Source: a virus (taxonomy: Duplodnaviria; Heunggongvirae; Uroviricota; Caudoviricetes). Taken from it: a DNA stretch of 48,484 bases. Below are positions 1-48,484 of this stretch, piece by piece (position 1 is the first letter of the stretch; every line of letters starts with the position of its first letter). The notes below the pieces were generated by a model. The model was not told the DNA's origin, made no database searches, and saw only the letters and a program-made list of their open reading frames with translations. The stretch lies in IMG/VR virus record IMGVR_UViG_2737471860_000008, positions 1 to 48,484 of that record. One strand, 5' to 3'. A program made the position numbers and the translations under genes.

Positions 1-1248
1 ATGGCACTGAATATTCCATTCAGAAATGCGTACTATCGTTTTGCATCCAGTTACTCATTTCTCTTTTTTATTTCCTGGTCGCTGTGGTGGTCGTTATACG
101 CTATTTGGCTGAAAGGACATCTAGGGTTGACAGGGACGGAATTAGGTACACTTTATTCGGTCAACCAGTTTACCAGCATTCTATTTATGATGTTCTACGG
201 CATCGTTCAGGATAAACTCGGTCTGAAGAAACCGCTCATCTGGTGTATGAGTTTCATCCTGGTCTTGACCGGACCGTTTATGATTTACGTTTATGAACCG
301 TTACTGCAAAGCAATTTTTCTGTAGGTCTAATTCTGGGGGCGCTATTTTTTGGCTTGGGGTATCTGGCGGGATGCGGTTTGCTTGATAGCTTCACCGAAA
401 AAATGGCGCGAAATTTTCATTTCGAATATGGAACAGCGCGCGCCTGGGGATCTTTTGGCTATGCTATTGGCGCGTTCTTTGCCGGCATATTTTTTAGTAT
501 CAGTCCCCATATCAACTTCTGGTTGGTCTCGCTATTTGGCGCTGTATTTATGATGATCAACATGCGTTTTAAAGATAAGGATCACCAGTGCGTAGCGGCA
601 GATGCGGGAGGGGTAAAAAAAGAGGATTTTATCGCAGTTTTCAAGGATCGAAACTTCTGGGTTTTCGTCATATTTATTGTGGGGACGTGGTCTTTCTATA
701 ACATTTTTGATCAACAACTTTTTCCTGTCTTTTATGCAGGTTTATTCGAATCACACGATGTAGGAACGCGCCTGTATGGTTATCTCAACTCATTCCAGGT
801 GGTACTCGAAGCGCTGTGCATGGCGATTATTCCTTTCTTTGTGAATCGGGTAGGGCCAAAAAATGCATTACTTATCGGAGTTGTGATTATGGCGTTGCGT
901 ATCCTTTCCTGCGCGCTGTTCGTTAACCCCTGGATTATTTCATTAGTGAAGTTGTTACATGCCATTGAGGTTCCACTTTGTGTCATATCCGTCTTCAAAT
1001 ACAGCGTGGCAAACTTTGATAAGCGCCTGTCGTCGACGATCTTTCTGATTGGTTTTCAAATTGCCAGTTCGCTTGGGATTGTGCTGCTTTCAACGCCGAC
1101 TGGGATACTCTTTGACCACGCAGGCTACCAGACAGTTTTCTTCGCAATTTCGGGTATTGTCTGCCTGATGTTGCTATTTGGCATTTTCTTCTTGAGTAAA
1201 AAACGCGAGCAAATAGTTATGGAAACGCCTGTACCTTCAGCAATATAG
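1..1248 (+). CDS. cscB: Sucrose:H+ symporter (MFS, oligosaccharide/H+ symporter family), 415 aa
   Basis: Full-length ORF with 12-TM-like hydrophobic profile; sequence matches my recollection of E. coli CscB (MALNIPFRNAYYRF...); csc locus is known to lie beside argW. Confidence 0.8.
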   Translation: MALNIPFRNAYYRFASSYSFLFFISWSLWWSLYAIWLKGHLGLTGTELGTLYSVNQFTSILFMMFYGIVQDKLGLKKPLIWCMSFILVLTGPFMIYVYEPLLQSNFSVGLILGALFFGLGYLAGCGLLDSFTEKMARNFHFEYGTARAWGSFGYAIGAFFAGIFFSISPHINFWLVSLFGAVFMMINMRFKDKDHQCVAADAGGVKKEDFIAVFKDRNFWVFVIFIVGTWSFYNIFDQQLFPVFYAGLFESHDVGTRLYGYLNSFQVVLEALCMAIIPFFVNRVGPKNALLIGVVIMALRILSCALFVNPWIISLVKLLHAIEVPLCVISVFKYSVANFDKRLSSTIFLIGFQIASSLGIVLLSTPTGILFDHAGYQTVFFAISGIVCLMLLFGIFFLSKKREQIVMETPVPSAI

Positions 1249-1689
1249 ACGTAAACTTTTTCCGGTTGTTGTCGATAGCTCTATATCCCTCAACCGGAAA
1301 ATAATAATAGTAAAATGCTTAGCCCTGCTAATAATCGCCTAATCCAAACGCCTCATTCATGTTCTGGTACAGTCGCTCAAATGTACTTCAGATGCGCGGT
1401 TCGCTGATTTCCAGGACATTGTCGTCATTCAGTGACCTGTCCCGTGTATCACGGTCCTGCGAATTCATCAAGGAATGCATTGCGGAGTGAAGTATCGAGT
1501 CACGCCATATTTCGCTATCAGGATTCTGTGTGATGGTTACATCGCCCGGCCCAGGGCTGTTTAGTCATCAGCGCTTTCTGACAGTGCTGAGATTTCAACC
1601 TGTTGCAGTAAAAATGAGTAGATATAAGGCAAGTGTGCTGCCAAACCCATCTTTTACGGGGTGAAGGTAGATTTCGTTTGAAGGGTATC

Positions 1690-1704
1690 TGGTGTCCCCT
1701 GCAG
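1690..1704. repeat. attR core (distal copy of 15-bp att repeat TGGTGTCCCCTGCAG)
   Basis: Exact 15/15 match to 47402-47416; flanking bases differ on both sides. Confidence 0.8.
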
Positions 1705-1763
1705 ACATCTACTTGAAGCGGCAGGGGATTGATTGGAATGGTATTTTTTAGATGTGAGAAATA

Positions 1764-1783
1764 TTTTACCCGCTATTTTACCC
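1764..1783 (+). promoter_or_regulatory. Two direct TTTTACCC repeats (putative integrase/RDF arm-type sites) near attR
   Basis: 8-mer TTTTACCC at 1764-1771 and 1776-1783; same 8-mer (both orientations) clustered at the int-proximal end 47241-47284. Confidence 0.4.
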
Positions 1784-1978
1784 ATTGGCGCGGCTTAAGA
1801 GCTTATTTTTGAATTCACAATGGTCACGATATAACCATCTTGCTCGCCCGTGGATAACTTTGGCTTTAGGCAGGTCGCCGGACTTAATCCGGTCATAGAT
1901 GAAGGTTTTACCAAAGCCAGTATCAGCCATGATGAATTTCAAATCAACCAGTGAATCAGGTTGTAGTTCGTGTTGCAT
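1778..1978 (-). CDS. torI: AlpA/TorI-family excisionase (recombination directionality factor), 66 aa
   Basis: Small HTH protein with AlpA-type motif (MADTGFGKT...IY...GDLPKAKV..GRARW) placed directly beside att; matches my recollection of K-12 TorI. Confidence 0.7.
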   Translation of the reverse strand: MQHELQPDSLVDLKFIMADTGFGKTFIYDRIKSGDLPKAKVIHGRARWLYRDHCEFKNKLLSRANG

Positions 1979-2020
1979 GAGTACTATCTCCGAATAGGGA
2001 ATCGAACCTGCAAATCAGGT

Positions 2021-2044
2021 AATAAAAAACCGCCATCAGGCGGC
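2021..2044 (-). terminator. Rho-independent terminator (minus strand)
   Basis: Hairpin CCGCC-ATCA-GGCGG followed on the minus strand by a T-run (TTTTTTATT); lies just 3' of the 55-aa ORF. Confidence 0.5.
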
Positions 2045-2203
2045 TTGGTGTTCTTTCAGTTCTTCAATTCGAATATTGGTTACGTCTGCATGTGCTATCT
2101 GCGCCCACAGCATCCAGTGGTCGTAGCAGTCGTTGATGTTCTCCGCTTCGATAACTCTGTTGAATGGCTCTCCATTCCATTCTCCTGTGACTCGGAAGTG
2201 CAT
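2036..2203 (-). CDS. Small hypothetical protein, 55 aa (not in ORF track, below 60 aa)
   Basis: ATG at 2203 preceded by GGAG SD (ggagatga-ATG); ORF ends in the terminator hairpin; hand-translated MHFRVTGEWNGEPFNRVIEAENINDCYDHWMLWAQIAHADVTNIRIEELKEHQAA. Confidence 0.35.
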   Translation of the reverse strand: MHFRVTGEWNGEPFNRVIEAENINDCYDHWMLWAQIAHADVTNIRIEELKEHQAA

Positions 2204-2275
2204 TTATCATCTCCATAAAACAAAACCCGCCGTAGCGAGTTCAGATAAAAGAAATCCCCGCGAGTGCGAGGATTG

Positions 2276-2560
2276 TTATTCATTGTCGATATTAATCTTT
2301 ATCGCGAACACCTTTACCGGTTTATCACCGAAGTGCGGATGTGTGATTGTCTTGATTTCATATCCGTCATACGGAACATCAATTCTACGGCTGGAATCGT
2401 CGCGCTTCGGATATCCCTTTGTGATAATCAGGCGGTCATACTTACGGTTAACGAGGCGCTTATTCCAATAGTCATTACACAGGCGATACTCTTCCGTTTT
2501 CTCCCCGCGAATCATGGCATCGAAGCATTCACCTTTGACGGCAAGTTGCAGGTTAGCCAC
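2276..2560 (-). CDS. Hypothetical phage protein, possibly ASCH/PUA-like (DUF3850-like), 94 aa
   Basis: Pattern KGECFDAMIRGEKTEEYR...YDRLIITKGY resembles ASCH-type small domains; assignment by eye only. Confidence 0.45.
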   Translation of the reverse strand: MANLQLAVKGECFDAMIRGEKTEEYRLCNDYWNKRLVNRKYDRLIITKGYPKRDDSSRRIDVPYDGYEIKTITHPHFGDKPVKVFAIKINIDNE

Positions 2561-2840
2561 GACCTTCCTCCTTTGGCTTGTGAATTTGTATCGTCATGCC
2601 GCTTTGAGTGGTGACTACAATGACAGAACCAGGCTGAAGGCTGTTAAGATTGAATGCTTCGTAAAACGAATCCAATGCCAGTGCTTTTTTATTCTTTCTG
2701 TTCCACCAACGCCACCCCTTGCTACAGGCTACACTGACAATCCACTGCCCACTCCTGTAAGCCATATAAAACCAGATGAGCAAAACCTGAAGGAATGCTA
2801 TCCAGTCAATAATCGTATATTTCGCGAAGGAGTCCATCAC
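2553..2840 (-). CDS. Small predicted membrane protein, 95 aa
   Basis: N-terminal hydrophobic stretch (IIDWIAFLQVLLIWFYMAY) then basic WRWWNRKNKK; overlaps neighbours by a few bases (operon-like). Confidence 0.5.
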   Translation of the reverse strand: MMDSFAKYTIIDWIAFLQVLLIWFYMAYRSGQWIVSVACSKGWRWWNRKNKKALALDSFYEAFNLNSLQPGSVIVVTTQSGMTIQIHKPKEEGRG

Positions 2841-3616
2841 TTCACCTCCTGCTGCGGTGCTGCTGGCATTTCACGCCAGTGCGTAACTGAGTGCGGATCC
2901 GGATATTCAGTGCCATCATCCCAGCGATTGCCATTCCACATTGCAGACCACATCTCACCGTCTTCATACATGACCATTACCGGAATTAACTTATCCGGCA
3001 TCCGCTCACTACAGCTTATCCAACCATCCGGAGTTACCGGAGAGTTGCCATTTACATCGAAGTTTGGCTCTGCGTCCTGAACCAGGAGGATGTAACCATT
3101 CTTGGCAGTATCAAGTTCTAACGCCTCGGTGACGGTACCGAAATAGCGATTACCTAAATCCGCATCACAAGTGCTTACATCAATGGAAACCTCCATGCCT
3201 TCGATTAATTCTGGCAAGTTGTAAGTTTGGCTTACAGGTTCGGCACCATGAAGCATGGCAGCACGGCAGGCGTTCCAGCCAGCTGTTCGCCCAAGCGAGT
3301 AAACTTCAGATGGCTCAAGATAATCAATGTCATGCCCGTCCTCATCGTCGTTCTCAGGTAATGCAGCAGGTACTACTGGTACTGGCGGAGCGGCGTAGAC
3401 TTCAATAATCCCATTATCAATAGGCCATTCTCCATCCTTGAGGTAGTCACTTGTGCCGTCAACTTGCTGTTCAGCAATGTGGAATGCACCAACTGGCTCT
3501 GCCTCAAGCGAGGCCAGTGCAATCCGTGCCAGTTCCATTTGTTCGCCACGGGTAAGTCCGTTATCAAGCGGATTTTTAATGAATAATTCGATACGTTCTT
3601 TGGTTATAGCGCTCAT
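2837..3616 (-). CDS. Phage protein with C-terminal DUF551-like domain, ~259 aa (start moved to MSAITKERIE)
   Basis: AGGAG SD before ATG at 3616; C-terminal W-rich motif (MWSAMWNGNRWDD...VTHWREMP) typical of DUF551. Confidence 0.55.
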   Translation of the reverse strand: MSAITKERIELFIKNPLDNGLTRGEQMELARIALASLEAEPVGAFHIAEQQVDGTSDYLKDGEWPIDNGIIEVYAAPPVPVVPAALPENDDEDGHDIDYLEPSEVYSLGRTAGWNACRAAMLHGAEPVSQTYNLPELIEGMEVSIDVSTCDADLGNRYFGTVTEALELDTAKNGYILLVQDAEPNFDVNGNSPVTPDGWISCSERMPDKLIPVMVMYEDGEMWSAMWNGNRWDDGTEYPDPHSVTHWREMPAAPQQEVK

Positions 3617-3617
3617 A

Positions 3618-4568
3618 TCACTCTCCTTTGATGCGAATGCCAGCAAGCCAGTTTCTTATGCCGATATATTCAGCGTTCCTGAAACCGCTTTTTACATATA
3701 TAAATGGCAAGCGAAGATTGTGACCATTGGCTGCCAGGTAGTCTTTACAACCCTGTTCGGTGAAACAGCAGGTAACGAATTCATCAATATCTTTCACAGC
3801 AACGCGCCGCCATTTTTCTGGTGGCTCTCGAAAGTTTTCGTGAAGTAGTTCGAGACGACGACTTTGGCGTTTATTGGCTTCATTGCCATCTTCATCAACC
3901 CAGACAATCCGGTCATAGTCATAATCAGCATCAACAACGATTTCGCGCTTTTGATACACACAAAACATGGGATCTGACGTTATTCGATTGTCCTGTGTCC
4001 GAATATTTTCACCGATGATGCCAAACGAATCTGGTGCAGATTTTGTCTGCATCTCTCCGATACGTTCAGCCATCGCAGCACACTCTTCAAAGTTGCTTAA
4101 TGCTTTTCGCTCCCATTCAGCGCATTGTTTTTCCAGTTCTGCAATGCGCTTACCTCCATCCGCGATTACTCCATCGTAATACTCACGCTGCTCGTTGAGT
4201 TTTGATTTTGCTGCTTCAAGCTCAACACGCAGCTTCCCTACCGTTAGCGCAATTTCCTCGTTCTCCTGGTCGCGGGATTTGATGTATTGCTGGTTTCTTT
4301 CCCGTTCATCCAGTAGTGCCAGCACGGTAGCCGGACTGGCTGCGGCGATGAATTCAGCATTGGCCTGCTGTTCCATTTGGAAATCTTCATCGAAACCGCT
4401 TTCTGGATGAGCTCCTTCAATTCTGCAAATGGGGATATATCCAGCAGCCTCGCGATGAATTAGCGCATCATCACCATCAAATCGGCCCTCTCCATATTCG
4501 AGCGACCACACACCACACGTTGCTTTTTCTGCCTTAGCACGCAGTGCCTGATAATCAATCTGGCTCAC
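3618..4568 (-). CDS. Ea22/Ead-like early protein, 316 aa
   Basis: N-terminus [19 protein letters not shown] resembles the Ead/Ea22-like domain of lambdoid early-left operons; central coiled-coil. Confidence 0.55.
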   Translation of the reverse strand: MSQIDYQALRAKAEKATCGVWSLEYGEGRFDGDDALIHREAAGYIPICRIEGAHPESGFDEDFQMEQQANAEFIAAASPATVLALLDERERNQQYIKSRDQENEEIALTVGKLRVELEAAKSKLNEQREYYDGVIADGGKRIAELEKQCAEWERKALSNFEECAAMAERIGEMQTKSAPDSFGIIGENIRTQDNRITSDPMFCVYQKREIVVDADYDYDRIVWVDEDGNEANKRQSRRLELLHENFREPPEKWRRVAVKDIDEFVTCCFTEQGCKDYLAANGHNLRLPFIYVKSGFRNAEYIGIRNWLAGIRIKGE

Positions 4569-4809
4569 TGGTTGCCTCCTGCTTTTCTGCCTTCAACACC
4601 ATGCGAGAACCATCATCCAGCTCCCACGCGATCTCACCACCTTCAACCATGACCAGTCGCCACACCAATTGAGCAGCCTCATTGGTAACATCACGACCTG
4701 GATCATTGCCAACGCGCATACGTCCACCTTCAACATCGCGCATTTTTGCCAGCATGATAGTTTTTGATAGCGGTGAAAAACCAAGCTGTAGTCGTGCGGA
4801 ATTACTCAC
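4555..4809 (-). CDS. Hypothetical early protein, 84 aa
   Basis: ORF in operon context, overlapping stop/start with neighbours. Confidence 0.4.
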
Positions 4810-5006
4810 TGCTTGCCTCCTTTACGCCACATCGCATTCAGATATTTGTTTTGATTCACTGATGGAAAAGAATTTCTCTTAAGCAATTCCTCTCTCGATG
4901 GCATTGGCTTTACGCGTTGGCGAATAATCATTTCTGCCGGAAGAATGCCGGGATTGTATGCAAGTCCTCTCATTGTAAATTCCTCAGTCATTACTGATAG
5001 CGCCAT
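4806..5006 (-). CDS. Hypothetical early protein, 66 aa
   Basis: ORF in operon context. Confidence 0.35.
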
Positions 5007-5280
5007 AGCGTGAGCGGTAATTACGCAGGCGCGGGTCGATATATTCAGGGAAGTGGGTATATGTGGATTTGCGGAATGGTCGGATTGATGTTTCGTTTAT
5101 TCGGTCTTTTTCCTGTTTTTCTGCGAGTTGTATATCGCGTCGGTACTTCCGTTCTTCTTTTGTTTCTGGTGGCAGAGCAAGAAACGCGTCGAGATTATTC
5201 TTGATATTTTCCAGCACCTCAGATATGGAATTGCCGGAACAGCGGCGCGGGTCGTCCGCACCATATAGAGGCGCTGGCAT
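4984..5280 (-). CDS. Hypothetical early protein, 98 aa
   Basis: ORF in operon context. Confidence 0.4.
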
Positions 5281-5296
5281 GGTTTTCTCCTGTTGA

Positions 5297-5845
5297 TTAT
5301 TTAGCTAACTTTTTCCAGATCGCTGAAACGTATTTGGCTTGGTGGATGGCATCATCAAGCGCGTTGTGGCGAGTTCCTTTGAATGGCATATCTCGCTTAG
5401 GATCGAATCCTATTACCTTCCCAAGTTCGACGATTGTTCTTACGTCGCGGTCATTCCACCACTGCCACGGAACTGGCTGCCCTGTCAGCGAATAACTGTT
5501 GCGGAGAATAACGCAGTCAAATGATGCTCCATTCCCCCAAACCTGAACGAGTTTGTGGTTGGCGTTCTTTATGATGAATTCAGATAACCATGAAAGAGCC
5601 GTTGAAAGCTCCTGAGTGTTGCTGGTTAGCGATTTTCTGGCTTCTTCACTCTGTTCCAGCCACCATAAAATCGTTGAAGCGTCAGGACGCGCCCGATATC
5701 GCATTGATGACTCAAGCGAGATATTTACCGAGAACTCTTCTCCTGTTTCTCCGGTATTCGGGTCAAAGAATACCGCCCCAATAGAAATAACTGGCGCGTA
5801 TGGCCCGTTGCCCATTGTTTCAAGGTCAACCATCAAGTGATTCAT
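5297..5845 (-). CDS. DnaQ-like 3'-5' exonuclease (DEDDh), 182 aa
   Basis: Exo I motif VDLETMG, Exo III motif H-NALDD near C-terminus; sits with SSB and annealing protein. Confidence 0.7.
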   Translation of the reverse strand: MNHLMVDLETMGNGPYAPVISIGAVFFDPNTGETGEEFSVNISLESSMRYRARPDASTILWWLEQSEEARKSLTSNTQELSTALSWLSEFIIKNANHKLVQVWGNGASFDCVILRNSYSLTGQPVPWQWWNDRDVRTIVELGKVIGFDPKRDMPFKGTRHNALDDAIHQAKYVSAIWKKLAK

Positions 5846-5853
5846 GTAAGTCC

Positions 5854-6360
5854 TTAAATTGCGTGAATAGCGTGACGAGGGAAGGGGAGAGTTACTGGTG
5901 CAAAGGGTATATCGTCGTCAAAATCCATCGGAGGTTCGTTGTGTTGTGCTGGTGATGATTGCTGCTGTGGCTTCTGCGATTGCCTGCTGGCTGCTTGTTG
6001 TTTGCTGTCGCCAATTCCGCCAAGCATTTGCATCACGCCATTAATTCCGACATGAACCTCGGTTGTGTAACGGTCTTGCCCTGACTGGTCTTTCCACTTT
6101 CTGGTTCTCAGCATTCCCTCGAAATAAATCTGATCACCTTTTTTCACATACTGCCCCACGACCTCAGCCAGTTTCCCGGATACAGCAACACGATGCCATT
6201 CAGTCAATTCCTTTTGCTCGCCAGTATTTTTATCTCGCCATTGTTCTGACGTGGCTATTGTCAGGTTAGCGAACGCTGTACCTGATGGTGAGTATCGAAC
6301 TTCCGGGTCTTGTCCTACCCGACCAAGGATAATCACCTTATTTACGCCTCTGCTTGCCAT
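5854..6360 (-). CDS. ssb: Single-stranded DNA-binding protein, 168 aa
   Basis: OB-fold N-terminus ([18 protein letters not shown]), Gln/Pro-rich linker, acidic tail DFDDDIPF. Confidence 0.9.
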
Positions 6361-7068
6361 TTATGCCGCCTGTTTTAGTTCGTTAACTCTGATGTTCATT
6401 ACCTGAACGCATTTAGCCTGCGCCTCCTCATTGCCAGCCATTAATTGCCAGTCACGCTGATAACGCTCGATGAGTTTTTTCTTGTCAGTTTCTGTTGACA
6501 CATAATCGCTGAAGTCTTTCAGGATTTGTTCGCAGTCAACCGATGGAGATTTCTGGTTGGTATTTTCTGGTGATGGTTTGTTATCTGATGCTGGTATTGC
6601 CCATCCCGGCAGCGATGGAGGGAGCCAGTAAAATCCTGTTCCATCCTTGAGTTTTGCCCTGTGCCATCCCTGCTTTTTATCGAGAGATGTTTGTGCGAAA
6701 CCTTCCTCAAGGTTATACAGATACCTACCGATTCCCCACTGAACGGCAGCGCGCTTCATTGCACCGGAACGACCACCTTTGACGGCTTCTACCTGCGTGT
6801 TTTCAGCAGCATCCCATTTGGTTACCCATTCGGAATCAATCTTGATTGATATGCCGCATTCAACTCCGCCGTTGTTGGGAATATCGCGGTATTCATTGCG
6901 CCATCCTGCTTTGCCGCAAACATCGTCCAGGCGTTTCATGATTGCCCGGTTCGTGACATAAGCCAGCACCATAGCCCACACCTTGCCATCGCGTGTTTTA
7001 CCGCTTTGCTGTATTCGCCATTCGATATCTTCAGGGCTGAATGGCTCATCGAATTTGTTCAAATCCAT
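6361..7068 (-). CDS. Rad52/Sak-like single-strand annealing protein, 235 aa
   Basis: Recombination-module position next to SSB and exonuclease; N-terminal region resembles Rad52-family phage SSAPs (by eye). Confidence 0.55.
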   Translation of the reverse strand: MDLNKFDEPFSPEDIEWRIQQSGKTRDGKVWAMVLAYVTNRAIMKRLDDVCGKAGWRNEYRDIPNNGGVECGISIKIDSEWVTKWDAAENTQVEAVKGGRSGAMKRAAVQWGIGRYLYNLEEGFAQTSLDKKQGWHRAKLKDGTGFYWLPPSLPGWAIPASDNKPSPENTNQKSPSVDCEQILKDFSDYVSTETDKKKLIERYQRDWQLMAGNEEAQAKCVQVMNIRVNELKQAA

Positions 7069-7167
7069 AATTCACCTCAGAATGGACACGGTCCAAGGAA
7101 ATAACGCTGATTTAATACTTCTACTCGGGACAAATTAAGGCATACCCGCATTCCTTCGCGGTCGCCA

Positions 7168-7326
7168 TTATGGCGATACCAGAGAGCTTTCTGCGTGTAC
7201 ATGCGTCTCTGTAACTTGCTCTCCTTCACTGTGGTTGCAAGTGACATGAATATCTCCTTCGTTACCGATTAATTCTTTCATCTGACGAATGAATTCTTCG
7301 TCTGACCAGTTATCTGTAAAACTCAT
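7168..7326 (-). CDS. Small hypothetical protein, 52 aa (hand-called)
   Basis: ATG overlaps stop of upstream small ORF (ATGA); MSFTDNWSDEEFIRQMKELIGNEGDIH... Confidence 0.3.
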   Translation of the reverse strand: MSFTDNWSDEEFIRQMKELIGNEGDIHVTCNHSEGEQVTETHVHAESSLVSP

Positions 7327-7475
7327 TTCCTGCGATACCACGGAAGGTTGATAGCTGATTTCATCGCTTTATTTGCTTCAAGCCACATTTTTGAATCACC
7401 AATAAATCTGGCTATTACTGCTTTGTTCTGTGCAGCACGAAGCATCTGGTGATTGATGGCTATTTCATTGCGCAT
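7323..7475 (-). CDS. Kil-like small protein, 50 aa (hand-called)
   Basis: GAGG SD; MRNEIAINHQMLRAAQNKAVIARFIGDSKMWLEANKAMKSAINLPWYRRK resembles lambda Kil central motif (IATFIGDEKMF). Confidence 0.4.
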   Translation of the reverse strand: MRNEIAINHQMLRAAQNKAVIARFIGDSKMWLEANKAMKSAINLPWYRRK

Positions 7476-7615
7476 AATAAGACCTCAACTCTTTTCCATC
7501 CGTCACGTAATTTACGGGTGATTCGTTCAAGTAAAGATTCATTTAATTGGAAGGCACCCATGCGAGCGCCTCCCGCGATTGCGTAAATCATGGGTGGTTC
7601 CTTATGTTGGTTTTA

Positions 7616-8584
7616 TTAGTAGGTTATTTTTGTTGCGAATACTTCGCCTTTTACGATGGCTGTTATGATATTTTTAGCAACATCTTCTGATGCGCCAACC
7701 TTGATAAGGTCAGCAAGTATTTTGTTATTTACTTCTTTCCGGTGAGCTTTATCCTTTGCTCTACGCTCTTCTTCTTCCTTGATTCTTTTTTCTTCTGCTA
7801 TTCTGGCTTGCTCTTTTGCTTCAGCCTCGCGCCGGATTCGTTCAGCCTCCTCCTGTGCTTTTCGGCGTTCTGCTTCAATTGCCGCCTGCTTTTCTCTTTC
7901 AGCTCGTTCTGCTGCCTCTTTTGCTTCGCGCTGTGCTCGTTGCTCGGCTTCAATGCGTTCACGCTCTGCACGTTCCGCTGCGGCCTTAGCTTCTGCTTCT
8001 CGCCTTGCTGCTGCTTCAATTTCGGCTTTTGCCTTTGCTTCGGCTTCTGCTCTGGCTCTCTCTTCAGCTTCTCTTTTTAAGCGTTCTTCATGCTCTCGCT
8101 TTTCCCGCTCCGCTTTGAGTCTTGCCTCTTCTCTTTGGCGGTCAAATTCGCGATCCATCAAAATCGCTATTTCATGGTCAGACTCAATTTGCTTTGCGAG
8201 AGCTTCAGCTGCTGCCTTAGCTTCTTCTTCGGCTTTAATCCGTGCCTGTTCTTCCTCATAATCAGTAAGAGGCTGGCGTGCCTTGGCTTTCAGCTCATCA
8301 AGGCGATCGCGCACTGTCTTGCGGTTGGCATCAATTAGCTTTGGAATTTCCTTCAGTTCAGCAACAAGGTCTTTGCCAAGACCATCGAGATATGTTTTCG
8401 TCTGCGCAACTTTATACGCCAGAGAAGCGATCTCCTTTCTGCCCTTTGCCGTTGTGATATCAGGCACAAAGGACATAACTTCACGTTCAACCTTTTGAAT
8501 GATTTCTTCAATCTGGTCGGCAGACTGAAATACAGTCATTGCATTTGCTTTTTCAATAACAACTAAATCTGTTACTTCACTCAT
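7616..8584 (-). CDS. Phage protein with long charged Glu/Ala/Lys/Arg coiled-coil (DUF1351-like?), ~322 aa
   Basis: Start moved to ATG 8584 (GGAGG SD, immediately after terminator); about 180 aa of EAKAKAE/REAEER repeats. Confidence 0.55.
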   Translation of the reverse strand: MSEVTDLVVIEKANAMTVFQSADQIEEIIQKVEREVMSFVPDITTAKGRKEIASLAYKVAQTKTYLDGLGKDLVAELKEIPKLIDANRKTVRDRLDELKAKARQPLTDYEEEQARIKAEEEAKAAAEALAKQIESDHEIAILMDREFDRQREEARLKAEREKREHEERLKREAEERARAEAEAKAKAEIEAAARREAEAKAAAERAERERIEAEQRAQREAKEAAERAEREKQAAIEAERRKAQEEAERIRREAEAKEQARIAEEKRIKEEEERRAKDKAHRKEVNNKILADLIKVGASEDVAKNIITAIVKGEVFATKITY

Positions 8585-8592
8585 ATATCCTC

Positions 8593-8625
8593 CATCAAAA
8601 AAAATCGCCCTCACATCGGAGGGCA
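8593..8625 (-). terminator. Rho-independent terminator in the leftward early operon (tL-like)
   Basis: Minus-strand hairpin GCCCTC-loop-GAGGGC followed by TTTTTTTT. Confidence 0.6.
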
Positions 8626-8760
8626 AAGAAGACTTCCAATAATCAGAACAAGTCGGCTCCTGTTTAGTTACGAGCGACATTGCTCCGTGTATTCACTCGT
8701 TGGAATGAATACACAGTGCAGTGTTTATTCTGTTGTTTGTGCCAAAAATAAAGGCCACTA

Positions 8761-8961
8761 TCAGGCAGCCTTGTTATTCTGTTTACCAAGTTCTCTGGCA
8801 ATCATTGCCGTTGTTCGTATTGCCCATTTATCGACATATTTCCCATTCTCCATTACAGGAAACATTTCTTCAGGCTTAACCATGCATTCCGATTGCAGCT
8901 TGCATCCATTGCATCGCTTGAATTGTCCACACCATTGATTTTTATCAATAGTCGTAGTCAT
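8761..8961 (-). CDS. Small Cys-rich (zinc-ribbon-like) protein, 66 aa
   Basis: C-x5-C-x2-C-x5-C cluster (CGQFKRCNGCKLQSEC); just downstream of N. Confidence 0.45.
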   Translation of the reverse strand: MTTTIDKNQWCGQFKRCNGCKLQSECMVKPEEMFPVMENGKYVDKWAIRTTAMIARELGKQNNKAA

Positions 8962-9039
8962 ACGGATAGTCCTGGTATTGTTCCATCACATCCTGCGGAT
9001 GCTCTTCGAACTCTTCAAATTCTTCTTCCATATATCACC

Positions 9040-9339
9040 TCAAATAAGTGGTTTGCTGCCTAATTTCATTTTCTGGCGACCAACACAAGTCACGCCCATT
9101 TCACTGCGTGGCTTGCGGTAGTAAATACGATTCTGTTTACGCTCGACTTCTTCTGCCTTCTTGCAGCGAAGGCTTCCGAGTGATGCTGCTTTATCTGCTC
9201 TGACGCAACCAGAGAGCTTTAGCGCAATTTTTCGCGCCAGTCGCTGTTCTTGCATTGCCTGCTCACGTTGAGCCTGTCTGCGTGCTCTGCGGCGATTTCT
9301 GGCGTTATCGTCAGCCAGATATGTAATGACTACTGTCAT
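9040..9339 (-). CDS. N: Antitermination protein N-like, ~99 aa (start moved to MTVVITY)
   Basis: GGAGG SD before ATG 9339; arginine-rich motif NARNRRRARRQAQ; C-terminus KQNRIYYRKP...GVTCVGRQKMKLGSKPLI resembles lambda N C-terminus. Confidence 0.75.
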   Translation of the reverse strand: MTVVITYLADDNARNRRRARRQAQREQAMQEQRLARKIALKLSGCVRADKAASLGSLRCKKAEEVERKQNRIYYRKPRSEMGVTCVGRQKMKLGSKPLI

Positions 9340-9379
9340 GTTGACCTCCGGGAAGGTACACATCCTTGTGTGTCGATGA

Positions 9380-9499
9380 TTATTTGTTTTTGCGTTCCCA
9401 CATCCAGTCATCTACTTCAGACCAGATAGTGAAACCGAAGCAGATGGCGAATGTGGTAACTAAACCACCGAGAATTGGGTTGGTCATGATGTCTAACAT
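9380..9499 (-). CDS. Small hydrophobic peptide, 39 aa (hand-called), between nutL and N
   Basis: GAGGAA SD then ATG; MLDIMTNPILGGLVTTFAICFGFTIWSEVDDWMWERKNK has one predicted TM helix. Confidence 0.35.
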   Translation of the reverse strand: MLDIMTNPILGGLVTTFAICFGFTIWSEVDDWMWERKNK

Positions 9500-9670
9500 T
9501 TTCTGTTCCTCAGATGATTAGCTTTGGTGGTGTGGTAGGTGGGAGACCCATTTCGACCCGCTTCGTCCGACTTCAATTCGGCAATAGTCCCGCAGGCCTC
9601 GCCGCTTTACGTGCGACATATTCCCGTCCATGAACCCTTCACCACACCCCAAAGCCAACTACTCTTTGGT

Positions 9671-9711
9671 TCCCGCATTTCGGCGGGACAATCCCATCAA
9701 TGTTAAAGAGC
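9671..9711 (-). promoter_or_regulatory. nutL-like site (boxA GCTCTTTAACA plus boxB hairpin)
   Basis: On the minus strand GCTCTTTAACA precedes hairpin CCCGC-CGAAAT-GCGGG by 12 nt; near-identical copy downstream of cro. Confidence 0.6.
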
Positions 9712-9850
9712 CTGCCAATCTGTTCCGTTTGGCTACCAGCGTCCTGCTGATGGCTTAAATTTAAGATCTCTTTAATTAATGGTCAAGAGTATTTTTGAAG
9801 AAAACTTAAATTTTCTTTCGTAACTTAAGTTTGGCTTTGATTTTTAAAGG

Positions 9851-9876
9851 AAATAAAAAAAGGGGCGAATGCCCCC
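9851..9876 (-). terminator. Rho-independent terminator immediately after cI
   Basis: Hairpin GGGGC-GAAT-GCCCC directly after the cI stop, followed on the minus strand by a T-run. Confidence 0.6.
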
Positions 9877-10527
9877 TTATGGAAGGTTTGCTAGTTTTGC
9901 ATCGACAACTACGCCGATGATTTTGCAGTTTCCGTTGATCTCGATCATCGGATATTGTGGGTTAAGTGGTTTTAGAAACTTCCTGCCTGCATCAATAACT
10001 AACTTCTTGAAAGTTGCCTCGTTTTCTCCTTCGAGCTTTGCAACTACCAGTTTCCCGTTACGCGGCTCTACTTCAGGATCGACGAGTATTATCATTCCTT
10101 CAGGGATACTGAGACCGGCCGGAGCCGTCATTGAGTCTCCCTTCACGTCCAACCAAAACGAATCTTCTGAACAGTCTACGGTTGTATCGTACCAGTTATC
10201 TATTGCACGCTTATGATATGGTTCTACAGCTTCCATCCAGCATCCTGCGCTCACCCAGCTAATCAGAGGGTATGACCCTCTTGGATCATGCCTACTGTGA
10301 TAGGCAATGTTTGAAAGACTTTCCTCTCCTTTCATCAGATAGTCAGGGGAACACTTCAACGCATTAGCCAGGGCGAGAAGATTCTCTCCATTTGGCTCTG
10401 TCTCAGAGCGTTCCCACTGAGATATGGCAACATTAGACACGCCGACCATCTTTCCAAGTGCGGCCTGCCTGATCTTGAGTTCTTTTCTCCGAGCGCGAAT
10501 GCGCTCTCCCATCAATTGAGTTTTCAT
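9877..10527 (-). CDS. cI: CI repressor (P22 C2/434-type, HTH plus S24 LexA-like autopeptidase), 216 aa
   Basis: N-terminal HTH (QAALGKMVGVSNVAISQWERSE), C-terminal S24 domain with GDSM serine and conserved Lys; divergent from cro. Confidence 0.9.
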   Translation of the reverse strand: MKTQLMGERIRARRKELKIRQAALGKMVGVSNVAISQWERSETEPNGENLLALANALKCSPDYLMKGEESLSNIAYHSRHDPRGSYPLISWVSAGCWMEAVEPYHKRAIDNWYDTTVDCSEDSFWLDVKGDSMTAPAGLSIPEGMIILVDPEVEPRNGKLVVAKLEGENEATFKKLVIDAGRKFLKPLNPQYPMIEINGNCKIIGVVVDAKLANLP

Positions 10528-10607
10528 AGTTAAGACATCTTAAATAAACTTGACTTAAGATTCCTTTAGTGGATAATTTAAGTGTTCTTTAATTTCGGAG
10601 CGAGTCT
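10528..10607. promoter_or_regulatory. OR operator/pRM-pR region with P22-type 18-bp operators
   Basis: ATTTAAGTGTTCTTTAAT at 10576-10593 and AGTTAAGACATCTTAAAT at 10528-10545 fit P22-type operators; -35 TTGACT (10550-10555) and -10 GATAAT (10572-10577) for rightward promoter. Confidence 0.6.
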
Positions 10608-10793
10608 ATGTACAAGAAAGATGTTATCGACCACTTCGGAACCCAGCGTGCTGTAGCTAAAGCGTTAGGCATTAGCGACGCAGCAGTCTCTCAGTGGAAG
10701 GAAGTCATCCCAGAGAAAGACGCCTATCGACTGGAAGTCGTTACAGCTGGCGCCCTGAAGTATCAAGAAAGCGCTTACCGCAAAGCGGCATAA
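10608..10793 (+). CDS. cro: Cro-like repressor, 61 aa
   Basis: Small HTH protein (QRAVAKALGISDAAVSQW) divergent from cI, GGAG SD. Confidence 0.8.
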   Translation: MYKKDVIDHFGTQRAVAKALGISDAAVSQWKEVIPEKDAYRLEVVTAGALKYQESAYRKAA

Positions 10794-10799
10794 GCAAAT

Positions 10800-10845
10800 T
10801 GCTCTTTAACAGTCATGGTCCTCATTCCCGCCGAAATGCGGGAAT
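10800..10845 (+). promoter_or_regulatory. nutR-like site (boxA TGCTCTTTAACA plus boxB hairpin)
   Basis: boxA 10800-10811, hairpin ATTCCCGC-CGAAAT-GCGGGAAT 10824-10845; same boxB sequence as at nutL. Confidence 0.6.
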
Positions 10846-10901
10846 ACAACGCGCATAAGTTGATGCGCATAACTTCTTATTTGTTAAGGAAATACTTACA
10901 T

Positions 10902-11195
10902 ATGGTTCGTGCAAACAAACGCAACGAGGCTCTAAGAATCGAGAGTGCGTTGCTTAACAAAATCGCAATGCTTGGAACTGAGAAGACAGCGGAAGCTGTG
11001 GGAGTTGATAAGTCGCAGATCAGCAGGTGGAAGAGGGACTGGATTCCAAAGTTCTCAATGCTGCTTGCTGTTCTTGAATGGGGCGTCGTTGACGACGACA
11101 TGGCTCGATTGGCACGACAAGTTGCTTCGATTCTCACCAATAAAAAACGCCCGGCTGCAACCGAGCGTTATGAACAAATGCAGATGGAATTCTGA
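10902..11195 (+). CDS. cII: CII transcriptional activator, 97 aa (start moved to MVRANK)
   Basis: Near-identical to lambda CII as I recall it ([51 protein letters not shown]...); the upstream extension in the ORF track contains nutR. Confidence 0.9.
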
Positions 11196-11227
11196 GGTCA
11201 TTACTGGATCAATCCACAGGAGGAATT

Positions 11228-11374
11228 ATGACAAAACAACTCAGTCCTTACCAGGACAAAATTCACAAACACATACTACGTGATCGCTTCCTGTCCAGCT
11301 TCAAGCAGCCTGGTCGATTCCGGGCTGAGTTGGAAAAAGTGAAGCTGATGCAGAAGGAGAAAGGTCATGAGTAA
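11228..11374 (+). CDS. Small hypothetical protein, 48 aa (hand-called)
   Basis: AGGAGG SD then ATG 11228; stop overlaps start of the O-like gene (ATGA). Confidence 0.4.
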
Positions 11375-12266
11375 CATATCTAATCTAGCCGAAGCCAGAG
11401 AGGCCAGAAGGCTACAACAACCGCATCAAAGCAGCGGTAAGGGGTATGCCTTGCTGCACCGTAAAATTATGGATGTGCCGTTTTACAAGGACGCAGAAGC
11501 TGCGCATCTGTGGGTTCACTTAATCCTCAAAGCAAAGTATACGCCTGAGTATGTAATGACTGACGCAGGAGAAATTCTGGTAGGCAGAGGGAAGCTACTT
11601 GGCGGTAGAAACTCTCTGGCGTTTGAAACAGGACTCAAACCAGATCGCGTTCAGTACCTGCTTAGAAAGTTCAAAAAACTCGGCATGATTGACTGGGTTT
11701 CACACGGTAAATTCTCAGTTTTCTCGGTAGAGAAATATGACGATTATCAGTCAAATTTTGTACCAGCAGATTACCAGCAAATTACCACCTCAAAGCCAGC
11801 AATACCAATGCCTGCAAGCAATACTGTACCAGCAGATTACCAGCAAATTACCACAGGTAAAGAATATAATAATATTATCTCTAATACTGACGTATTAGAG
11901 AGTGCCACAGCAGACAAAAAGTCTGACAAGAAAAAACCTTCCGTCAGCTGTCAGGATGTTGTCGATGCTTACCACGAAATCCTTCCTGAAGCGCAAAAAA
12001 TCCGCGCACTGAATGACAAGCGTAAAAACCAGATCCGAACGTTCTGGCGCAAAGCCGGAGTGATAACCCGCCAGCTTGACGGGCATGGGTTCACGATGCA
12101 GGACTGGAGAAATTATTTGATCTACGTAGGCGAAAATTGCCGATGGATGTTCGAAGAACGCCCAAACCATCAACGCGGAACCGTCTGGCACAAAAAGGGA
12201 TTTGATTTCCTGCTTAACGACAATACCTACCTGAAAGTTCGTGAGGGTGAACACGATGACCGATAA
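11367..12266 (+). CDS. Replication initiation protein (O-like, iteron-binding), 299 aa
   Basis: Position after cII; ori-type iterons lie inside the gene and encode the duplicated peptide [10 protein letters not shown]. Confidence 0.7.
11759..11854 (+). repeat. Replication origin iterons: two perfect 30-bp direct repeats plus AT-rich tract
   Basis: TGTACCAGCAGATTACCAGCAAATTACCAC at 11759-11788 and 11825-11854, followed by AT-rich sequence at about 11855-11895. Confidence 0.65.
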
Positions 12267-13692
12267 TTTTTATGCGCCGCCCCATAGCATCGAGGCAGAG
12301 CAGGCGGTGATTGGTGGATTGCTTCTGGATGATGACAGCAGTGAGCGCGTCCGGAAAGTTCTGGCGATGCTGAAGCCTGATTCATTTTACAGCCGACCAC
12401 ACAAAATTCTTTTCGAAGAAATAACCAGAATGCACCGGGAGCAAAAGCCAGTAGATGGCCTGACGCTTTTCGATGAACTGGAGCGCAAATCGTTAACGGT
12501 GTCTGTTGGCGGTTTTGCTTATATCGCTGAGATCGCAAAGAACACGCCAAGCGCAGCAAACATCGTTGCCTATGCAATGCAGGTTCGTGAAACCGCAATG
12601 GAACGCTACGCCATCAACCGCATGACTGAAGCGACGGAATTGCTCTATTCCCGCAACGGAATGACTGCAACGCAGAAGTACGAAGCTATTCAGGCGATTT
12701 TCACGCAACTGACAGACCATGCAAAAACCGGATCGCGTCGCGGCCTTCGCTCATTTGGTGAGATCATGGAAGACTGGGTTAGCGACCTTGAGAAGCGATT
12801 TGATCCGTCAGGCGAACAGCGAGGAATGAGCACAGGGATCCCATCGCTGGACAGGATGCTGTCACCGAAAGGTCTGGTGAAAGGCTCTCTGTTTGTCATT
12901 GGCGCTCGCCCTAAGATGGGGAAAACGACGCTATACAGCCAGATGGCAATCAACTGCGCAGTGCATGAGAAAAAGCCCGCTCTGATGTTCAGCCTTGAAA
13001 TGCCAGGTGACCAGATACTGGAAAAACTGGTAGGGCAGAAGTCTGGTGTTAACCCGAATATTTTTTACCTTCCGGCGACAAATGACGCTGATGACGGCTA
13101 TCAGGGTGATTACGATGGTGACTTCAACAGGGCGATCGAAACAGCCAATCGCTTGAGTGAAATCGACATGCTTTACATCGACGACACGCCGGGATTATCT
13201 CTGGCTCAAATCGTCAGCGAAAGCCGTCGAATCAAGCGAGAAAAAGGATGTGTTGGCATGATTCTGGTCGATTACCTGACACTAATGACCGCTGAAAAGG
13301 CCGATCGCAACGACCTTGCTTACGGCATGATCACCAAAGGACTGAAGAACCTTGCCAAAGAGCTTGATTGCGTTGTTGTGCTTCTGACACAGCTTAACCG
13401 CGCACTGGAAAGCCGAACCAATAAACGCCCATTACCAAGTGACTCACGAGATACAGGGCAGATTGAACAGGATTGCGATTATTGGGTGGGGATCCATCGT
13501 GAAGGTGCTTTTGATGACAGTGTTCCACCTGGTGAAACCGAACTAATCCTTCGTCTCAATCGTCATGGCAATACCGGCACGGTGTATTGCATTCAGGCAA
13601 ATGGCGCTATTTATGACACAGACCAACAGTCTGCTGAAATGCGCCGCCGTGAACGCGAGGAGCCGCAGTCCAAGAAGAAAGGAGGATTCTGA
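12256..13692 (+). CDS. Replicative DNA helicase (DnaB family), ~478 aa
   Basis: Walker A GARPKMGKTT, DnaB N-terminal domain (IEAEQAVIGGLLLD), RecA-like core; start moved to ATG 12256 (GAGGGTGA SD). Confidence 0.85.
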   Translation: MTDNFYAPPHSIEAEQAVIGGLLLDDDSSERVRKVLAMLKPDSFYSRPHKILFEEITRMHREQKPVDGLTLFDELERKSLTVSVGGFAYIAEIAKNTPSAANIVAYAMQVRETAMERYAINRMTEATELLYSRNGMTATQKYEAIQAIFTQLTDHAKTGSRRGLRSFGEIMEDWVSDLEKRFDPSGEQRGMSTGIPSLDRMLSPKGLVKGSLFVIGARPKMGKTTLYSQMAINCAVHEKKPALMFSLEMPGDQILEKLVGQKSGVNPNIFYLPATNDADDGYQGDYDGDFNRAIETANRLSEIDMLYIDDTPGLSLAQIVSESRRIKREKGCVGMILVDYLTLMTAEKADRNDLAYGMITKGLKNLAKELDCVVVLLTQLNRALESRTNKRPLPSDSRDTGQIEQDCDYWVGIHREGAFDDSVPPGETELILRLNRHGNTGTVYCIQANGAIYDTDQQSAEMRRREREEPQSKKKGGF

Positions 13693-13721
13693 TGACCATC
13701 TACATCACTGAGCTAATAACA

Positions 13722-13752
13722 GGGGCTATTTACACAGTAGCCCTTTTTTATT
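13722..13752 (+). terminator. Rho-independent terminator after the helicase gene (tR2-like)
   Basis: Hairpin GGGCTA-loop-TAGCCC followed by TTTTTTATT. Confidence 0.6.
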
Positions 13753-13776
13753 GGATTAAGAACGAGGGGGATCCTG

Positions 13777-13980
13777 ATGGACACCGTTAACGGAATGTGT
13801 TCAGACGCACCGCGTGCCAAAAAATGTAAATGCGGAAAATCACCGACAATATTCGACATGGAGAACGGGTGCCAAATCTACTGCGTTAACCACGCTGCTG
13901 TGGCGGCTGCGAATTATCGCAGTGCGGTAACGGAGTGGAATAACCTGAAATCTGTTAGAGAGGGAAGTCATGAATCTTGA
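13777..13980 (+). CDS. Small Cys-rich nin-region protein, 67 aa
   Basis: GAGGGGG SD; Cys cluster CKCGKS...CQIYCVNH. Confidence 0.45.
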   Translation: MDTVNGMCSDAPRAKKCKCGKSPTIFDMENGCQIYCVNHAAVAAANYRSAVTEWNNLKSVREGSHES

Positions 13981-14152
13981 CGAGCAAGATGCACAAACTA
14001 TTAGCTCATACATAAGGGCATCAAGACCAGATTACAAAGGTCCGGTATTCGTAGATTTATCTCGCCTTGAGGAGATTTACATGTGGGAAGCAAAGCTACG
14101 TACGCATCTTTTTATTCGCAAGATGACTAGCAACATTACAAAACCAATGTAA
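13970..14152 (+). CDS. Hypothetical nin-region protein, 60 aa
   Basis: ORF in operon context. Confidence 0.4.
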   Translation: MNLDEQDAQTISSYIRASRPDYKGPVFVDLSRLEEIYMWEAKLRTHLFIRKMTSNITKPM

Positions 14153-14160
14153 CTAGAGAG

Positions 14161-14382
14161 GTGAATATGAGCACACTCGCAGACCTTATTCATGCTGATA
14201 TGGCGGAAGATGGAGCAAGGCGTAATAGGTACTGGAAATCATCAAGCCTTCCAGTTTATGAAAGATTCAACCACAGGCCAAAACCAAAACGGAGTCGAAG
14301 AGACAAGGTGTTGAAAAAACTCATGCAAATTAACATGGCTGGTTTTGTCAGATTCGTGAGTGAAACGACTAACGGGGATTGA
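14161..14382 (+). CDS. Hypothetical basic nin-region protein, 73 aa
   Basis: GAGAGG SD; basic C-terminal half. Confidence 0.4.
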   Translation: MNMSTLADLIHADMAEDGARRNRYWKSSSLPVYERFNHRPKPKRSRRDKVLKKLMQINMAGFVRFVSETTNGD

Positions 14383-14383
14383 T

Positions 14384-14842
14384 ATGGACGATTCAAGAAA
14401 GCAGTTTGAAGAGTGGTTTAAAAACAAATATCACGTTTCAAGTGACGTGATGAAGATTATGCACATCAAGGTCGAGATTGCATGGGAGGCATGGCAGGCA
14501 TCGCGAGCAGCTATTGAAATAACCGCGCCAAAGTTTATCGACAGCAGAGAAGCATTAGCCAAAGGGTTTACTGTTGATTATTCCAATGGCTTCGGTGATG
14601 CAATGGATGCTTATGAGGAAAACATCCAGCTCTGCTGGAGTCAAAGTGAAGGAGTGAGTATGAGCGAGTTAAAGCCATGCCCGTTTTGCGGAGACAACGC
14701 GATGATTATGCGCATTCCTGAAAGTGGATGGCGATATGGCCAGTGCATGTCATGTTTTAGCAATGGCCCAAAGAGGCCTGATTACGAAGGCGCGGTAATA
14801 GCATGGAACCGGAGAGCAGGAGATGAAGAAACTAACGTTTGA
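14384..14842 (+). CDS. Protein with C-terminal Lar-family (restriction alleviation) zinc ribbon; possible nested start at 14660
   Basis: C-terminus MSELKPCPFCG...CMSC...AWNRRA matches the Lar-type motif; AAGGAG SD precedes the internal ATG at 14660. Confidence 0.55.
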   Translation: MDDSRKQFEEWFKNKYHVSSDVMKIMHIKVEIAWEAWQASRAAIEITAPKFIDSREALAKGFTVDYSNGFGDAMDAYEENIQLCWSQSEGVSMSELKPCPFCGDNAMIMRIPESGWRYGQCMSCFSNGPKRPDYEGAVIAWNRRAGDEETNV

Positions 14843-15239
14843 ACTAAGAAGCCACATCCATCAGCAGAACGCCATTCAAGCCATCCAGCAAATCCTTCCA
14901 GACCCAACCAAACCAATCGTAGTAACCATTCAGGAACGCAACCGCAGCATTCGGCAAAATGCACGCCTTCACGCGATGCTATCTGAAATAAGTAAGAAGG
15001 CTACATATCATGGAAAAGCAAGAAATATTGAGTTTTGGAAGGGGTTATTCGTTTCTGGTTGGCAGATTGCAACCAACCAGCACCCTGAGATTATATCAGG
15101 GTTAGAAGGTGAGCTAATAAACATCAGAGAGAGTACGGCGACTCTATCTGTAAAAAAAATATCCGAAATAATGGACTACATAGAAGCATATTGTGCCATG
15201 AACTCAATTCATCTTAGCGAATGGAGGAATTATGATTGA
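14823..15239 (+). CDS. ninB: NinB-like recombination protein, C-terminally altered by an HNH cassette insertion
   Basis: N-terminus MKKLTFELRSHIHQQNAIQAIQQILPDPTKPIVVTIQERNRS matches lambda NinB as I recall it; the native C-terminal codons (KARWGDRAA) are found at 15805-15834 fused to the HNH ORF. Confidence 0.7.
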   Translation: MKKLTFELRSHIHQQNAIQAIQQILPDPTKPIVVTIQERNRSIRQNARLHAMLSEISKKATYHGKARNIEFWKGLFVSGWQIATNQHPEIISGLEGELINIRESTATLSVKKISEIMDYIEAYCAMNSIHLSEWRNYD

Positions 15240-15834
15240 GGTTTGGGTAGATATCGAAGGGATTCCATTTTATCAGGTTAGCAATAAAGGAAATTTCAGG
15301 TCTATTACGAGGGAAGTTACAGTAACATCAACCAGACAGAGGCCATATAAGAAAATAATTAATGGCACTAGTGTAAAACCATTCAAGTGCAAGTCGACAG
15401 GATATCTTCAAATAAAGGTATACGGTAAGAAATACAGCGCCCACAGGATAGTTGCGAAAGCATTCTGTACAGGGTTTTGTGATGGCTTGGTAGTTAATCA
15501 CAAAAATGGGCGAAGAGATGACAATAGGGCTGATAACCTTGAATGGGTATCACATTCTGAAAACTCAAAACACGGATATAAACAAAATGGAAGAATACCT
15601 ATATCGCTAGGTAAATTTAGTGGTGACCATCCTGCCAGTAAAGCTGTTATTTCTACTGACATGAAAACTGGGGAGGAGGTTTATTATGAAGCAGCTATGG
15701 ATGCTGTCAGAGAAGGATTTGATAGTTCGTCAATTAGTCGTTGCTGTAATGGCGAAAGCTCATATCACAAAGGAAGATTCTGGCGATTTGCAAATGAAAA
15801 AATGAAAGCGCGATGGGGAGACCGGGCAGCATGA
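15232..15834 (+). CDS. HNH homing-type endonuclease, 200 aa, ending in the displaced ninB 3' codons
   Basis: HNH motif [24 protein letters not shown]; NUMOD-like N-terminus; AT-rich relative to flanks; own GGAGG SD. Confidence 0.8.
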
Positions 15835-16004
15835 TGCGATGTTATCGGTGCGGTGAATGCAAAGAAGATAACCGCTTCCGACCAAATCAACCTTACTGGA
15901 ATCGATGGTGTCTCCGGTGTGAAAGAACACCAACAGGGGTGTTACCACTACCGCAGGAAAAGGAGGACGTGTGGCGAGACAGCGACGAAGCATCACCGAC
16001 ATAA
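15831..16004 (+). CDS. Small zinc-ribbon nin-region protein (NinD-like?), 58 aa
   Basis: [22 protein letters not shown]; start overlaps ninB stop (ATGATG/TGA). Confidence 0.5.
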
Positions 16005-16153
16005 TCTGCGAAAACTGCAAATACCTTCCAACGAAACGCTCCAGAAATAAACGCAAGCCAATCCCAAAAGAATCTGACGTAAAAACCTTCAACTACACGG
16101 CTCACCTGTGGGATATCCGGTGGCTAAGACATCGTGCGAGGAAAACAAGGTGA
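15971..16153 (+). CDS. ninE: NinE-like protein, 60 aa
   Basis: [60 protein letters not shown] matches lambda NinE as I recall it. Confidence 0.7.
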
Positions 16154-16859
16154 TTGACCAAAATCGAAGTTACGAACAAGAAAGCGTCGAGCGAGCTTTA
16201 ACGTGCGCTAACTGCGGTCAGAAGCTGCATGTGCTGGAAGTTCACGTGTGTGAGCGTTGTATATATGAATGCTTAAATATGGTGGAACATAATGAGAAAT
16301 ATAAGCAACATAGACGAATTAAGAAATAAATTATCATATGATGATGTTTTAGGTGTACTTAGATGGAAAGTGTCTCCTTCTAATAATGTTAAGGTTGGCA
16401 GTGTTGCTGGTTACATTAGGAGTGATGGTTATAGGATGTTAACTATCGATGGTGTAATTACTTATGCTCACCACGTCATATGGATGATAAATAATGGTGA
16501 GATTCCATTAGGGTATAAAATTGATCATATAAATGGAGTAAGGTCAGATAATAGGCTATCTAATCTTCGATTGGTTACACACCAACAGAATGCACAGAAC
16601 CAAAAGAGAAAAATAACCAATTCGTCAGGAGTGACTGGAGTATATTTCAATAAAGAGAGATGTAAGTGGATTGCGAATATATGCGTAGATGGGCGCACCA
16701 AATATCTTGGAATATTTGCTAGCATCATTGACGCTATTGCAGAAAGGAAGAGGGCAGAAAAAGAACTGGGTTTTCATGAAAACCATGGCAGACCATAACT
16801 GCGCAGAACTGATGAGCGATCCGAATAGCTCGATGCACGAGGAAGAAGACGATGAATGA
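16150..16859 (+). pseudogene. ninF: ninF split by a 539-bp HNH endonuclease cassette (5' part 16150-16260, 3' part 16800-16859 in a different frame)
   Basis: 5' part encodes ...QESVERALTCANCGQKLHVLEVHVCERC and 3' part encodes CAELMSDPNSSMHEEEDDE, which together match lambda NinF as I recall it; 539 bp between them shifts the frame. Confidence 0.6.
16292..16798 (+). CDS. HNH endonuclease with AP2-like DNA-binding region, 168 aa
   Basis: HNH motif IDHINGVRSDNRLSNLRLVTHQQN; AT-rich; lies entirely within the ninF interruption. Confidence 0.8.
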   Translation: MRNISNIDELRNKLSYDDVLGVLRWKVSPSNNVKVGSVAGYIRSDGYRMLTIDGVITYAHHVIWMINNGEIPLGYKIDHINGVRSDNRLSNLRLVTHQQNAQNQKRKITNSSGVTGVYFNKERCKWIANICVDGRTKYLGIFASIIDAIAERKRAEKELGFHENHGRP

Positions 16860-17574
16860 GTTAATAAATGGCAATGCCATCAAAATGACAAGCATTGAAA
16901 TCGCTGAGTTGGTTGGTAAGCGTCATGACAATGTGAAACGTACCATCGAAACGCTGGCTAAAAATGGTGTTATCCGGCTTCCTCAAATTGAGGTTTCCGA
17001 AAGAATCAATAACTTAGGGTTCAATGTTCAGTACGAGCATTACGTCTTCGAAGGCGAACAAGGTAAGCGAGACAGTATTGTCGTTGTTGCCCAGTTGTCG
17101 CCGGAATTCACCGCTCGCCTTGTTGACCGTTGGCGAGAGCTTGAAGACGCTGCGGTTAATATCCCCAAAACTCTACCAGAAGCGTTGCGCCTTGCTGCTG
17201 ATTTTGCTGAGCAGAAAATGCAACTGGAAAACCAGCTCGCAATTGCCGCACCTAAAGTTGAGTTTGCCGATCGCGTTGGCGAGGCCAGCGGAATTTTGAT
17301 TGGAAACTATGCAAAGGTTGTTGGTATTGGTCCAAACAAACTGTTTGCATGGATGCGCGATCGCAAAATCCTTATTGCTTCAGGTTCCCGGCGCAATGTG
17401 CCAATGCAGGAATATATGGATCGCGGCTATTTCACCGTAAAAGAAACAGCGGTCAACACAAATCACGGAATACAGATATCGTTCACCACAAAAATCACCG
17501 GGCGTGGTCAACAGTGGCTGACCAGAAAGCTGCTCGATAACGGAATGCTGAAAGTAACAGGGGAGGCTGCTTAA
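16852..17574 (+). CDS. Rha/Ant-family phage regulatory protein (antirepressor-like), 240 aa
   Basis: N-terminal Rha-like region (MTSIEIAELVGKRHDNVKRTIE) and C-terminal ANT-like region. Confidence 0.65.
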   Translation: MNELINGNAIKMTSIEIAELVGKRHDNVKRTIETLAKNGVIRLPQIEVSERINNLGFNVQYEHYVFEGEQGKRDSIVVVAQLSPEFTARLVDRWRELEDAAVNIPKTLPEALRLAADFAEQKMQLENQLAIAAPKVEFADRVGEASGILIGNYAKVVGIGPNKLFAWMRDRKILIASGSRRNVPMQEYMDRGYFTVKETAVNTNHGIQISFTTKITGRGQQWLTRKLLDNGMLKVTGEAA

Positions 17575-17864
17575 TGGCTAACCTACGCAAAGAAGCGCGC
17601 GGCAGAGAATGTCAGGTACGTATTTACGGCGTATGCAATGGCAATCCTGAAACTACAGTTCTGGCACATTACCGGATGGCTGGAATTTGCGGAACGGGAA
17701 TGAAGCCTGACGACCTGATCGGAGCATGGGCTTGTAGCGCGTGTCACGATGAAATCGACCGACGTACAATGATTCTCGACAACAAAGACGCCAGACTTTA
17801 CCACCTCGAAGGCGTGATCAGGACGCAGGCGATACTGCTGAAGGAGGGGAAGATTAAGTCATGA
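17574..17864 (+). CDS. DUF1364/YbcO-like protein (putative nuclease), 96 aa
   Basis: Cys/His-rich motif RECQVRIYGVCNG...CSACHDEIDRR; nin-region position before rusA. Confidence 0.5.
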   Translation: MANLRKEARGRECQVRIYGVCNGNPETTVLAHYRMAGICGTGMKPDDLIGAWACSACHDEIDRRTMILDNKDARLYHLEGVIRTQAILLKEGKIKS

Positions 17865-18256
17865 AAACCTACCGAATAAAATTGCCGTGGCCTCCTTCAA
17901 ACAACCGATATTGGCGACACTCAAGAGGGAGCCACTACATCAGCGACTGGGGGAAGAGATACCGAAAAGAAGTAATCGAATTAATCCAGCAACAACAGCT
18001 AGACATCAAAATCACACCTCGCATCAGAATAACCATCCACGCAGCACCTCCCGATAACCGCAAACGAGATTTGGACAATCTGCCCAAAGCCGTTTTTGAC
18101 GCACTCACCAGTGCGGGCTTCTGGCTGGATGACGGTCAGATAGACGATATGCGCGTCAAGCGCTATCAGGCGATTAAAGGTGGAATGCTTTTGTTGGTTG
18201 TGACTGAAACATGCGGCAGTTTGCCAATGATTACAGAGCTACTGGAGGCCGCATGA
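17861..18256 (+). CDS. rusA: RusA Holliday-junction resolvase, 131 aa
   Basis: LPWPPSNNRYWRH...RDLDNLPKAVFDALTSAGFWLDDGQIDD matches RusA catalytic Asp cluster. Confidence 0.85.
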   Translation: MKTYRIKLPWPPSNNRYWRHSRGSHYISDWGKRYRKEVIELIQQQQLDIKITPRIRITIHAAPPDNRKRDLDNLPKAVFDALTSAGFWLDDGQIDDMRVKRYQAIKGGMLLLVVTETCGSLPMITELLEAA

Positions 18257-18299
18257 CGTTCTCAGTAAAAACCATTCCAGATAACAAGGGAGAAGGCGC

Positions 18300-18788
18300 A
18301 TGGGCATAAGAGAACTAAACCTCACCAAAGAACAGCACGATTGGCTGAATGGATGGCTTGAACTGTGGGGCGCATGGGTTTATTCAGGCCGCCTGGAAAA
18401 GCGCATGAGCAGCGTAATAGCGAAGTTCATGGAGAGCGTAGAGCCGGGAAGAGTTATGACAAGGCCAATGTGTAATGATGATGATGGAATGTTGATTTCT
18501 CAGGTCGTCGATTCCGTCATGTGCATTGACAAGAAAGCCTTTGGCATCCTCCTCAGCTACTACGCTCATGGCTCTTCCAAGCACGCCATTGCATCTTACT
18601 ATCATTGCGTCGCAAGACCTCGCAAGATGTTATGCCGTGGCGGCGGGCGCATTCAAAAACCATCGCTCGCAACCTGTCGACGGGAAGTTGACGAAATCCT
18701 TAATGCCTCGTTGTTTATGATTTACCCGGTTCTGGATAGTGCGTTTAAAAATCGGAAACGTGTAGAGAAAATTAAACATGTAGCATAG
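18300..18788 (+). CDS. Late-gene antiterminator Q-like protein, 162 aa (by position; family not verified)
   Basis: Last gene before tRNAs and the lysis cassette, Cys/His-containing; no firm motif recognised. Confidence 0.45.
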   Translation: MGIRELNLTKEQHDWLNGWLELWGAWVYSGRLEKRMSSVIAKFMESVEPGRVMTRPMCNDDDGMLISQVVDSVMCIDKKAFGILLSYYAHGSSKHAIASYYHCVARPRKMLCRGGGRIQKPSLATCRREVDEILNASLFMIYPVLDSAFKNRKRVEKIKHVA

Positions 18789-18879
18789 AACGTGTTGACA
18801 TCATTGAGCAAATGAGCAACACTATTCGCATAAGCTGCCGTTAGTGACTCTTAAGTTGCAACGGTGGCTTTTTTTATTT

Positions 18880-18954
18880 GGGTCAGTCGTATAAAGGTCA
18901 TTACGGAAGGCTGTTAACCTTCTTATCGTGGTTCGAGTCCACGCTGTCCCGCCA
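18880..18954 (+). tRNA. tRNA-like gene, anticodon GUU (Asn), with imperfect acceptor and D stems
   Basis: Hand-folded cloverleaf: anticodon loop CTGTTAA, T arm CGTGG-TTCGAGT-CCACG, encoded CCA; one mismatch each in acceptor and D stems. Confidence 0.45.
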
Positions 18955-18959
18955 AACAT

Positions 18960-19035
18960 GCTGTTTTAGCTCCAATGGTAGAGCGGTCGCCTTGTAAGCG
19001 AATGGGTAGCGGTTCAAGTCCGTTAAACAGCACCA
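18960..19035 (+). tRNA. tRNA-Thr (anticodon UGU), 76 nt with encoded CCA
   Basis: Hand-folded: 7-bp acceptor stem GCTGTTT/AAACAGC, D stem GCTC/GAGC, anticodon loop CTTGTAA, T loop TTCAAGT. Confidence 0.7.
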
Positions 19036-19205
19036 TAACTGAGCCGTAGCCACTGGCTATCCTGAATTCATCAGTGATAGTTACGCTGCGGCCTTCTACA
19101 CATGATCTTCGTGAAAGCGGGTGGCAGGAGGTCGCGCTAACAACCCCTGCCGTTTTGCCATTATTCCTAAATAAATAGAGCAAATCCCCTTATTGGGGCT
19201 AAGAC

Positions 19206-19529
19206 ATGAAGATGCCAGAAAAACATGACCTGTTAGCCGCCATTCTCGCGGCAAAGGAACAAGGCATCGGGGCAATCCTTGCGTTTGCAATGGCGTACCT
19301 TCGCGGCAGATATAATGGCGGTGCGTTTACAAAAACAGTAATCGACGCAACGATGTGCGCCATTATCGCCTGGTTCATTCGTGACCTTCTCGACTTCGCC
19401 GGACTAAGTAGCAATCTCGCTTATATAACGAGCGTGTTCATCGGCTACATCGGTACTGACTCGATTGGTTCGCTTATCAAACGCTTCGCTGCTAAAAAAG
19501 CCGGAATAGAAGATGGTGGAAATCAATAA
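19206..19529 (+). CDS. S: Holin (lambda S-type, class I), 107 aa
   Basis: Near-identical to lambda S as I recall it ([39 protein letters not shown]...) including the dual-start MKM. Confidence 0.9.
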
Positions 19530-19989
19530 TCAACGTAAGGCGTTCCTCGATATGCTGGCGTGGTCAGAGGGAACTGATAACGGACGTCAGAAAACCAGAA
19601 ATCATGGTTATGACGTCATTGTTGGCGGAGAGCTATTCACTGATTACTCCGATCACCCACGCAAACTTGTCACGCTAAACCCCAAACTCAAATCAACAGC
19701 CGCCGGACGCTACCAGCTTCTTTCCCGTTGGTGGGATGCCTACCGCAAGCAGCTTGGCCTGAAAGACTTCTCTCCGAAAAGCCAGGACGCTGTGGCACTG
19801 CAACAGATTAAAGAGCGTGGCGCTTTACCGATGATTGATCGCGGTGATATTCGTCAGGCTATCGACCGTTGCAGTAATATCTGGGCTTCACTGCCTGGCG
19901 CTGGCTATGGCCAGTTCGAGCATAAGGCTGACAGCCTGATTGCAAAATTCAAAGAAGTTGGCGGAACGGTCAGAGAGATTGAGGTATGA
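19513..19989 (+). CDS. R: Endolysin (lambda R-type lytic transglycosylase), 158 aa
   Basis: Matches lambda R as I recall it ([39 protein letters not shown]...). Confidence 0.9.
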
Positions 19990-20453
19990 GCAGAGTAACC
20001 GCGATTATCTCCGCTCTGGTTATCTGCATCATCGTCTGCCTGTCGTGGGCGGTAAATCATTACCGTGATAACGCCATCGCCTACAAAGAACAGCGTGATA
20101 AAAAAGTCAGTGAGCTGAAGCAGGCGACCGCCACCATTACTGACATGCAGCAGCGCCAGCGTTCTGCTGATGCACTCGATGCTAAATACACGAAGGAGTT
20201 AGCTGATGCGAAAGCTGAAAATGATGCTCTTCGGCGCAAGCTTGATAATGGTGGTCGGGTGTTCGTCAAAGGAAAATGCCCTGTGTCATCCTCAGCCGAA
20301 ACCTCCAGCGCCTCCGGCATGGGCAATGATGCCACCGTCGAACTCTCTGCAGTTGCTGGACGAAACGTTCTCGGTATCCGGTCCGGAATCATCAGCGACC
20401 AAACAGCCATGAGGGCGCTGCAGGAATACATCACCACGCAGTGCCTGAAGTAA
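19986..20453 (+). CDS. Rz: i-spanin Rz, 155 aa
   Basis: N-terminal TM and coiled-coil matching lambda Rz N-terminus; C-terminal half divergent. Confidence 0.85.
20206..20412 (+). CDS. Rz1: o-spanin Rz1 lipoprotein, embedded in the +1 frame of Rz, 68 aa
   Basis: Lipobox LIMVVGC, proline-rich [11 protein letters not shown]; entirely nested within Rz. Confidence 0.8.
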
Positions 20454-20510
20454 GGCATTACAGAGCCACTTCCAGAGGTGGCTCGATAATGTCACTACGA
20501 GGTAAGGACT

Positions 20511-21251
20511 ATGGCAAAACCGGACTGGGGAGCACTGCAACACCAGTTCCTCGCCGAGCATGCCAAAACAGGAATATCCCCGAAAGACTGGTGCGCAGCG
20601 CAGGGACTGAATTATTCATCTGCGAAACGCTATATCAAAGTAACGACTTACGGTGCGAATTCGCAAAAAAAAAGTGCGAACAAATCTGCGAATTCGCAGA
20701 AGGAGAAAGGCGGGGCCAATAAAAACGGGAAGGTGAAAAAAAACCAGCCCGACACAGGCGCCCGCTCAAAATCTCCAGAAACGAAACCGATACGCGGATC
20801 GCGCACTGCTCCGCCGACGAACGCCTTCCAGCCTGGCAACCAGAACGCATTAAAGCATGGTGGCTATGGCCGCCGGATGCTGCTCTCTGACGCCATCACC
20901 GAAGATGCCCAGATGCTCACGCTCGACGATGAGCTTTTCTGGCTGCGAGCGGCGAGCCTGACAGCGGCAGAGAATATCGGGCGCTGGCAGACAGAGCTGG
21001 AGACAGCCGCCAGCGAGCAGGCCAAAGATCTGCACGACCTCATCTCTCAGGCGCAGAAAGCCATGCATCGCAACACTGCGCGCATTGAGTCGCTGGAGTA
21101 CACCAAGGCGGCGATTATCAAGCAGCGCGTTGATGCCGCTTACCGCGAAGCCGCGACCGAAAAGGTTGAACTCGAAATTGATGTACTGAAAGACGGCGAC
21201 AAGGATAACGCGATCGTCGTGCATAACTCGCTGCCAATACCGGGAAGATAA
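20511..21251 (+). CDS. Terminase small subunit (DNA-binding), 246 aa
   Basis: Immediately upstream of the large terminase; N-terminal HTH-like region, low-complexity basic linker. Confidence 0.6.
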   Translation: MAKPDWGALQHQFLAEHAKTGISPKDWCAAQGLNYSSAKRYIKVTTYGANSQKKSANKSANSQKEKGGANKNGKVKKNQPDTGARSKSPETKPIRGSRTAPPTNAFQPGNQNALKHGGYGRRMLLSDAITEDAQMLTLDDELFWLRAASLTAAENIGRWQTELETAASEQAKDLHDLISQAQKAMHRNTARIESLEYTKAAIIKQRVDAAYREAATEKVELEIDVLKDGDKDNAIVVHNSLPIPGR

Positions 21252-21254
21252 ATC

Positions 21255-22586
21255 ATGGCCGACATTTACCTACCCACGCTACACAACGGGCAGTTAACGG
21301 TCTGGTCTGATTCCTGGGATCACCAGTTGAATGCGGTTCGCTGTGGTCGACGCTGGGGGAAAACCTTCATGCTGTCGAGCGCCGCGGTGACCTACGCAAC
21401 GTCGCAGTTTCGGCGCCCGGGCATGGACATCGAGCTGGGCGGCCGGGTCGGTATCTTCACTGCCGAGTATCGCCAGTACCAGGAGATCTACGACAAGCTG
21501 GAAGAAATCCTGTTGCCGCTGAAAAAGAGCTTCAGCCGGCAGGAAAAGCGCCTGCTGCTGAAGAACGGCGGGAAGATTGACTTCTGGGTCACCAACGACA
21601 ACAAACTGGCCGGTCGTGGTCGTGAGTACGAAATTATCCTGATCGATGAGGCGGCTTTTACCAAGTCGCCTGAAATGCTGAAGGAAATCTGGCCGAAGTC
21701 GATTAAGCCGACGCTGCTGACGACAAAGGGCCGGGCTTACGTATTCTCAACGCCTGACGGTGTGGACGAAGAAAATTTCTTCTATGCCATCTGCCATAAC
21801 AAAGACCTCGGCTTCCATGAGCATCACGCGCCGACGTCATCAAACCCCTTCGTTCCTCCCGAGGAGCTGGAGAAAGAGCGACAGAACAACGATCCTCGCG
21901 TTTTCCGGCAGGAGTTCCTGGCCGAGTTCGTCGACTGGTCCGCTGCGTCGCTTTTCGACGTCCGCAAATGGTTTGAGGGTGAAAACCAGGATCAGCCTGT
22001 CGATTACCCTGAGATGTGCCAGGCCGTTTTCGCTGTCATGGATACCGCCGTTAAGGGCGGTACTGAGCACGACGGCACGGCGGTGGTTTACTACGCCGTA
22101 GACACCCGGCCCGGAATTCAGCGCCTGACCATTCTTGACTGGGATGTGGTGCAGATCGACGGCGCGCTGCTGGAAGAGTGGATTCCGTCTGTTTTCACCA
22201 GGCTGAATGAGCTATCCGGCCAGTGCGTCGCTGTAAATGGCAGCCTCGGCGTTTTCATCGAAGACGCCAGCATGGGCAGCATCCTCCTGCAGAAAGGTGA
22301 AAGCCTGGGATGGCCGGTCAACAAAATTGAATCCGCCCTGACCAGCAAAGGGAAGGACGAACGCGCCATTATGGCCTCTGGGTATCACTACCGCGGGCTG
22401 GCGAAAATATCCCGATACGCCTACGAGAAGACGGCCGTCTTCAAGGGCGAAACAGCAAACCATCTGCATAAGCAGGTGTCACGATTCCACCTTGCCGATA
22501 AGAACGCGCACAAGCGCGCCGACGATTTGCTGGATGATTACACCTACGGGCTGATCATCGCGTTCGGTAGCGGCGACGCACTCTAG
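21255..22586 (+). CDS. Terminase large subunit, 443 aa
   Basis: Walker A-like CGRRWGKTF, Walker B ILIDEAAF, C-terminal nuclease-like region. Confidence 0.85.
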   Translation: MADIYLPTLHNGQLTVWSDSWDHQLNAVRCGRRWGKTFMLSSAAVTYATSQFRRPGMDIELGGRVGIFTAEYRQYQEIYDKLEEILLPLKKSFSRQEKRLLLKNGGKIDFWVTNDNKLAGRGREYEIILIDEAAFTKSPEMLKEIWPKSIKPTLLTTKGRAYVFSTPDGVDEENFFYAICHNKDLGFHEHHAPTSSNPFVPPEELEKERQNNDPRVFRQEFLAEFVDWSAASLFDVRKWFEGENQDQPVDYPEMCQAVFAVMDTAVKGGTEHDGTAVVYYAVDTRPGIQRLTILDWDVVQIDGALLEEWIPSVFTRLNELSGQCVAVNGSLGVFIEDASMGSILLQKGESLGWPVNKIESALTSKGKDERAIMASGYHYRGLAKISRYAYEKTAVFKGETANHLHKQVSRFHLADKNAHKRADDLLDDYTYGLIIAFGSGDAL

Positions 22587-22597
22587 CGAGAAAACCA

Positions 22598-24013
22598 ATG
22601 AACGAAGATGATATCGCAATCGGCAGTTGCTCGCCGGAGCTGATCACGCTCCTGGACAGCGATGACATTCAGCCGGGTATGTCGGCTGGCTATCAGACCT
22701 GCAAAACGATTTACCTCTTCCACCCGTTGGGCGGGAAAATGGTAGATCGCCCGATCAAGATGGCGATGAACGAGTCGCGCACGGTTCACATTTCGCAGGC
22801 GTATGGCATTGAGCAGCGTCTCCGCGATGCATTTGAGCGGGAGTGGAAAGCACTGGGCGCCGATAAGCACATCGCTAATGCGGCGCGCATCTCTCGCATT
22901 TACGGTGTTTCGGCGATCGCAATGCTGGTTGATAACCAGGAGCCGTCCTCTGCGGTGGACTACCGCACGCTGTATAAGCACAACGTGACATTCAACATTC
23001 TCGACCCGCTGAACACTGCCGGAAGCATCGTCCTGAACCAGGATCCGAACGCGCAGGACTTTCAGAAGGTCGACGGGATCAGAGTGGCGGGCAAGCCGTA
23101 TCACAAATCCCGCTGTGTTGTGCAACAGAACGAGGACCCGATTTATCTGGCCTATAACTCTGCTGCCTTTGGCTTTACCGGTCGCAGCGTTTACCAGCGC
23201 GCTCTGTTCCCGCTGAAATCCTTCATCCAGACCATGCGCACCGATGACATGGTTTCCGTGAAGGGTGGCTTGCTGGTAACGAAGATTCAGGGACCGAGCT
23301 CAGTCGTCAACAACATGATGCAAAAGCTCAGCGGCATCAAACGAATGATGCTGAAGCGAGGGAAGACAGGCGAAGTCCTGCAGATCGGCGCAAATGACAG
23401 CATCGAATCCATCGACCTGAGCAACCTGGAAAAGCCGCTCGACTCCTCCCGGAATCACATTCTGGAGAATATCGCTGCGGCAGCTGACATGCCGGCTATC
23501 ATTCTGAACTCGGAAACATTCGCCCAGGGCTTCGGCGAGGGGACGGAAGACGCTCGATCTGTTGCAGTCTACATCGACAACATCCGCGAGTGGCTTGAGC
23601 CGCTGTATGACTATTTCATCCGTATTTGCCAGTATCGCGCCTGGAGCATTGAGTTTTTCAATTCTCTGCGTGCTGACTTTCCGGAGCTGAAAAACACCTA
23701 CAGCCTGTACTTCTCCTCATGGATTAACAACTTCGAATATCGCTGGCCGTCATCCCTGAAAGAGCCGGAAAGCGAAAAAGTGAAGGTCGACGAAATCCGG
23801 TTTAAGGCGATCGTCAGCATGCTGGAAGTGCTGCTTCCACAGGTCAACACGGATGATGAGAACCGCGCTCTGCTTATCGAGTGGGCGCAGACCAACGCGA
23901 ACGCTAACGAAAGCCTGTTCCCGCAGCGGCTCGATCTCGATATCGACTCTCTAAAGGCTAATCGGCCTGAACAGCCACGGGATGAAGAGCCCGGAGGCGA
24001 GATGATGCTATGA
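22598..24013 (+). CDS. Portal protein (Mu gp29-like), 471 aa
   Basis: Size and position between large terminase and MuF-like gene. Confidence 0.7.
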   Translation: MNEDDIAIGSCSPELITLLDSDDIQPGMSAGYQTCKTIYLFHPLGGKMVDRPIKMAMNESRTVHISQAYGIEQRLRDAFEREWKALGADKHIANAARISRIYGVSAIAMLVDNQEPSSAVDYRTLYKHNVTFNILDPLNTAGSIVLNQDPNAQDFQKVDGIRVAGKPYHKSRCVVQQNEDPIYLAYNSAAFGFTGRSVYQRALFPLKSFIQTMRTDDMVSVKGGLLVTKIQGPSSVVNNMMQKLSGIKRMMLKRGKTGEVLQIGANDSIESIDLSNLEKPLDSSRNHILENIAAAADMPAIILNSETFAQGFGEGTEDARSVAVYIDNIREWLEPLYDYFIRICQYRAWSIEFFNSLRADFPELKNTYSLYFSSWINNFEYRWPSSLKEPESEKVKVDEIRFKAIVSMLEVLLPQVNTDDENRALLIEWAQTNANANESLFPQRLDLDIDSLKANRPEQPRDEEPGGEMML

Positions 24014-24831
24014 AGACTTTCACGCGCACCGTACGCGAGGCGGTGAAGTTCTTTCTGCGCAATGGCTACACCTCGCGGCAGGAGCTGGAGCAATGGCAGG
24101 CCATTATCCGGCAAGCGGCCGAAAGCGAAACTGATGACGACTACATGAGCATGGTGTCCGATCGGTTGCGTAAGACCTATGACATGCAGGTGAGCAAGGC
24201 TGGAGCGCTGGAGCGCCACAAGGGGCTTTCACGCTTCACGCTGAACTACATGGAGCCGAAGTTACGCAGCGAGCTGGATCGCCGCATCCTGGCCAGCGCT
24301 GACCTGATAAAGCTGAATCGCAAGAAAGCCATCGACACTACTCTGTCGCGGTTTAGCGGATGGGCCAGCAGCATTCCCTCAGCAGACAGCATTGCGCTGA
24401 CCGGCATTCAGGGAACGATGCGGGAGAAGGCGGCGCACATTCAGAAGGCCGCCGAGAAGGTGGACTATGAAGCGCGCCGCGTGATGATTGACCAGAGCCA
24501 TAAGCTGATCGCCAATATCGACAACATCATCGCGACGGGCAACAACGCGATTGCTGCCGAGTGGCACAGTCACTGGCGCCAGGCAGGTTATGACTACCGG
24601 GAAGACCACAAGGAGCGGGATAAGCTGGTCTATCTCATCCGCGGAAACTGGGCGCAGAAAAATGGCTATGTCAAAGTTGGTCCCGCCGGCTATCTCGACG
24701 AAATCACGCAGCCTGGCGAAGAGGTTTTCTGTCGGTGCTACGTCACCTATCTGTACAACCTCCGCAGCATTCCCGAGGACATGCTGACCCAGAAGGGCCG
24801 CAAGTTCCTGGAGTCCATGAAAGCAGCATAG
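24010..24831 (+). CDS. Head morphogenesis protein (Mu F-like), 273 aa
   Basis: Position after portal; overlapping start/stop with portal. Confidence 0.6.
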   Translation: MKTFTRTVREAVKFFLRNGYTSRQELEQWQAIIRQAAESETDDDYMSMVSDRLRKTYDMQVSKAGALERHKGLSRFTLNYMEPKLRSELDRRILASADLIKLNRKKAIDTTLSRFSGWASSIPSADSIALTGIQGTMREKAAHIQKAAEKVDYEARRVMIDQSHKLIANIDNIIATGNNAIAAEWHSHWRQAGYDYREDHKERDKLVYLIRGNWAQKNGYVKVGPAGYLDEITQPGEEVFCRCYVTYLYNLRSIPEDMLTQKGRKFLESMKAA

Positions 24832-24840
24832 GAGCATTAA

Positions 24841-26457
<1,617 letters not shown>

Positions 26458-26472
26458 CGGGAGCTCTGAAGC

Positions 26473-27333
26473 ATGGCTAATTTATCTCTTAACCCGATGG
26501 CGACCACGAATGCCGCTGGTTCCTTCGGTGTGCAGTCTGATGGCTTCATTCAGGGCGTTGCTCTGGATGATCCGGCAAATCGCTTTAACCTGGCGTCCGG
26601 CACTGTCGCCGCCACCGAAACCAAACCGCTGTGGGGTGGCCTGCCGGTTGCCGAGTTGCTGCCCGGCGTGAACTCCAGTACTCGCGGGTCGACTATTCGT
26701 CGCGCTGTATCACTGGCTGAGCTAGAAGGCTTCACCGTCTTCAACCAGGCCCACAACGGGCTTACCACTCCGCAATCACCGGTTCCGCTGTATGCGTCCG
26801 GCATGAGCGTTTCATTCTATCGCCTTGGCTCCAACATGCGCGTTCCGCTGAAAGCTTCAGCGCAGGTGGTAGCGCTCGGAACCGCTGGCGCATCGGTGAA
26901 AACGCCGCTGGCGTGGGACTTCGTCAATAACCAGGTGACCACCGCAGCCGCGGCGGCTTTTGCCGGTGCTGACATTGCCACAACCGCTGTTACCTATTCG
27001 AACGGCGTGGCCACCGCCACCACCGCCTCTGCGCATGGACTGACCGCTGGCCAGTACGTGAAGATCAGCGGTGTAACTCCGGCGGCCTATAACGGAACCG
27101 TCGTTGTGCTGACCGTGCCGACAGCGACAACCTTCACCTATGCGCCTGCCAGCGCGCCGGGCGGTTCCGCAACCACGCAGGGCAATATCGGTGCTGTGGC
27201 TCAGGCAGACATCACCCTGCCGGTGAAAGTCATCTCCATCGAGAGCGGGAACTCGAAAACTGTCAGCTATGACAGCGCTACGGGCTTCCTTACCTGGAAC
27301 AACACCGACAGCTGCGCGCTGGTCTTACTTTAA
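26473..27333 (+). CDS. Capsid-associated structural protein (decoration-like) carrying a ~45-aa HG.T.GQ...YNG...TFTY domain, 286 aa
   Basis: Position between scaffold and major capsid; Ala/Thr/Gly-rich. Confidence 0.5.
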   Translation: MANLSLNPMATTNAAGSFGVQSDGFIQGVALDDPANRFNLASGTVAATETKPLWGGLPVAELLPGVNSSTRGSTIRRAVSLAELEGFTVFNQAHNGLTTPQSPVPLYASGMSVSFYRLGSNMRVPLKASAQVVALGTAGASVKTPLAWDFVNNQVTTAAAAAFAGADIATTAVTYSNGVATATTASAHGLTAGQYVKISGVTPAAYNGTVVVLTVPTATTFTYAPASAPGGSATTQGNIGAVAQADITLPVKVISIESGNSKTVSYDSATGFLTWNNTDSCALVLL

Positions 27334-27346
27334 TCGGGAGCTTTAA

Positions 27347-28378
27347 ATGGCTGCAATTACCCCCAGCTACACCATCGTCAACCCGTCGTACATTGCGCCG
27401 GAGTTGATCATTGGTTACCAGCAGGCGTCCGGTGCGTTCGAAACCATCGCCAGCGGTAACCCGCAGGTCCGCCTTGGCGTAGGCGACCAGTACGTTTATA
27501 TGCGCCGCCTGGATATCCGCACCCAGGTGACCTCAAGCCAGTCCGGCAACGCCAACCAGCTGCCGAGCGTGGCGCTCGAGGCGCGCATGATCTCCACTCC
27601 AACCTACCTGTTCCGCTGCCGTGGTATCTACGATCACCACGACACCGCGGCGGCCGGTAACTGGAACGTGGCTCTGCCAGAAGCTCAGCGTCTCGGCATG
27701 CGTCAGGGCATCTTCCAGCAGTTGCGTTCTGCGCTGCTGTACGGCATGAACCCGGCAGGCGGCGAAGGTCTGCTGAACACCGCAGGCGCGACCACCGAAA
27801 CCCTGCCGCCGGACAGCAACAGCAACACCACTGTGCTGACCTACGACCATGGACAGATGGCTGTCTATCTGCTGGGCCATGTACAGGCCGCGCTGACCCG
27901 CACCATGCAACTGGGTCGCCAGCAGCGTGTTGTTATCCTCGGTCCGCAGCGAGTGCTGGGCGCGATGGAGATTCAGCAGATCGTTCAGCTGACATCTTAT
28001 CAGCGTCCTGGCGGCGGTACTGATACCGTCGGCGGCACCGTGAAAGAGGTTCTCCGTGGCGCGAATGTTCAGGTTGACTGGGTGTACGACGACACGCTGA
28101 TCGGCGCCGGTGCCGGCGGTACTGACGCGGTGGTTATCACCGTCCCGGAAGTGGAAGTGCCGATGGCCAACTCCACCGTGAACACCAACGAATTCGCCAA
28201 ACTGAGCCCGTCTCTGGCGGCGAACGCCCTGATGTTCACCGACATGGCGGCACCGATGGAAATCCCGACGCCAATCCCCGGGGGCGCTATCGACGTGCTG
28301 TCAGAAATGCGCTCTACGGCTGGCTGGGCAGTCCGTCCGGAAGCTATCACCATCCTGTCGATGAAATACAGCGACTAA
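27347..28378 (+). CDS. Major capsid protein (probable), 343 aa
   Basis: Size, position after scaffold/decoration genes, followed by a strong intrinsic terminator. Confidence 0.6.
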   Translation: MAAITPSYTIVNPSYIAPELIIGYQQASGAFETIASGNPQVRLGVGDQYVYMRRLDIRTQVTSSQSGNANQLPSVALEARMISTPTYLFRCRGIYDHHDTAAAGNWNVALPEAQRLGMRQGIFQQLRSALLYGMNPAGGEGLLNTAGATTETLPPDSNSNTTVLTYDHGQMAVYLLGHVQAALTRTMQLGRQQRVVILGPQRVLGAMEIQQIVQLTSYQRPGGGTDTVGGTVKEVLRGANVQVDWVYDDTLIGAGAGGTDAVVITVPEVEVPMANSTVNTNEFAKLSPSLAANALMFTDMAAPMEIPTPIPGGAIDVLSEMRSTAGWAVRPEAITILSMKYSD

Positions 28379-28402
28379 AACTCGAAATTGAGAAGTGCTT
28401 AA

Positions 28403-28438
28403 GCCTCTGCATGGTTCGCTGTGCAGGGGCTTTTTTAC
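28403..28438 (+). terminator. Rho-independent terminator after the capsid gene
   Basis: Hairpin GCCTCTGCA-loop-TGCAGGGGC followed by TTTTTT. Confidence 0.6.
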
Positions 28439-28450
28439 GAAGGGTAAACA

Positions 28451-28933
28451 ATGAAACTGTACATCGCCAACACTACCAAGCAGCGCCACATCTTCACTTT
28501 CCGCCAGCTGGAAACCGGGCGCCTTCGCCAGATCCCCATTGAGCACGGCTCACAGATGCTGGTTCTGGATGGCTCGACCGAAGAAGTCGAAGCGGTTATT
28601 CAGCATCATCAGGTTTACGGTCTGGTTGACTCAACCAAAATCGACCAGAGCCAGGCATTTGTCGGCCTGTGCTACAGCATCAACAAACCCGTTTCTGCCA
28701 GCGTTATTGAGAAAACCATTCGCGATAACGATGGTCATCTGACCCGCGGGGCTCATAACCGCCGGCAGGCATCCGTCGCCGCGCTGGATAACACACTGCG
28801 CGAAAGCGGTATCGGCTACGAAGGTGACATGGAATTCAGCGCAGAGCAGGCCAAGGGGCGCGATGACCATTCAGACGACCCGACCATCAACGAAAAAATT
28901 GTCACGCCGAAAGCCGGGAGCAAGAAGAAATGA
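28451..28933 (+). CDS. Head completion/connector-like protein, 160 aa
   Basis: Position only. Confidence 0.4.
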   Translation: MKLYIANTTKQRHIFTFRQLETGRLRQIPIEHGSQMLVLDGSTEEVEAVIQHHQVYGLVDSTKIDQSQAFVGLCYSINKPVSASVIEKTIRDNDGHLTRGAHNRRQASVAALDNTLRESGIGYEGDMEFSAEQAKGRDDHSDDPTINEKIVTPKAGSKKK

Positions 28934-29358
28934 CCACCAGTCTGTCGGGATTCATCGAATTCGTTCGATCTGATATGGGCATCACCCCCGACAAGGTTCC
29001 CGACGACTCGCCGTCTTTTTCTCTCGCCTATGGCGGCGCCATTGAATGGGTTAACCCGGACTTCGCGTGCGTTATGCCTAACATGTACAGCATCGCGGTT
29101 TATAACCTTGGGGCATCGTTTCTCATCAATTACGGGACAGAGGCTGTGTTTGCTGAGTTCCGTAAACAATATGGGCTGAATGACTTCAAAGCCGGTGTTA
29201 TCACGGGAGCCGGGGATAACTCTACCAGCGCACAGCGCCTGGTCCCTGATTTCTTCAAAGACCTGTCGCTGGCAGATCTGCAGATGCTCCAGGACCCGTG
29301 GGGCCGTCGCTACCTGATGTTCGCTCAGCAGTTCGGGAGCCTGTGGGGTCTGACATGA
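28930..29358 (+). CDS. Head-tail adaptor-like protein, 142 aa
   Basis: Position; overlapping start/stop. Confidence 0.4.
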   Translation: MTTSLSGFIEFVRSDMGITPDKVPDDSPSFSLAYGGAIEWVNPDFACVMPNMYSIAVYNLGASFLINYGTEAVFAEFRKQYGLNDFKAGVITGAGDNSTSAQRLVPDFFKDLSLADLQMLQDPWGRRYLMFAQQFGSLWGLT

Positions 29359-29795
29359 TCACCTTTCATCTGGGCGTTATCGATATCCCCTACGAGGACG
29401 AGGACGAGGACACCACGACGGGGAGCGTAGCGGAAGAGCTGGAAGCGAGGTATCAGATTATGCAGACGTTCTTTGACCGCTACGGGAACGACATCGCTGA
29501 GCTGATGAGCAAAGACCTGGCCGCAGCTCTTGAAAACATGTTCGCTGGCGCGCCGCCGGCAAAAGACCCGCTCGCTGAGTCAATGTCCAAAGTTCACGAT
29601 CTCTTTGTCGGCTTCCTCGATAACACCGAGATGAACGGCCTCCCTGGCGTACCAACGCGCCGCGCGCTTGAGGGAATATCGAAGCGCTTTAAAGGCAAAA
29701 ATGGGCCGCCGCGCCCTTCGTTCATTGACACAGGAACCTATCAGGCAGCTATGCGCGCCTGGGTAAGCGGGGTGATGAATGCCTTCCCTGAGTGA
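29355..29795 (+). CDS. Head-tail joining/neck protein, ~146 aa (start moved to MITFHLG)
   Basis: ATG overlaps upstream stop (ATGA); position. Confidence 0.4.
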   Translation: MITFHLGVIDIPYEDEDEDTTTGSVAEELEARYQIMQTFFDRYGNDIAELMSKDLAAALENMFAGAPPAKDPLAESMSKVHDLFVGFLDNTEMNGLPGVPTRRALEGISKRFKGKNGPPRPSFIDTGTYQAAMRAWVSGVMNAFPE

Positions 29796-30717
29796 GTTAC
29801 AGAACGCCAAAACCGAGCTTAACGCTACCCTGACGCAGGGGCTGGATGATCTGAGCCGGTTCCAGGTGGTCACGTTCACGAAGTACATCAGAAAGGTGCT
29901 TCCGCTCGATGGCTTCGTGTTCTGGGTGAAAGCCTCGGTCCTGTCTGACGATCCGAACAATGAGCCGGATACGGTGGATGTGAAGGGCTATCTGCACCTG
30001 ACGACAGAAACCATTCAGGACGACGAGCAACTTTACGATCGCAACGTGGTGACGTTCACCGCGCAGGAGGACATCGACCCGTTTAACGACATCGGGTCAG
30101 AGGTGCTGTACATCGGCGAGTTTTTTGGCGTTCAGTTCTCGTTCTCCCGTCGTACCGGGCTGAATGAGCCGGCGAACCTGTACCACTACACCGGAGAGGC
30201 AATTTTCCCGCACATGCGGTCGCAGATCATCAACTCTGCGGATGACATAGACCTCTCCGACGTGGTGGTGTCGAGTTCTTTGCCGATTTGGCTGGCCCTG
30301 AATCAGTACATGCCGATGTTCCCGGCGATGCTCTCAACGCAGAACCTTTCACCGCCTTATGCAACGGTGAAATGCAGCAATACGTCACCGATCGCCGGCG
30401 CTTTCTATCTGGACGAGAAGCAAAACCAGTATCAGCTGGTATCGGAAGATGTCACGCTTTCGGTCACCGGCCTGCGTAACGCCAGCATTGAAGACTTTGT
30501 GCGGTATGTGCAGGACTACACGACCGGCGATGCCCCGGAGATGGGGATCATGAATATTCCCGTCGTGCAAGATGAGCGAGTCACTCAGAACGAGCTCAAC
30601 ATCATTGCCATGCGTAAGACCATCAAATTCAAAATCAATTACTACCAGCAACGGATGCGTAACTTAGCGCGCCAGCTGATCACGTCTGCAATTCCGTCCA
30701 TTGACCCGGAGAAATAA
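29779..30717 (+). CDS. Tail completion/neck structural protein, 312 aa
   Basis: Position before sheath. Confidence 0.45.
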   Translation: MPSLSELQNAKTELNATLTQGLDDLSRFQVVTFTKYIRKVLPLDGFVFWVKASVLSDDPNNEPDTVDVKGYLHLTTETIQDDEQLYDRNVVTFTAQEDIDPFNDIGSEVLYIGEFFGVQFSFSRRTGLNEPANLYHYTGEAIFPHMRSQIINSADDIDLSDVVVSSSLPIWLALNQYMPMFPAMLSTQNLSPPYATVKCSNTSPIAGAFYLDEKQNQYQLVSEDVTLSVTGLRNASIEDFVRYVQDYTTGDAPEMGIMNIPVVQDERVTQNELNIIAMRKTIKFKINYYQQRMRNLARQLITSAIPSIDPEK

Positions 30718-30721
30718 GTAA

Positions 30722-32116
30722 ATGGCAATTGTTAATATTAACGTGTCGGTGACGAATCCGCCGAAGCCCTCGCAGTTGTTAAAGTCCGGGGCGATGATTT
30801 CTATGGGCGGCACGACGCTGAATGCCGGTGAATATCAGCTGCTGACCAGTGAAACCGACCTGGCCGACATCCTCGCACCGGCGAAATCCATCTCAACGCT
30901 CGCCTGGGCTACTGGCGTGGTAACCGTCACGCTGGCTGCCGCTCACGGATGGACTAACGGGTCACAGGTCCCGGTGATTATCTCCGGAGCGACTCCGGCG
31001 GGGTACAATGGCGCCTATACCGCTACGGTGACAGGTACCAACACCTTCACCTATCCGCTGACGACCAACCCCGGCACCGCAACGGCAATGGGGACGGTAA
31101 AAACGGTAGTTCAGAACGAAATTTCCCAGATGAATACCTCGTTCTGGGCCCAGGGTAAAACGCGGGCTGTTTATGTGCTGGAGCTGGGCGATGTGTCCAT
31201 GGAGGCAGCTATCGCAGCGCTGACAACCTTCATCGCTGAAGACGTCGCCCTGGGCAACACCTACCAGAAGTTTTTCTCCTATCTGGTGCCGCGCGAATGG
31301 GATTCGGTCGATGAATTTAAAACCCTGACCGGGCTTTATACCTCGCCGGGCAGCCTGGTTTACTTCTTTGTCACCACAACGATCGCGACCTATCAGGATT
31401 GGGTCGCGACCAAAAACAAAACTGTCTTTGCCGGCGTCGAGGCTCCGGATATTCCGGCGAGCGAGTTTTCCATGGCCGGCCCGTTCCAGTCGTCCCTGGC
31501 AAACGACCCGGGGTCGAGCAACATGGTGCCGCCGATGTCGTACCGCTTTATGTACGGCCTGACTGAGTACCCACTGGAAGGCAACAGCGCGCTGCTGAAA
31601 TCGCTGCAGGACAACAACATCAACTACATCGGCACCGGCGCAGAAGGTGGTCTCAGCAATAAAGTGCTGTTCACCGGCCGCATGCTCGACGGTAACCCGT
31701 TCAACTACTGGTATTCGGTGGCGTGGACGGCGATCAACCTTGAGCTCGACCTGGCGAATGAAATTATCAACGGCTCCAACACGACCGTTAACCCGCTGTA
31801 CTACGAGCAGAAGGGCATTGACCGCCTGCAGCGTCGCGCTCTGAAAACCTTGCGTAATGGCATCAGCTACGGGCTGATCCTCGGTCGCGTCATTGACACG
31901 CAACTGACGCAGGAAGATTTCAACACTGAGTATGACAAAGGCACTTACGCCGGCAACGCCGTGATCAACGCCGTGCCGTTCAGTAACTACAACAGCCTGA
32001 ACCCCTCCGATTACCAGGAAGGCAAATATAACGGGCTGAGCGCCGTCATGACGCCGCGCCGCGGCTTCGAATCCATCACGTTTAACGTGAACGTAACGAA
32101 CTTTGTAGGGGCGTAA
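30722..32116 (+). CDS. Tail sheath protein (contractile tail), 464 aa, with inserted ~45-aa HG.T.G...YNG...TFTY domain
   Basis: Size and order sheath-tube-chaperone-tape measure as in Mu/P2-type tails. Confidence 0.6.
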   Translation: MAIVNINVSVTNPPKPSQLLKSGAMISMGGTTLNAGEYQLLTSETDLADILAPAKSISTLAWATGVVTVTLAAAHGWTNGSQVPVIISGATPAGYNGAYTATVTGTNTFTYPLTTNPGTATAMGTVKTVVQNEISQMNTSFWAQGKTRAVYVLELGDVSMEAAIAALTTFIAEDVALGNTYQKFFSYLVPREWDSVDEFKTLTGLYTSPGSLVYFFVTTTIATYQDWVATKNKTVFAGVEAPDIPASEFSMAGPFQSSLANDPGSSNMVPPMSYRFMYGLTEYPLEGNSALLKSLQDNNINYIGTGAEGGLSNKVLFTGRMLDGNPFNYWYSVAWTAINLELDLANEIINGSNTTVNPLYYEQKGIDRLQRRALKTLRNGISYGLILGRVIDTQLTQEDFNTEYDKGTYAGNAVINAVPFSNYNSLNPSDYQEGKYNGLSAVMTPRRGFESITFNVNVTNFVGA

Positions 32117-32119
32117 AAA

Positions 32120-32557
32120 ATGGCGAACCCATTAGTACCGCAGGGCTTTCTTAACCGCGTACGCGGGGCTCTTTCCGTCACGGATACACCGGCGCTGAAC
32201 GTTTCGGCGTCGTACCTGGCAAAGGACGGCATTAGCCTGCGTCCGGATGGCCCAGCTACCGACATCATCCCTACGATGACCGGCACCGTCGGCAGCCAGG
32301 CGCCGTATCAGCAGGTAACGCTGACCGTGCATCTCCTGAAAACTCAGGGGCTGGGCGAAAGCTACCGGCAGCGCTTTTTAACCGATACGTCGCTGGGTGA
32401 AATCGTGGTGACGCCGGATGCAACGACGTTCGGCAATATCACGCTGCTCAACTGCTACCTGGTCAACTTCAACGAGCTGGCTTTCAGCGGGATGGACCCG
32501 GCTTTTGTGGTAACCATCAGCGGCTATATGGTCACCAACGACAACATGTGGGTGTAA
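32120..32557 (+). CDS. Tail tube protein, 145 aa
   Basis: Position directly after sheath. Confidence 0.5.
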   Translation: MANPLVPQGFLNRVRGALSVTDTPALNVSASYLAKDGISLRPDGPATDIIPTMTGTVGSQAPYQQVTLTVHLLKTQGLGESYRQRFLTDTSLGEIVVTPDATTFGNITLLNCYLVNFNELAFSGMDPAFVVTISGYMVTNDNMWV

Positions 32558-32560
32558 TGC

Positions 32561-33133
32561 ATGAAAATTGACAAGAAACTGAATCTGGTCACCAGCGTTA
32601 CCCGCGAAGACGGCTCGATCGTATACCTGCATGTGACGCCATTCCCCTATGAGGTGGTGGAAGAACACTGCATCCTGCTGGGGAACCTGTTCACCAAATT
32701 CATCTCGCAGGTTGGTGGTCTTGGCGCCGCCAGAATCGCCGCGATGATGCTGAGGCAGAGCCTGAAAGCGGAAATCGATAACGGTCGGACAGGTCCGAAC
32801 ATCGTTGATGAAATTCAGCGACTGACGGTCGTTATCCATAACGTCGGCGGCCAGTGGAAAACCACGCCTCTTGAGGTGGCATTCAAGCAGGGGGTTATCG
32901 ACCCTGATGAGTATCGCGAGGTCGAAGGCGAAGTGGTTTTTTTTATGGTTTCCTCTGCTATTCAGAAGGCAAACCTGATCGCGCCGACCGTGGGAACGGT
33001 GATCAAAATGTACGATGGGCAACTAACCTCATCGAGCGTTACGGCGTTCCGCGATTCGTTGCAGACGTCGAAGCCGGTTACCGATACCCCGACCCAGAAT
33101 GCCCCGCCGGAAACGTCATTTATACCCTCTTAG
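32561..33133 (+). CDS. Tail assembly chaperone-like protein, 190 aa
   Basis: Position between tube and tape measure. Confidence 0.4.
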   Translation: MKIDKKLNLVTSVTREDGSIVYLHVTPFPYEVVEEHCILLGNLFTKFISQVGGLGAARIAAMMLRQSLKAEIDNGRTGPNIVDEIQRLTVVIHNVGGQWKTTPLEVAFKQGVIDPDEYREVEGEVVFFMVSSAIQKANLIAPTVGTVIKMYDGQLTSSSVTAFRDSLQTSKPVTDTPTQNAPPETSFIPS

Positions 33134-33256
33134 ACTGGGCGTCTAATGAGGGCTTCTGGCAGGTGATAAGGGAGATCACCGGCGAGGAGTATGCCAGCCC
33201 GGCGCAGTACCGGCAGCGCTACCTTCTCGCCGCGCTCAAAGAAAGAGGTTTCTTCA

Positions 33257-35161
33257 ATGGTAGCTAAGTCGATCGTCGACATTGACGTAAATGACGACAA
33301 GTTTGTCGCGTTTATGGAAAGGTTTCGCGAGTACCAGAGCGCGCTGGATGATTTACCGGAAGCCTGGCGGGTAGCTGCCGTTGGTATTGGCGAAAGCAGC
33401 AAGCAGACCGAAAAGGCCAAAGGTGAGGCGAAGGGGTTAGGCGCGGAGTTTAATGCCGTGGCCGAGGCCATTCTGACCATCAACAGCGGTATCGATCGGC
33501 TCAATACCAACCTGGAAGACTCGAAGAAAAAGCAGGACGAATTCAACAAAAGCACCCGATCTGCGAAAGGCTTCCTCAGCGATGCGACGAAAGACGCTAA
33601 ATCGCTGGCAGGTCATATCAAGGAAGCGACGGCCAGCCTTCTTTCCTGGGGTGGTATTGTCGGGATATTTACCGGCGTCCTTGGCGTTGGCGGCCTGTTT
33701 GGCATCAACCGCCTGGCGGCCACCACCGGCGCCCAGCGGTTTACCTCTCTCGGGCTCGGGACGAGCATCGGCGCGCTGGATTCCACCGCCATAAACTACC
33801 AGAAAGTGCTGGGCAATCCGGCGGGGACGCTGGGCGCTATCCGCGATTCGCAGATGGACCTGTCGAAGCGCTGGACGTTTCAGGCGATGGGGATTAACAA
33901 TCCCGACCAGGACCCGGCCAAACTGCTCCCGCAGATGATCCGTAATGCGCGAGATATCTTCGTGCAGAACGGCAGCACGCTACAGGGCGCACAGGCGCAC
34001 GGCCTGACAAACTTCTTTACGCTGGACGACCTGAACCGCTTCAAAAACATGAGCGATGAGGAGATCACCGCCATGGAGAAGCGCGCGCAGCAGGATGCGC
34101 GCATGTTGCAAATTACCGACCAGCAGGCGCGCCAGTGGCAGGATTTTAACGTCCAGCTCGACTACAGCAGCCAGAGCATCAGGAACACTTTTGTGCGCGG
34201 CCTGGGTCCTCTCACGCCGCAACTGAGCAAACTGTCTGATGCGCTGGCAGGCGCGATCGATACCGTCCTGAAATCCCCCGAACTCGGCAAGTGGATTGAT
34301 GCGCTTGCCGGTGGTATTGAGCGGTTCGGTAACTACCTGGCTTCGCCGACGTTCAAAAGCGACGTTGAGTCGTTTATGTCGGGCGTTGAGCGGCTGGGGC
34401 GCGTCATCATGAAAGTGCTCGGCTGGCTCGATGGCGGATCGTCGGCGATGGACGATATCAAGTCCGGGTCCTCATTCCTGAATAATGACGTCCAGACCGA
34501 TGCCGGCGGAAACCACTTCGTAAAAGGCGGCATCAGCGACCCGAACACGCCAGCAGCGTCAAAATGGCTGGCACGCCATCTGTACAGCTTGACTGGTACG
34601 GCACCTGCCGAGTACGACCAGTATTTTCTGGATGCAGCCAAGAAATACAACGTCGACCCGCGCTGGCTTAAAGCCATTGCCGCGGGGGAATCTTCATGGG
34701 ACCAGAACGCGCAAGGGCCTGTTACAAGGTCTGGTAAGCGTGCATTAGGCTTGATGCAAATTATGCCTGATAACTTTCAGCCTGGTGAGAAGCCGTTTGA
34801 CCCGCGGGACAACATCATGGCTGGCGCCCGAGTTTTTTCCTGGGCGATGCAGAGCGCGAATGGTGATCTCGACGAAGCGCTGCGTTATTACAACGGCGGA
34901 AGCCGCCGCGGGAGTGCAGAAAACAGGGCTTATCCCGGCAGAATCAGGGAGAAGTATGCCGCGATGTATGGAGCACCGAAGAGCAATGATGCTACCGGCG
35001 TCGATAGTTCAGAGATTGCCAAGAACACCTCGAAAACTAACCAGCTCCTGCAACAGATCGTAGATGGGAAAGGCGGAAGAGGCGGGAGCGGTGACGTTGT
35101 TATTTATAACAACACCGGCGGGAATGCCGTGGTAACTTCAGCGCAATTGGGGGCGAGGTAA
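33257..35161 (+). CDS. Tape measure protein with lytic transglycosylase (SLT) domain, ~634 aa (start moved to MVAKSIVD)
   Basis: Coiled-coil N-terminal half; SLT-like motif in C-terminal part (GESSWDQNA...GLMQIMP...YNGG). Confidence 0.6.
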   Translation: MVAKSIVDIDVNDDKFVAFMERFREYQSALDDLPEAWRVAAVGIGESSKQTEKAKGEAKGLGAEFNAVAEAILTINSGIDRLNTNLEDSKKKQDEFNKSTRSAKGFLSDATKDAKSLAGHIKEATASLLSWGGIVGIFTGVLGVGGLFGINRLAATTGAQRFTSLGLGTSIGALDSTAINYQKVLGNPAGTLGAIRDSQMDLSKRWTFQAMGINNPDQDPAKLLPQMIRNARDIFVQNGSTLQGAQAHGLTNFFTLDDLNRFKNMSDEEITAMEKRAQQDARMLQITDQQARQWQDFNVQLDYSSQSIRNTFVRGLGPLTPQLSKLSDALAGAIDTVLKSPELGKWIDALAGGIERFGNYLASPTFKSDVESFMSGVERLGRVIMKVLGWLDGGSSAMDDIKSGSSFLNNDVQTDAGGNHFVKGGISDPNTPAASKWLARHLYSLTGTAPAEYDQYFLDAAKKYNVDPRWLKAIAAGESSWDQNAQGPVTRSGKRALGLMQIMPDNFQPGEKPFDPRDNIMAGARVFSWAMQSANGDLDEALRYYNGGSRRGSAENRAYPGRIREKYAAMYGAPKSNDATGVDSSEIAKNTSKTNQLLQQIVDGKGGRGGSGDVVIYNNTGGNAVVTSAQLGAR

Positions 35162-35871
35162 TGGGATTCACACGTGAAATGTATAAGCTGGGTTTTGAAA
35201 TATCCCCAGTAATACTTTGCGGAGGGATAGCGCAGGCCATTCCTGGAGGAATGCTCCCGATCGTCGCTTTGACGCAGAGCGCGAGCTTTGTTACGGGACT
35301 GCTTGGAGGAGCCATAAACCTAACCGATCTGGATAAATATTTCTGCCACTGGCGCCCGGTTCAGGGCGCCACAATGGTTGATTATGAAATTGCCAGATAC
35401 CCTTTCGCCAACCAGGTAGTAGCTGCGAACGCCTTGCTTGCTCAGCCTTTGCGCGTTTCGTTGGTAATGGAGGCCCCGGTCAATGAAAACACCGGGGCGA
35501 TGACAAAGCTCGTCACTATGAGTGCTTTGCAGTCTGTCCTTCAGGCGCATTCTAACTTAGGCGGCACGTTTATCGTCGCCACCCCATCCGTTATCTATAG
35601 CAACTGCATTTTGCGTGTCGTGAGGGACATCACTTCTGGTAATGATCCATTACCACAGCGTTCATGGATATGGGATTTCGAGCAGCCACTGATAACCGAT
35701 AATGGTGCAGAGCAGGCTGTGAACAATTTTTTAAACAAGATTGGCGCCGGGGATATGGTAACCGACCCATCCTGGACTAATACCGCCAATTCTCTTGGCA
35801 ACACGCCTCTCGGGAGCTCTGTATCGGAAGCAATAACCGGCCTATTGGGTAAGTTGGGGGTAGGGCCATGA
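35161..35871 (+). CDS. Tail/baseplate assembly protein, 236 aa
   Basis: Position after tape measure. Confidence 0.4.
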   Translation: MGFTREMYKLGFEISPVILCGGIAQAIPGGMLPIVALTQSASFVTGLLGGAINLTDLDKYFCHWRPVQGATMVDYEIARYPFANQVVAANALLAQPLRVSLVMEAPVNENTGAMTKLVTMSALQSVLQAHSNLGGTFIVATPSVIYSNCILRVVRDITSGNDPLPQRSWIWDFEQPLITDNGAEQAVNNFLNKIGAGDMVTDPSWTNTANSLGNTPLGSSVSEAITGLLGKLGVGP

Positions 35872-36146
35872 CAACCCAGAATTATCCGTTTACCGGCAAT
35901 GATCGTCAAAGCATGACTTTTACACCGATCCTTGATGGCACCGTCTATAACTGCCAGGTCAAATGGAACATTGCCGGGCTGAGGTGGTATGTCCTCATAA
36001 CCGATGGTTCTGGGAATACCATTCTAAATACCCCGCTCGTTGGCTCCGTGCTTAACGGTGGAATAAATATTATCTCCGGAGTGTTTAATTCGTCCTCCAT
36101 GTACTGGCGAGAACAGAATGGACAGATTGAGGTAAACAGCTCATGA
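35868..36146 (+). CDS. Small tail protein, 92 aa
   Basis: Position; overlapping start/stop. Confidence 0.4.
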   Translation: MTTQNYPFTGNDRQSMTFTPILDGTVYNCQVKWNIAGLRWYVLITDGSGNTILNTPLVGSVLNGGINIISGVFNSSSMYWREQNGQIEVNSS

Positions 36147-37180
36147 GATATTATGATATTGAGATAACCATTCCTGCTGAAGGTGCCTCTCCGGAAAGAA
36201 CGATAAAATACAGTAGCCATAAGAACGGAGTTTACAACCCAGGCGCCATGATGATTGAGTTTGATATCCTCAGATACGGTGAATCGACACCCCAGGGCGA
36301 AACTCACCTGACCATCTGGGGTATTGGCCCAAAAGAAATGCAGCAGGCTCGCCAGAATTTCTTTGGCAAAAAAATTAAAATATCCCTTGGGATGAAAGAT
36401 GGGCTGCCATTGGCTGGGAAGGTTACCGCGCCAAAACTGGTGTTGGATGGCGTGATAAATCAGGTCTTTGGTAACTGGCAGGGAATTGAGTTAAGACTTG
36501 ACTTCATAATCGTGGTTGGCCCTGTCCAGAACGTGCAAAATAACAAACCAGTACCCCTTCCTTTAACCTTTGACTGGAAGGAGGGGCAGAAGCTTTCTGT
36601 AGCCCTCACGCAGTGTTTTATGAACATCAGAGGGTATACGTTCAACATCAACATAAGCGACCGGCTAATTCTTAATCATTACCGGGGGCTGTTTTGTGAT
36701 GATATTGTCACACTGGCCAAGGACCTTAATGCTTTTTCACGTTCCAGAATTCGCGATGGCGGATACTCTGGTGTAGAGATCGCAATAGTGAATGGTAATG
36801 AGATCCGGGTATGGGATAACGATTATGATAACCACCCGGATAAGACTTCTGTTTCCAGCGCCGTAGCCAGAAGTAACAGCCCAACCCAAATAGATTTCAA
36901 GGATTTGATAGGGCAGCCAACATGGGTGGCATTTAACACAATCAGCATGGCGTGCGTAATGCGCGGTGATATTCAGGTTGGCGATCACATCCTGATGCCT
37001 AAAAAAAGCACTCCGTTGATACAGGCCTCTTCGTACTCTCAATATCGAGAAGACTCTGCCTTTACTGGCGACTTTATTGTGAACTCCGTTCGCCTGTTAG
37101 GTAATAGCAGGCAACCAACGGCAGAAGCATGGGTAACAATTATTGAGGCTTCCCCTTTCATTAAGGCAGGTAATGCATGA
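36143..37180 (+). CDS. Baseplate hub-like protein (Mu gp44/P2 gpD-like), 345 aa
   Basis: Size and position before spike gene. Confidence 0.45.
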   Translation: MRYYDIEITIPAEGASPERTIKYSSHKNGVYNPGAMMIEFDILRYGESTPQGETHLTIWGIGPKEMQQARQNFFGKKIKISLGMKDGLPLAGKVTAPKLVLDGVINQVFGNWQGIELRLDFIIVVGPVQNVQNNKPVPLPLTFDWKEGQKLSVALTQCFMNIRGYTFNINISDRLILNHYRGLFCDDIVTLAKDLNAFSRSRIRDGGYSGVEIAIVNGNEIRVWDNDYDNHPDKTSVSSAVARSNSPTQIDFKDLIGQPTWVAFNTISMACVMRGDIQVGDHILMPKKSTPLIQASSYSQYREDSAFTGDFIVNSVRLLGNSRQPTAEAWVTIIEASPFIKAGNA

Positions 37181-37893
37181 GCATCGACAACAAGCTTAAT
37201 TTTGCCTCAAGCATGAACAGGTTTACTGAAAGAAAAATTGATAATGCGCTTCAAAAATCAGGGAAAGTTCTTCCGGCGAGCGTGGTTAAGCAAACAGGGA
37301 ATATGATCACTGTTTCCTTTGAGCTAAGGGATATCCCATATGTTTTGCCGCAAGTGACTATCCCCTTATTCGGCCCTCAATATATTCGTTACCCCATGCA
37401 GCCGGGAGATAAGGGGATTGTTATCCCCGCAGATACTTACATTGGCGGGGTTAGCGGTCAGGGAGGCGGCATTGCGGATATGACTCCGCCAGCAAACTTA
37501 AGCGCCCTTGTTTTCTTGCCAATCAGTAATACCGAGTGGCAGGGTGTCGACGGACAGGTGGTGACGGTATACGGTCCCGAGGGGGTAACGCTGCGCGACA
37601 GCGGCAGCAACACGACGTTTCTCCTGAAGCCTGACAGCATCGCCATTTCCACACCTGACAGCTTCACCGTCACCGTTGGCGGGACAGTTTTTTCACTGAC
37701 CGGTAGCAAATGGAACCTTTCAGGAGATGCAGGACATCTGCAGGACTCTGTTGCCAGCACCAGCCCGGCAATCATGCACGCCGGGTGGCAATCGCTTCTG
37801 GCCTGGCTGAACAGCCATGAACATTCAAACGGCAACGATGGAAATGATACCGGGGGGCCGACTTCAACGTTTAACGGGAGTATCACCGAGTGA
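37177..37893 (+). CDS. Baseplate spike (gpV-like), 238 aa
   Basis: Gly-rich beta-rich protein with C-terminal HEH motif, position. Confidence 0.45.
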   Translation: MSIDNKLNFASSMNRFTERKIDNALQKSGKVLPASVVKQTGNMITVSFELRDIPYVLPQVTIPLFGPQYIRYPMQPGDKGIVIPADTYIGGVSGQGGGIADMTPPANLSALVFLPISNTEWQGVDGQVVTVYGPEGVTLRDSGSNTTFLLKPDSIAISTPDSFTVTVGGTVFSLTGSKWNLSGDAGHLQDSVASTSPAIMHAGWQSLLAWLNSHEHSNGNDGNDTGGPTSTFNGSITE

Positions 37894-38222
37894 GAACCTA
37901 TGGCCGAAACTCTGAGGGGAAGTGGGTCCTGGTGGAAACCGACGAAAATGGGTTTAATGACTCGGTGTATTTGACCACTCTGATCCAGAATCTGAAACTG
38001 GCACCGCAGGAGTCGCCCTTTTATGCGAACAACGGAATACCGGCCGCCGGTTCAGTGATCCAGCAAATCCTGCCAACGTATTACGTAAACCGTATTCAAA
38101 AACAGTTCAGCCAGTATTTTTCCTCGCTGCAGATTGCACTGATCAGCGACGACCCGCCTGTTTATAACATCTCGGCAATCACAAACGCAGGTTCAAAAAT
38201 AATTACACAGGTGGCCGTATGA
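37890..38222 (+). CDS. Small baseplate protein (gpW-like by position), 110 aa
   Basis: Position. Confidence 0.4.
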   Translation: MRTYGRNSEGKWVLVETDENGFNDSVYLTTLIQNLKLAPQESPFYANNGIPAAGSVIQQILPTYYVNRIQKQFSQYFSSLQIALISDDPPVYNISAITNAGSKIITQVAV

Positions 38223-39637
38223 GCGATTTACCAGTCAGCTATACGTCAGCAGGACCGGTTCCTCTGACGCCGGAAGAGCTAAGAGCACAGCTCGTTTCCC
38301 AGGCCATTGCGCTATCTCCGGGGCTCACAACTGATTTGCCTGGCTCTCTGATTGAGGACGTGGCCAGTACCGATGTCGGCGCGCTCATCGTTTGTGATCA
38401 AGCAAGGGTTGACCTGATTAACTCAGTGGGGCCGCTAAAGGCTAACCTCGCCATGCTAGAGCTTCTCGCGCAGCAGGCTGGTATCCCCGGGCAAAAAACG
38501 GCTGGCACGACAACGGTTCCGATTCAGTTTTCCGGCCCGGCGGGATTTGTTATCCCACAGGGGTTTATTGTTTCTGATGGGACCTATACCTATTCAGTCA
38601 GTGATGCGACGATTATCTCATCGTCTGGAGTATCTGCCAGCGTATCATGCGAGGGAACGGAGACCGGGACCTGGGCGGTTCCGGTAAATACGGTTAACCA
38701 GATCATATCCAGTCTACCGTCTGACGTCACCATCACCTGCACCAACCCGATCGCCGGCACTCCGGGTGCTGACCCGGAAACGAACTATCAGTTTCGTGAT
38801 CGCGTATGGCAGGCGCAGATGGCCACCGTTCAGGGATATCCTGGATTTATCCGGCAATATCTCACCAGCCTTGATAACGTGCAGGCGCGCCTGGTTTCTG
38901 TCATTCAGGACGGGGATAAGTGGATAGTTATGTGTGCCGGCGGTGATATTTACGATATTGCTGGCGCGCTCTATAAGTCTGCAGGGGATATCAGTCGGCT
39001 GAAAGGGTGTTCACTGAACGTAACGGGGATCACGAATGCAAATCCTGGTGTCGTCAGCACAGACCTGACTCATGGTTACACTGACGGCCAGGTTATCCGG
39101 ATCACTGGCGTTACCGGGATGACGGGTATTAATGACGTTCCTCTGACCGTGACGGTACTGTCTCCTCACACGTTTTCCATCGGGATTGACACCACGTCAT
39201 CCGGGACCTGGGGAGGCGGCGGCGAGGTGACACCGAACGTCAGAAACAATACCGTGACGGTGAATGACTGGCCTGATAACTACGTGATCCCGTTCGTGAC
39301 GCCATTGCTGCAGCGGGTCACTGTGACGTATCAGTGGGGGACAGAAAGTGTTAACTACCTGACAGATGCCACGGTCGCCTCTCTGGTCTCGGCGCCTACG
39401 ATTCAGTATGTGAACGGCATATTCGCCGGGAAACCGCTGAACGTTAACAACCTGAAAGACGCATTCTTACAGGCGATTAACTCGACAATCGACATGGGGC
39501 TGATCAGTACTCTAAACGTCGTGGTCACCATCAATGGTGTGATAACGCCACCGGATGCCGGGACGAATATCATCAGCGGCGATAAGTTCAGTTATTTTTA
39601 TATCGCGTCGGATGGCGTGATCGTAACAGGGGCGTAG
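38219..39637 (+). CDS. Baseplate wedge protein (gpJ-like), 472 aa, with inserted HG.T.GQ...TF domain
   Basis: Size and position; overlapping start/stop with neighbours. Confidence 0.5.
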   Translation: MSDLPVSYTSAGPVPLTPEELRAQLVSQAIALSPGLTTDLPGSLIEDVASTDVGALIVCDQARVDLINSVGPLKANLAMLELLAQQAGIPGQKTAGTTTVPIQFSGPAGFVIPQGFIVSDGTYTYSVSDATIISSSGVSASVSCEGTETGTWAVPVNTVNQIISSLPSDVTITCTNPIAGTPGADPETNYQFRDRVWQAQMATVQGYPGFIRQYLTSLDNVQARLVSVIQDGDKWIVMCAGGDIYDIAGALYKSAGDISRLKGCSLNVTGITNANPGVVSTDLTHGYTDGQVIRITGVTGMTGINDVPLTVTVLSPHTFSIGIDTTSSGTWGGGGEVTPNVRNNTVTVNDWPDNYVIPFVTPLLQRVTVTYQWGTESVNYLTDATVASLVSAPTIQYVNGIFAGKPLNVNNLKDAFLQAINSTIDMGLISTLNVVVTINGVITPPDAGTNIISGDKFSYFYIASDGVIVTGA

Positions 39638-39638
39638 C

Positions 39639-40343
39639 ATGCTGGACGATATCATCCGGTCGTATATGTATACGCAATACAACGACGATGACAATCTGCG
39701 GGCGTTTTTTACTGCTTATAACTCGATGGCGCAGGGCATTTATGACTGGATGGTTAATGCCAACCTGCCGATTTTCATCGGTGACTACAACACCGGAGAC
39801 CAGCTCCGGTGGATTGCCCATGGCATCTATGGCGTTTTGCCGCCGGTGATTTCCAGCAGCGATCAGCAGGAGATAGGCCCATATAACACCTTCGAATTTA
39901 ACCAACTGGCATTCAATGAGTACCGGGTGATTGACCAGTCGAACCAGGTTGTTGTCTCCGATGACCTTTTTAAGCGGATCATGACCTGGAATTTTTATAA
40001 AGGTGACGGCTTCTATTTCTCTATCCCATGGATAAAACGGCGTATTCTGCGGTTCCTGTTGGGAGTGAATGGCACAGACATCCTCAACGACCAGCGATGG
40101 AGTATCTCGATCCAGTTTGTGGATGGCGGTATCGTGATTTCCATCTATAAGGGGCGCCGCAGGTTCACGCGGAGCGCTATCTACAACGCATCGGCCTATA
40201 ACTCCAGGAAGTACAACCAGAAGGACACGGCTTTTGTGATCACCGAGGATTTCGAGTTCGCCATTTTTTTCAAGCAGGCCATGGATAGCGGCCTGCTTCA
40301 CATGCCGTTCTATCAGTCCATTTCGGTGGAAATTATTGATTGA
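39639..40343 (+). CDS. Baseplate/tail-fibre-attachment protein (gpI-like), 234 aa
   Basis: Position between J-like protein and fibre genes. Confidence 0.45.
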   Translation: MLDDIIRSYMYTQYNDDDNLRAFFTAYNSMAQGIYDWMVNANLPIFIGDYNTGDQLRWIAHGIYGVLPPVISSSDQQEIGPYNTFEFNQLAFNEYRVIDQSNQVVVSDDLFKRIMTWNFYKGDGFYFSIPWIKRRILRFLLGVNGTDILNDQRWSISIQFVDGGIVISIYKGRRRFTRSAIYNASAYNSRKYNQKDTAFVITEDFEFAIFFKQAMDSGLLHMPFYQSISVEIID

Positions 40344-40386
40344 AGCACAATGACTGTGGTGTAGTATTTACCTCATCCACCACAGC

Positions 40387-41079
40387 ATGGTAAAGATTAA
40401 AATGAAAACTTCAATTATGCTTGCTTTTTTATCAGTTTCGTTGTGCGCAGGAAGTTCTTTTGCAGCTTCTTTTGATTGTAATAAATCAAAAAATTTTGCA
40501 GAAAAAACAATTTGTTCTGACAAGAAATTATCAGAAGATGATGAGGTTCTTGCTAAGGTTTATAATCTTGCAAAGAAAGTTGCGCATAATAAAAATGGGT
40601 TCGATAGGCTGACAAAAGATTTATGGGACTCAAGGGATTTGTGCACCGACTACAAATGCATTAATGATTGGTATGATACTGTATTTGTTGCGTATGATTC
40701 TGTTATAAAAACAAATGCAAGCGATGAGGTTTTGAATAATATTCAGAAAAAATATGATGAGTCAATAACGCAGAAGCCAGCAATAAGCAACGGAGCTAAA
40801 AACAAAAAAGAAGCTAAAGATTATAGTTTATACGATTCAAAAGACAGAGCCGCGCCAGTTGAACATAACGCAATATTATACAAAGACACTCCAGAGGCAT
40901 TCGAATTTATAGATACACTTGTTGGGTTTGTCAGACAAAGCTCTTACAAATGTGACTCTGTTAGCTCTTTCATACCCATGGTTTCATCTAATGGATTTAC
41001 GCTCGCATGTAATAAATTCAGCTACAAATATGAAATTAAAAACAACGGCGGAAATGTCTCTGTTTCTGTAGATAATTAA
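40387..41079 (+). CDS. AT-rich moron: secreted DUF1311 (LprI-like lysozyme-inhibitor fold) protein, 230 aa
   Basis: Signal peptide MKTSIMLAFLSVSLCAGSSFA; DUF1311-type motif FDCNKSKNFAEKTICSD..L...D..L...Y; AT-rich versus neighbours; own terminator. Confidence 0.6.
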   Translation: MVKIKMKTSIMLAFLSVSLCAGSSFAASFDCNKSKNFAEKTICSDKKLSEDDEVLAKVYNLAKKVAHNKNGFDRLTKDLWDSRDLCTDYKCINDWYDTVFVAYDSVIKTNASDEVLNNIQKKYDESITQKPAISNGAKNKKEAKDYSLYDSKDRAAPVEHNAILYKDTPEAFEFIDTLVGFVRQSSYKCDSVSSFIPMVSSNGFTLACNKFSYKYEIKNNGGNVSVSVDN

Positions 41080-41130
41080 CTCAAAGCCCACGCCAGTGGG
41101 ATTTCATAAATAACACATTGATAACATCAA

Positions 41131-41153
41131 ACCCGCTTCGGCGGGTTTTTTTA
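41131..41153 (+). terminator. Rho-independent terminator after the moron
   Basis: Hairpin CCCGC-TTCG-GCGGG followed by TTTTTTT. Confidence 0.75.
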
Positions 41154-41174
41154 TGCCTATATCCCGGAGGAGAC

Positions 41175-44087
41175 ATGGCACTAACCCTTTTGGCTACAAA
41201 CAACGCAGAAAGCACGCTGGCTTCTGCTATCAGCGCTACCGACACGTCGCTGATCGTTAGCGCTGGAACTGGTGCCGAGTTCCCTGATGCTGTGGCAGGC
41301 GAAAGCTACTTTAAGCTTACGATCACCGATGCCGCCACCGGCTCTCAGGTTGAGATCGTGAACGTGACAGCCAAGGCTGGTGACATCTTCACGATTGAAC
41401 GTGCGCAGGAAGGAACGCTGGCTCATGCGTGGGCGGCCAACGATATGGTTGCCAACATGATGACGGCGGATACGCTGAACATTATCGCTCAATATGCCCA
41501 GCAGGCAGCTGCATCAGCAGCACAGGCTGAAGAGTATGCAAATAACGCTTCTGACTATGCACAGAATAAGTTCACGTTCTATAAAACCTCAAGCGATCCA
41601 GATGGCACCATTGCAGGTCTGGCAGCGACTACTGACGGCCAGTCTTTCTGGGTAGCCCAGGGTCCGGATGCGCTTTCTGCTGCATGGCAGTATCAAAACA
41701 AAGCAGGCGTGGCCGTATTGCAGGCAAAGCAACCAGGCACAGCGGCTATAACAGGGACAATCCGCGAATTTCCGACGTTGGCTGCGGCGCAGGCTGATGC
41801 AGATGCCGGCAACATTCCTGTCGGGTCAACTGCGTATTACCGCAGCGCTGACGACGCAACTCTTGCGATTGAGGTTGTTAACACCGCAGGAACGCTGCAG
41901 CCTACCGGACGAAAAATGCCATCCGCAATGCCAATGGGTTACCAGTCTGCTACAGCTGTGAGTAGCGGTGCGGCTAATACCATTGCTATCACTATCCCCG
42001 GATTATTAGTGGATGGCAGTTTGATTTATTTCCTGTCTCCTATTTTGAATACGGCGGCTGTTAGCGTTACCGTGACAGATGCCAGGGGGAACTCGGTTAC
42101 TCGGGCAATACAGAAACAAAATAATGCAGCTTTAGTTGGGAATGAGTTGCTTCTCAATCAGCCCGCACTGATGGAATTCCGCACTGGGACTGCTAACAAT
42201 TTTGTCCTTGTGGCATCCGGCCCGGTAGCCGCTGAACTTGCGTCAAGAATTTCCACGCTTGAATTAAATAGCGTAGCGTTATTGTCTGGCGTTGCTAATT
42301 CTGGAGATGCCTATTCCGGCACCGCATCTACAATCCCTGGACTTGTTGCATCTGATCGCGTCTTTCTTTTTACGCCAAGCGCCACCAATACAACCCGTAC
42401 ACCAACTCTTTCCGTTAATGGTGGAACGGCAAGGCAGATTAAGCAAAATAACGGGACCAGCGTCGCTGCTGGAGATTTTGTAGCGGGATACACGTATTTA
42501 ATCAAATTTAATTTTTCATCAGCAGATTTTCGGATGCTGACCTACCCGGCTGACAGAAGTCGCGTACTTAATGGTTATTCAAAGGCAACTGTTACCAGCG
42601 ATGCTACCAGTCCTAACTCGGTAGCATTAACAATTCCCGGGTTACTTGGCGATGGAACTCAGCTTACTTTTGAGCCGGTTGTTGCAAATACCGGTGCTAT
42701 GACTTTGGTCATCACCGATATGTACGGTAACACAGTCACGCGTAACTTATTCAAAGGGGCTAATACTGCGCTAACTGGTGGAGAGCTGCGGGCGGCAATG
42801 CCAGCCACTGTGCAATACCGTGGCTCTCCGCAGAATAACTTTAAGCTGTTGTATGCCGGTGATCCAACCACGGATATACAGTCCCTCTCAAAAGACGTTA
42901 CGACCCTCAAGGGGGCGCTGACAGACCCGTATGCAGCACTGGCCGATAAACTTGTGGGCACCGGAGTGTCAACAGATCAGTCACCGTTCGGTACCATCAC
43001 CTGGTCCGCGGGAGTTAAGACCGTCACAAAGCGCCAGATAATTTGTACGTCTATCGGGTCTTCTGTGGGCGTTGGGGCGGGCTCTACTGGCGGCGGCGTT
43101 GCCGGTGCTCCTTATGCTCCGAACACGCTGTTTGTCAATGCCTTAAAAGAAGAGCTTAAGCAGTATGGTCAGTTCGATATTATTGATGATAACCAGTGCA
43201 TACCGACCCAGGCATTCCAGCAGTTCGCTGCCCAGCTCGCGAATTCGCCTTATTCAACCTCCGACTTTGTTTTGATCGTGGGGGGGATGAATGATGCACC
43301 AGTTGGTAACTACAATATGGGGCGCACATATCCGGGTCAGCAAACGACGCTTGAGGCTCTTGTCGACCTGTGCCTGGCACGTGGCGCTATTCCCATCATC
43401 TGTACGACTCCGCACCATAACGTAGAAATGCCTCAAACTTACCCGACAATACCAGGAGGGCAGCCTTTATTGTGGCCTTATCGCACATATAACGTAGGAC
43501 CGACAACAACTTATGCATTTGACTCTTCTTCAAAGACGATAACGCAAGGGGCGTTCGCAAACCCACTGTATGGGGGTAATATTCTCAAGCCAGGACACAC
43601 ACTGCATGTAGCAAGTGGCGCGAATGCTGGAGATTATACAATTGCGTCTATTTCATCTGACCGAACAGTAATAACAGTTGTAGAACCGATACCATCTACT
43701 ACTTCCTATGCCACCACCATCACGCAAACCAACCTGAACAGCATTATTGAGGACATACTGGAGCCGCCCCCATCCACATCTTTTGTCACAAAGGACTGGA
43801 GCGGAAGCGGCGTGAAAGTTTTGGGCGATGTGAGATTCGAGTCAGTAAACATGATGCAACGTACAGTGGCTCGCCAAAAAAATGCATTTTTGGCCGACTG
43901 TGAAAAGTCGTTCTTTAAATACGGCGTGGAGGTGGGCGGGTACTCGTCGGTATATAACGTCCCGGTTGGGAACTATAACCACATGAACGATAACGGGTAC
44001 ACAGTCACATTCGACTACACACTGAAAGTTGCGGCAAGAAAAATAGCCAATCTTATTTTTGGCGATAAATATTACTCTGCAGCATAA
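41175..44087 (+). CDS. Tail fibre/tailspike, ~970 aa, with SGNH/GDSL-like esterase domain (start moved to MALTLLATNN)
   Basis: GGAGGAG SD before ATG 41175; conserved fibre N-terminal domain; central region with GSS...GGMNDA...PHH blocks resembling SGNH hydrolases. Confidence 0.7.
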   Translation: MALTLLATNNAESTLASAISATDTSLIVSAGTGAEFPDAVAGESYFKLTITDAATGSQVEIVNVTAKAGDIFTIERAQEGTLAHAWAANDMVANMMTADTLNIIAQYAQQAAASAAQAEEYANNASDYAQNKFTFYKTSSDPDGTIAGLAATTDGQSFWVAQGPDALSAAWQYQNKAGVAVLQAKQPGTAAITGTIREFPTLAAAQADADAGNIPVGSTAYYRSADDATLAIEVVNTAGTLQPTGRKMPSAMPMGYQSATAVSSGAANTIAITIPGLLVDGSLIYFLSPILNTAAVSVTVTDARGNSVTRAIQKQNNAALVGNELLLNQPALMEFRTGTANNFVLVASGPVAAELASRISTLELNSVALLSGVANSGDAYSGTASTIPGLVASDRVFLFTPSATNTTRTPTLSVNGGTARQIKQNNGTSVAAGDFVAGYTYLIKFNFSSADFRMLTYPADRSRVLNGYSKATVTSDATSPNSVALTIPGLLGDGTQLTFEPVVANTGAMTLVITDMYGNTVTRNLFKGANTALTGGELRAAMPATVQYRGSPQNNFKLLYAGDPTTDIQSLSKDVTTLKGALTDPYAALADKLVGTGVSTDQSPFGTITWSAGVKTVTKRQIICTSIGSSVGVGAGSTGGGVAGAPYAPNTLFVNALKEELKQYGQFDIIDDNQCIPTQAFQQFAAQLANSPYSTSDFVLIVGGMNDAPVGNYNMGRTYPGQQTTLEALVDLCLARGAIPIICTTPHHNVEMPQTYPTIPGGQPLLWPYRTYNVGPTTTYAFDSSSKTITQGAFANPLYGGNILKPGHTLHVASGANAGDYTIASISSDRTVITVVEPIPSTTSYATTITQTNLNSIIEDILEPPPSTSFVTKDWSGSGVKVLGDVRFESVNMMQRTVARQKNAFLADCEKSFFKYGVEVGGYSSVYNVPVGNYNHMNDNGYTVTFDYTLKVAARKIANLIFGDKYYSAA

Positions 44088-44096
44088 GGAATTATC

Positions 44097-44384
44097 ATGG
44101 CCTTTAAACTATCAGCAGTAAAAACTGTCCAGATTTATTATCTCGGAGGATTTCTGTGTGATAAGGATATCAATATTGACCTTATTTACTCAGTAGAAAG
44201 CGTCAGGCAGGATGATGCAGGTCAAGTTAAAGCCTCAGTCTCCGTTAGATATAATGATGCGGCGAAAGTTAACGCAGGAGAGTATGCGGTAACTCTGGAC
44301 GCATCGTCATCGAAGCCGTGGGCAGAACAGGCTGAACAGCAACTCATGCAAGCTGAAGAGTTTGCTGGGGCTGTTGTCCTGTAA
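44097..44384 (+). CDS. Hypothetical protein downstream of the fibre gene, 95 aa
   Basis: ORF with SD (AAGGAA); function unknown. Confidence 0.4.
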   Translation: MAFKLSAVKTVQIYYLGGFLCDKDINIDLIYSVESVRQDDAGQVKASVSVRYNDAAKVNAGEYAVTLDASSSKPWAEQAEQQLMQAEEFAGAVVL

Positions 44385-44414
44385 GCACAAAAAACCTACG
44401 CAGACTGAACGAGG

Positions 44415-44457
44415 TTGACCTTCCCTCTCAATAAAACTACTGTATATAAAAACAGTG
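44415..44457 (+). promoter_or_regulatory. SOS-type promoter: -35 TTGACC, 17-bp spacer, -10 TACTGT overlapping a LexA box TACTGTATATAAAAACAGTG
   Basis: CTGT-N8-ACAG palindrome at 44440-44455 fits the LexA box consensus TACTG(TA)5CAGTA. Confidence 0.65.
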
Positions 44458-44475
44458 TTTATCGGAGGGCAGATC

Positions 44476-44715
44476 ATGCTTCGACAGTCAGACATCGCCG
44501 CGGCTTTCCGCGAGTCGGTTTTGCGCAGCTCTAAGGGGTTCCAGTACCTTCACACCCGCGACTTTGTTAGCGCGCTGCGCCAGCATGGCATCCACTTTTC
44601 CGAGGTGGAAGCTAACGCCTGGATAGCGCGCGAGCAAACGTATTTCGTCGATAAGACGCCTGACCATAGCGAAAACAGGCTGTGGATGATGGCCAACATG
44701 GGGAGGGTTTTGTAA
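44476..44715 (+). CDS. Hypothetical small protein, first gene of LexA-box operon, ~80 aa
   Basis: GGAGGG SD 6 nt before ATG 44476; stop overlaps next start (TAATG). Confidence 0.55.
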   Translation: MLRQSDIAAAFRESVLRSSKGFQYLHTRDFVSALRQHGIHFSEVEANAWIAREQTYFVDKTPDHSENRLWMMANMGRVL

Positions 44716-45032
44716 TGGGCTTTCCATCACCGGCAACGGACTATACCGAACAGCGGCTGACCGTTAACTCGATCTGTAATGTCGGGCCAAATACTCGCCT
44801 TTACGAAAGGGATGGTGGTTATGTTGTGCTGGATATCTCCCTGAAGCCAAAGCAGGGAAGCCAGCTGCTTATCCATCACGGTGGCGGGACGGAACTTGCC
44901 ACGCTGAGAGGAAAGTCACTGATAACCGATGATGGCGAAGCGATCGAGGGGGATGCTCTGGACGATGTCACTGTCATTGGTGTCGTGACATTTACTATCT
45001 GCGATGTTCGTTCTGATAATTCTATTATTTAA
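44715..45032 (+). CDS. UmuD-prime-like protein (S24-like fold, catalytic Ser apparently absent), ~105 aa
   Basis: Starts MGFPSPATDYTEQR, matching the post-cleavage N-terminus of UmuD (GFPSPAADYVEQR); C-terminal VIGVV block conserved; no GDSM serine motif. Confidence 0.6.
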   Translation: MGFPSPATDYTEQRLTVNSICNVGPNTRLYERDGGYVVLDISLKPKQGSQLLIHHGGGTELATLRGKSLITDDGEAIEGDALDDVTVIGVVTFTICDVRSDNSII

Positions 45033-45043
45033 CTGGGGTATAT

Positions 45044-46075
45044 ATGGCGCTGAAGCTATTAGCCAATAATAACGCAAAGAGTGTGCTCGCTGCGGGTATT
45101 AGCGCGTCCGCTACCGTTATTACCGTGGGTACTGGAGCGGGGTCTTTATTCCCTTCCCCTGTATCTGGGCAGAGCTATTTCAAATTAACGATAACCGACG
45201 CGGCCACGAAAACAATTTCCGAAATTATGCACGTCACGTCTGTATCTGGTGACGTGATGACAGTAATTCGTGGTCAGGAAGGAACTACGGCACGCGTATG
45301 GTCAACGAATGACATTGTCGCGAATTTAATGACCGCCGGGTCATTATTATCTTTCCTGCAGATCAGTAATAACCTGTCAGAAATTAAAGATGCTGGTGAT
45401 GATGCGGTAAATGAAGCCCGTTATAACCTCGGAATATCTGATTCCTCTGGTTTTGTCGGTCGTTCACTTGGCGCTCCAAAAGTTTTCTATGCAAACGGAA
45501 CCTATACGCGATCTCCTCTGGCCCGTTATGCAAAAGTAACGTTGACAGGTGCCGGTGGCGGCGGTGGCGGCTGCCAGGCCTACAACAATACAGAAACCTT
45601 CTCCGGTGCTGGCGGCGGCGCGGGCGCGACCATTATCGTATGGGTTGACCTGTCTGCTGCCAGTTCTTATGCGATTACTGTCGGCAAGGGTGGTAAGGGC
45701 GGAGTTGGCGCAGTAAGTGGTGCAGATGGTGGGGCCACCTCGTTTGCCAGCCTGTTCTCAGCTCCTGGCGGGAAAGGCGGCGTGAAGTCAGGCGTGTCCA
45801 ATACCGCCGGCGGCGCCGGAGGTACGGCGGCGACCGGAGATATCAGGATCAACGGTGGTACCGGCTCAGATGGACAGACAGGCTCAAGCCTTCTGACGGG
45901 CAACGGCGGGGCGTCGTATTTTGGCGGCGGTGGCCGGGCGGGTTCTCAGGCCGGTATTGCTGGCGCAGCTCCCGGATCCGGTGGTGGTGGCGCGTATGAC
46001 CTTGGGTTTACCGGTGCGGCATTTACCGGTGGTGATGGTGCTACTGGCATGGCGATCGTGGAAGAATTCGCGTAA
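45044..46075 (+). CDS. Second tail-fibre protein with Gly-rich C-terminal domain, 343 aa
   Basis: N-terminal ~105 aa paralogous to the N-terminus of the 41175 fibre (…YFKLTITDAAT…QEGT…); C-terminal GGGGxG-rich repeats. Confidence 0.65.
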   Translation: MALKLLANNNAKSVLAAGISASATVITVGTGAGSLFPSPVSGQSYFKLTITDAATKTISEIMHVTSVSGDVMTVIRGQEGTTARVWSTNDIVANLMTAGSLLSFLQISNNLSEIKDAGDDAVNEARYNLGISDSSGFVGRSLGAPKVFYANGTYTRSPLARYAKVTLTGAGGGGGGCQAYNNTETFSGAGGGAGATIIVWVDLSAASSYAITVGKGGKGGVGAVSGADGGATSFASLFSAPGGKGGVKSGVSNTAGGAGGTAATGDIRINGGTGSDGQTGSSLLTGNGGASYFGGGGRAGSQAGIAGAAPGSGGGGAYDLGFTGAAFTGGDGATGMAIVEEFA

Positions 46076-46079
46076 TGGC

Positions 46080-47240
46080 TTACACTCCTGCACGACCATC
46101 GATGTAATCAGCCCACCACTGCATCATTTCTCTGCGCTTATCGAGATACTGAGCATGGTTGTAAATTCCGCGCACAGATCCGCCGTTGGCATGTGCAAGT
46201 TGCACTTCAATAGCATCAGCAGGCCATTCGTGCTCGTTCATAATCGTGCTGAATTCATGCCTGAATCCGTGACCGCTTTCCAGACCCTCATAGCCGATTT
46301 GTTTGATCACAAGCAATACCGCGTTCTCGCAGATTGGCTTCTTCTTATCGTTGCGTCCGGCAAAAACAAACTCTGATACTGGTTTAGTGATGGAGCTTAG
46401 CGTAGTGAGAAGTTCAACCACCTGGTCCGACATCGGGACCACATGAATCTTGCGTCCCTTCATCACGCTGGCGTCGATGGTGATAATCCTGTTTTCAAAA
46501 TCGACGTTCTTCCATAGCATGGAACGAAGCTCTTTCGTTCTTAGGGCTGTGTAGCGTAAAACTTTGGTCGCAATGAGCGATACGATACTTCCTGAAAATG
46601 TTGCCAGTGCTTTGTTGAATGCCGGGATCTGGTCTGCAGGAAGAAACGGGAAGTTCTTCTTGCGGTATCCTTTCATGGCGTCAGCAAGGTCAGGTGCCGG
46701 GTTATATTTAGCCCTGCCGGTGACAATAGCGTAACGGAAAACCTCGCCGCATCTTCTGCGGGCTTTGTTGGCTCGCTCCATTGCACCGCGATCTTCAAAT
46801 CTGCGGATTACTTCCAGTAGTTGCATCGGCTCAATATCCTGAATTTCAAGGCCGCCGATGATAGGTAAAATGTCGTCATCAAACATTTTTGCAAGTTCAT
46901 TTGCATAGCCTACTGACCAGACTTGCTTCTTGTGCTCGTACCATTCCTTGTAAATCGCACTAAATGAATTGTTGTTAGACGAAGCCTTTTTCGCCTTTAC
47001 CGGATCGATGCCAACCGAGATGTCTTTCCTCGAAGTCCATGCCTTATCCCTTGCCTCCTGCAAAGTCATTAGCGGATATTTTCCTACGGTTAGGACTTTC
47101 TCCTTACCGTCAATCTTGTAGCGAAGCTGCCATACCTTTTTCCCGGATACAGGGACATAAAGGTACAGTCCATTACCATCGAGAAGGCGGTATGGTTTTT
47201 CTTTCGGCTTTGCTGCTTCAATCTGCTTAACGGTGAGCAT
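46080..47240 (-). CDS. intS: Tyrosine integrase (IntS/P4-type), ~386 aa (start at MLTVKQ; alternative GTG at 47276)
   Basis: C-terminal catalytic region with R...H..R...Y pattern (HGFRHEF...RGIYNHAQY); adjacent to tRNA; matches my recollection of K-12 IntS. Confidence 0.85.
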   Translation of the reverse strand: MLTVKQIEAAKPKEKPYRLLDGNGLYLYVPVSGKKVWQLRYKIDGKEKVLTVGKYPLMTLQEARDKAWTSRKDISVGIDPVKAKKASSNNNSFSAIYKEWYEHKKQVWSVGYANELAKMFDDDILPIIGGLEIQDIEPMQLLEVIRRFEDRGAMERANKARRRCGEVFRYAIVTGRAKYNPAPDLADAMKGYRKKNFPFLPADQIPAFNKALATFSGSIVSLIATKVLRYTALRTKELRSMLWKNVDFENRIITIDASVMKGRKIHVVPMSDQVVELLTTLSSITKPVSEFVFAGRNDKKKPICENAVLLVIKQIGYEGLESGHGFRHEFSTIMNEHEWPADAIEVQLAHANGGSVRGIYNHAQYLDKRREMMQWWADYIDGRAGV

Positions 47241-47284
47241 GGGTAAAAATCCGGTGGGTAAAATTATTTTATCCACTTTTTACC
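47241..47284. promoter_or_regulatory. Cluster of GGGTAAAA/TTTTACCC repeats upstream of int (putative arm-type sites)
   Basis: GGGTAAAA at 47241-47248 and 47256-47263, TTTTACCC at 47277-47284; same 8-mer twice near attR. Confidence 0.4.
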
Positions 47285-47401
47285 CGTCATGTAGTGCGGC
47301 TGTCAACGATCTGACGCGAACCATGACGAACTGTAAATCTACGGAAGGCTTGATATTCAGGGGATTTTACGGACTGGTACGGATTGGAGCGAACTGATAA
47401 A

Positions 47402-47416
47402 TGGTGTCCCCTGCAG
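47402..47416. repeat. attL core (copy of the 15-bp att repeat, part of argW 3' end)
   Basis: Exact match to 1690-1704. Confidence 0.8.
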
Positions 47417-47476
47417 GAATCGAACCTGCAATTAGCCCTTAGGAGGGGCTCGTTATATCCATTTAACTAAGAGGAC
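47402..47476 (-). tRNA. argW: tRNA-Arg (anticodon CCU), 75 nt
   Basis: Minus-strand sequence GTCCTCTTAGTTAAATGGATATAACGAGCCCCTCCTAAGGGCTAATTGCAGGTTCGATTCCTGCAGGGGACACCA folds as cloverleaf with anticodon CCT. Confidence 0.9.
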
Positions 47477-47551
47477 AATGCGGCATGAGTATACCCGCTA
47501 ATGGACTGCGGGGTAAGTACGCTGCCGCTCGATTGCTTAAACCCTCGCCAT

Positions 47552-48484
47552 TTATGCTGGGTTTTTATCATTTTTCTTAATGTTTTCCGCACGTTCTGCT
47601 TTTTGGCGTGCTTCTGCTTTACGCTTGTTGCTCATGTCGTTACGAATCTGTGCATGACTCATTAACGCGAAGATAAAGGTGCCGCCGCAGATGTTCCCCG
47701 CTAAAGTAGGTAGTGCGAAGGGCCAGATGAAATCGCTCCAGTGCAGCGTGCCGTTAAACACCAGATAGAGGATTTCAACAGAACCGACAACGATGTGGGT
47801 GGTGTCACCCAGTGCAATAAGCCAGGTCATCAATATAATCACCACAATCTTTGCCGCACCCGCAGCAGGAAACATCCAAACCATAGTGGCGATCAGCCAG
47901 CCGGAAATGATCGCGTTGGCAAACATCTCGCTGGGGGTGTTCTTCATCACATCCATGCCGATTTTGACAAATGCATCGCGAGTTTCTTCATTGAAGATAG
48001 GCATATATTCAAATGCCCATGCAGCAATACCTGTCCCGAGAATATTACCCAGCAGCACGACGCCCCATAATCGCATAAGTAAGCCGACGTTGCTCATTGT
48101 CGGTTTTTGCATGACGGGTAGTACCGCAGTCACGGTGTTTTCGGTAAATAATTGCTGGCGGGCCATAATGACGATAATAAAACCAAAGGTATAACCGAGA
48201 TTCTCCAGTAAGAAGCTGCCTGGCACTCCTTCCAGTTCGACATGAAATATCCCTTTTGCCAGTAGCGAAGCGCCCATCGACAGACCCGCCGCAATGGCTG
48301 ACCACAGTAGCGCCATTGCGTCGCGTTCCAGCTCTTTTTCACCATCCTGGCGGATATGCTCATGAATTGCCATCGCCCGGGAGGGGAGTCGATCTTCATC
48401 TATTTCTATTTTTTTGCCGCGCTCTTTTTCTTCGCTCTCAACTTCAATTTCGTCGCTGTGTTGATCAATTTTGTCGTTGTCCAT
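47552..48484 (-). CDS. yfdC: Inner-membrane formate/nitrite transporter-family protein, 310 aa (start codon at window edge)
   Basis: Multi-TM protein; matches my recollection of E. coli YfdC, the gene that neighbours argW. Confidence 0.7.
   Translation of the reverse strand: MDNDKIDQHSDEIEVESEEKERGKKIEIDEDRLPSRAMAIHEHIRQDGEKELERDAMALLWSAIAAGLSMGASLLAKGIFHVELEGVPGSFLLENLGYTFGFIIVIMARQQLFTENTVTAVLPVMQKPTMSNVGLLMRLWGVVLLGNILGTGIAAWAFEYMPIFNEETRDAFVKIGMDVMKNTPSEMFANAIISGWLIATMVWMFPAAGAAKIVVIILMTWLIALGDTTHIVVGSVEILYLVFNGTLHWSDFIWPFALPTLAGNICGGTFIFALMSHAQIRNDMSNKRKAEARQKAERAENIKKNDKNPA

Follow-up and report, generated by a model that had tools for sequence, protein, structure and literature searches.

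A predicted SGNH-type esterase domain at the tip of a prophage tail fibre in Escherichia coli

The SGNH domain is the most prevalent enzymatic domain among the receptor-binding proteins of Klebsiella prophages (PMC13123978). Two fibres of this kind from Klebsiella pneumoniae prophages, 164_08-KL2 and 174_38-KL55, are esterases on pNPA (Otwinowska et al., PLoS Biol 2026, PMC13123978), and the Klebsiella SGNH fibres are statistically associated with K-loci (PMC13123978). The tail protein gp63.1 of phage G7C provides a precedent for deacetylation of a polysaccharide without cleavage of its chain. We analysed a tail-fibre gene in a stretch of viral DNA of 48,484 nucleotides (IMG/VR record IMGVR_UViG_2737471860_000008; hereafter the window, to which all positions refer). 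Our results indicate that the gene probably encodes the fibre of an E. coli prophage at argW, with an SGNH serine-esterase tip that deacetylates capsule or O-antigen.

The fibre gene, its neighbours and its N-terminal parts

The gene and its surroundings comprise the following features.

41129..41148, + strand: terminator-like GC hairpin with a T-run, 27 nt 5' of the fibre ATG
41175..44087, + strand: tail-fibre gene, 970 aa, stop codon included (open-reading-frame list and translation)
41175..41528, + strand: N-terminal anchor domain, aa 1-118 (PDB 8jov, PHROG and likeness to the second fibre)
41943..42869, + strand: shaft repeats, aa 257-565, three weakly similar repeats of ~95 aa (MAFFT alignment of segments)
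44097..44384, + strand: 95-aa open reading frame directly 3' of the fibre gene, accompanying the fibre module
45044..46075, + strand: second fibre, 343 aa, sharing the N-terminal anchor of the first and ending in a glycine-rich domain

The fibre reading frame is intact between its ATG (41175) and its stop codon (44087) and has GGAGGAG as its ribosome-binding site. The identical protein was likewise predicted on a Logan contig of 49.8 kb. A TTG at 41118 was considered as the start and rejected; the ATG is favoured because the extended reading frame would include the terminator hairpin, which forms the end of the preceding low-GC gene, and because the extension is without homology. Since this strong terminator lies just 5' of the fibre gene, expression of the fibre requires read-through or a promoter of its own. 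A Baseplate_J gene is located at 38219-39637 and a phrog_8212 gene just upstream of the fibre gene, so that the fibre stands at the end of the tail/baseplate module, and an integrase gene and a tRNA-Arg att site are located downstream. The yfdC/argW flank is 99.9% identical, which marks E. coli as the host; the prophage is integrated at argW. The 95-aa reading frame gave no match in Pfam, PHROG or NCBIfam and is 93% conserved beside the fibre in L001 and L002. The second fibre matched Pfam Gly_rich_2 (E 1.6e-13) as well as PHROG tail-fibre families.

The preliminary description had called a tail fibre of ~970 aa at 41175-44087, and this assignment holds, given the intact 970-aa frame and an N-terminus that parallels both the second fibre and PDB 8jov. 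Residues 8-118 matched 8jov, a 'putative tail fiber protein', with an E value of 1.3e-9, and the N-termini of the two fibres are 57% identical over the first 101 aa. The protein also matched the PHROG tail-fibre families 38670, 8469, 4201 and 30299, with 8469 and 30299 covering the N-terminal anchor. These matches and the site after the baseplate genes support the prediction that the gene product is a receptor-binding tail fibre, which would be located on the virion and act in adsorption. The anchor of ~118 aa would dock the fibre onto the tail or baseplate; it is followed by a shaft (aa ~119-600) and a distal SGNH tip (aa ~615-965). The call of shaft repeats is tentative because their similarity is too weak to give BLASTP self-hits. 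When the shaft, the inserted beta-domain described below or the N-terminal part was searched separately against Pfam, nothing significant was found.

The SGNH domain and its inserted beta-domain

The esterase-like blocks had been placed in the central part of the fibre. They are in fact located in its C-terminal third (aa ~615-965), which is confidently predicted, from the model described below, to be an SGNH-type domain made up as follows.

43017..43490, + strand: N-terminal half of the SGNH core, aa 615-772, beta1 to beta4 with blocks I-III
43404..43415, + strand: subfamily-specific motif T744-T-P-H747, after beta4 (strand 739-743) and not block V
43491..43733, + strand: inserted small beta-domain, aa 773-853 (~80 aa), within the SGNH core
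43734..44069, + strand: C-terminal half of the SGNH core, aa 854-965, with beta5, block V and the C-terminal helix

The SGNH-like resemblance noticed earlier goes beyond chance, as judged from Pfam, from profile matches to solved enzymes and from the predicted fold. Pfam PF13472 (Lipase_GDSL_2) matched the fibre with an E value of 2e-6 and a score of 28.8 bits, which is below the gathering cut-off of 32.9 bits. Only profile positions 2-110 of 178 were matched because the insertion splits the domain. A PF13472 assignment is precomputed for most homologues, and the E. coli relatives are labelled 'SGNH/GDSL hydrolase family protein' in RefSeq. The family profile matched many solved SGNH enzymes, including LAE5, YxiM, TesA and 9lna. 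The C-terminal half of the core corresponds to the second hmmsearch stretch in the relatives and aligns with 5jd3 around block V. A phmmer search of the PDB with the single domain sequence gave nothing meaningful, NCBIfam models did not match the fibre, and a literature search for the PDB entries 9D80 and 9LNA turned up no relevant paper.

Structure prediction, the check named in the preliminary description, yielded an SGNH fold and so did not refute that description. The AF2 model of aa 601-970, calculated with a diverse alignment of 26 sequences, had a pLDDT of 92.3 and a pTM of 0.87. The quality of the model depends on this alignment, since a run with a shallow alignment of 10 close homologues was unusable (pLDDT 49). 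As in the SGNH/GDSL superfamily, the model has three alpha/beta/alpha layers and a sheet of five parallel strands, and every top PDB match in Foldseek was an SGNH protein. Blocks I, II and III are placed after beta1, beta2 and beta3, respectively, and block V is placed before the C-terminal helix, which is the order of the superfamily.

The motifs that had been read from the translation are all present: GSS occupies residues 628-630, GGMNDA residues 703-708 and PHH residues 746-748. PHH had been taken to lie near the domain end, but it follows beta4, roughly half-way through the domain. It was rejected as block V and as the site of the catalytic His because of this position, because H748 is unconserved and because the invariant His of the relatives lies in the second half of the core. 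H747 is kept in 119 of the 130 relatives and position 748 is Pro in 88 of the 130; block V (N933-Y-N-H936) lies ~190 aa beyond PHH, with the inserted beta-domain in between. H747 probably lines the substrate pocket. The inserted domain is all-beta with high pLDDT in both AF2 models and is absent from 83 of the 119 complete relatives, in which the core halves abut. It is possibly a carbohydrate-binding or positioning module. A comparison with the E1_FCCH-like domain found in the baseplate J protein encoded nearby revealed no similarity.

Predicted catalytic residues and proposed function

The catalytic blocks were assigned as follows.

43056..43064, + strand: block I, G628-S629-S630, predicted nucleophile S630, located by the model at the end of beta1
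43206..43208, + strand: block II position, T678, which is Gly in the family and superfamily (backbone NH of the oxyanion hole)
43284..43295, + strand: block III, G704-M-N706-D707, with N706 as the predicted oxyanion-hole Asn
43971..43982, + strand: block V, N933-Y-N-H936, predicted general base H936, just before the last helix

In hhalign against TesA, GSS fell on GDS, T678 on G44 and N706 on N73 of GGND; the family motif HPNllGH was aligned with HPNLAGH of LAE5 (5jd3) in block V. The presence of GSS instead of GDS had been regarded as a ground for doubting activity. This doubt does not stand, since GSS is the consensus of the subfamily (G in 124/124 relatives, S629 in 106/124, S630 in 123/124) and not a decayed GDS. 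In block III, the Asn is present in 128 of 129 relatives and the Asp in 112, and H936 is kept in 128 of 129.

The real deviations are Thr678 in block II and Asn933 in block V, both of which have precedents in active SGNH enzymes. Position 678 is Gly in 114 of 127 relatives and Thr in 8, and the fibre, with Thr, is without the block II Gly of the superfamily; the contribution at block II comes from the backbone, and SpOatA, which also lacks the Gly, has Ser there (PMC9487903). N933 occupies the usual site of the triad Asp or Glu (DxxH), three residues before H936, and catalysis could be weakened by an Asn in place of the acid. This position is Glu in 63, Asn in 26, Gln in 25 and Asp in 9 relatives (E/Q/N/D in 123/130). 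Dyad-type SGNH enzymes can be active, and active members without the block V acid include CE2 members, EcNanS and SsEst (PMC9487903). Since SpOatA is a transferase, its block II Ser may also be cited for an SGNH-fold acyltransferase that, like PatB, OatA or AlgX, would add acyl groups rather than remove them. We regard this as extremely improbable for an extracellular virion protein without an activated acetyl donor, and both of the tested Klebsiella prophage fibres hydrolyse pNPA (PMC13123978).

All three of S630, N706 and H936 are conserved in 120 of the 121 complete relatives, with each relative representing one cluster at 50% identity; a profile-seeded homologue search contributed only 4 further proteins. 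The three residues are likewise intact in the 10 nearest homologues (52-96% identity). Among homologues of the SGNH part, the closest come from Klebsiella, with up to 96% identity. The lone exception, P0020, has lost all three residues at once, which shows that the scaffold can persist without them. Together with the two substitutions in the fibre, Thr678 for Gly in block II and Asn933 for the acid, and with its Pfam score under the cut-off, P0020 could point to a dead or very weak pseudo-esterase, a lectin-like module that only binds acetylated polysaccharide. We consider this rather unlikely, since a binding-only module would not be expected to retain the three residues in nearly all clusters and in every close homologue at a divergence of ~45%. 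Moreover, the family member that lost catalysis lost the three residues together, and substitutions of the T678 and N933 types are known in active SGNH enzymes (PMC9487903).

From the gene, the domain order, the fold, the motif positions and the conservation, we infer catalysis by a serine esterase and a substrate in the outer polysaccharide. S630 would attack an O-acetyl ester of capsule or O-antigen polysaccharide at its carbonyl, and H936 would act as the general base, with the N933 side-chain oxygen orienting it in place of a carboxylate. The backbone NH groups of S630 and residue 678, together with the N706 side chain, would hold the oxyanion, and the ~80-aa beta-domain and H747 probably shape substrate binding. 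Deacetylation without chain cleavage would allow the fibre to engage and process the polysaccharide layer, so that the virion reaches the cell surface. An active esterase could have another substrate, such as O-acetylated peptidoglycan, enterobacterial common antigen, colanic acid or an acyl chain of LPS or lipoprotein, because the fold alone leaves the substrate unfixed and non-capsular receptors have been raised for prophage SGNH proteins (PMC12115436). This appears quite unlikely, since the distal tip of a long fibre first meets the outermost polysaccharide, the characterised phage cases named in the literature examined either target O-antigen (G7C gp63.1) or have been reported as structural polysaccharide deacetylases (Aristophanes, Possum), and the K-locus association of the Klebsiella fibres points the same way (PMC13123978). 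The acetylated capsule or O-antigen types open to a temperate phage depend on esterase-tipped fibres, which are an alternative to depolymerases. The assignment of S630, N706 and H936, together with the subfamily features N933, T678 and H747, guides the choice of mutants.

Comparison with known SGNH proteins

The fibre shares the alpha/beta/alpha fold, the block order and the Ser, Asn and His positions with bacterial SGNH/GDSL esterases (1yzf, 3rjt, Axe2, TesA). It differs from the generic enzymes in its block I motif (GSS, where they have GDS), in Thr at the Gly position of block II, in an Asn replacing the block V Asp, in the inserted beta-domain, in its fusion to a fibre of 600 aa and in a Pfam score below the gathering threshold.

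In BFVD, the best viral structural matches were F8R4T7 of Escherichia phage K30 and A0A2I7RXG8 of Vibrio phage 1.249.B (E 1e-17 to 1e-19, TMq 0.61-0.62, ~20% identity). The alignments span ~350-370 columns, which is nearly the whole query of 370 residues. Both proteins are shorter (475-517 aa) and uncharacterised, and the kinship is seen from structure prediction alone. Tail spikes of Pectobacterium phages Possum and PP99 appeared lower in the list.

It is conceivable, although doubtful, that the fibre belongs to a separate SGNH subfamily carried by phages (~127 clusters at 50% identity) with GSS, GMND, TTPH and (E/Q/N)xxHPN, one branch of which has the inserted beta-domain and Asn or Gln for the triad acid. 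Such a Ser-His-Asn carbohydrate esterase would fall outside the Pfam gathering threshold and the searched NCBIfam models, and it would form a cassette with the glycine-rich second fibre that moves between E. coli and Klebsiella phage backbones. If this is true, the movement would imply an acetylated polysaccharide receptor common to E. coli and Klebsiella. The occurrence of the same fibre module in E. coli and Klebsiella prophages hints at cross-genus host-range modules, which would be relevant to phage engineering and to the reading of prophage-borne receptor specificity.

When four fibre peptides were searched in the supplements of PMC13123978, no matches were found and thus no link to the tested esterases. 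Like the Klebsiella prophage SGNH fibres, the present fibre belongs to a temperate phage, carries its SGNH domain at the C-terminus and lacks a beta-helix depolymerase. It differs in its E. coli host, and the present subfamily is set apart by GSS, TTPH, NxNH instead of DxxH and the insertion of ~80 aa. Since SGNH tail fibres as a general phenomenon have already been published (PMC13123978), the present case is mainly one more, slightly atypical, example.

G7C gp63.1 (PDB 4qnl), an O-antigen O-acetyl esterase of an E. coli phage, is only 10% identical in sequence to the fibre. G7C is a virulent N4-like podovirus, whereas the present fibre comes from a prophage, and the two proteins differ in N-terminal attachment and domain order. 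The SGNH domain of gp63.1 is not at the extreme C-terminus. The predicted SGNH domain of the fibre is structurally equivalent to gp63.1.

Fibre gene and its prophage setting

The SGNH fibre occupies a single long plus-strand frame that ends at 44087. ATG 41175 was taken as the start because the N-terminus (MALTLLATNNA...) parallels those of the second fibre and PDB 8jov from residue 8 onward, which gives the ~970-aa protein described previously (ORF list). A longer, TTG-initiated version was rejected, as it would take in a terminator-like hairpin. The fibre and its neighbours are as follows.

38219-39637, plus strand: Baseplate_J protein; one segment matches the FCCH beta-barrel domain of ubiquitin E1 (Pfam PF16190, E = 4e-14)
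40387-41079, plus strand: low-GC gene (GC 0.40), 230 aa, between the baseplate genes and the SGNH fibre
41129-41148: strong terminator-like hairpin upstream of the SGNH fibre, 27 nt before its start codon
41175-44087, plus strand: SGNH fibre, 970 aa; GGAGGAG precedes the ATG
41943-42869, plus strand: three weakly similar shaft repeats of ~95 aa (fibre aa 257-565)
44455-44715, plus strand: small phrog_3893 protein, between the two fibre genes
44682-45032, plus strand: UmuD-like protein (phrog_3469, E = 1e-45), between the two fibre genes
45044-46075, plus strand: second fibre, 343 aa, with a glycine-rich C-terminus (Pfam Gly_rich_2)
46080-47276, minus strand: integrase, adjoining tRNA-Arg(CCT)
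47402-47476: tRNA-Arg(CCT), the argW site, with yfdC beyond

Identity to E. coli genomes is 99.9% across the flank containing yfdC and tRNA-Arg(CCT), indicating that the element is a prophage of E. coli integrated at argW. The prophage itself contains two genes for tRNAs (Asn-GTT and Thr-TGT; 18880-19035, plus strand). Upstream of the SGNH fibre are the Baseplate_J gene and a phrog_8212 gene. The low-GC gene, which has the hairpin at its 3' side, looks like a moron; its product matches phrog_33858, a family without assigned function, and its N-terminus, MKTSIMLAFLSVSLCAGSSFA, appears signal-peptide-like by eye. The shaft repeats matched no Pfam family, and segments resembling them are also visible in distant relatives of the fibre, such as P0013, P0014, and P0016. 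The first 101 aa of the second fibre are 57% identical to the anchor domain of the SGNH fibre, and the phage may carry two receptor-binding proteins, alternative or co-mounted, on one docking site. The UmuD-like gene is in an odd location for a gene of the DNA-metabolism type.

Extent and predicted fold of the SGNH domain

Lipase_GDSL_2 of Pfam matched fibre aa 627-755 at E = 2e-6 and 28.8 bits, a sub-threshold (cut-off 32.9) and non-random match. Since it spans only profile positions 2-110 of 178, Pfam sees only the first half of the domain. No NCBIfam model matched the fibre and the Pfam gathering threshold was not reached, the sequence signal being too weak. When 1.84 billion cluster representatives were scanned in full by HMMER, with aa 601-970 as the query, 127 clusters passed E<=1e-3; local re-alignment showed complete domains in 119 of them. 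The two matched stretches (query aa ~615-772 and ~854-960) abut in 83 of the 119, forming a ~250-aa domain, whereas ~80-100 extra residues separate them in 36, including the SGNH fibre. Thus, the SGNH core is split by an insertion at aa ~773-853. The domain, previously assigned to the central part of the protein, is its distal third and reaches the fibre C-terminus.

AF2 gave a pLDDT of 49 when the alignment contained close homologues only, and a pLDDT of 92.3 with a pTM of 0.87 from 26 sequences spanning 24-69% identity. The order of the elements in the latter model is that of the SGNH topology.

aa 621-628: beta1, then block I (predicted nucleophile S630)
aa 668-673: beta2, then block II (T678 in place of the canonical Gly)
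aa 698-702: beta3, then block III (Asn)
aa 739-743: beta4, then TTPH
aa 779-852: all-beta insertion
aa 905-907: beta5
aa 939-967: long C-terminal helix, with block V (H936) directly ahead

Every top Foldseek match in the PDB was an SGNH/GDSL enzyme. In a viral structure library, the best matches, all SGNH proteins, came from Vibrio phage 1.249.B and Escherichia phage K30, and the tail spikes of Pectobacterium phages Possum and PP99 were also among the matches. Since the model topology and the best structure matches in both libraries are of the SGNH type, the objection that the fold might not be SGNH-like fails.

Predicted catalytic residues and likely activity

The three motifs named in the preliminary description, GSS (aa 628-630), GGMNDA (aa 703-708), and PHH (aa 746-748), are all present. 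Column counts among the relatives were as follows.

G628, block I: 124/124
S629, middle residue of block I: 106/124
S630, predicted nucleophile in block I: 123/124
N706, Asn of block III: 128/129
D707, block III: 112/129
H747, TTPH motif: 119/130
H748, second His of PHH: 18/130 (Pro in 88)
H936, His of block V: 128/129

These counts, together with two profile alignments, changed the reading of two motifs. GSS, regarded earlier as a doubtful stand-in for GDS, is the subfamily consensus, and its third residue, S630, is the predicted nucleophile. PHH, taken earlier for the His block near the domain end, is part of a subfamily-specific TTPH motif in the loop after beta4, and the predicted catalytic His is H936 within N933-Y-N-H936. 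A conserved P/M-N-x-x-G-(H/Y) directly follows H936, and the family profile placed HPNllGH on HPNLAGH, the block V of LAE5 (5jd3), an SGNH enzyme of solved structure, at E = 8e-6; the profile also matched YxiM, TesA, further GDSL enzymes, and two chains from tail fibres (9lna, 9d80). In hhalign, GSS fell on GDS (S10), T678 on G44, and N706 on N73 of TesA, which has supporting weight only (E = 0.0025, low probability).

The fibre departs from the canon at Thr678, where 114/127 relatives have the block II Gly, and at Asn933 in the acid position (E 63, N 26, Q 25, and D 9 in the family). NxNH tracks the insertion-bearing branch (18/36) and ExVH the insertion-free branch (56/85). The main rival reading, that the domain is a binding-only pseudo-enzyme, appears improbable. 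S630, N706, and H936 are invariant in the ten closest homologues (52-96% identity) and jointly kept in 120/121 complete relatives, the sole exception, P0020, having lost all three; such joint retention or loss is the pattern predicted by catalytic constraint. Many CE2 esterases, E. coli NanS, and SsEst are active without a block V acid, and SpOatA is active with Ser for the block II Gly, the oxyanion hole having two components (PMC9487903). Since the three residues are conserved and such active precedents exist, the domain is probably an active esterase. Fold, motifs, and conservation thus support the original proposal of a tail fibre with an SGNH/GDSL-like, predicted esterase domain.

In the 908-aa P0020, the nucleophile Ser, block III Asn, and block V His are replaced while the scaffold and insertion are retained. 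It is likely a non-catalytic derivative and would be a useful experimental contrast.

Relatives, module exchange and known SGNH-tipped proteins

Klebsiella is the source of the closest SGNH-domain proteins (96%, 87%, and 68% identity), although the prophage sits in E. coli argW. Of the complete E. coli genomes searched (5,426), only 1 contained a place covering at least 80% of the gene (80.7% nucleotide identity). Some portion of the gene was matched in 89 genomes; among the other matches listed, the matching part was the 5' ~630-750 nt. RefSeq names the E. coli relatives 'SGNH/GDSL hydrolase family protein'. A module comprising fibre aa 121-970, orf95 (a 95-aa ORF), orf86, the UmuD-like gene, and the second fibre recurs at two comparison loci.

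~41535-46075: module in the window
9022-13552: module at L001
5983-10513: module at L002

Protein-level conservation of the module is 87-98% both in phage record OZ035751.1 and in a prophage located beside bioA/ybhB in E. coli, whereas the baseplate genes and fibre N-terminus there are unrelated. The block from fibre aa 121-970 to the second fibre is an exchangeable, mobile receptor-binding cassette. At L001 (NZ_CP151050.1), an uninterrupted 943-aa ORF (8737-11568) is homologous to the whole fibre; the RefSeq annotation is confined to 8758-9411, labelled a partial pseudogene ('missing C-terminus'), and the gene seems to be under-called.

SGNH-tipped receptor-binding proteins are already established. 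Structural tail proteins that deacetylate polysaccharides are reportedly encoded by Acinetobacter phage Aristophanes and Pectobacterium phage Possum. G7C gp63.1 is cited as an O-antigen deacetylase in a 2026 study, in which SGNH was the most prevalent enzymatic domain among Klebsiella prophage fibres and two such SGNH fibres hydrolyzed pNPA (PMC13123978); a 2025 bioinformatic survey reached the same conclusion on prevalence (PMC12115436). The SGNH fibre adds one more such protein, marked by subfamily-specific features: GSS, TTPH, NxNH, Thr at block II, and the inserted beta-domain.

Follow-up and report, generated by a model that had tools for sequence, protein, structure and literature searches.

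The closest described relatives of the locus analysed here are found in phages P1 and N15. In the GenBank record of P1, a LexA site lies 19 nt before humD, and HumD is said there to 'functionally complement' E. coli UmuD′ (the reference for HumD is McLenigan et al. 1999, as cited in PMC8460599). Gene 26 of N15, annotated as UmuD-like, comes directly after a tail-fibre gene, and a LexA box precedes its ATG by 14 nt. LexA-controlled, pre-truncated phage homologues of UmuD′ are therefore already known, and PHROG 3469 labels the short form present in our locus 'UmuD-like'. The sequence-only reading of this DNA had not recognised it as a described system, which in view of P1 HumD, N15 gp26 and PHROG 3469 was too broad a statement; what stands as new is a short subfamily without the catalytic dyad, together with an uncharacterised partner whose predicted topology is winged-helix-like.

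The window (the whole stretch of DNA that was analysed, 48,484 nt) is an E. coli chromosomal segment with a lambdoid-type prophage carrying contractile-tail genes. The prophage is integrated at tRNA-Arg(CCT)/yfdC and has an IntS-type integrase; the right flank of the window is 99.9% identical to E. coli across intS-argW-yfdC. The cassette, consisting of gene A, gene B and their promoter, occupies the far right end of the prophage (Table 1). Relatives whose flanks can be identified likewise lie at the prophage end, behind genes for tail fibres or fibre assembly, and adjoin attP/int or host DNA.

Table 1. Features of the cassette and of the prophage genes discussed, in window coordinates.
Feature	Position	Strand	Remarks
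Resident CI	9877-10527	minus	P22 C2-like; VSAG, GDSM and FKKL motifs
Tail fibre, 989 aa	41118-44087		left of the cassette; a 95-aa ORF is next
-35 hexamer TTGACC	44415..44420	+	read directly; TTGA 17 nt from TACTGT conserved family-wide
LexA box TACTGTATATAAAAACAGTG	44438..44457	+	predicted from sequence; its first six bases, TACTGT (44438-44443), are the -10
Shine-Dalgarno GGAGGG	44464-44469	+	5' of gene A
Gene A, 79 aa, PHROG 3893	44476..44715	+	ATG 44476, TAA 44715; predicted winged-helix-like topology
Gene B, 105-aa UmuD′/HumD-like S24-fold protein (PHROG 3469)	44715..45032	+	ATG 44715, TAA 45032
Glycine-rich fibre-like gene	45044..46075	+	11 nt 3' of gene B, followed by the integrase; not a conserved part of the cassette

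The product of the glycine-rich gene matches Pfam Gly_rich_2 (E 1.6e-13) and tail-fibre PHROGs. A neighbour of this type is also present in phage RothC and in E. coli fM51a, and is absent 3' of the cassette in mEp390 and in four other E. coli loci (L088-L091). No terminator-like site was found between 45032 and 45044, making co-transcription of this gene with the cassette possible. Transcriptional read-through from the tail operon into the cassette is also possible, since an upstream terminator was not seen.

A near-consensus LexA box overlapping the -10 of a promoter with TTGACC as its -35 had been proposed for this region, and is confirmed at 44415-44457. The box is identical at 19 of 20 positions to the umuDC operator of E. 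coli K-12 (TACTGTATATAAAAACAGTA), and it is the only match to the LexA consensus with up to three mismatches in the 48 kb window; 100 shuffles gave none. The spacer between TTGACC and TACTGT is 17 nt, and K-12 umuDC has the same layout (TTGATC-17 nt-TACTGT) and a similar leader after the operator (GGCAGAT..ATG). A generic sigma-70 scan did not call the cassette promoter, because TACTGT agrees with TATAAT at three of six positions; the assignment of the promoter thus rests on the identity of its layout with that of umuDC and on its conservation.

This conservation was followed in loci collected with a gene B family profile (80 loci, one genome per species, 33-63% identity; 81 with the window). 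A perfect CTGT-N8-ACAG occurs within 120 nt 5' of the first cassette gene at 68 of the 81 species-level loci, window included. Most of the remaining 13 have a box further upstream (in some loci because gene A was not detected there), a box with one mismatch or paired dinI-type boxes; one of the 81 loci is truncated by the end of its contig, and two lack a box. In the family consensus for promoter and operator, TTGATC-N17-TACTGTATATATATACAGTA, the palindrome is perfect. The features of an SOS-regulon operator are present, namely CTGT-N8-ACAG with an AT-rich spacer, overlap with the core promoter and conservation in orthologous loci, suggesting that LexA controls the cassette in vivo. Tight operators of the umuDC type are derepressed late, at about the level of damage that also induces lambdoid prophages.

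The two genes behind this promoter had been described as translationally coupled, the first encoding a protein of about 80 residues. Both points are correct: the stop codon of gene A and the start codon of gene B share one base (TAATG), and the products are 79 and 105 residues long. Protein B opens with MGFPSPATDYTEQR, to be compared with C24|GFPSPAADYVEQR in UmuD; its first Gly is the equivalent of UmuD Gly25, so it does begin like UmuD processed by RecA. The open reading frame starts with M-G, and a cleavable Ala/Cys-Gly site with a preceding N-terminal segment is absent. An initiator Met is normally removed before a Gly at residue 2. Removal of the Met is therefore expected here, which would leave the same N-terminus as in processed UmuD′.

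Protein B belongs to PHROG 3469 ('UmuD-like protein'; E 7.4e-46), its residues 1-103 aligning with profile positions 1-103 of 106. Against the NCBIfam HumD model (NF051876) it scores 42.5 bits (E 5.8e-11), below the cutoff of 120, with residues 1-101 aligned to positions 1-121 of 129. No Pfam family was matched even at E <= 1, the gathering score of Peptidase_S24 not being reached, and a sequence search of the PDB returned only UmuD and UmuD′, through the arm GFPSPAxDYxEQR. The relationship is clearer at the level of the family: a profile of 21 diverse members aligns with UmuD 25-137 with a probability of 98.4% (E 8.5e-15; hhalign). The single large gap in this alignment is 11 residues long and corresponds exactly to G58-D68, the loop that contains Ser60; the deletion is present in every short-family member aligned. 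Lys97 of UmuD aligns with Ala62 of protein B in the hhalign result, or with Thr/Leu in a joint alignment, and no conserved Lys column was found in the short family. The AlphaFold model (AF2) of protein B has a pLDDT of 82. Its best matches among PDB folds are UmuD′ structures (1i4v, 1ay9, 1umu), followed by the C-terminal domains of LexA and lambda CI, with a TM score of about 0.6. The likeness to S24/UmuD proteins and the lack of a Ser-Lys dyad, both noticed in the sequence-only reading, thus hold in profile and structure comparison. Judged from alignment and model, the gene B product is a real S24-fold protein of the UmuD′ type, and the deletion of the Ser60 loop and the loss of Lys97 predict that it is incapable of peptidase activity.

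Other parts of the protein have been kept. In the N-terminal arm, residues G2, F3, S5, P6, D9 and E12 are at least 90% conserved in the gene B family; as members of this family are never cleaved, the arm must have a function beyond that of a cleavage site. The dimer-forming elements (the helix RLTVNSI and the GVV strand) are conserved together with the UmuD′ arm, and the protein is acidic like UmuD′ (pI 4.5). An acidic loop, ITxDGExIEGEALDDV, is strongly conserved and specific to the short family. At the C-terminus, 27 of 36 short-family representatives have an acidic-Pro-hydrophobic tail (EFDDCPVI in HumD); the form shared by the short family and the HumD group is DDxP(V/I)(I/L/M), i.e., D-x-x-P-x-hydrophobic. 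In the Klebsiella-type clade to which the window belongs, the Pro of the tail has been lost (SDNSII, SDSLAV). The tail is reminiscent of the C-terminal tip of SSB.

The RecA-contact positions of UmuD are not retained. In UmuD, Y52, residue 54, D91, E93 and F94 contact the RecA filament (PMC9926225); the corresponding residues in protein B are R28, Y30, G56, G58 and T59, whereas HumD has E, E, Y and K there. This difference may mean that the short form has departed from HumD in function. The PDB yielded solved structures only of UmuD′ alone and of UmuD on RecA, none of which delineates where UmuD′ binds UmuC. No umuC homologue was found within 6 kb of the cassette in the 80 loci, so a UmuC partner must come from the host; E. 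coli does have umuDC.

Of the functions that can be envisaged, we tentatively prefer that of a damage-induced, cleavage-independent surrogate of UmuD′, acting on host UmuC/RecA. The cassette would be a LexA-repressed 'moron' operon at the tail-fibre/attachment-site end of the prophage, whose ancestor was a umuD-type gene that came with its own promoter and operator. As long as the prophage is lysogenic, LexA bound to the operator overlapping the -10 would repress the cassette. Once strong or prolonged damage to the DNA had removed LexA, A and B would be made together by translational coupling; after removal of its Met, B would start at the exact residue left by RecA-stimulated cleavage of UmuD. 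B would have kept the UmuD′ arm, the S24 beta-barrel and the C-terminal dimer strand, and would have lost a catalytic loop that was no longer needed. A dimer of B could then replace UmuD′ on the host SOS machinery (UmuC, with RecA), giving the induced prophage lesion bypass, or control over bypass, before the slow RecA-dependent cleavage of host UmuD. Both the dimerisation of B and its partnership with UmuC/RecA are properties that we infer. Given that the arm, barrel and dimer strand have been kept, that the protein is acidic and that the locus has no polymerase of its own, action on UmuC/RecA in the manner of HumD is the most economical reading. According to the P1 record, HumD acts in this way. 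The RecA-contact residues that are not kept, a score far below the HumD cutoff and the presence of partner A speak against a surrogate.

A modulatory or decoy role is a serious rival, given the loss of the RecA-docking residues, the acidic loop and the dedicated partner, although we consider it rather unlikely. Protein B would then be a catalytically dead S24 protein that modulates the SOS response and does not build active Pol V, with A assisting or regulating it. It might form heterodimers with host UmuD/UmuD′, titrate UmuC and so suppress mutagenesis, or occupy the RecA* filament, which would shift the moment at which LexA, UmuD or CI is cleaved in the course of induction. Conserved dimer-forming elements and a conserved UmuD′ arm would serve such a protein well, the deleted catalytic loop and lost Lys are expected of a non-enzymatic binder, and the acidic loop peculiar to the short family and the divergence from HumD at RecA-contact positions suggest a changed function. 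DinI-like genes, whose products are known binders of RecA filaments (PMC9926225), adjoin the cassette in 12 of the 80 loci and in mEp390. Against a decoy, B has not retained the residues with which UmuD docks in the RecA groove, and HumD, the nearest relative of annotated function, is reported to favour mutagenesis and not to block it.

It is also possible, if doubtful, that A and B form a distinct two-protein SOS module that makes no active Pol V and reprograms mutagenesis or the timing of LexA/CI cleavage while the prophage is being induced. As part of such a module, the arm, the acidic loop and the C-terminal tail might dock on damage-response proteins of the host, for example UmuC, UmuD, RecA* or SSB clients.

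Protein A matches phrog_3893, annotated as of unknown function, with an E-value of 3e-39; no match was found in Pfam (with the single protein and with 30 homologues), NCBIfam, PADLOC or PDB sequence and profile searches, and hhalign detected no profile similarity to LexA. Its AF2 model has a pLDDT of 89, and the order of its secondary structure elements, H-E-H-H-E-E, is that of a winged-helix arrangement. Foldseek searches of the PDB and BFVD gave weak matches of the winged-helix type (E >= 0.2) and one true homologue. Membership of the DinI/ImpC family was considered and rejected, as neither gene A nor its 30 homologues match the DinI Pfam family and the H-E-H-H-E-E topology differs. The NCBI name 'DNA polymerase V', often attached to gene A homologues, was also discarded, there being no domain or family match that supports it.

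In LexA, CI and UmuDAb, a domain that binds DNA is joined to an S24 domain, and this general precedent raises the question of whether A and B are the two halves of a split LexA-like regulator. In such a complex, made late in the SOS response, A would bind DNA as a winged-helix subunit and B would provide the S24-type dimerisation, and phage or host promoters would be repressed or activated. The confidently modelled topology of A, its fold matches, mostly to winged-helix DNA-binding proteins, and the tight coupling of the two genes agree with this. Nevertheless, we regard it as improbable. The fold matches are not significant, A resembles no Pfam HTH family in sequence or profile, and the gene A family is near neutral (median pI 6.8), unlike small DNA-binding proteins and mildly against a DNA-binding role. 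Furthermore, gene A is missing beside B or HumD in about 20 loci as well as in P1 and N15. The sole apparent A-B fusion (P0176) was rejected as a natural fusion: the 3′ half of its gene A part reads as out of frame, and it looks like a frameshifted gene A. A counterpart of gene A is absent from umuDC and humD, and A looks like an obligatory partner; it probably binds B as a partner or modulates it. Any role of A is, at this stage, one that we infer.

The cassette is widespread in Enterobacterales. The 80 loci come from Raoultella, Klebsiella, Enterobacter, Citrobacter, Kosakonia, Leclercia, Pantoea, Erwinia, Tatumella and other genera. Gene A precedes gene B in at least 58 of the 81 loci, the intergenic distance always being -1 to +4 nt; in about 20 loci B stands alone and the box precedes its ATG by about 15-25 nt, as in the humD arrangement, and in one locus the order is B-A. 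The gene B family comprises about 200 clusters at 50% identity, some with thousands of member sequences. Matches are present in 132 of 5426 complete E. coli genomes, and tblastn of phage genomes found the family in 112 records. The short form is present in many Klebsiella phages, mEp390, phiES15 and others, and the longer form in P1 (humD), P7, N15 (gene 26), HK140 and HK639. On plasmids, nearly all matches are to full-length umuD or are of the HumD type, with only 8 of 4207 records reaching 60% identity to the short form, which is thus all but missing from plasmids.

The loss of the catalytic residues and of umuC could be taken to mean that the cassette is a decaying umuDC remnant without function. 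We give this hardly any credence, and the data on selection and conservation effectively refute it. Among four cassettes, dN/dS is 0.12-0.19 for gene A and 0.08-0.14 for gene B; the length of gene B is stable at 104-110 residues, its motifs are invariant down to 28% identity, and the operator, the -35 and the coupling of the genes are all conserved. By these sequence measures, both genes are real and under purifying selection.

The sequence-only reading also suggested that the UmuD-like protein might be an antirepressor. Several are known that share features with the cassette: 186 Tum, Gifsy GfoA/GfhA and N15 AntC are small phage proteins under direct LexA control and encoded away from the immunity region, and the Gifsy genes in particular are described as LexA-controlled and distant from it (PMC3121763). 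On this model, B, or A, would inactivate the phage's own CI, or other S24 repressors, by forming heterodimers, much as Tum, GfoA and AntC act in their own phages. The LexA box of the cassette and its distance from the immunity region match the Gifsy genes, and B has the S24 fold of a CI C-terminal domain. However, the phages of Tum, GfoA/GfhA and AntC have non-cleavable repressors, whereas the resident CI, with an intact Ala-Gly site, GDSM and FKKL, looks self-cleavable and RecA-inducible; a P22 C2-like repressor of this kind should be induced directly by RecA*. Nor does the cassette co-vary with immunity, as a cognate antirepressor would be expected to do. The Klebsiella phages RothC and ST13-OXA48phi12.5 have A and B proteins 86-90% identical to those of the window, but the CI proteins of the three are only 19-22% identical pairwise, all with GDSM; RothC and ST13-OXA48phi12.5 also have different virion modules. 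No sequence relationship of the cassette to Tum, GfoA/GfhA or AntC was found, the only similarity to an anti-repressor family is that of gene A (E 0.29), and B matches the fold of UmuD′ better than that of CI C-terminal domains. An antirepressor is thus disfavoured, and we hold it to be very improbable.

Among temperate phages infecting Klebsiella, E. coli, Enterobacter, Pantoea and Erwinia the cassette is very common. Were it to supply or block the function of UmuD′, the speed and strength of host error-prone repair after exposure to DNA-damaging antibiotics would be set by prophages, with a bearing on mutation supply, the evolution of resistance and the repair of the phage's own genome once induced. 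In addition, the short form amounts to a natural experiment, showing which parts of UmuD′ are needed once self-cleavage has become dispensable, and gene A is a widespread protein without an assigned function.

Returning to the surrogate function that we tentatively prefer, the cassette can be placed among the known systems as follows. With E. coli umuDC and its products it shares the operator (19/20), the promoter layout, the arm from Gly25 onwards, the S24 fold, the acidic character and the C-terminal GVV strand of UmuD′. It differs in having no 24-residue propeptide, no Ser60/Lys97 and no downstream umuC, in the extra upstream gene A and in being carried by a prophage.

Plasmid operons of the impCAB type have a small DinI-like gene product, ImpC, ahead of UmuD and UmuC homologues. 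The cassette likewise has a small gene before a UmuD homologue in one LexA-controlled operon (general knowledge, and the title of Lodwick et al. 1990 as cited in PMC11541004), but gene A lacks a DinI Pfam match and has a different predicted topology, and there is no ImpB/UmuC gene here. Acinetobacter UmuDAb and DdrR are a further example of a UmuD-family protein with a partner of about 80 residues in the damage response (PMC4807011, and general knowledge). UmuDAb, unlike protein B, is a repressor that cleaves itself; its dyad is intact and its N-terminus binds DNA. A paper on the Gifsy-1 genes STM14_3218-3220 was considered and proved unrelated. As to the small partners themselves, we know of no homology between gene A and DdrR.

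The closest comparison remains that with P1 HumD and N15 gp26. Like these, which start with M-GFPSPAxDYVE, protein B is an orphan phage homologue of UmuD′ that has no propeptide; a LexA box lies before the gene (14-19 nt before the ATG in P1 and N15) and umuC is not adjacent. HumD and gp26 also have the C-terminal DDCPV(I/L) tail, which is present in most of the short family and which UmuD is without. On the other hand, HumD and gp26 are 128-129 residues long, compared with 105 for the window protein, and about 30% identical to it. They keep the segment of the Ser loop (ADSH in P1, GATH in N15) and the Lys (IKRY), both of which are missing from the short family. They also keep the RecA-contact positions, and they have no gene A. 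In the window protein a second segment has been deleted besides the Ser loop. On its sequence, the short form is most aptly seen as a relative of HumD that has undergone further reduction.

In 12 of the 80 cassette loci (L008, L011, L012, L018, L021, L024, L050, L052 and others), the cassette adjoins a DinI-like gene. At several of these loci the two are divergent, with paired, slightly degenerate LexA boxes common to both. The cassette and the DinI-like gene together make up a small SOS island located at the ends of prophages. A divergent DinI-like gene is also present in phage mEp390 (L087, JQ182729), upstream of a gene A homologue (...ADANAWIKRYQPDFADKTTDGSDNRYWILRNMGRVF) that is encoded on the plus strand at about 2760-2998, directly upstream of mEp390_026. 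This homologue is unannotated in the GenBank record, which has a minus-strand ORF of 129 nt annotated at that place.

The order of the two genes is reversed, with B preceding A, at a single locus (L042, Enterobacteriaceae bacterium LSJC7, 6001-6553), where a LexA box is located 17 nt ahead of gene B. In P0362 and P0279, proteins from certain genomes of Raoultella and Klebsiella, gene A continues into serine DNA invertase fragments (a resolvase catalytic piece or HTH_7), which replace gene B; these joins suggest rearrangements with a tail-fibre invertase gene. One relative, P0167 (141 residues), combines a UmuD-like propeptide, containing a Cys-Gly site (...ELREIIALTLFSDSMQCGFTSPAADY), with a serine-less body of the short form; it may have arisen by recombination with host umuD or may represent an intermediate in evolution.

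The cassette is located between two fibre-type genes. These have an N-terminal domain of about 100 residues in common (MAL.LLA.NNA...YFKLTITDAAT) and differ in their C-terminal parts: one homologue of the larger, from E. coli, carries an SGNH/GDSL hydrolase annotation, and the smaller contains a glycine-rich domain. This arrangement suggests two alternative receptor-binding proteins on one adaptor. A second copy of the 3′ end of tRNA-Arg (TGGTGTCCCCTGCAG|GGAATCGAACCTGCAA) lies at the left end of the prophage. This copy is split into two exact pieces separated by 293 bp, with a small minus-strand ORF between them. Two integration events, or a composite att site, may account for the split. The prophage repressor, which we take to be closely similar to C2 of phage P22, has an intact Ala-Gly site and intact serine and lysine motifs; despite this P22-like repressor, the virion genes of the same prophage are of the contractile-tail type.

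The motif CTGT-N8-ACAG occurs four times in the window, versus 0.59 expected. Apart from the cassette box, the matches have GC-rich spacers and do not fit the 20-nt LexA consensus with up to three mismatches; for these reasons, they are probably not LexA sites.

Coordinates of features in the window
Feature	Position	Remark
tRNA-Arg 3′ end, left copy	1690-1704 and 1998-2013	
Further CTGT-N8-ACAG matches	3753, 23113, 27260	in addition to the cassette box
Prophage repressor (CI)	9877-10527	minus strand
tRNA-Asn(GTT), tRNA-Thr(TGT) genes	18880-19035	within prophage, upstream of lysis genes
Fibre-type gene, larger	41118-44087	
C-terminus of gene B	45015-45032	tail compared with family members
Fibre-type gene, smaller	45044-46075	
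tRNA-Arg 3′ end	47402-47431	

Most short-family proteins end in acidic-x-x-Pro-(V/T/I/A)-(I/V/M/L/F)-COOH, for example DDDIPIM, DDSPF or DDCPVI, and the proline is lost in the clade of the window (SDNSII). For the gene B protein, the structure model predicts the final residues to be disordered. HumD of phage P1 and gp26 of phage N15 have the same ending as the short family, whereas UmuD does not have the acidic-proline-hydrophobic tail. The C-terminal tip of SSB is DDDIPF, which this shared tail recalls.
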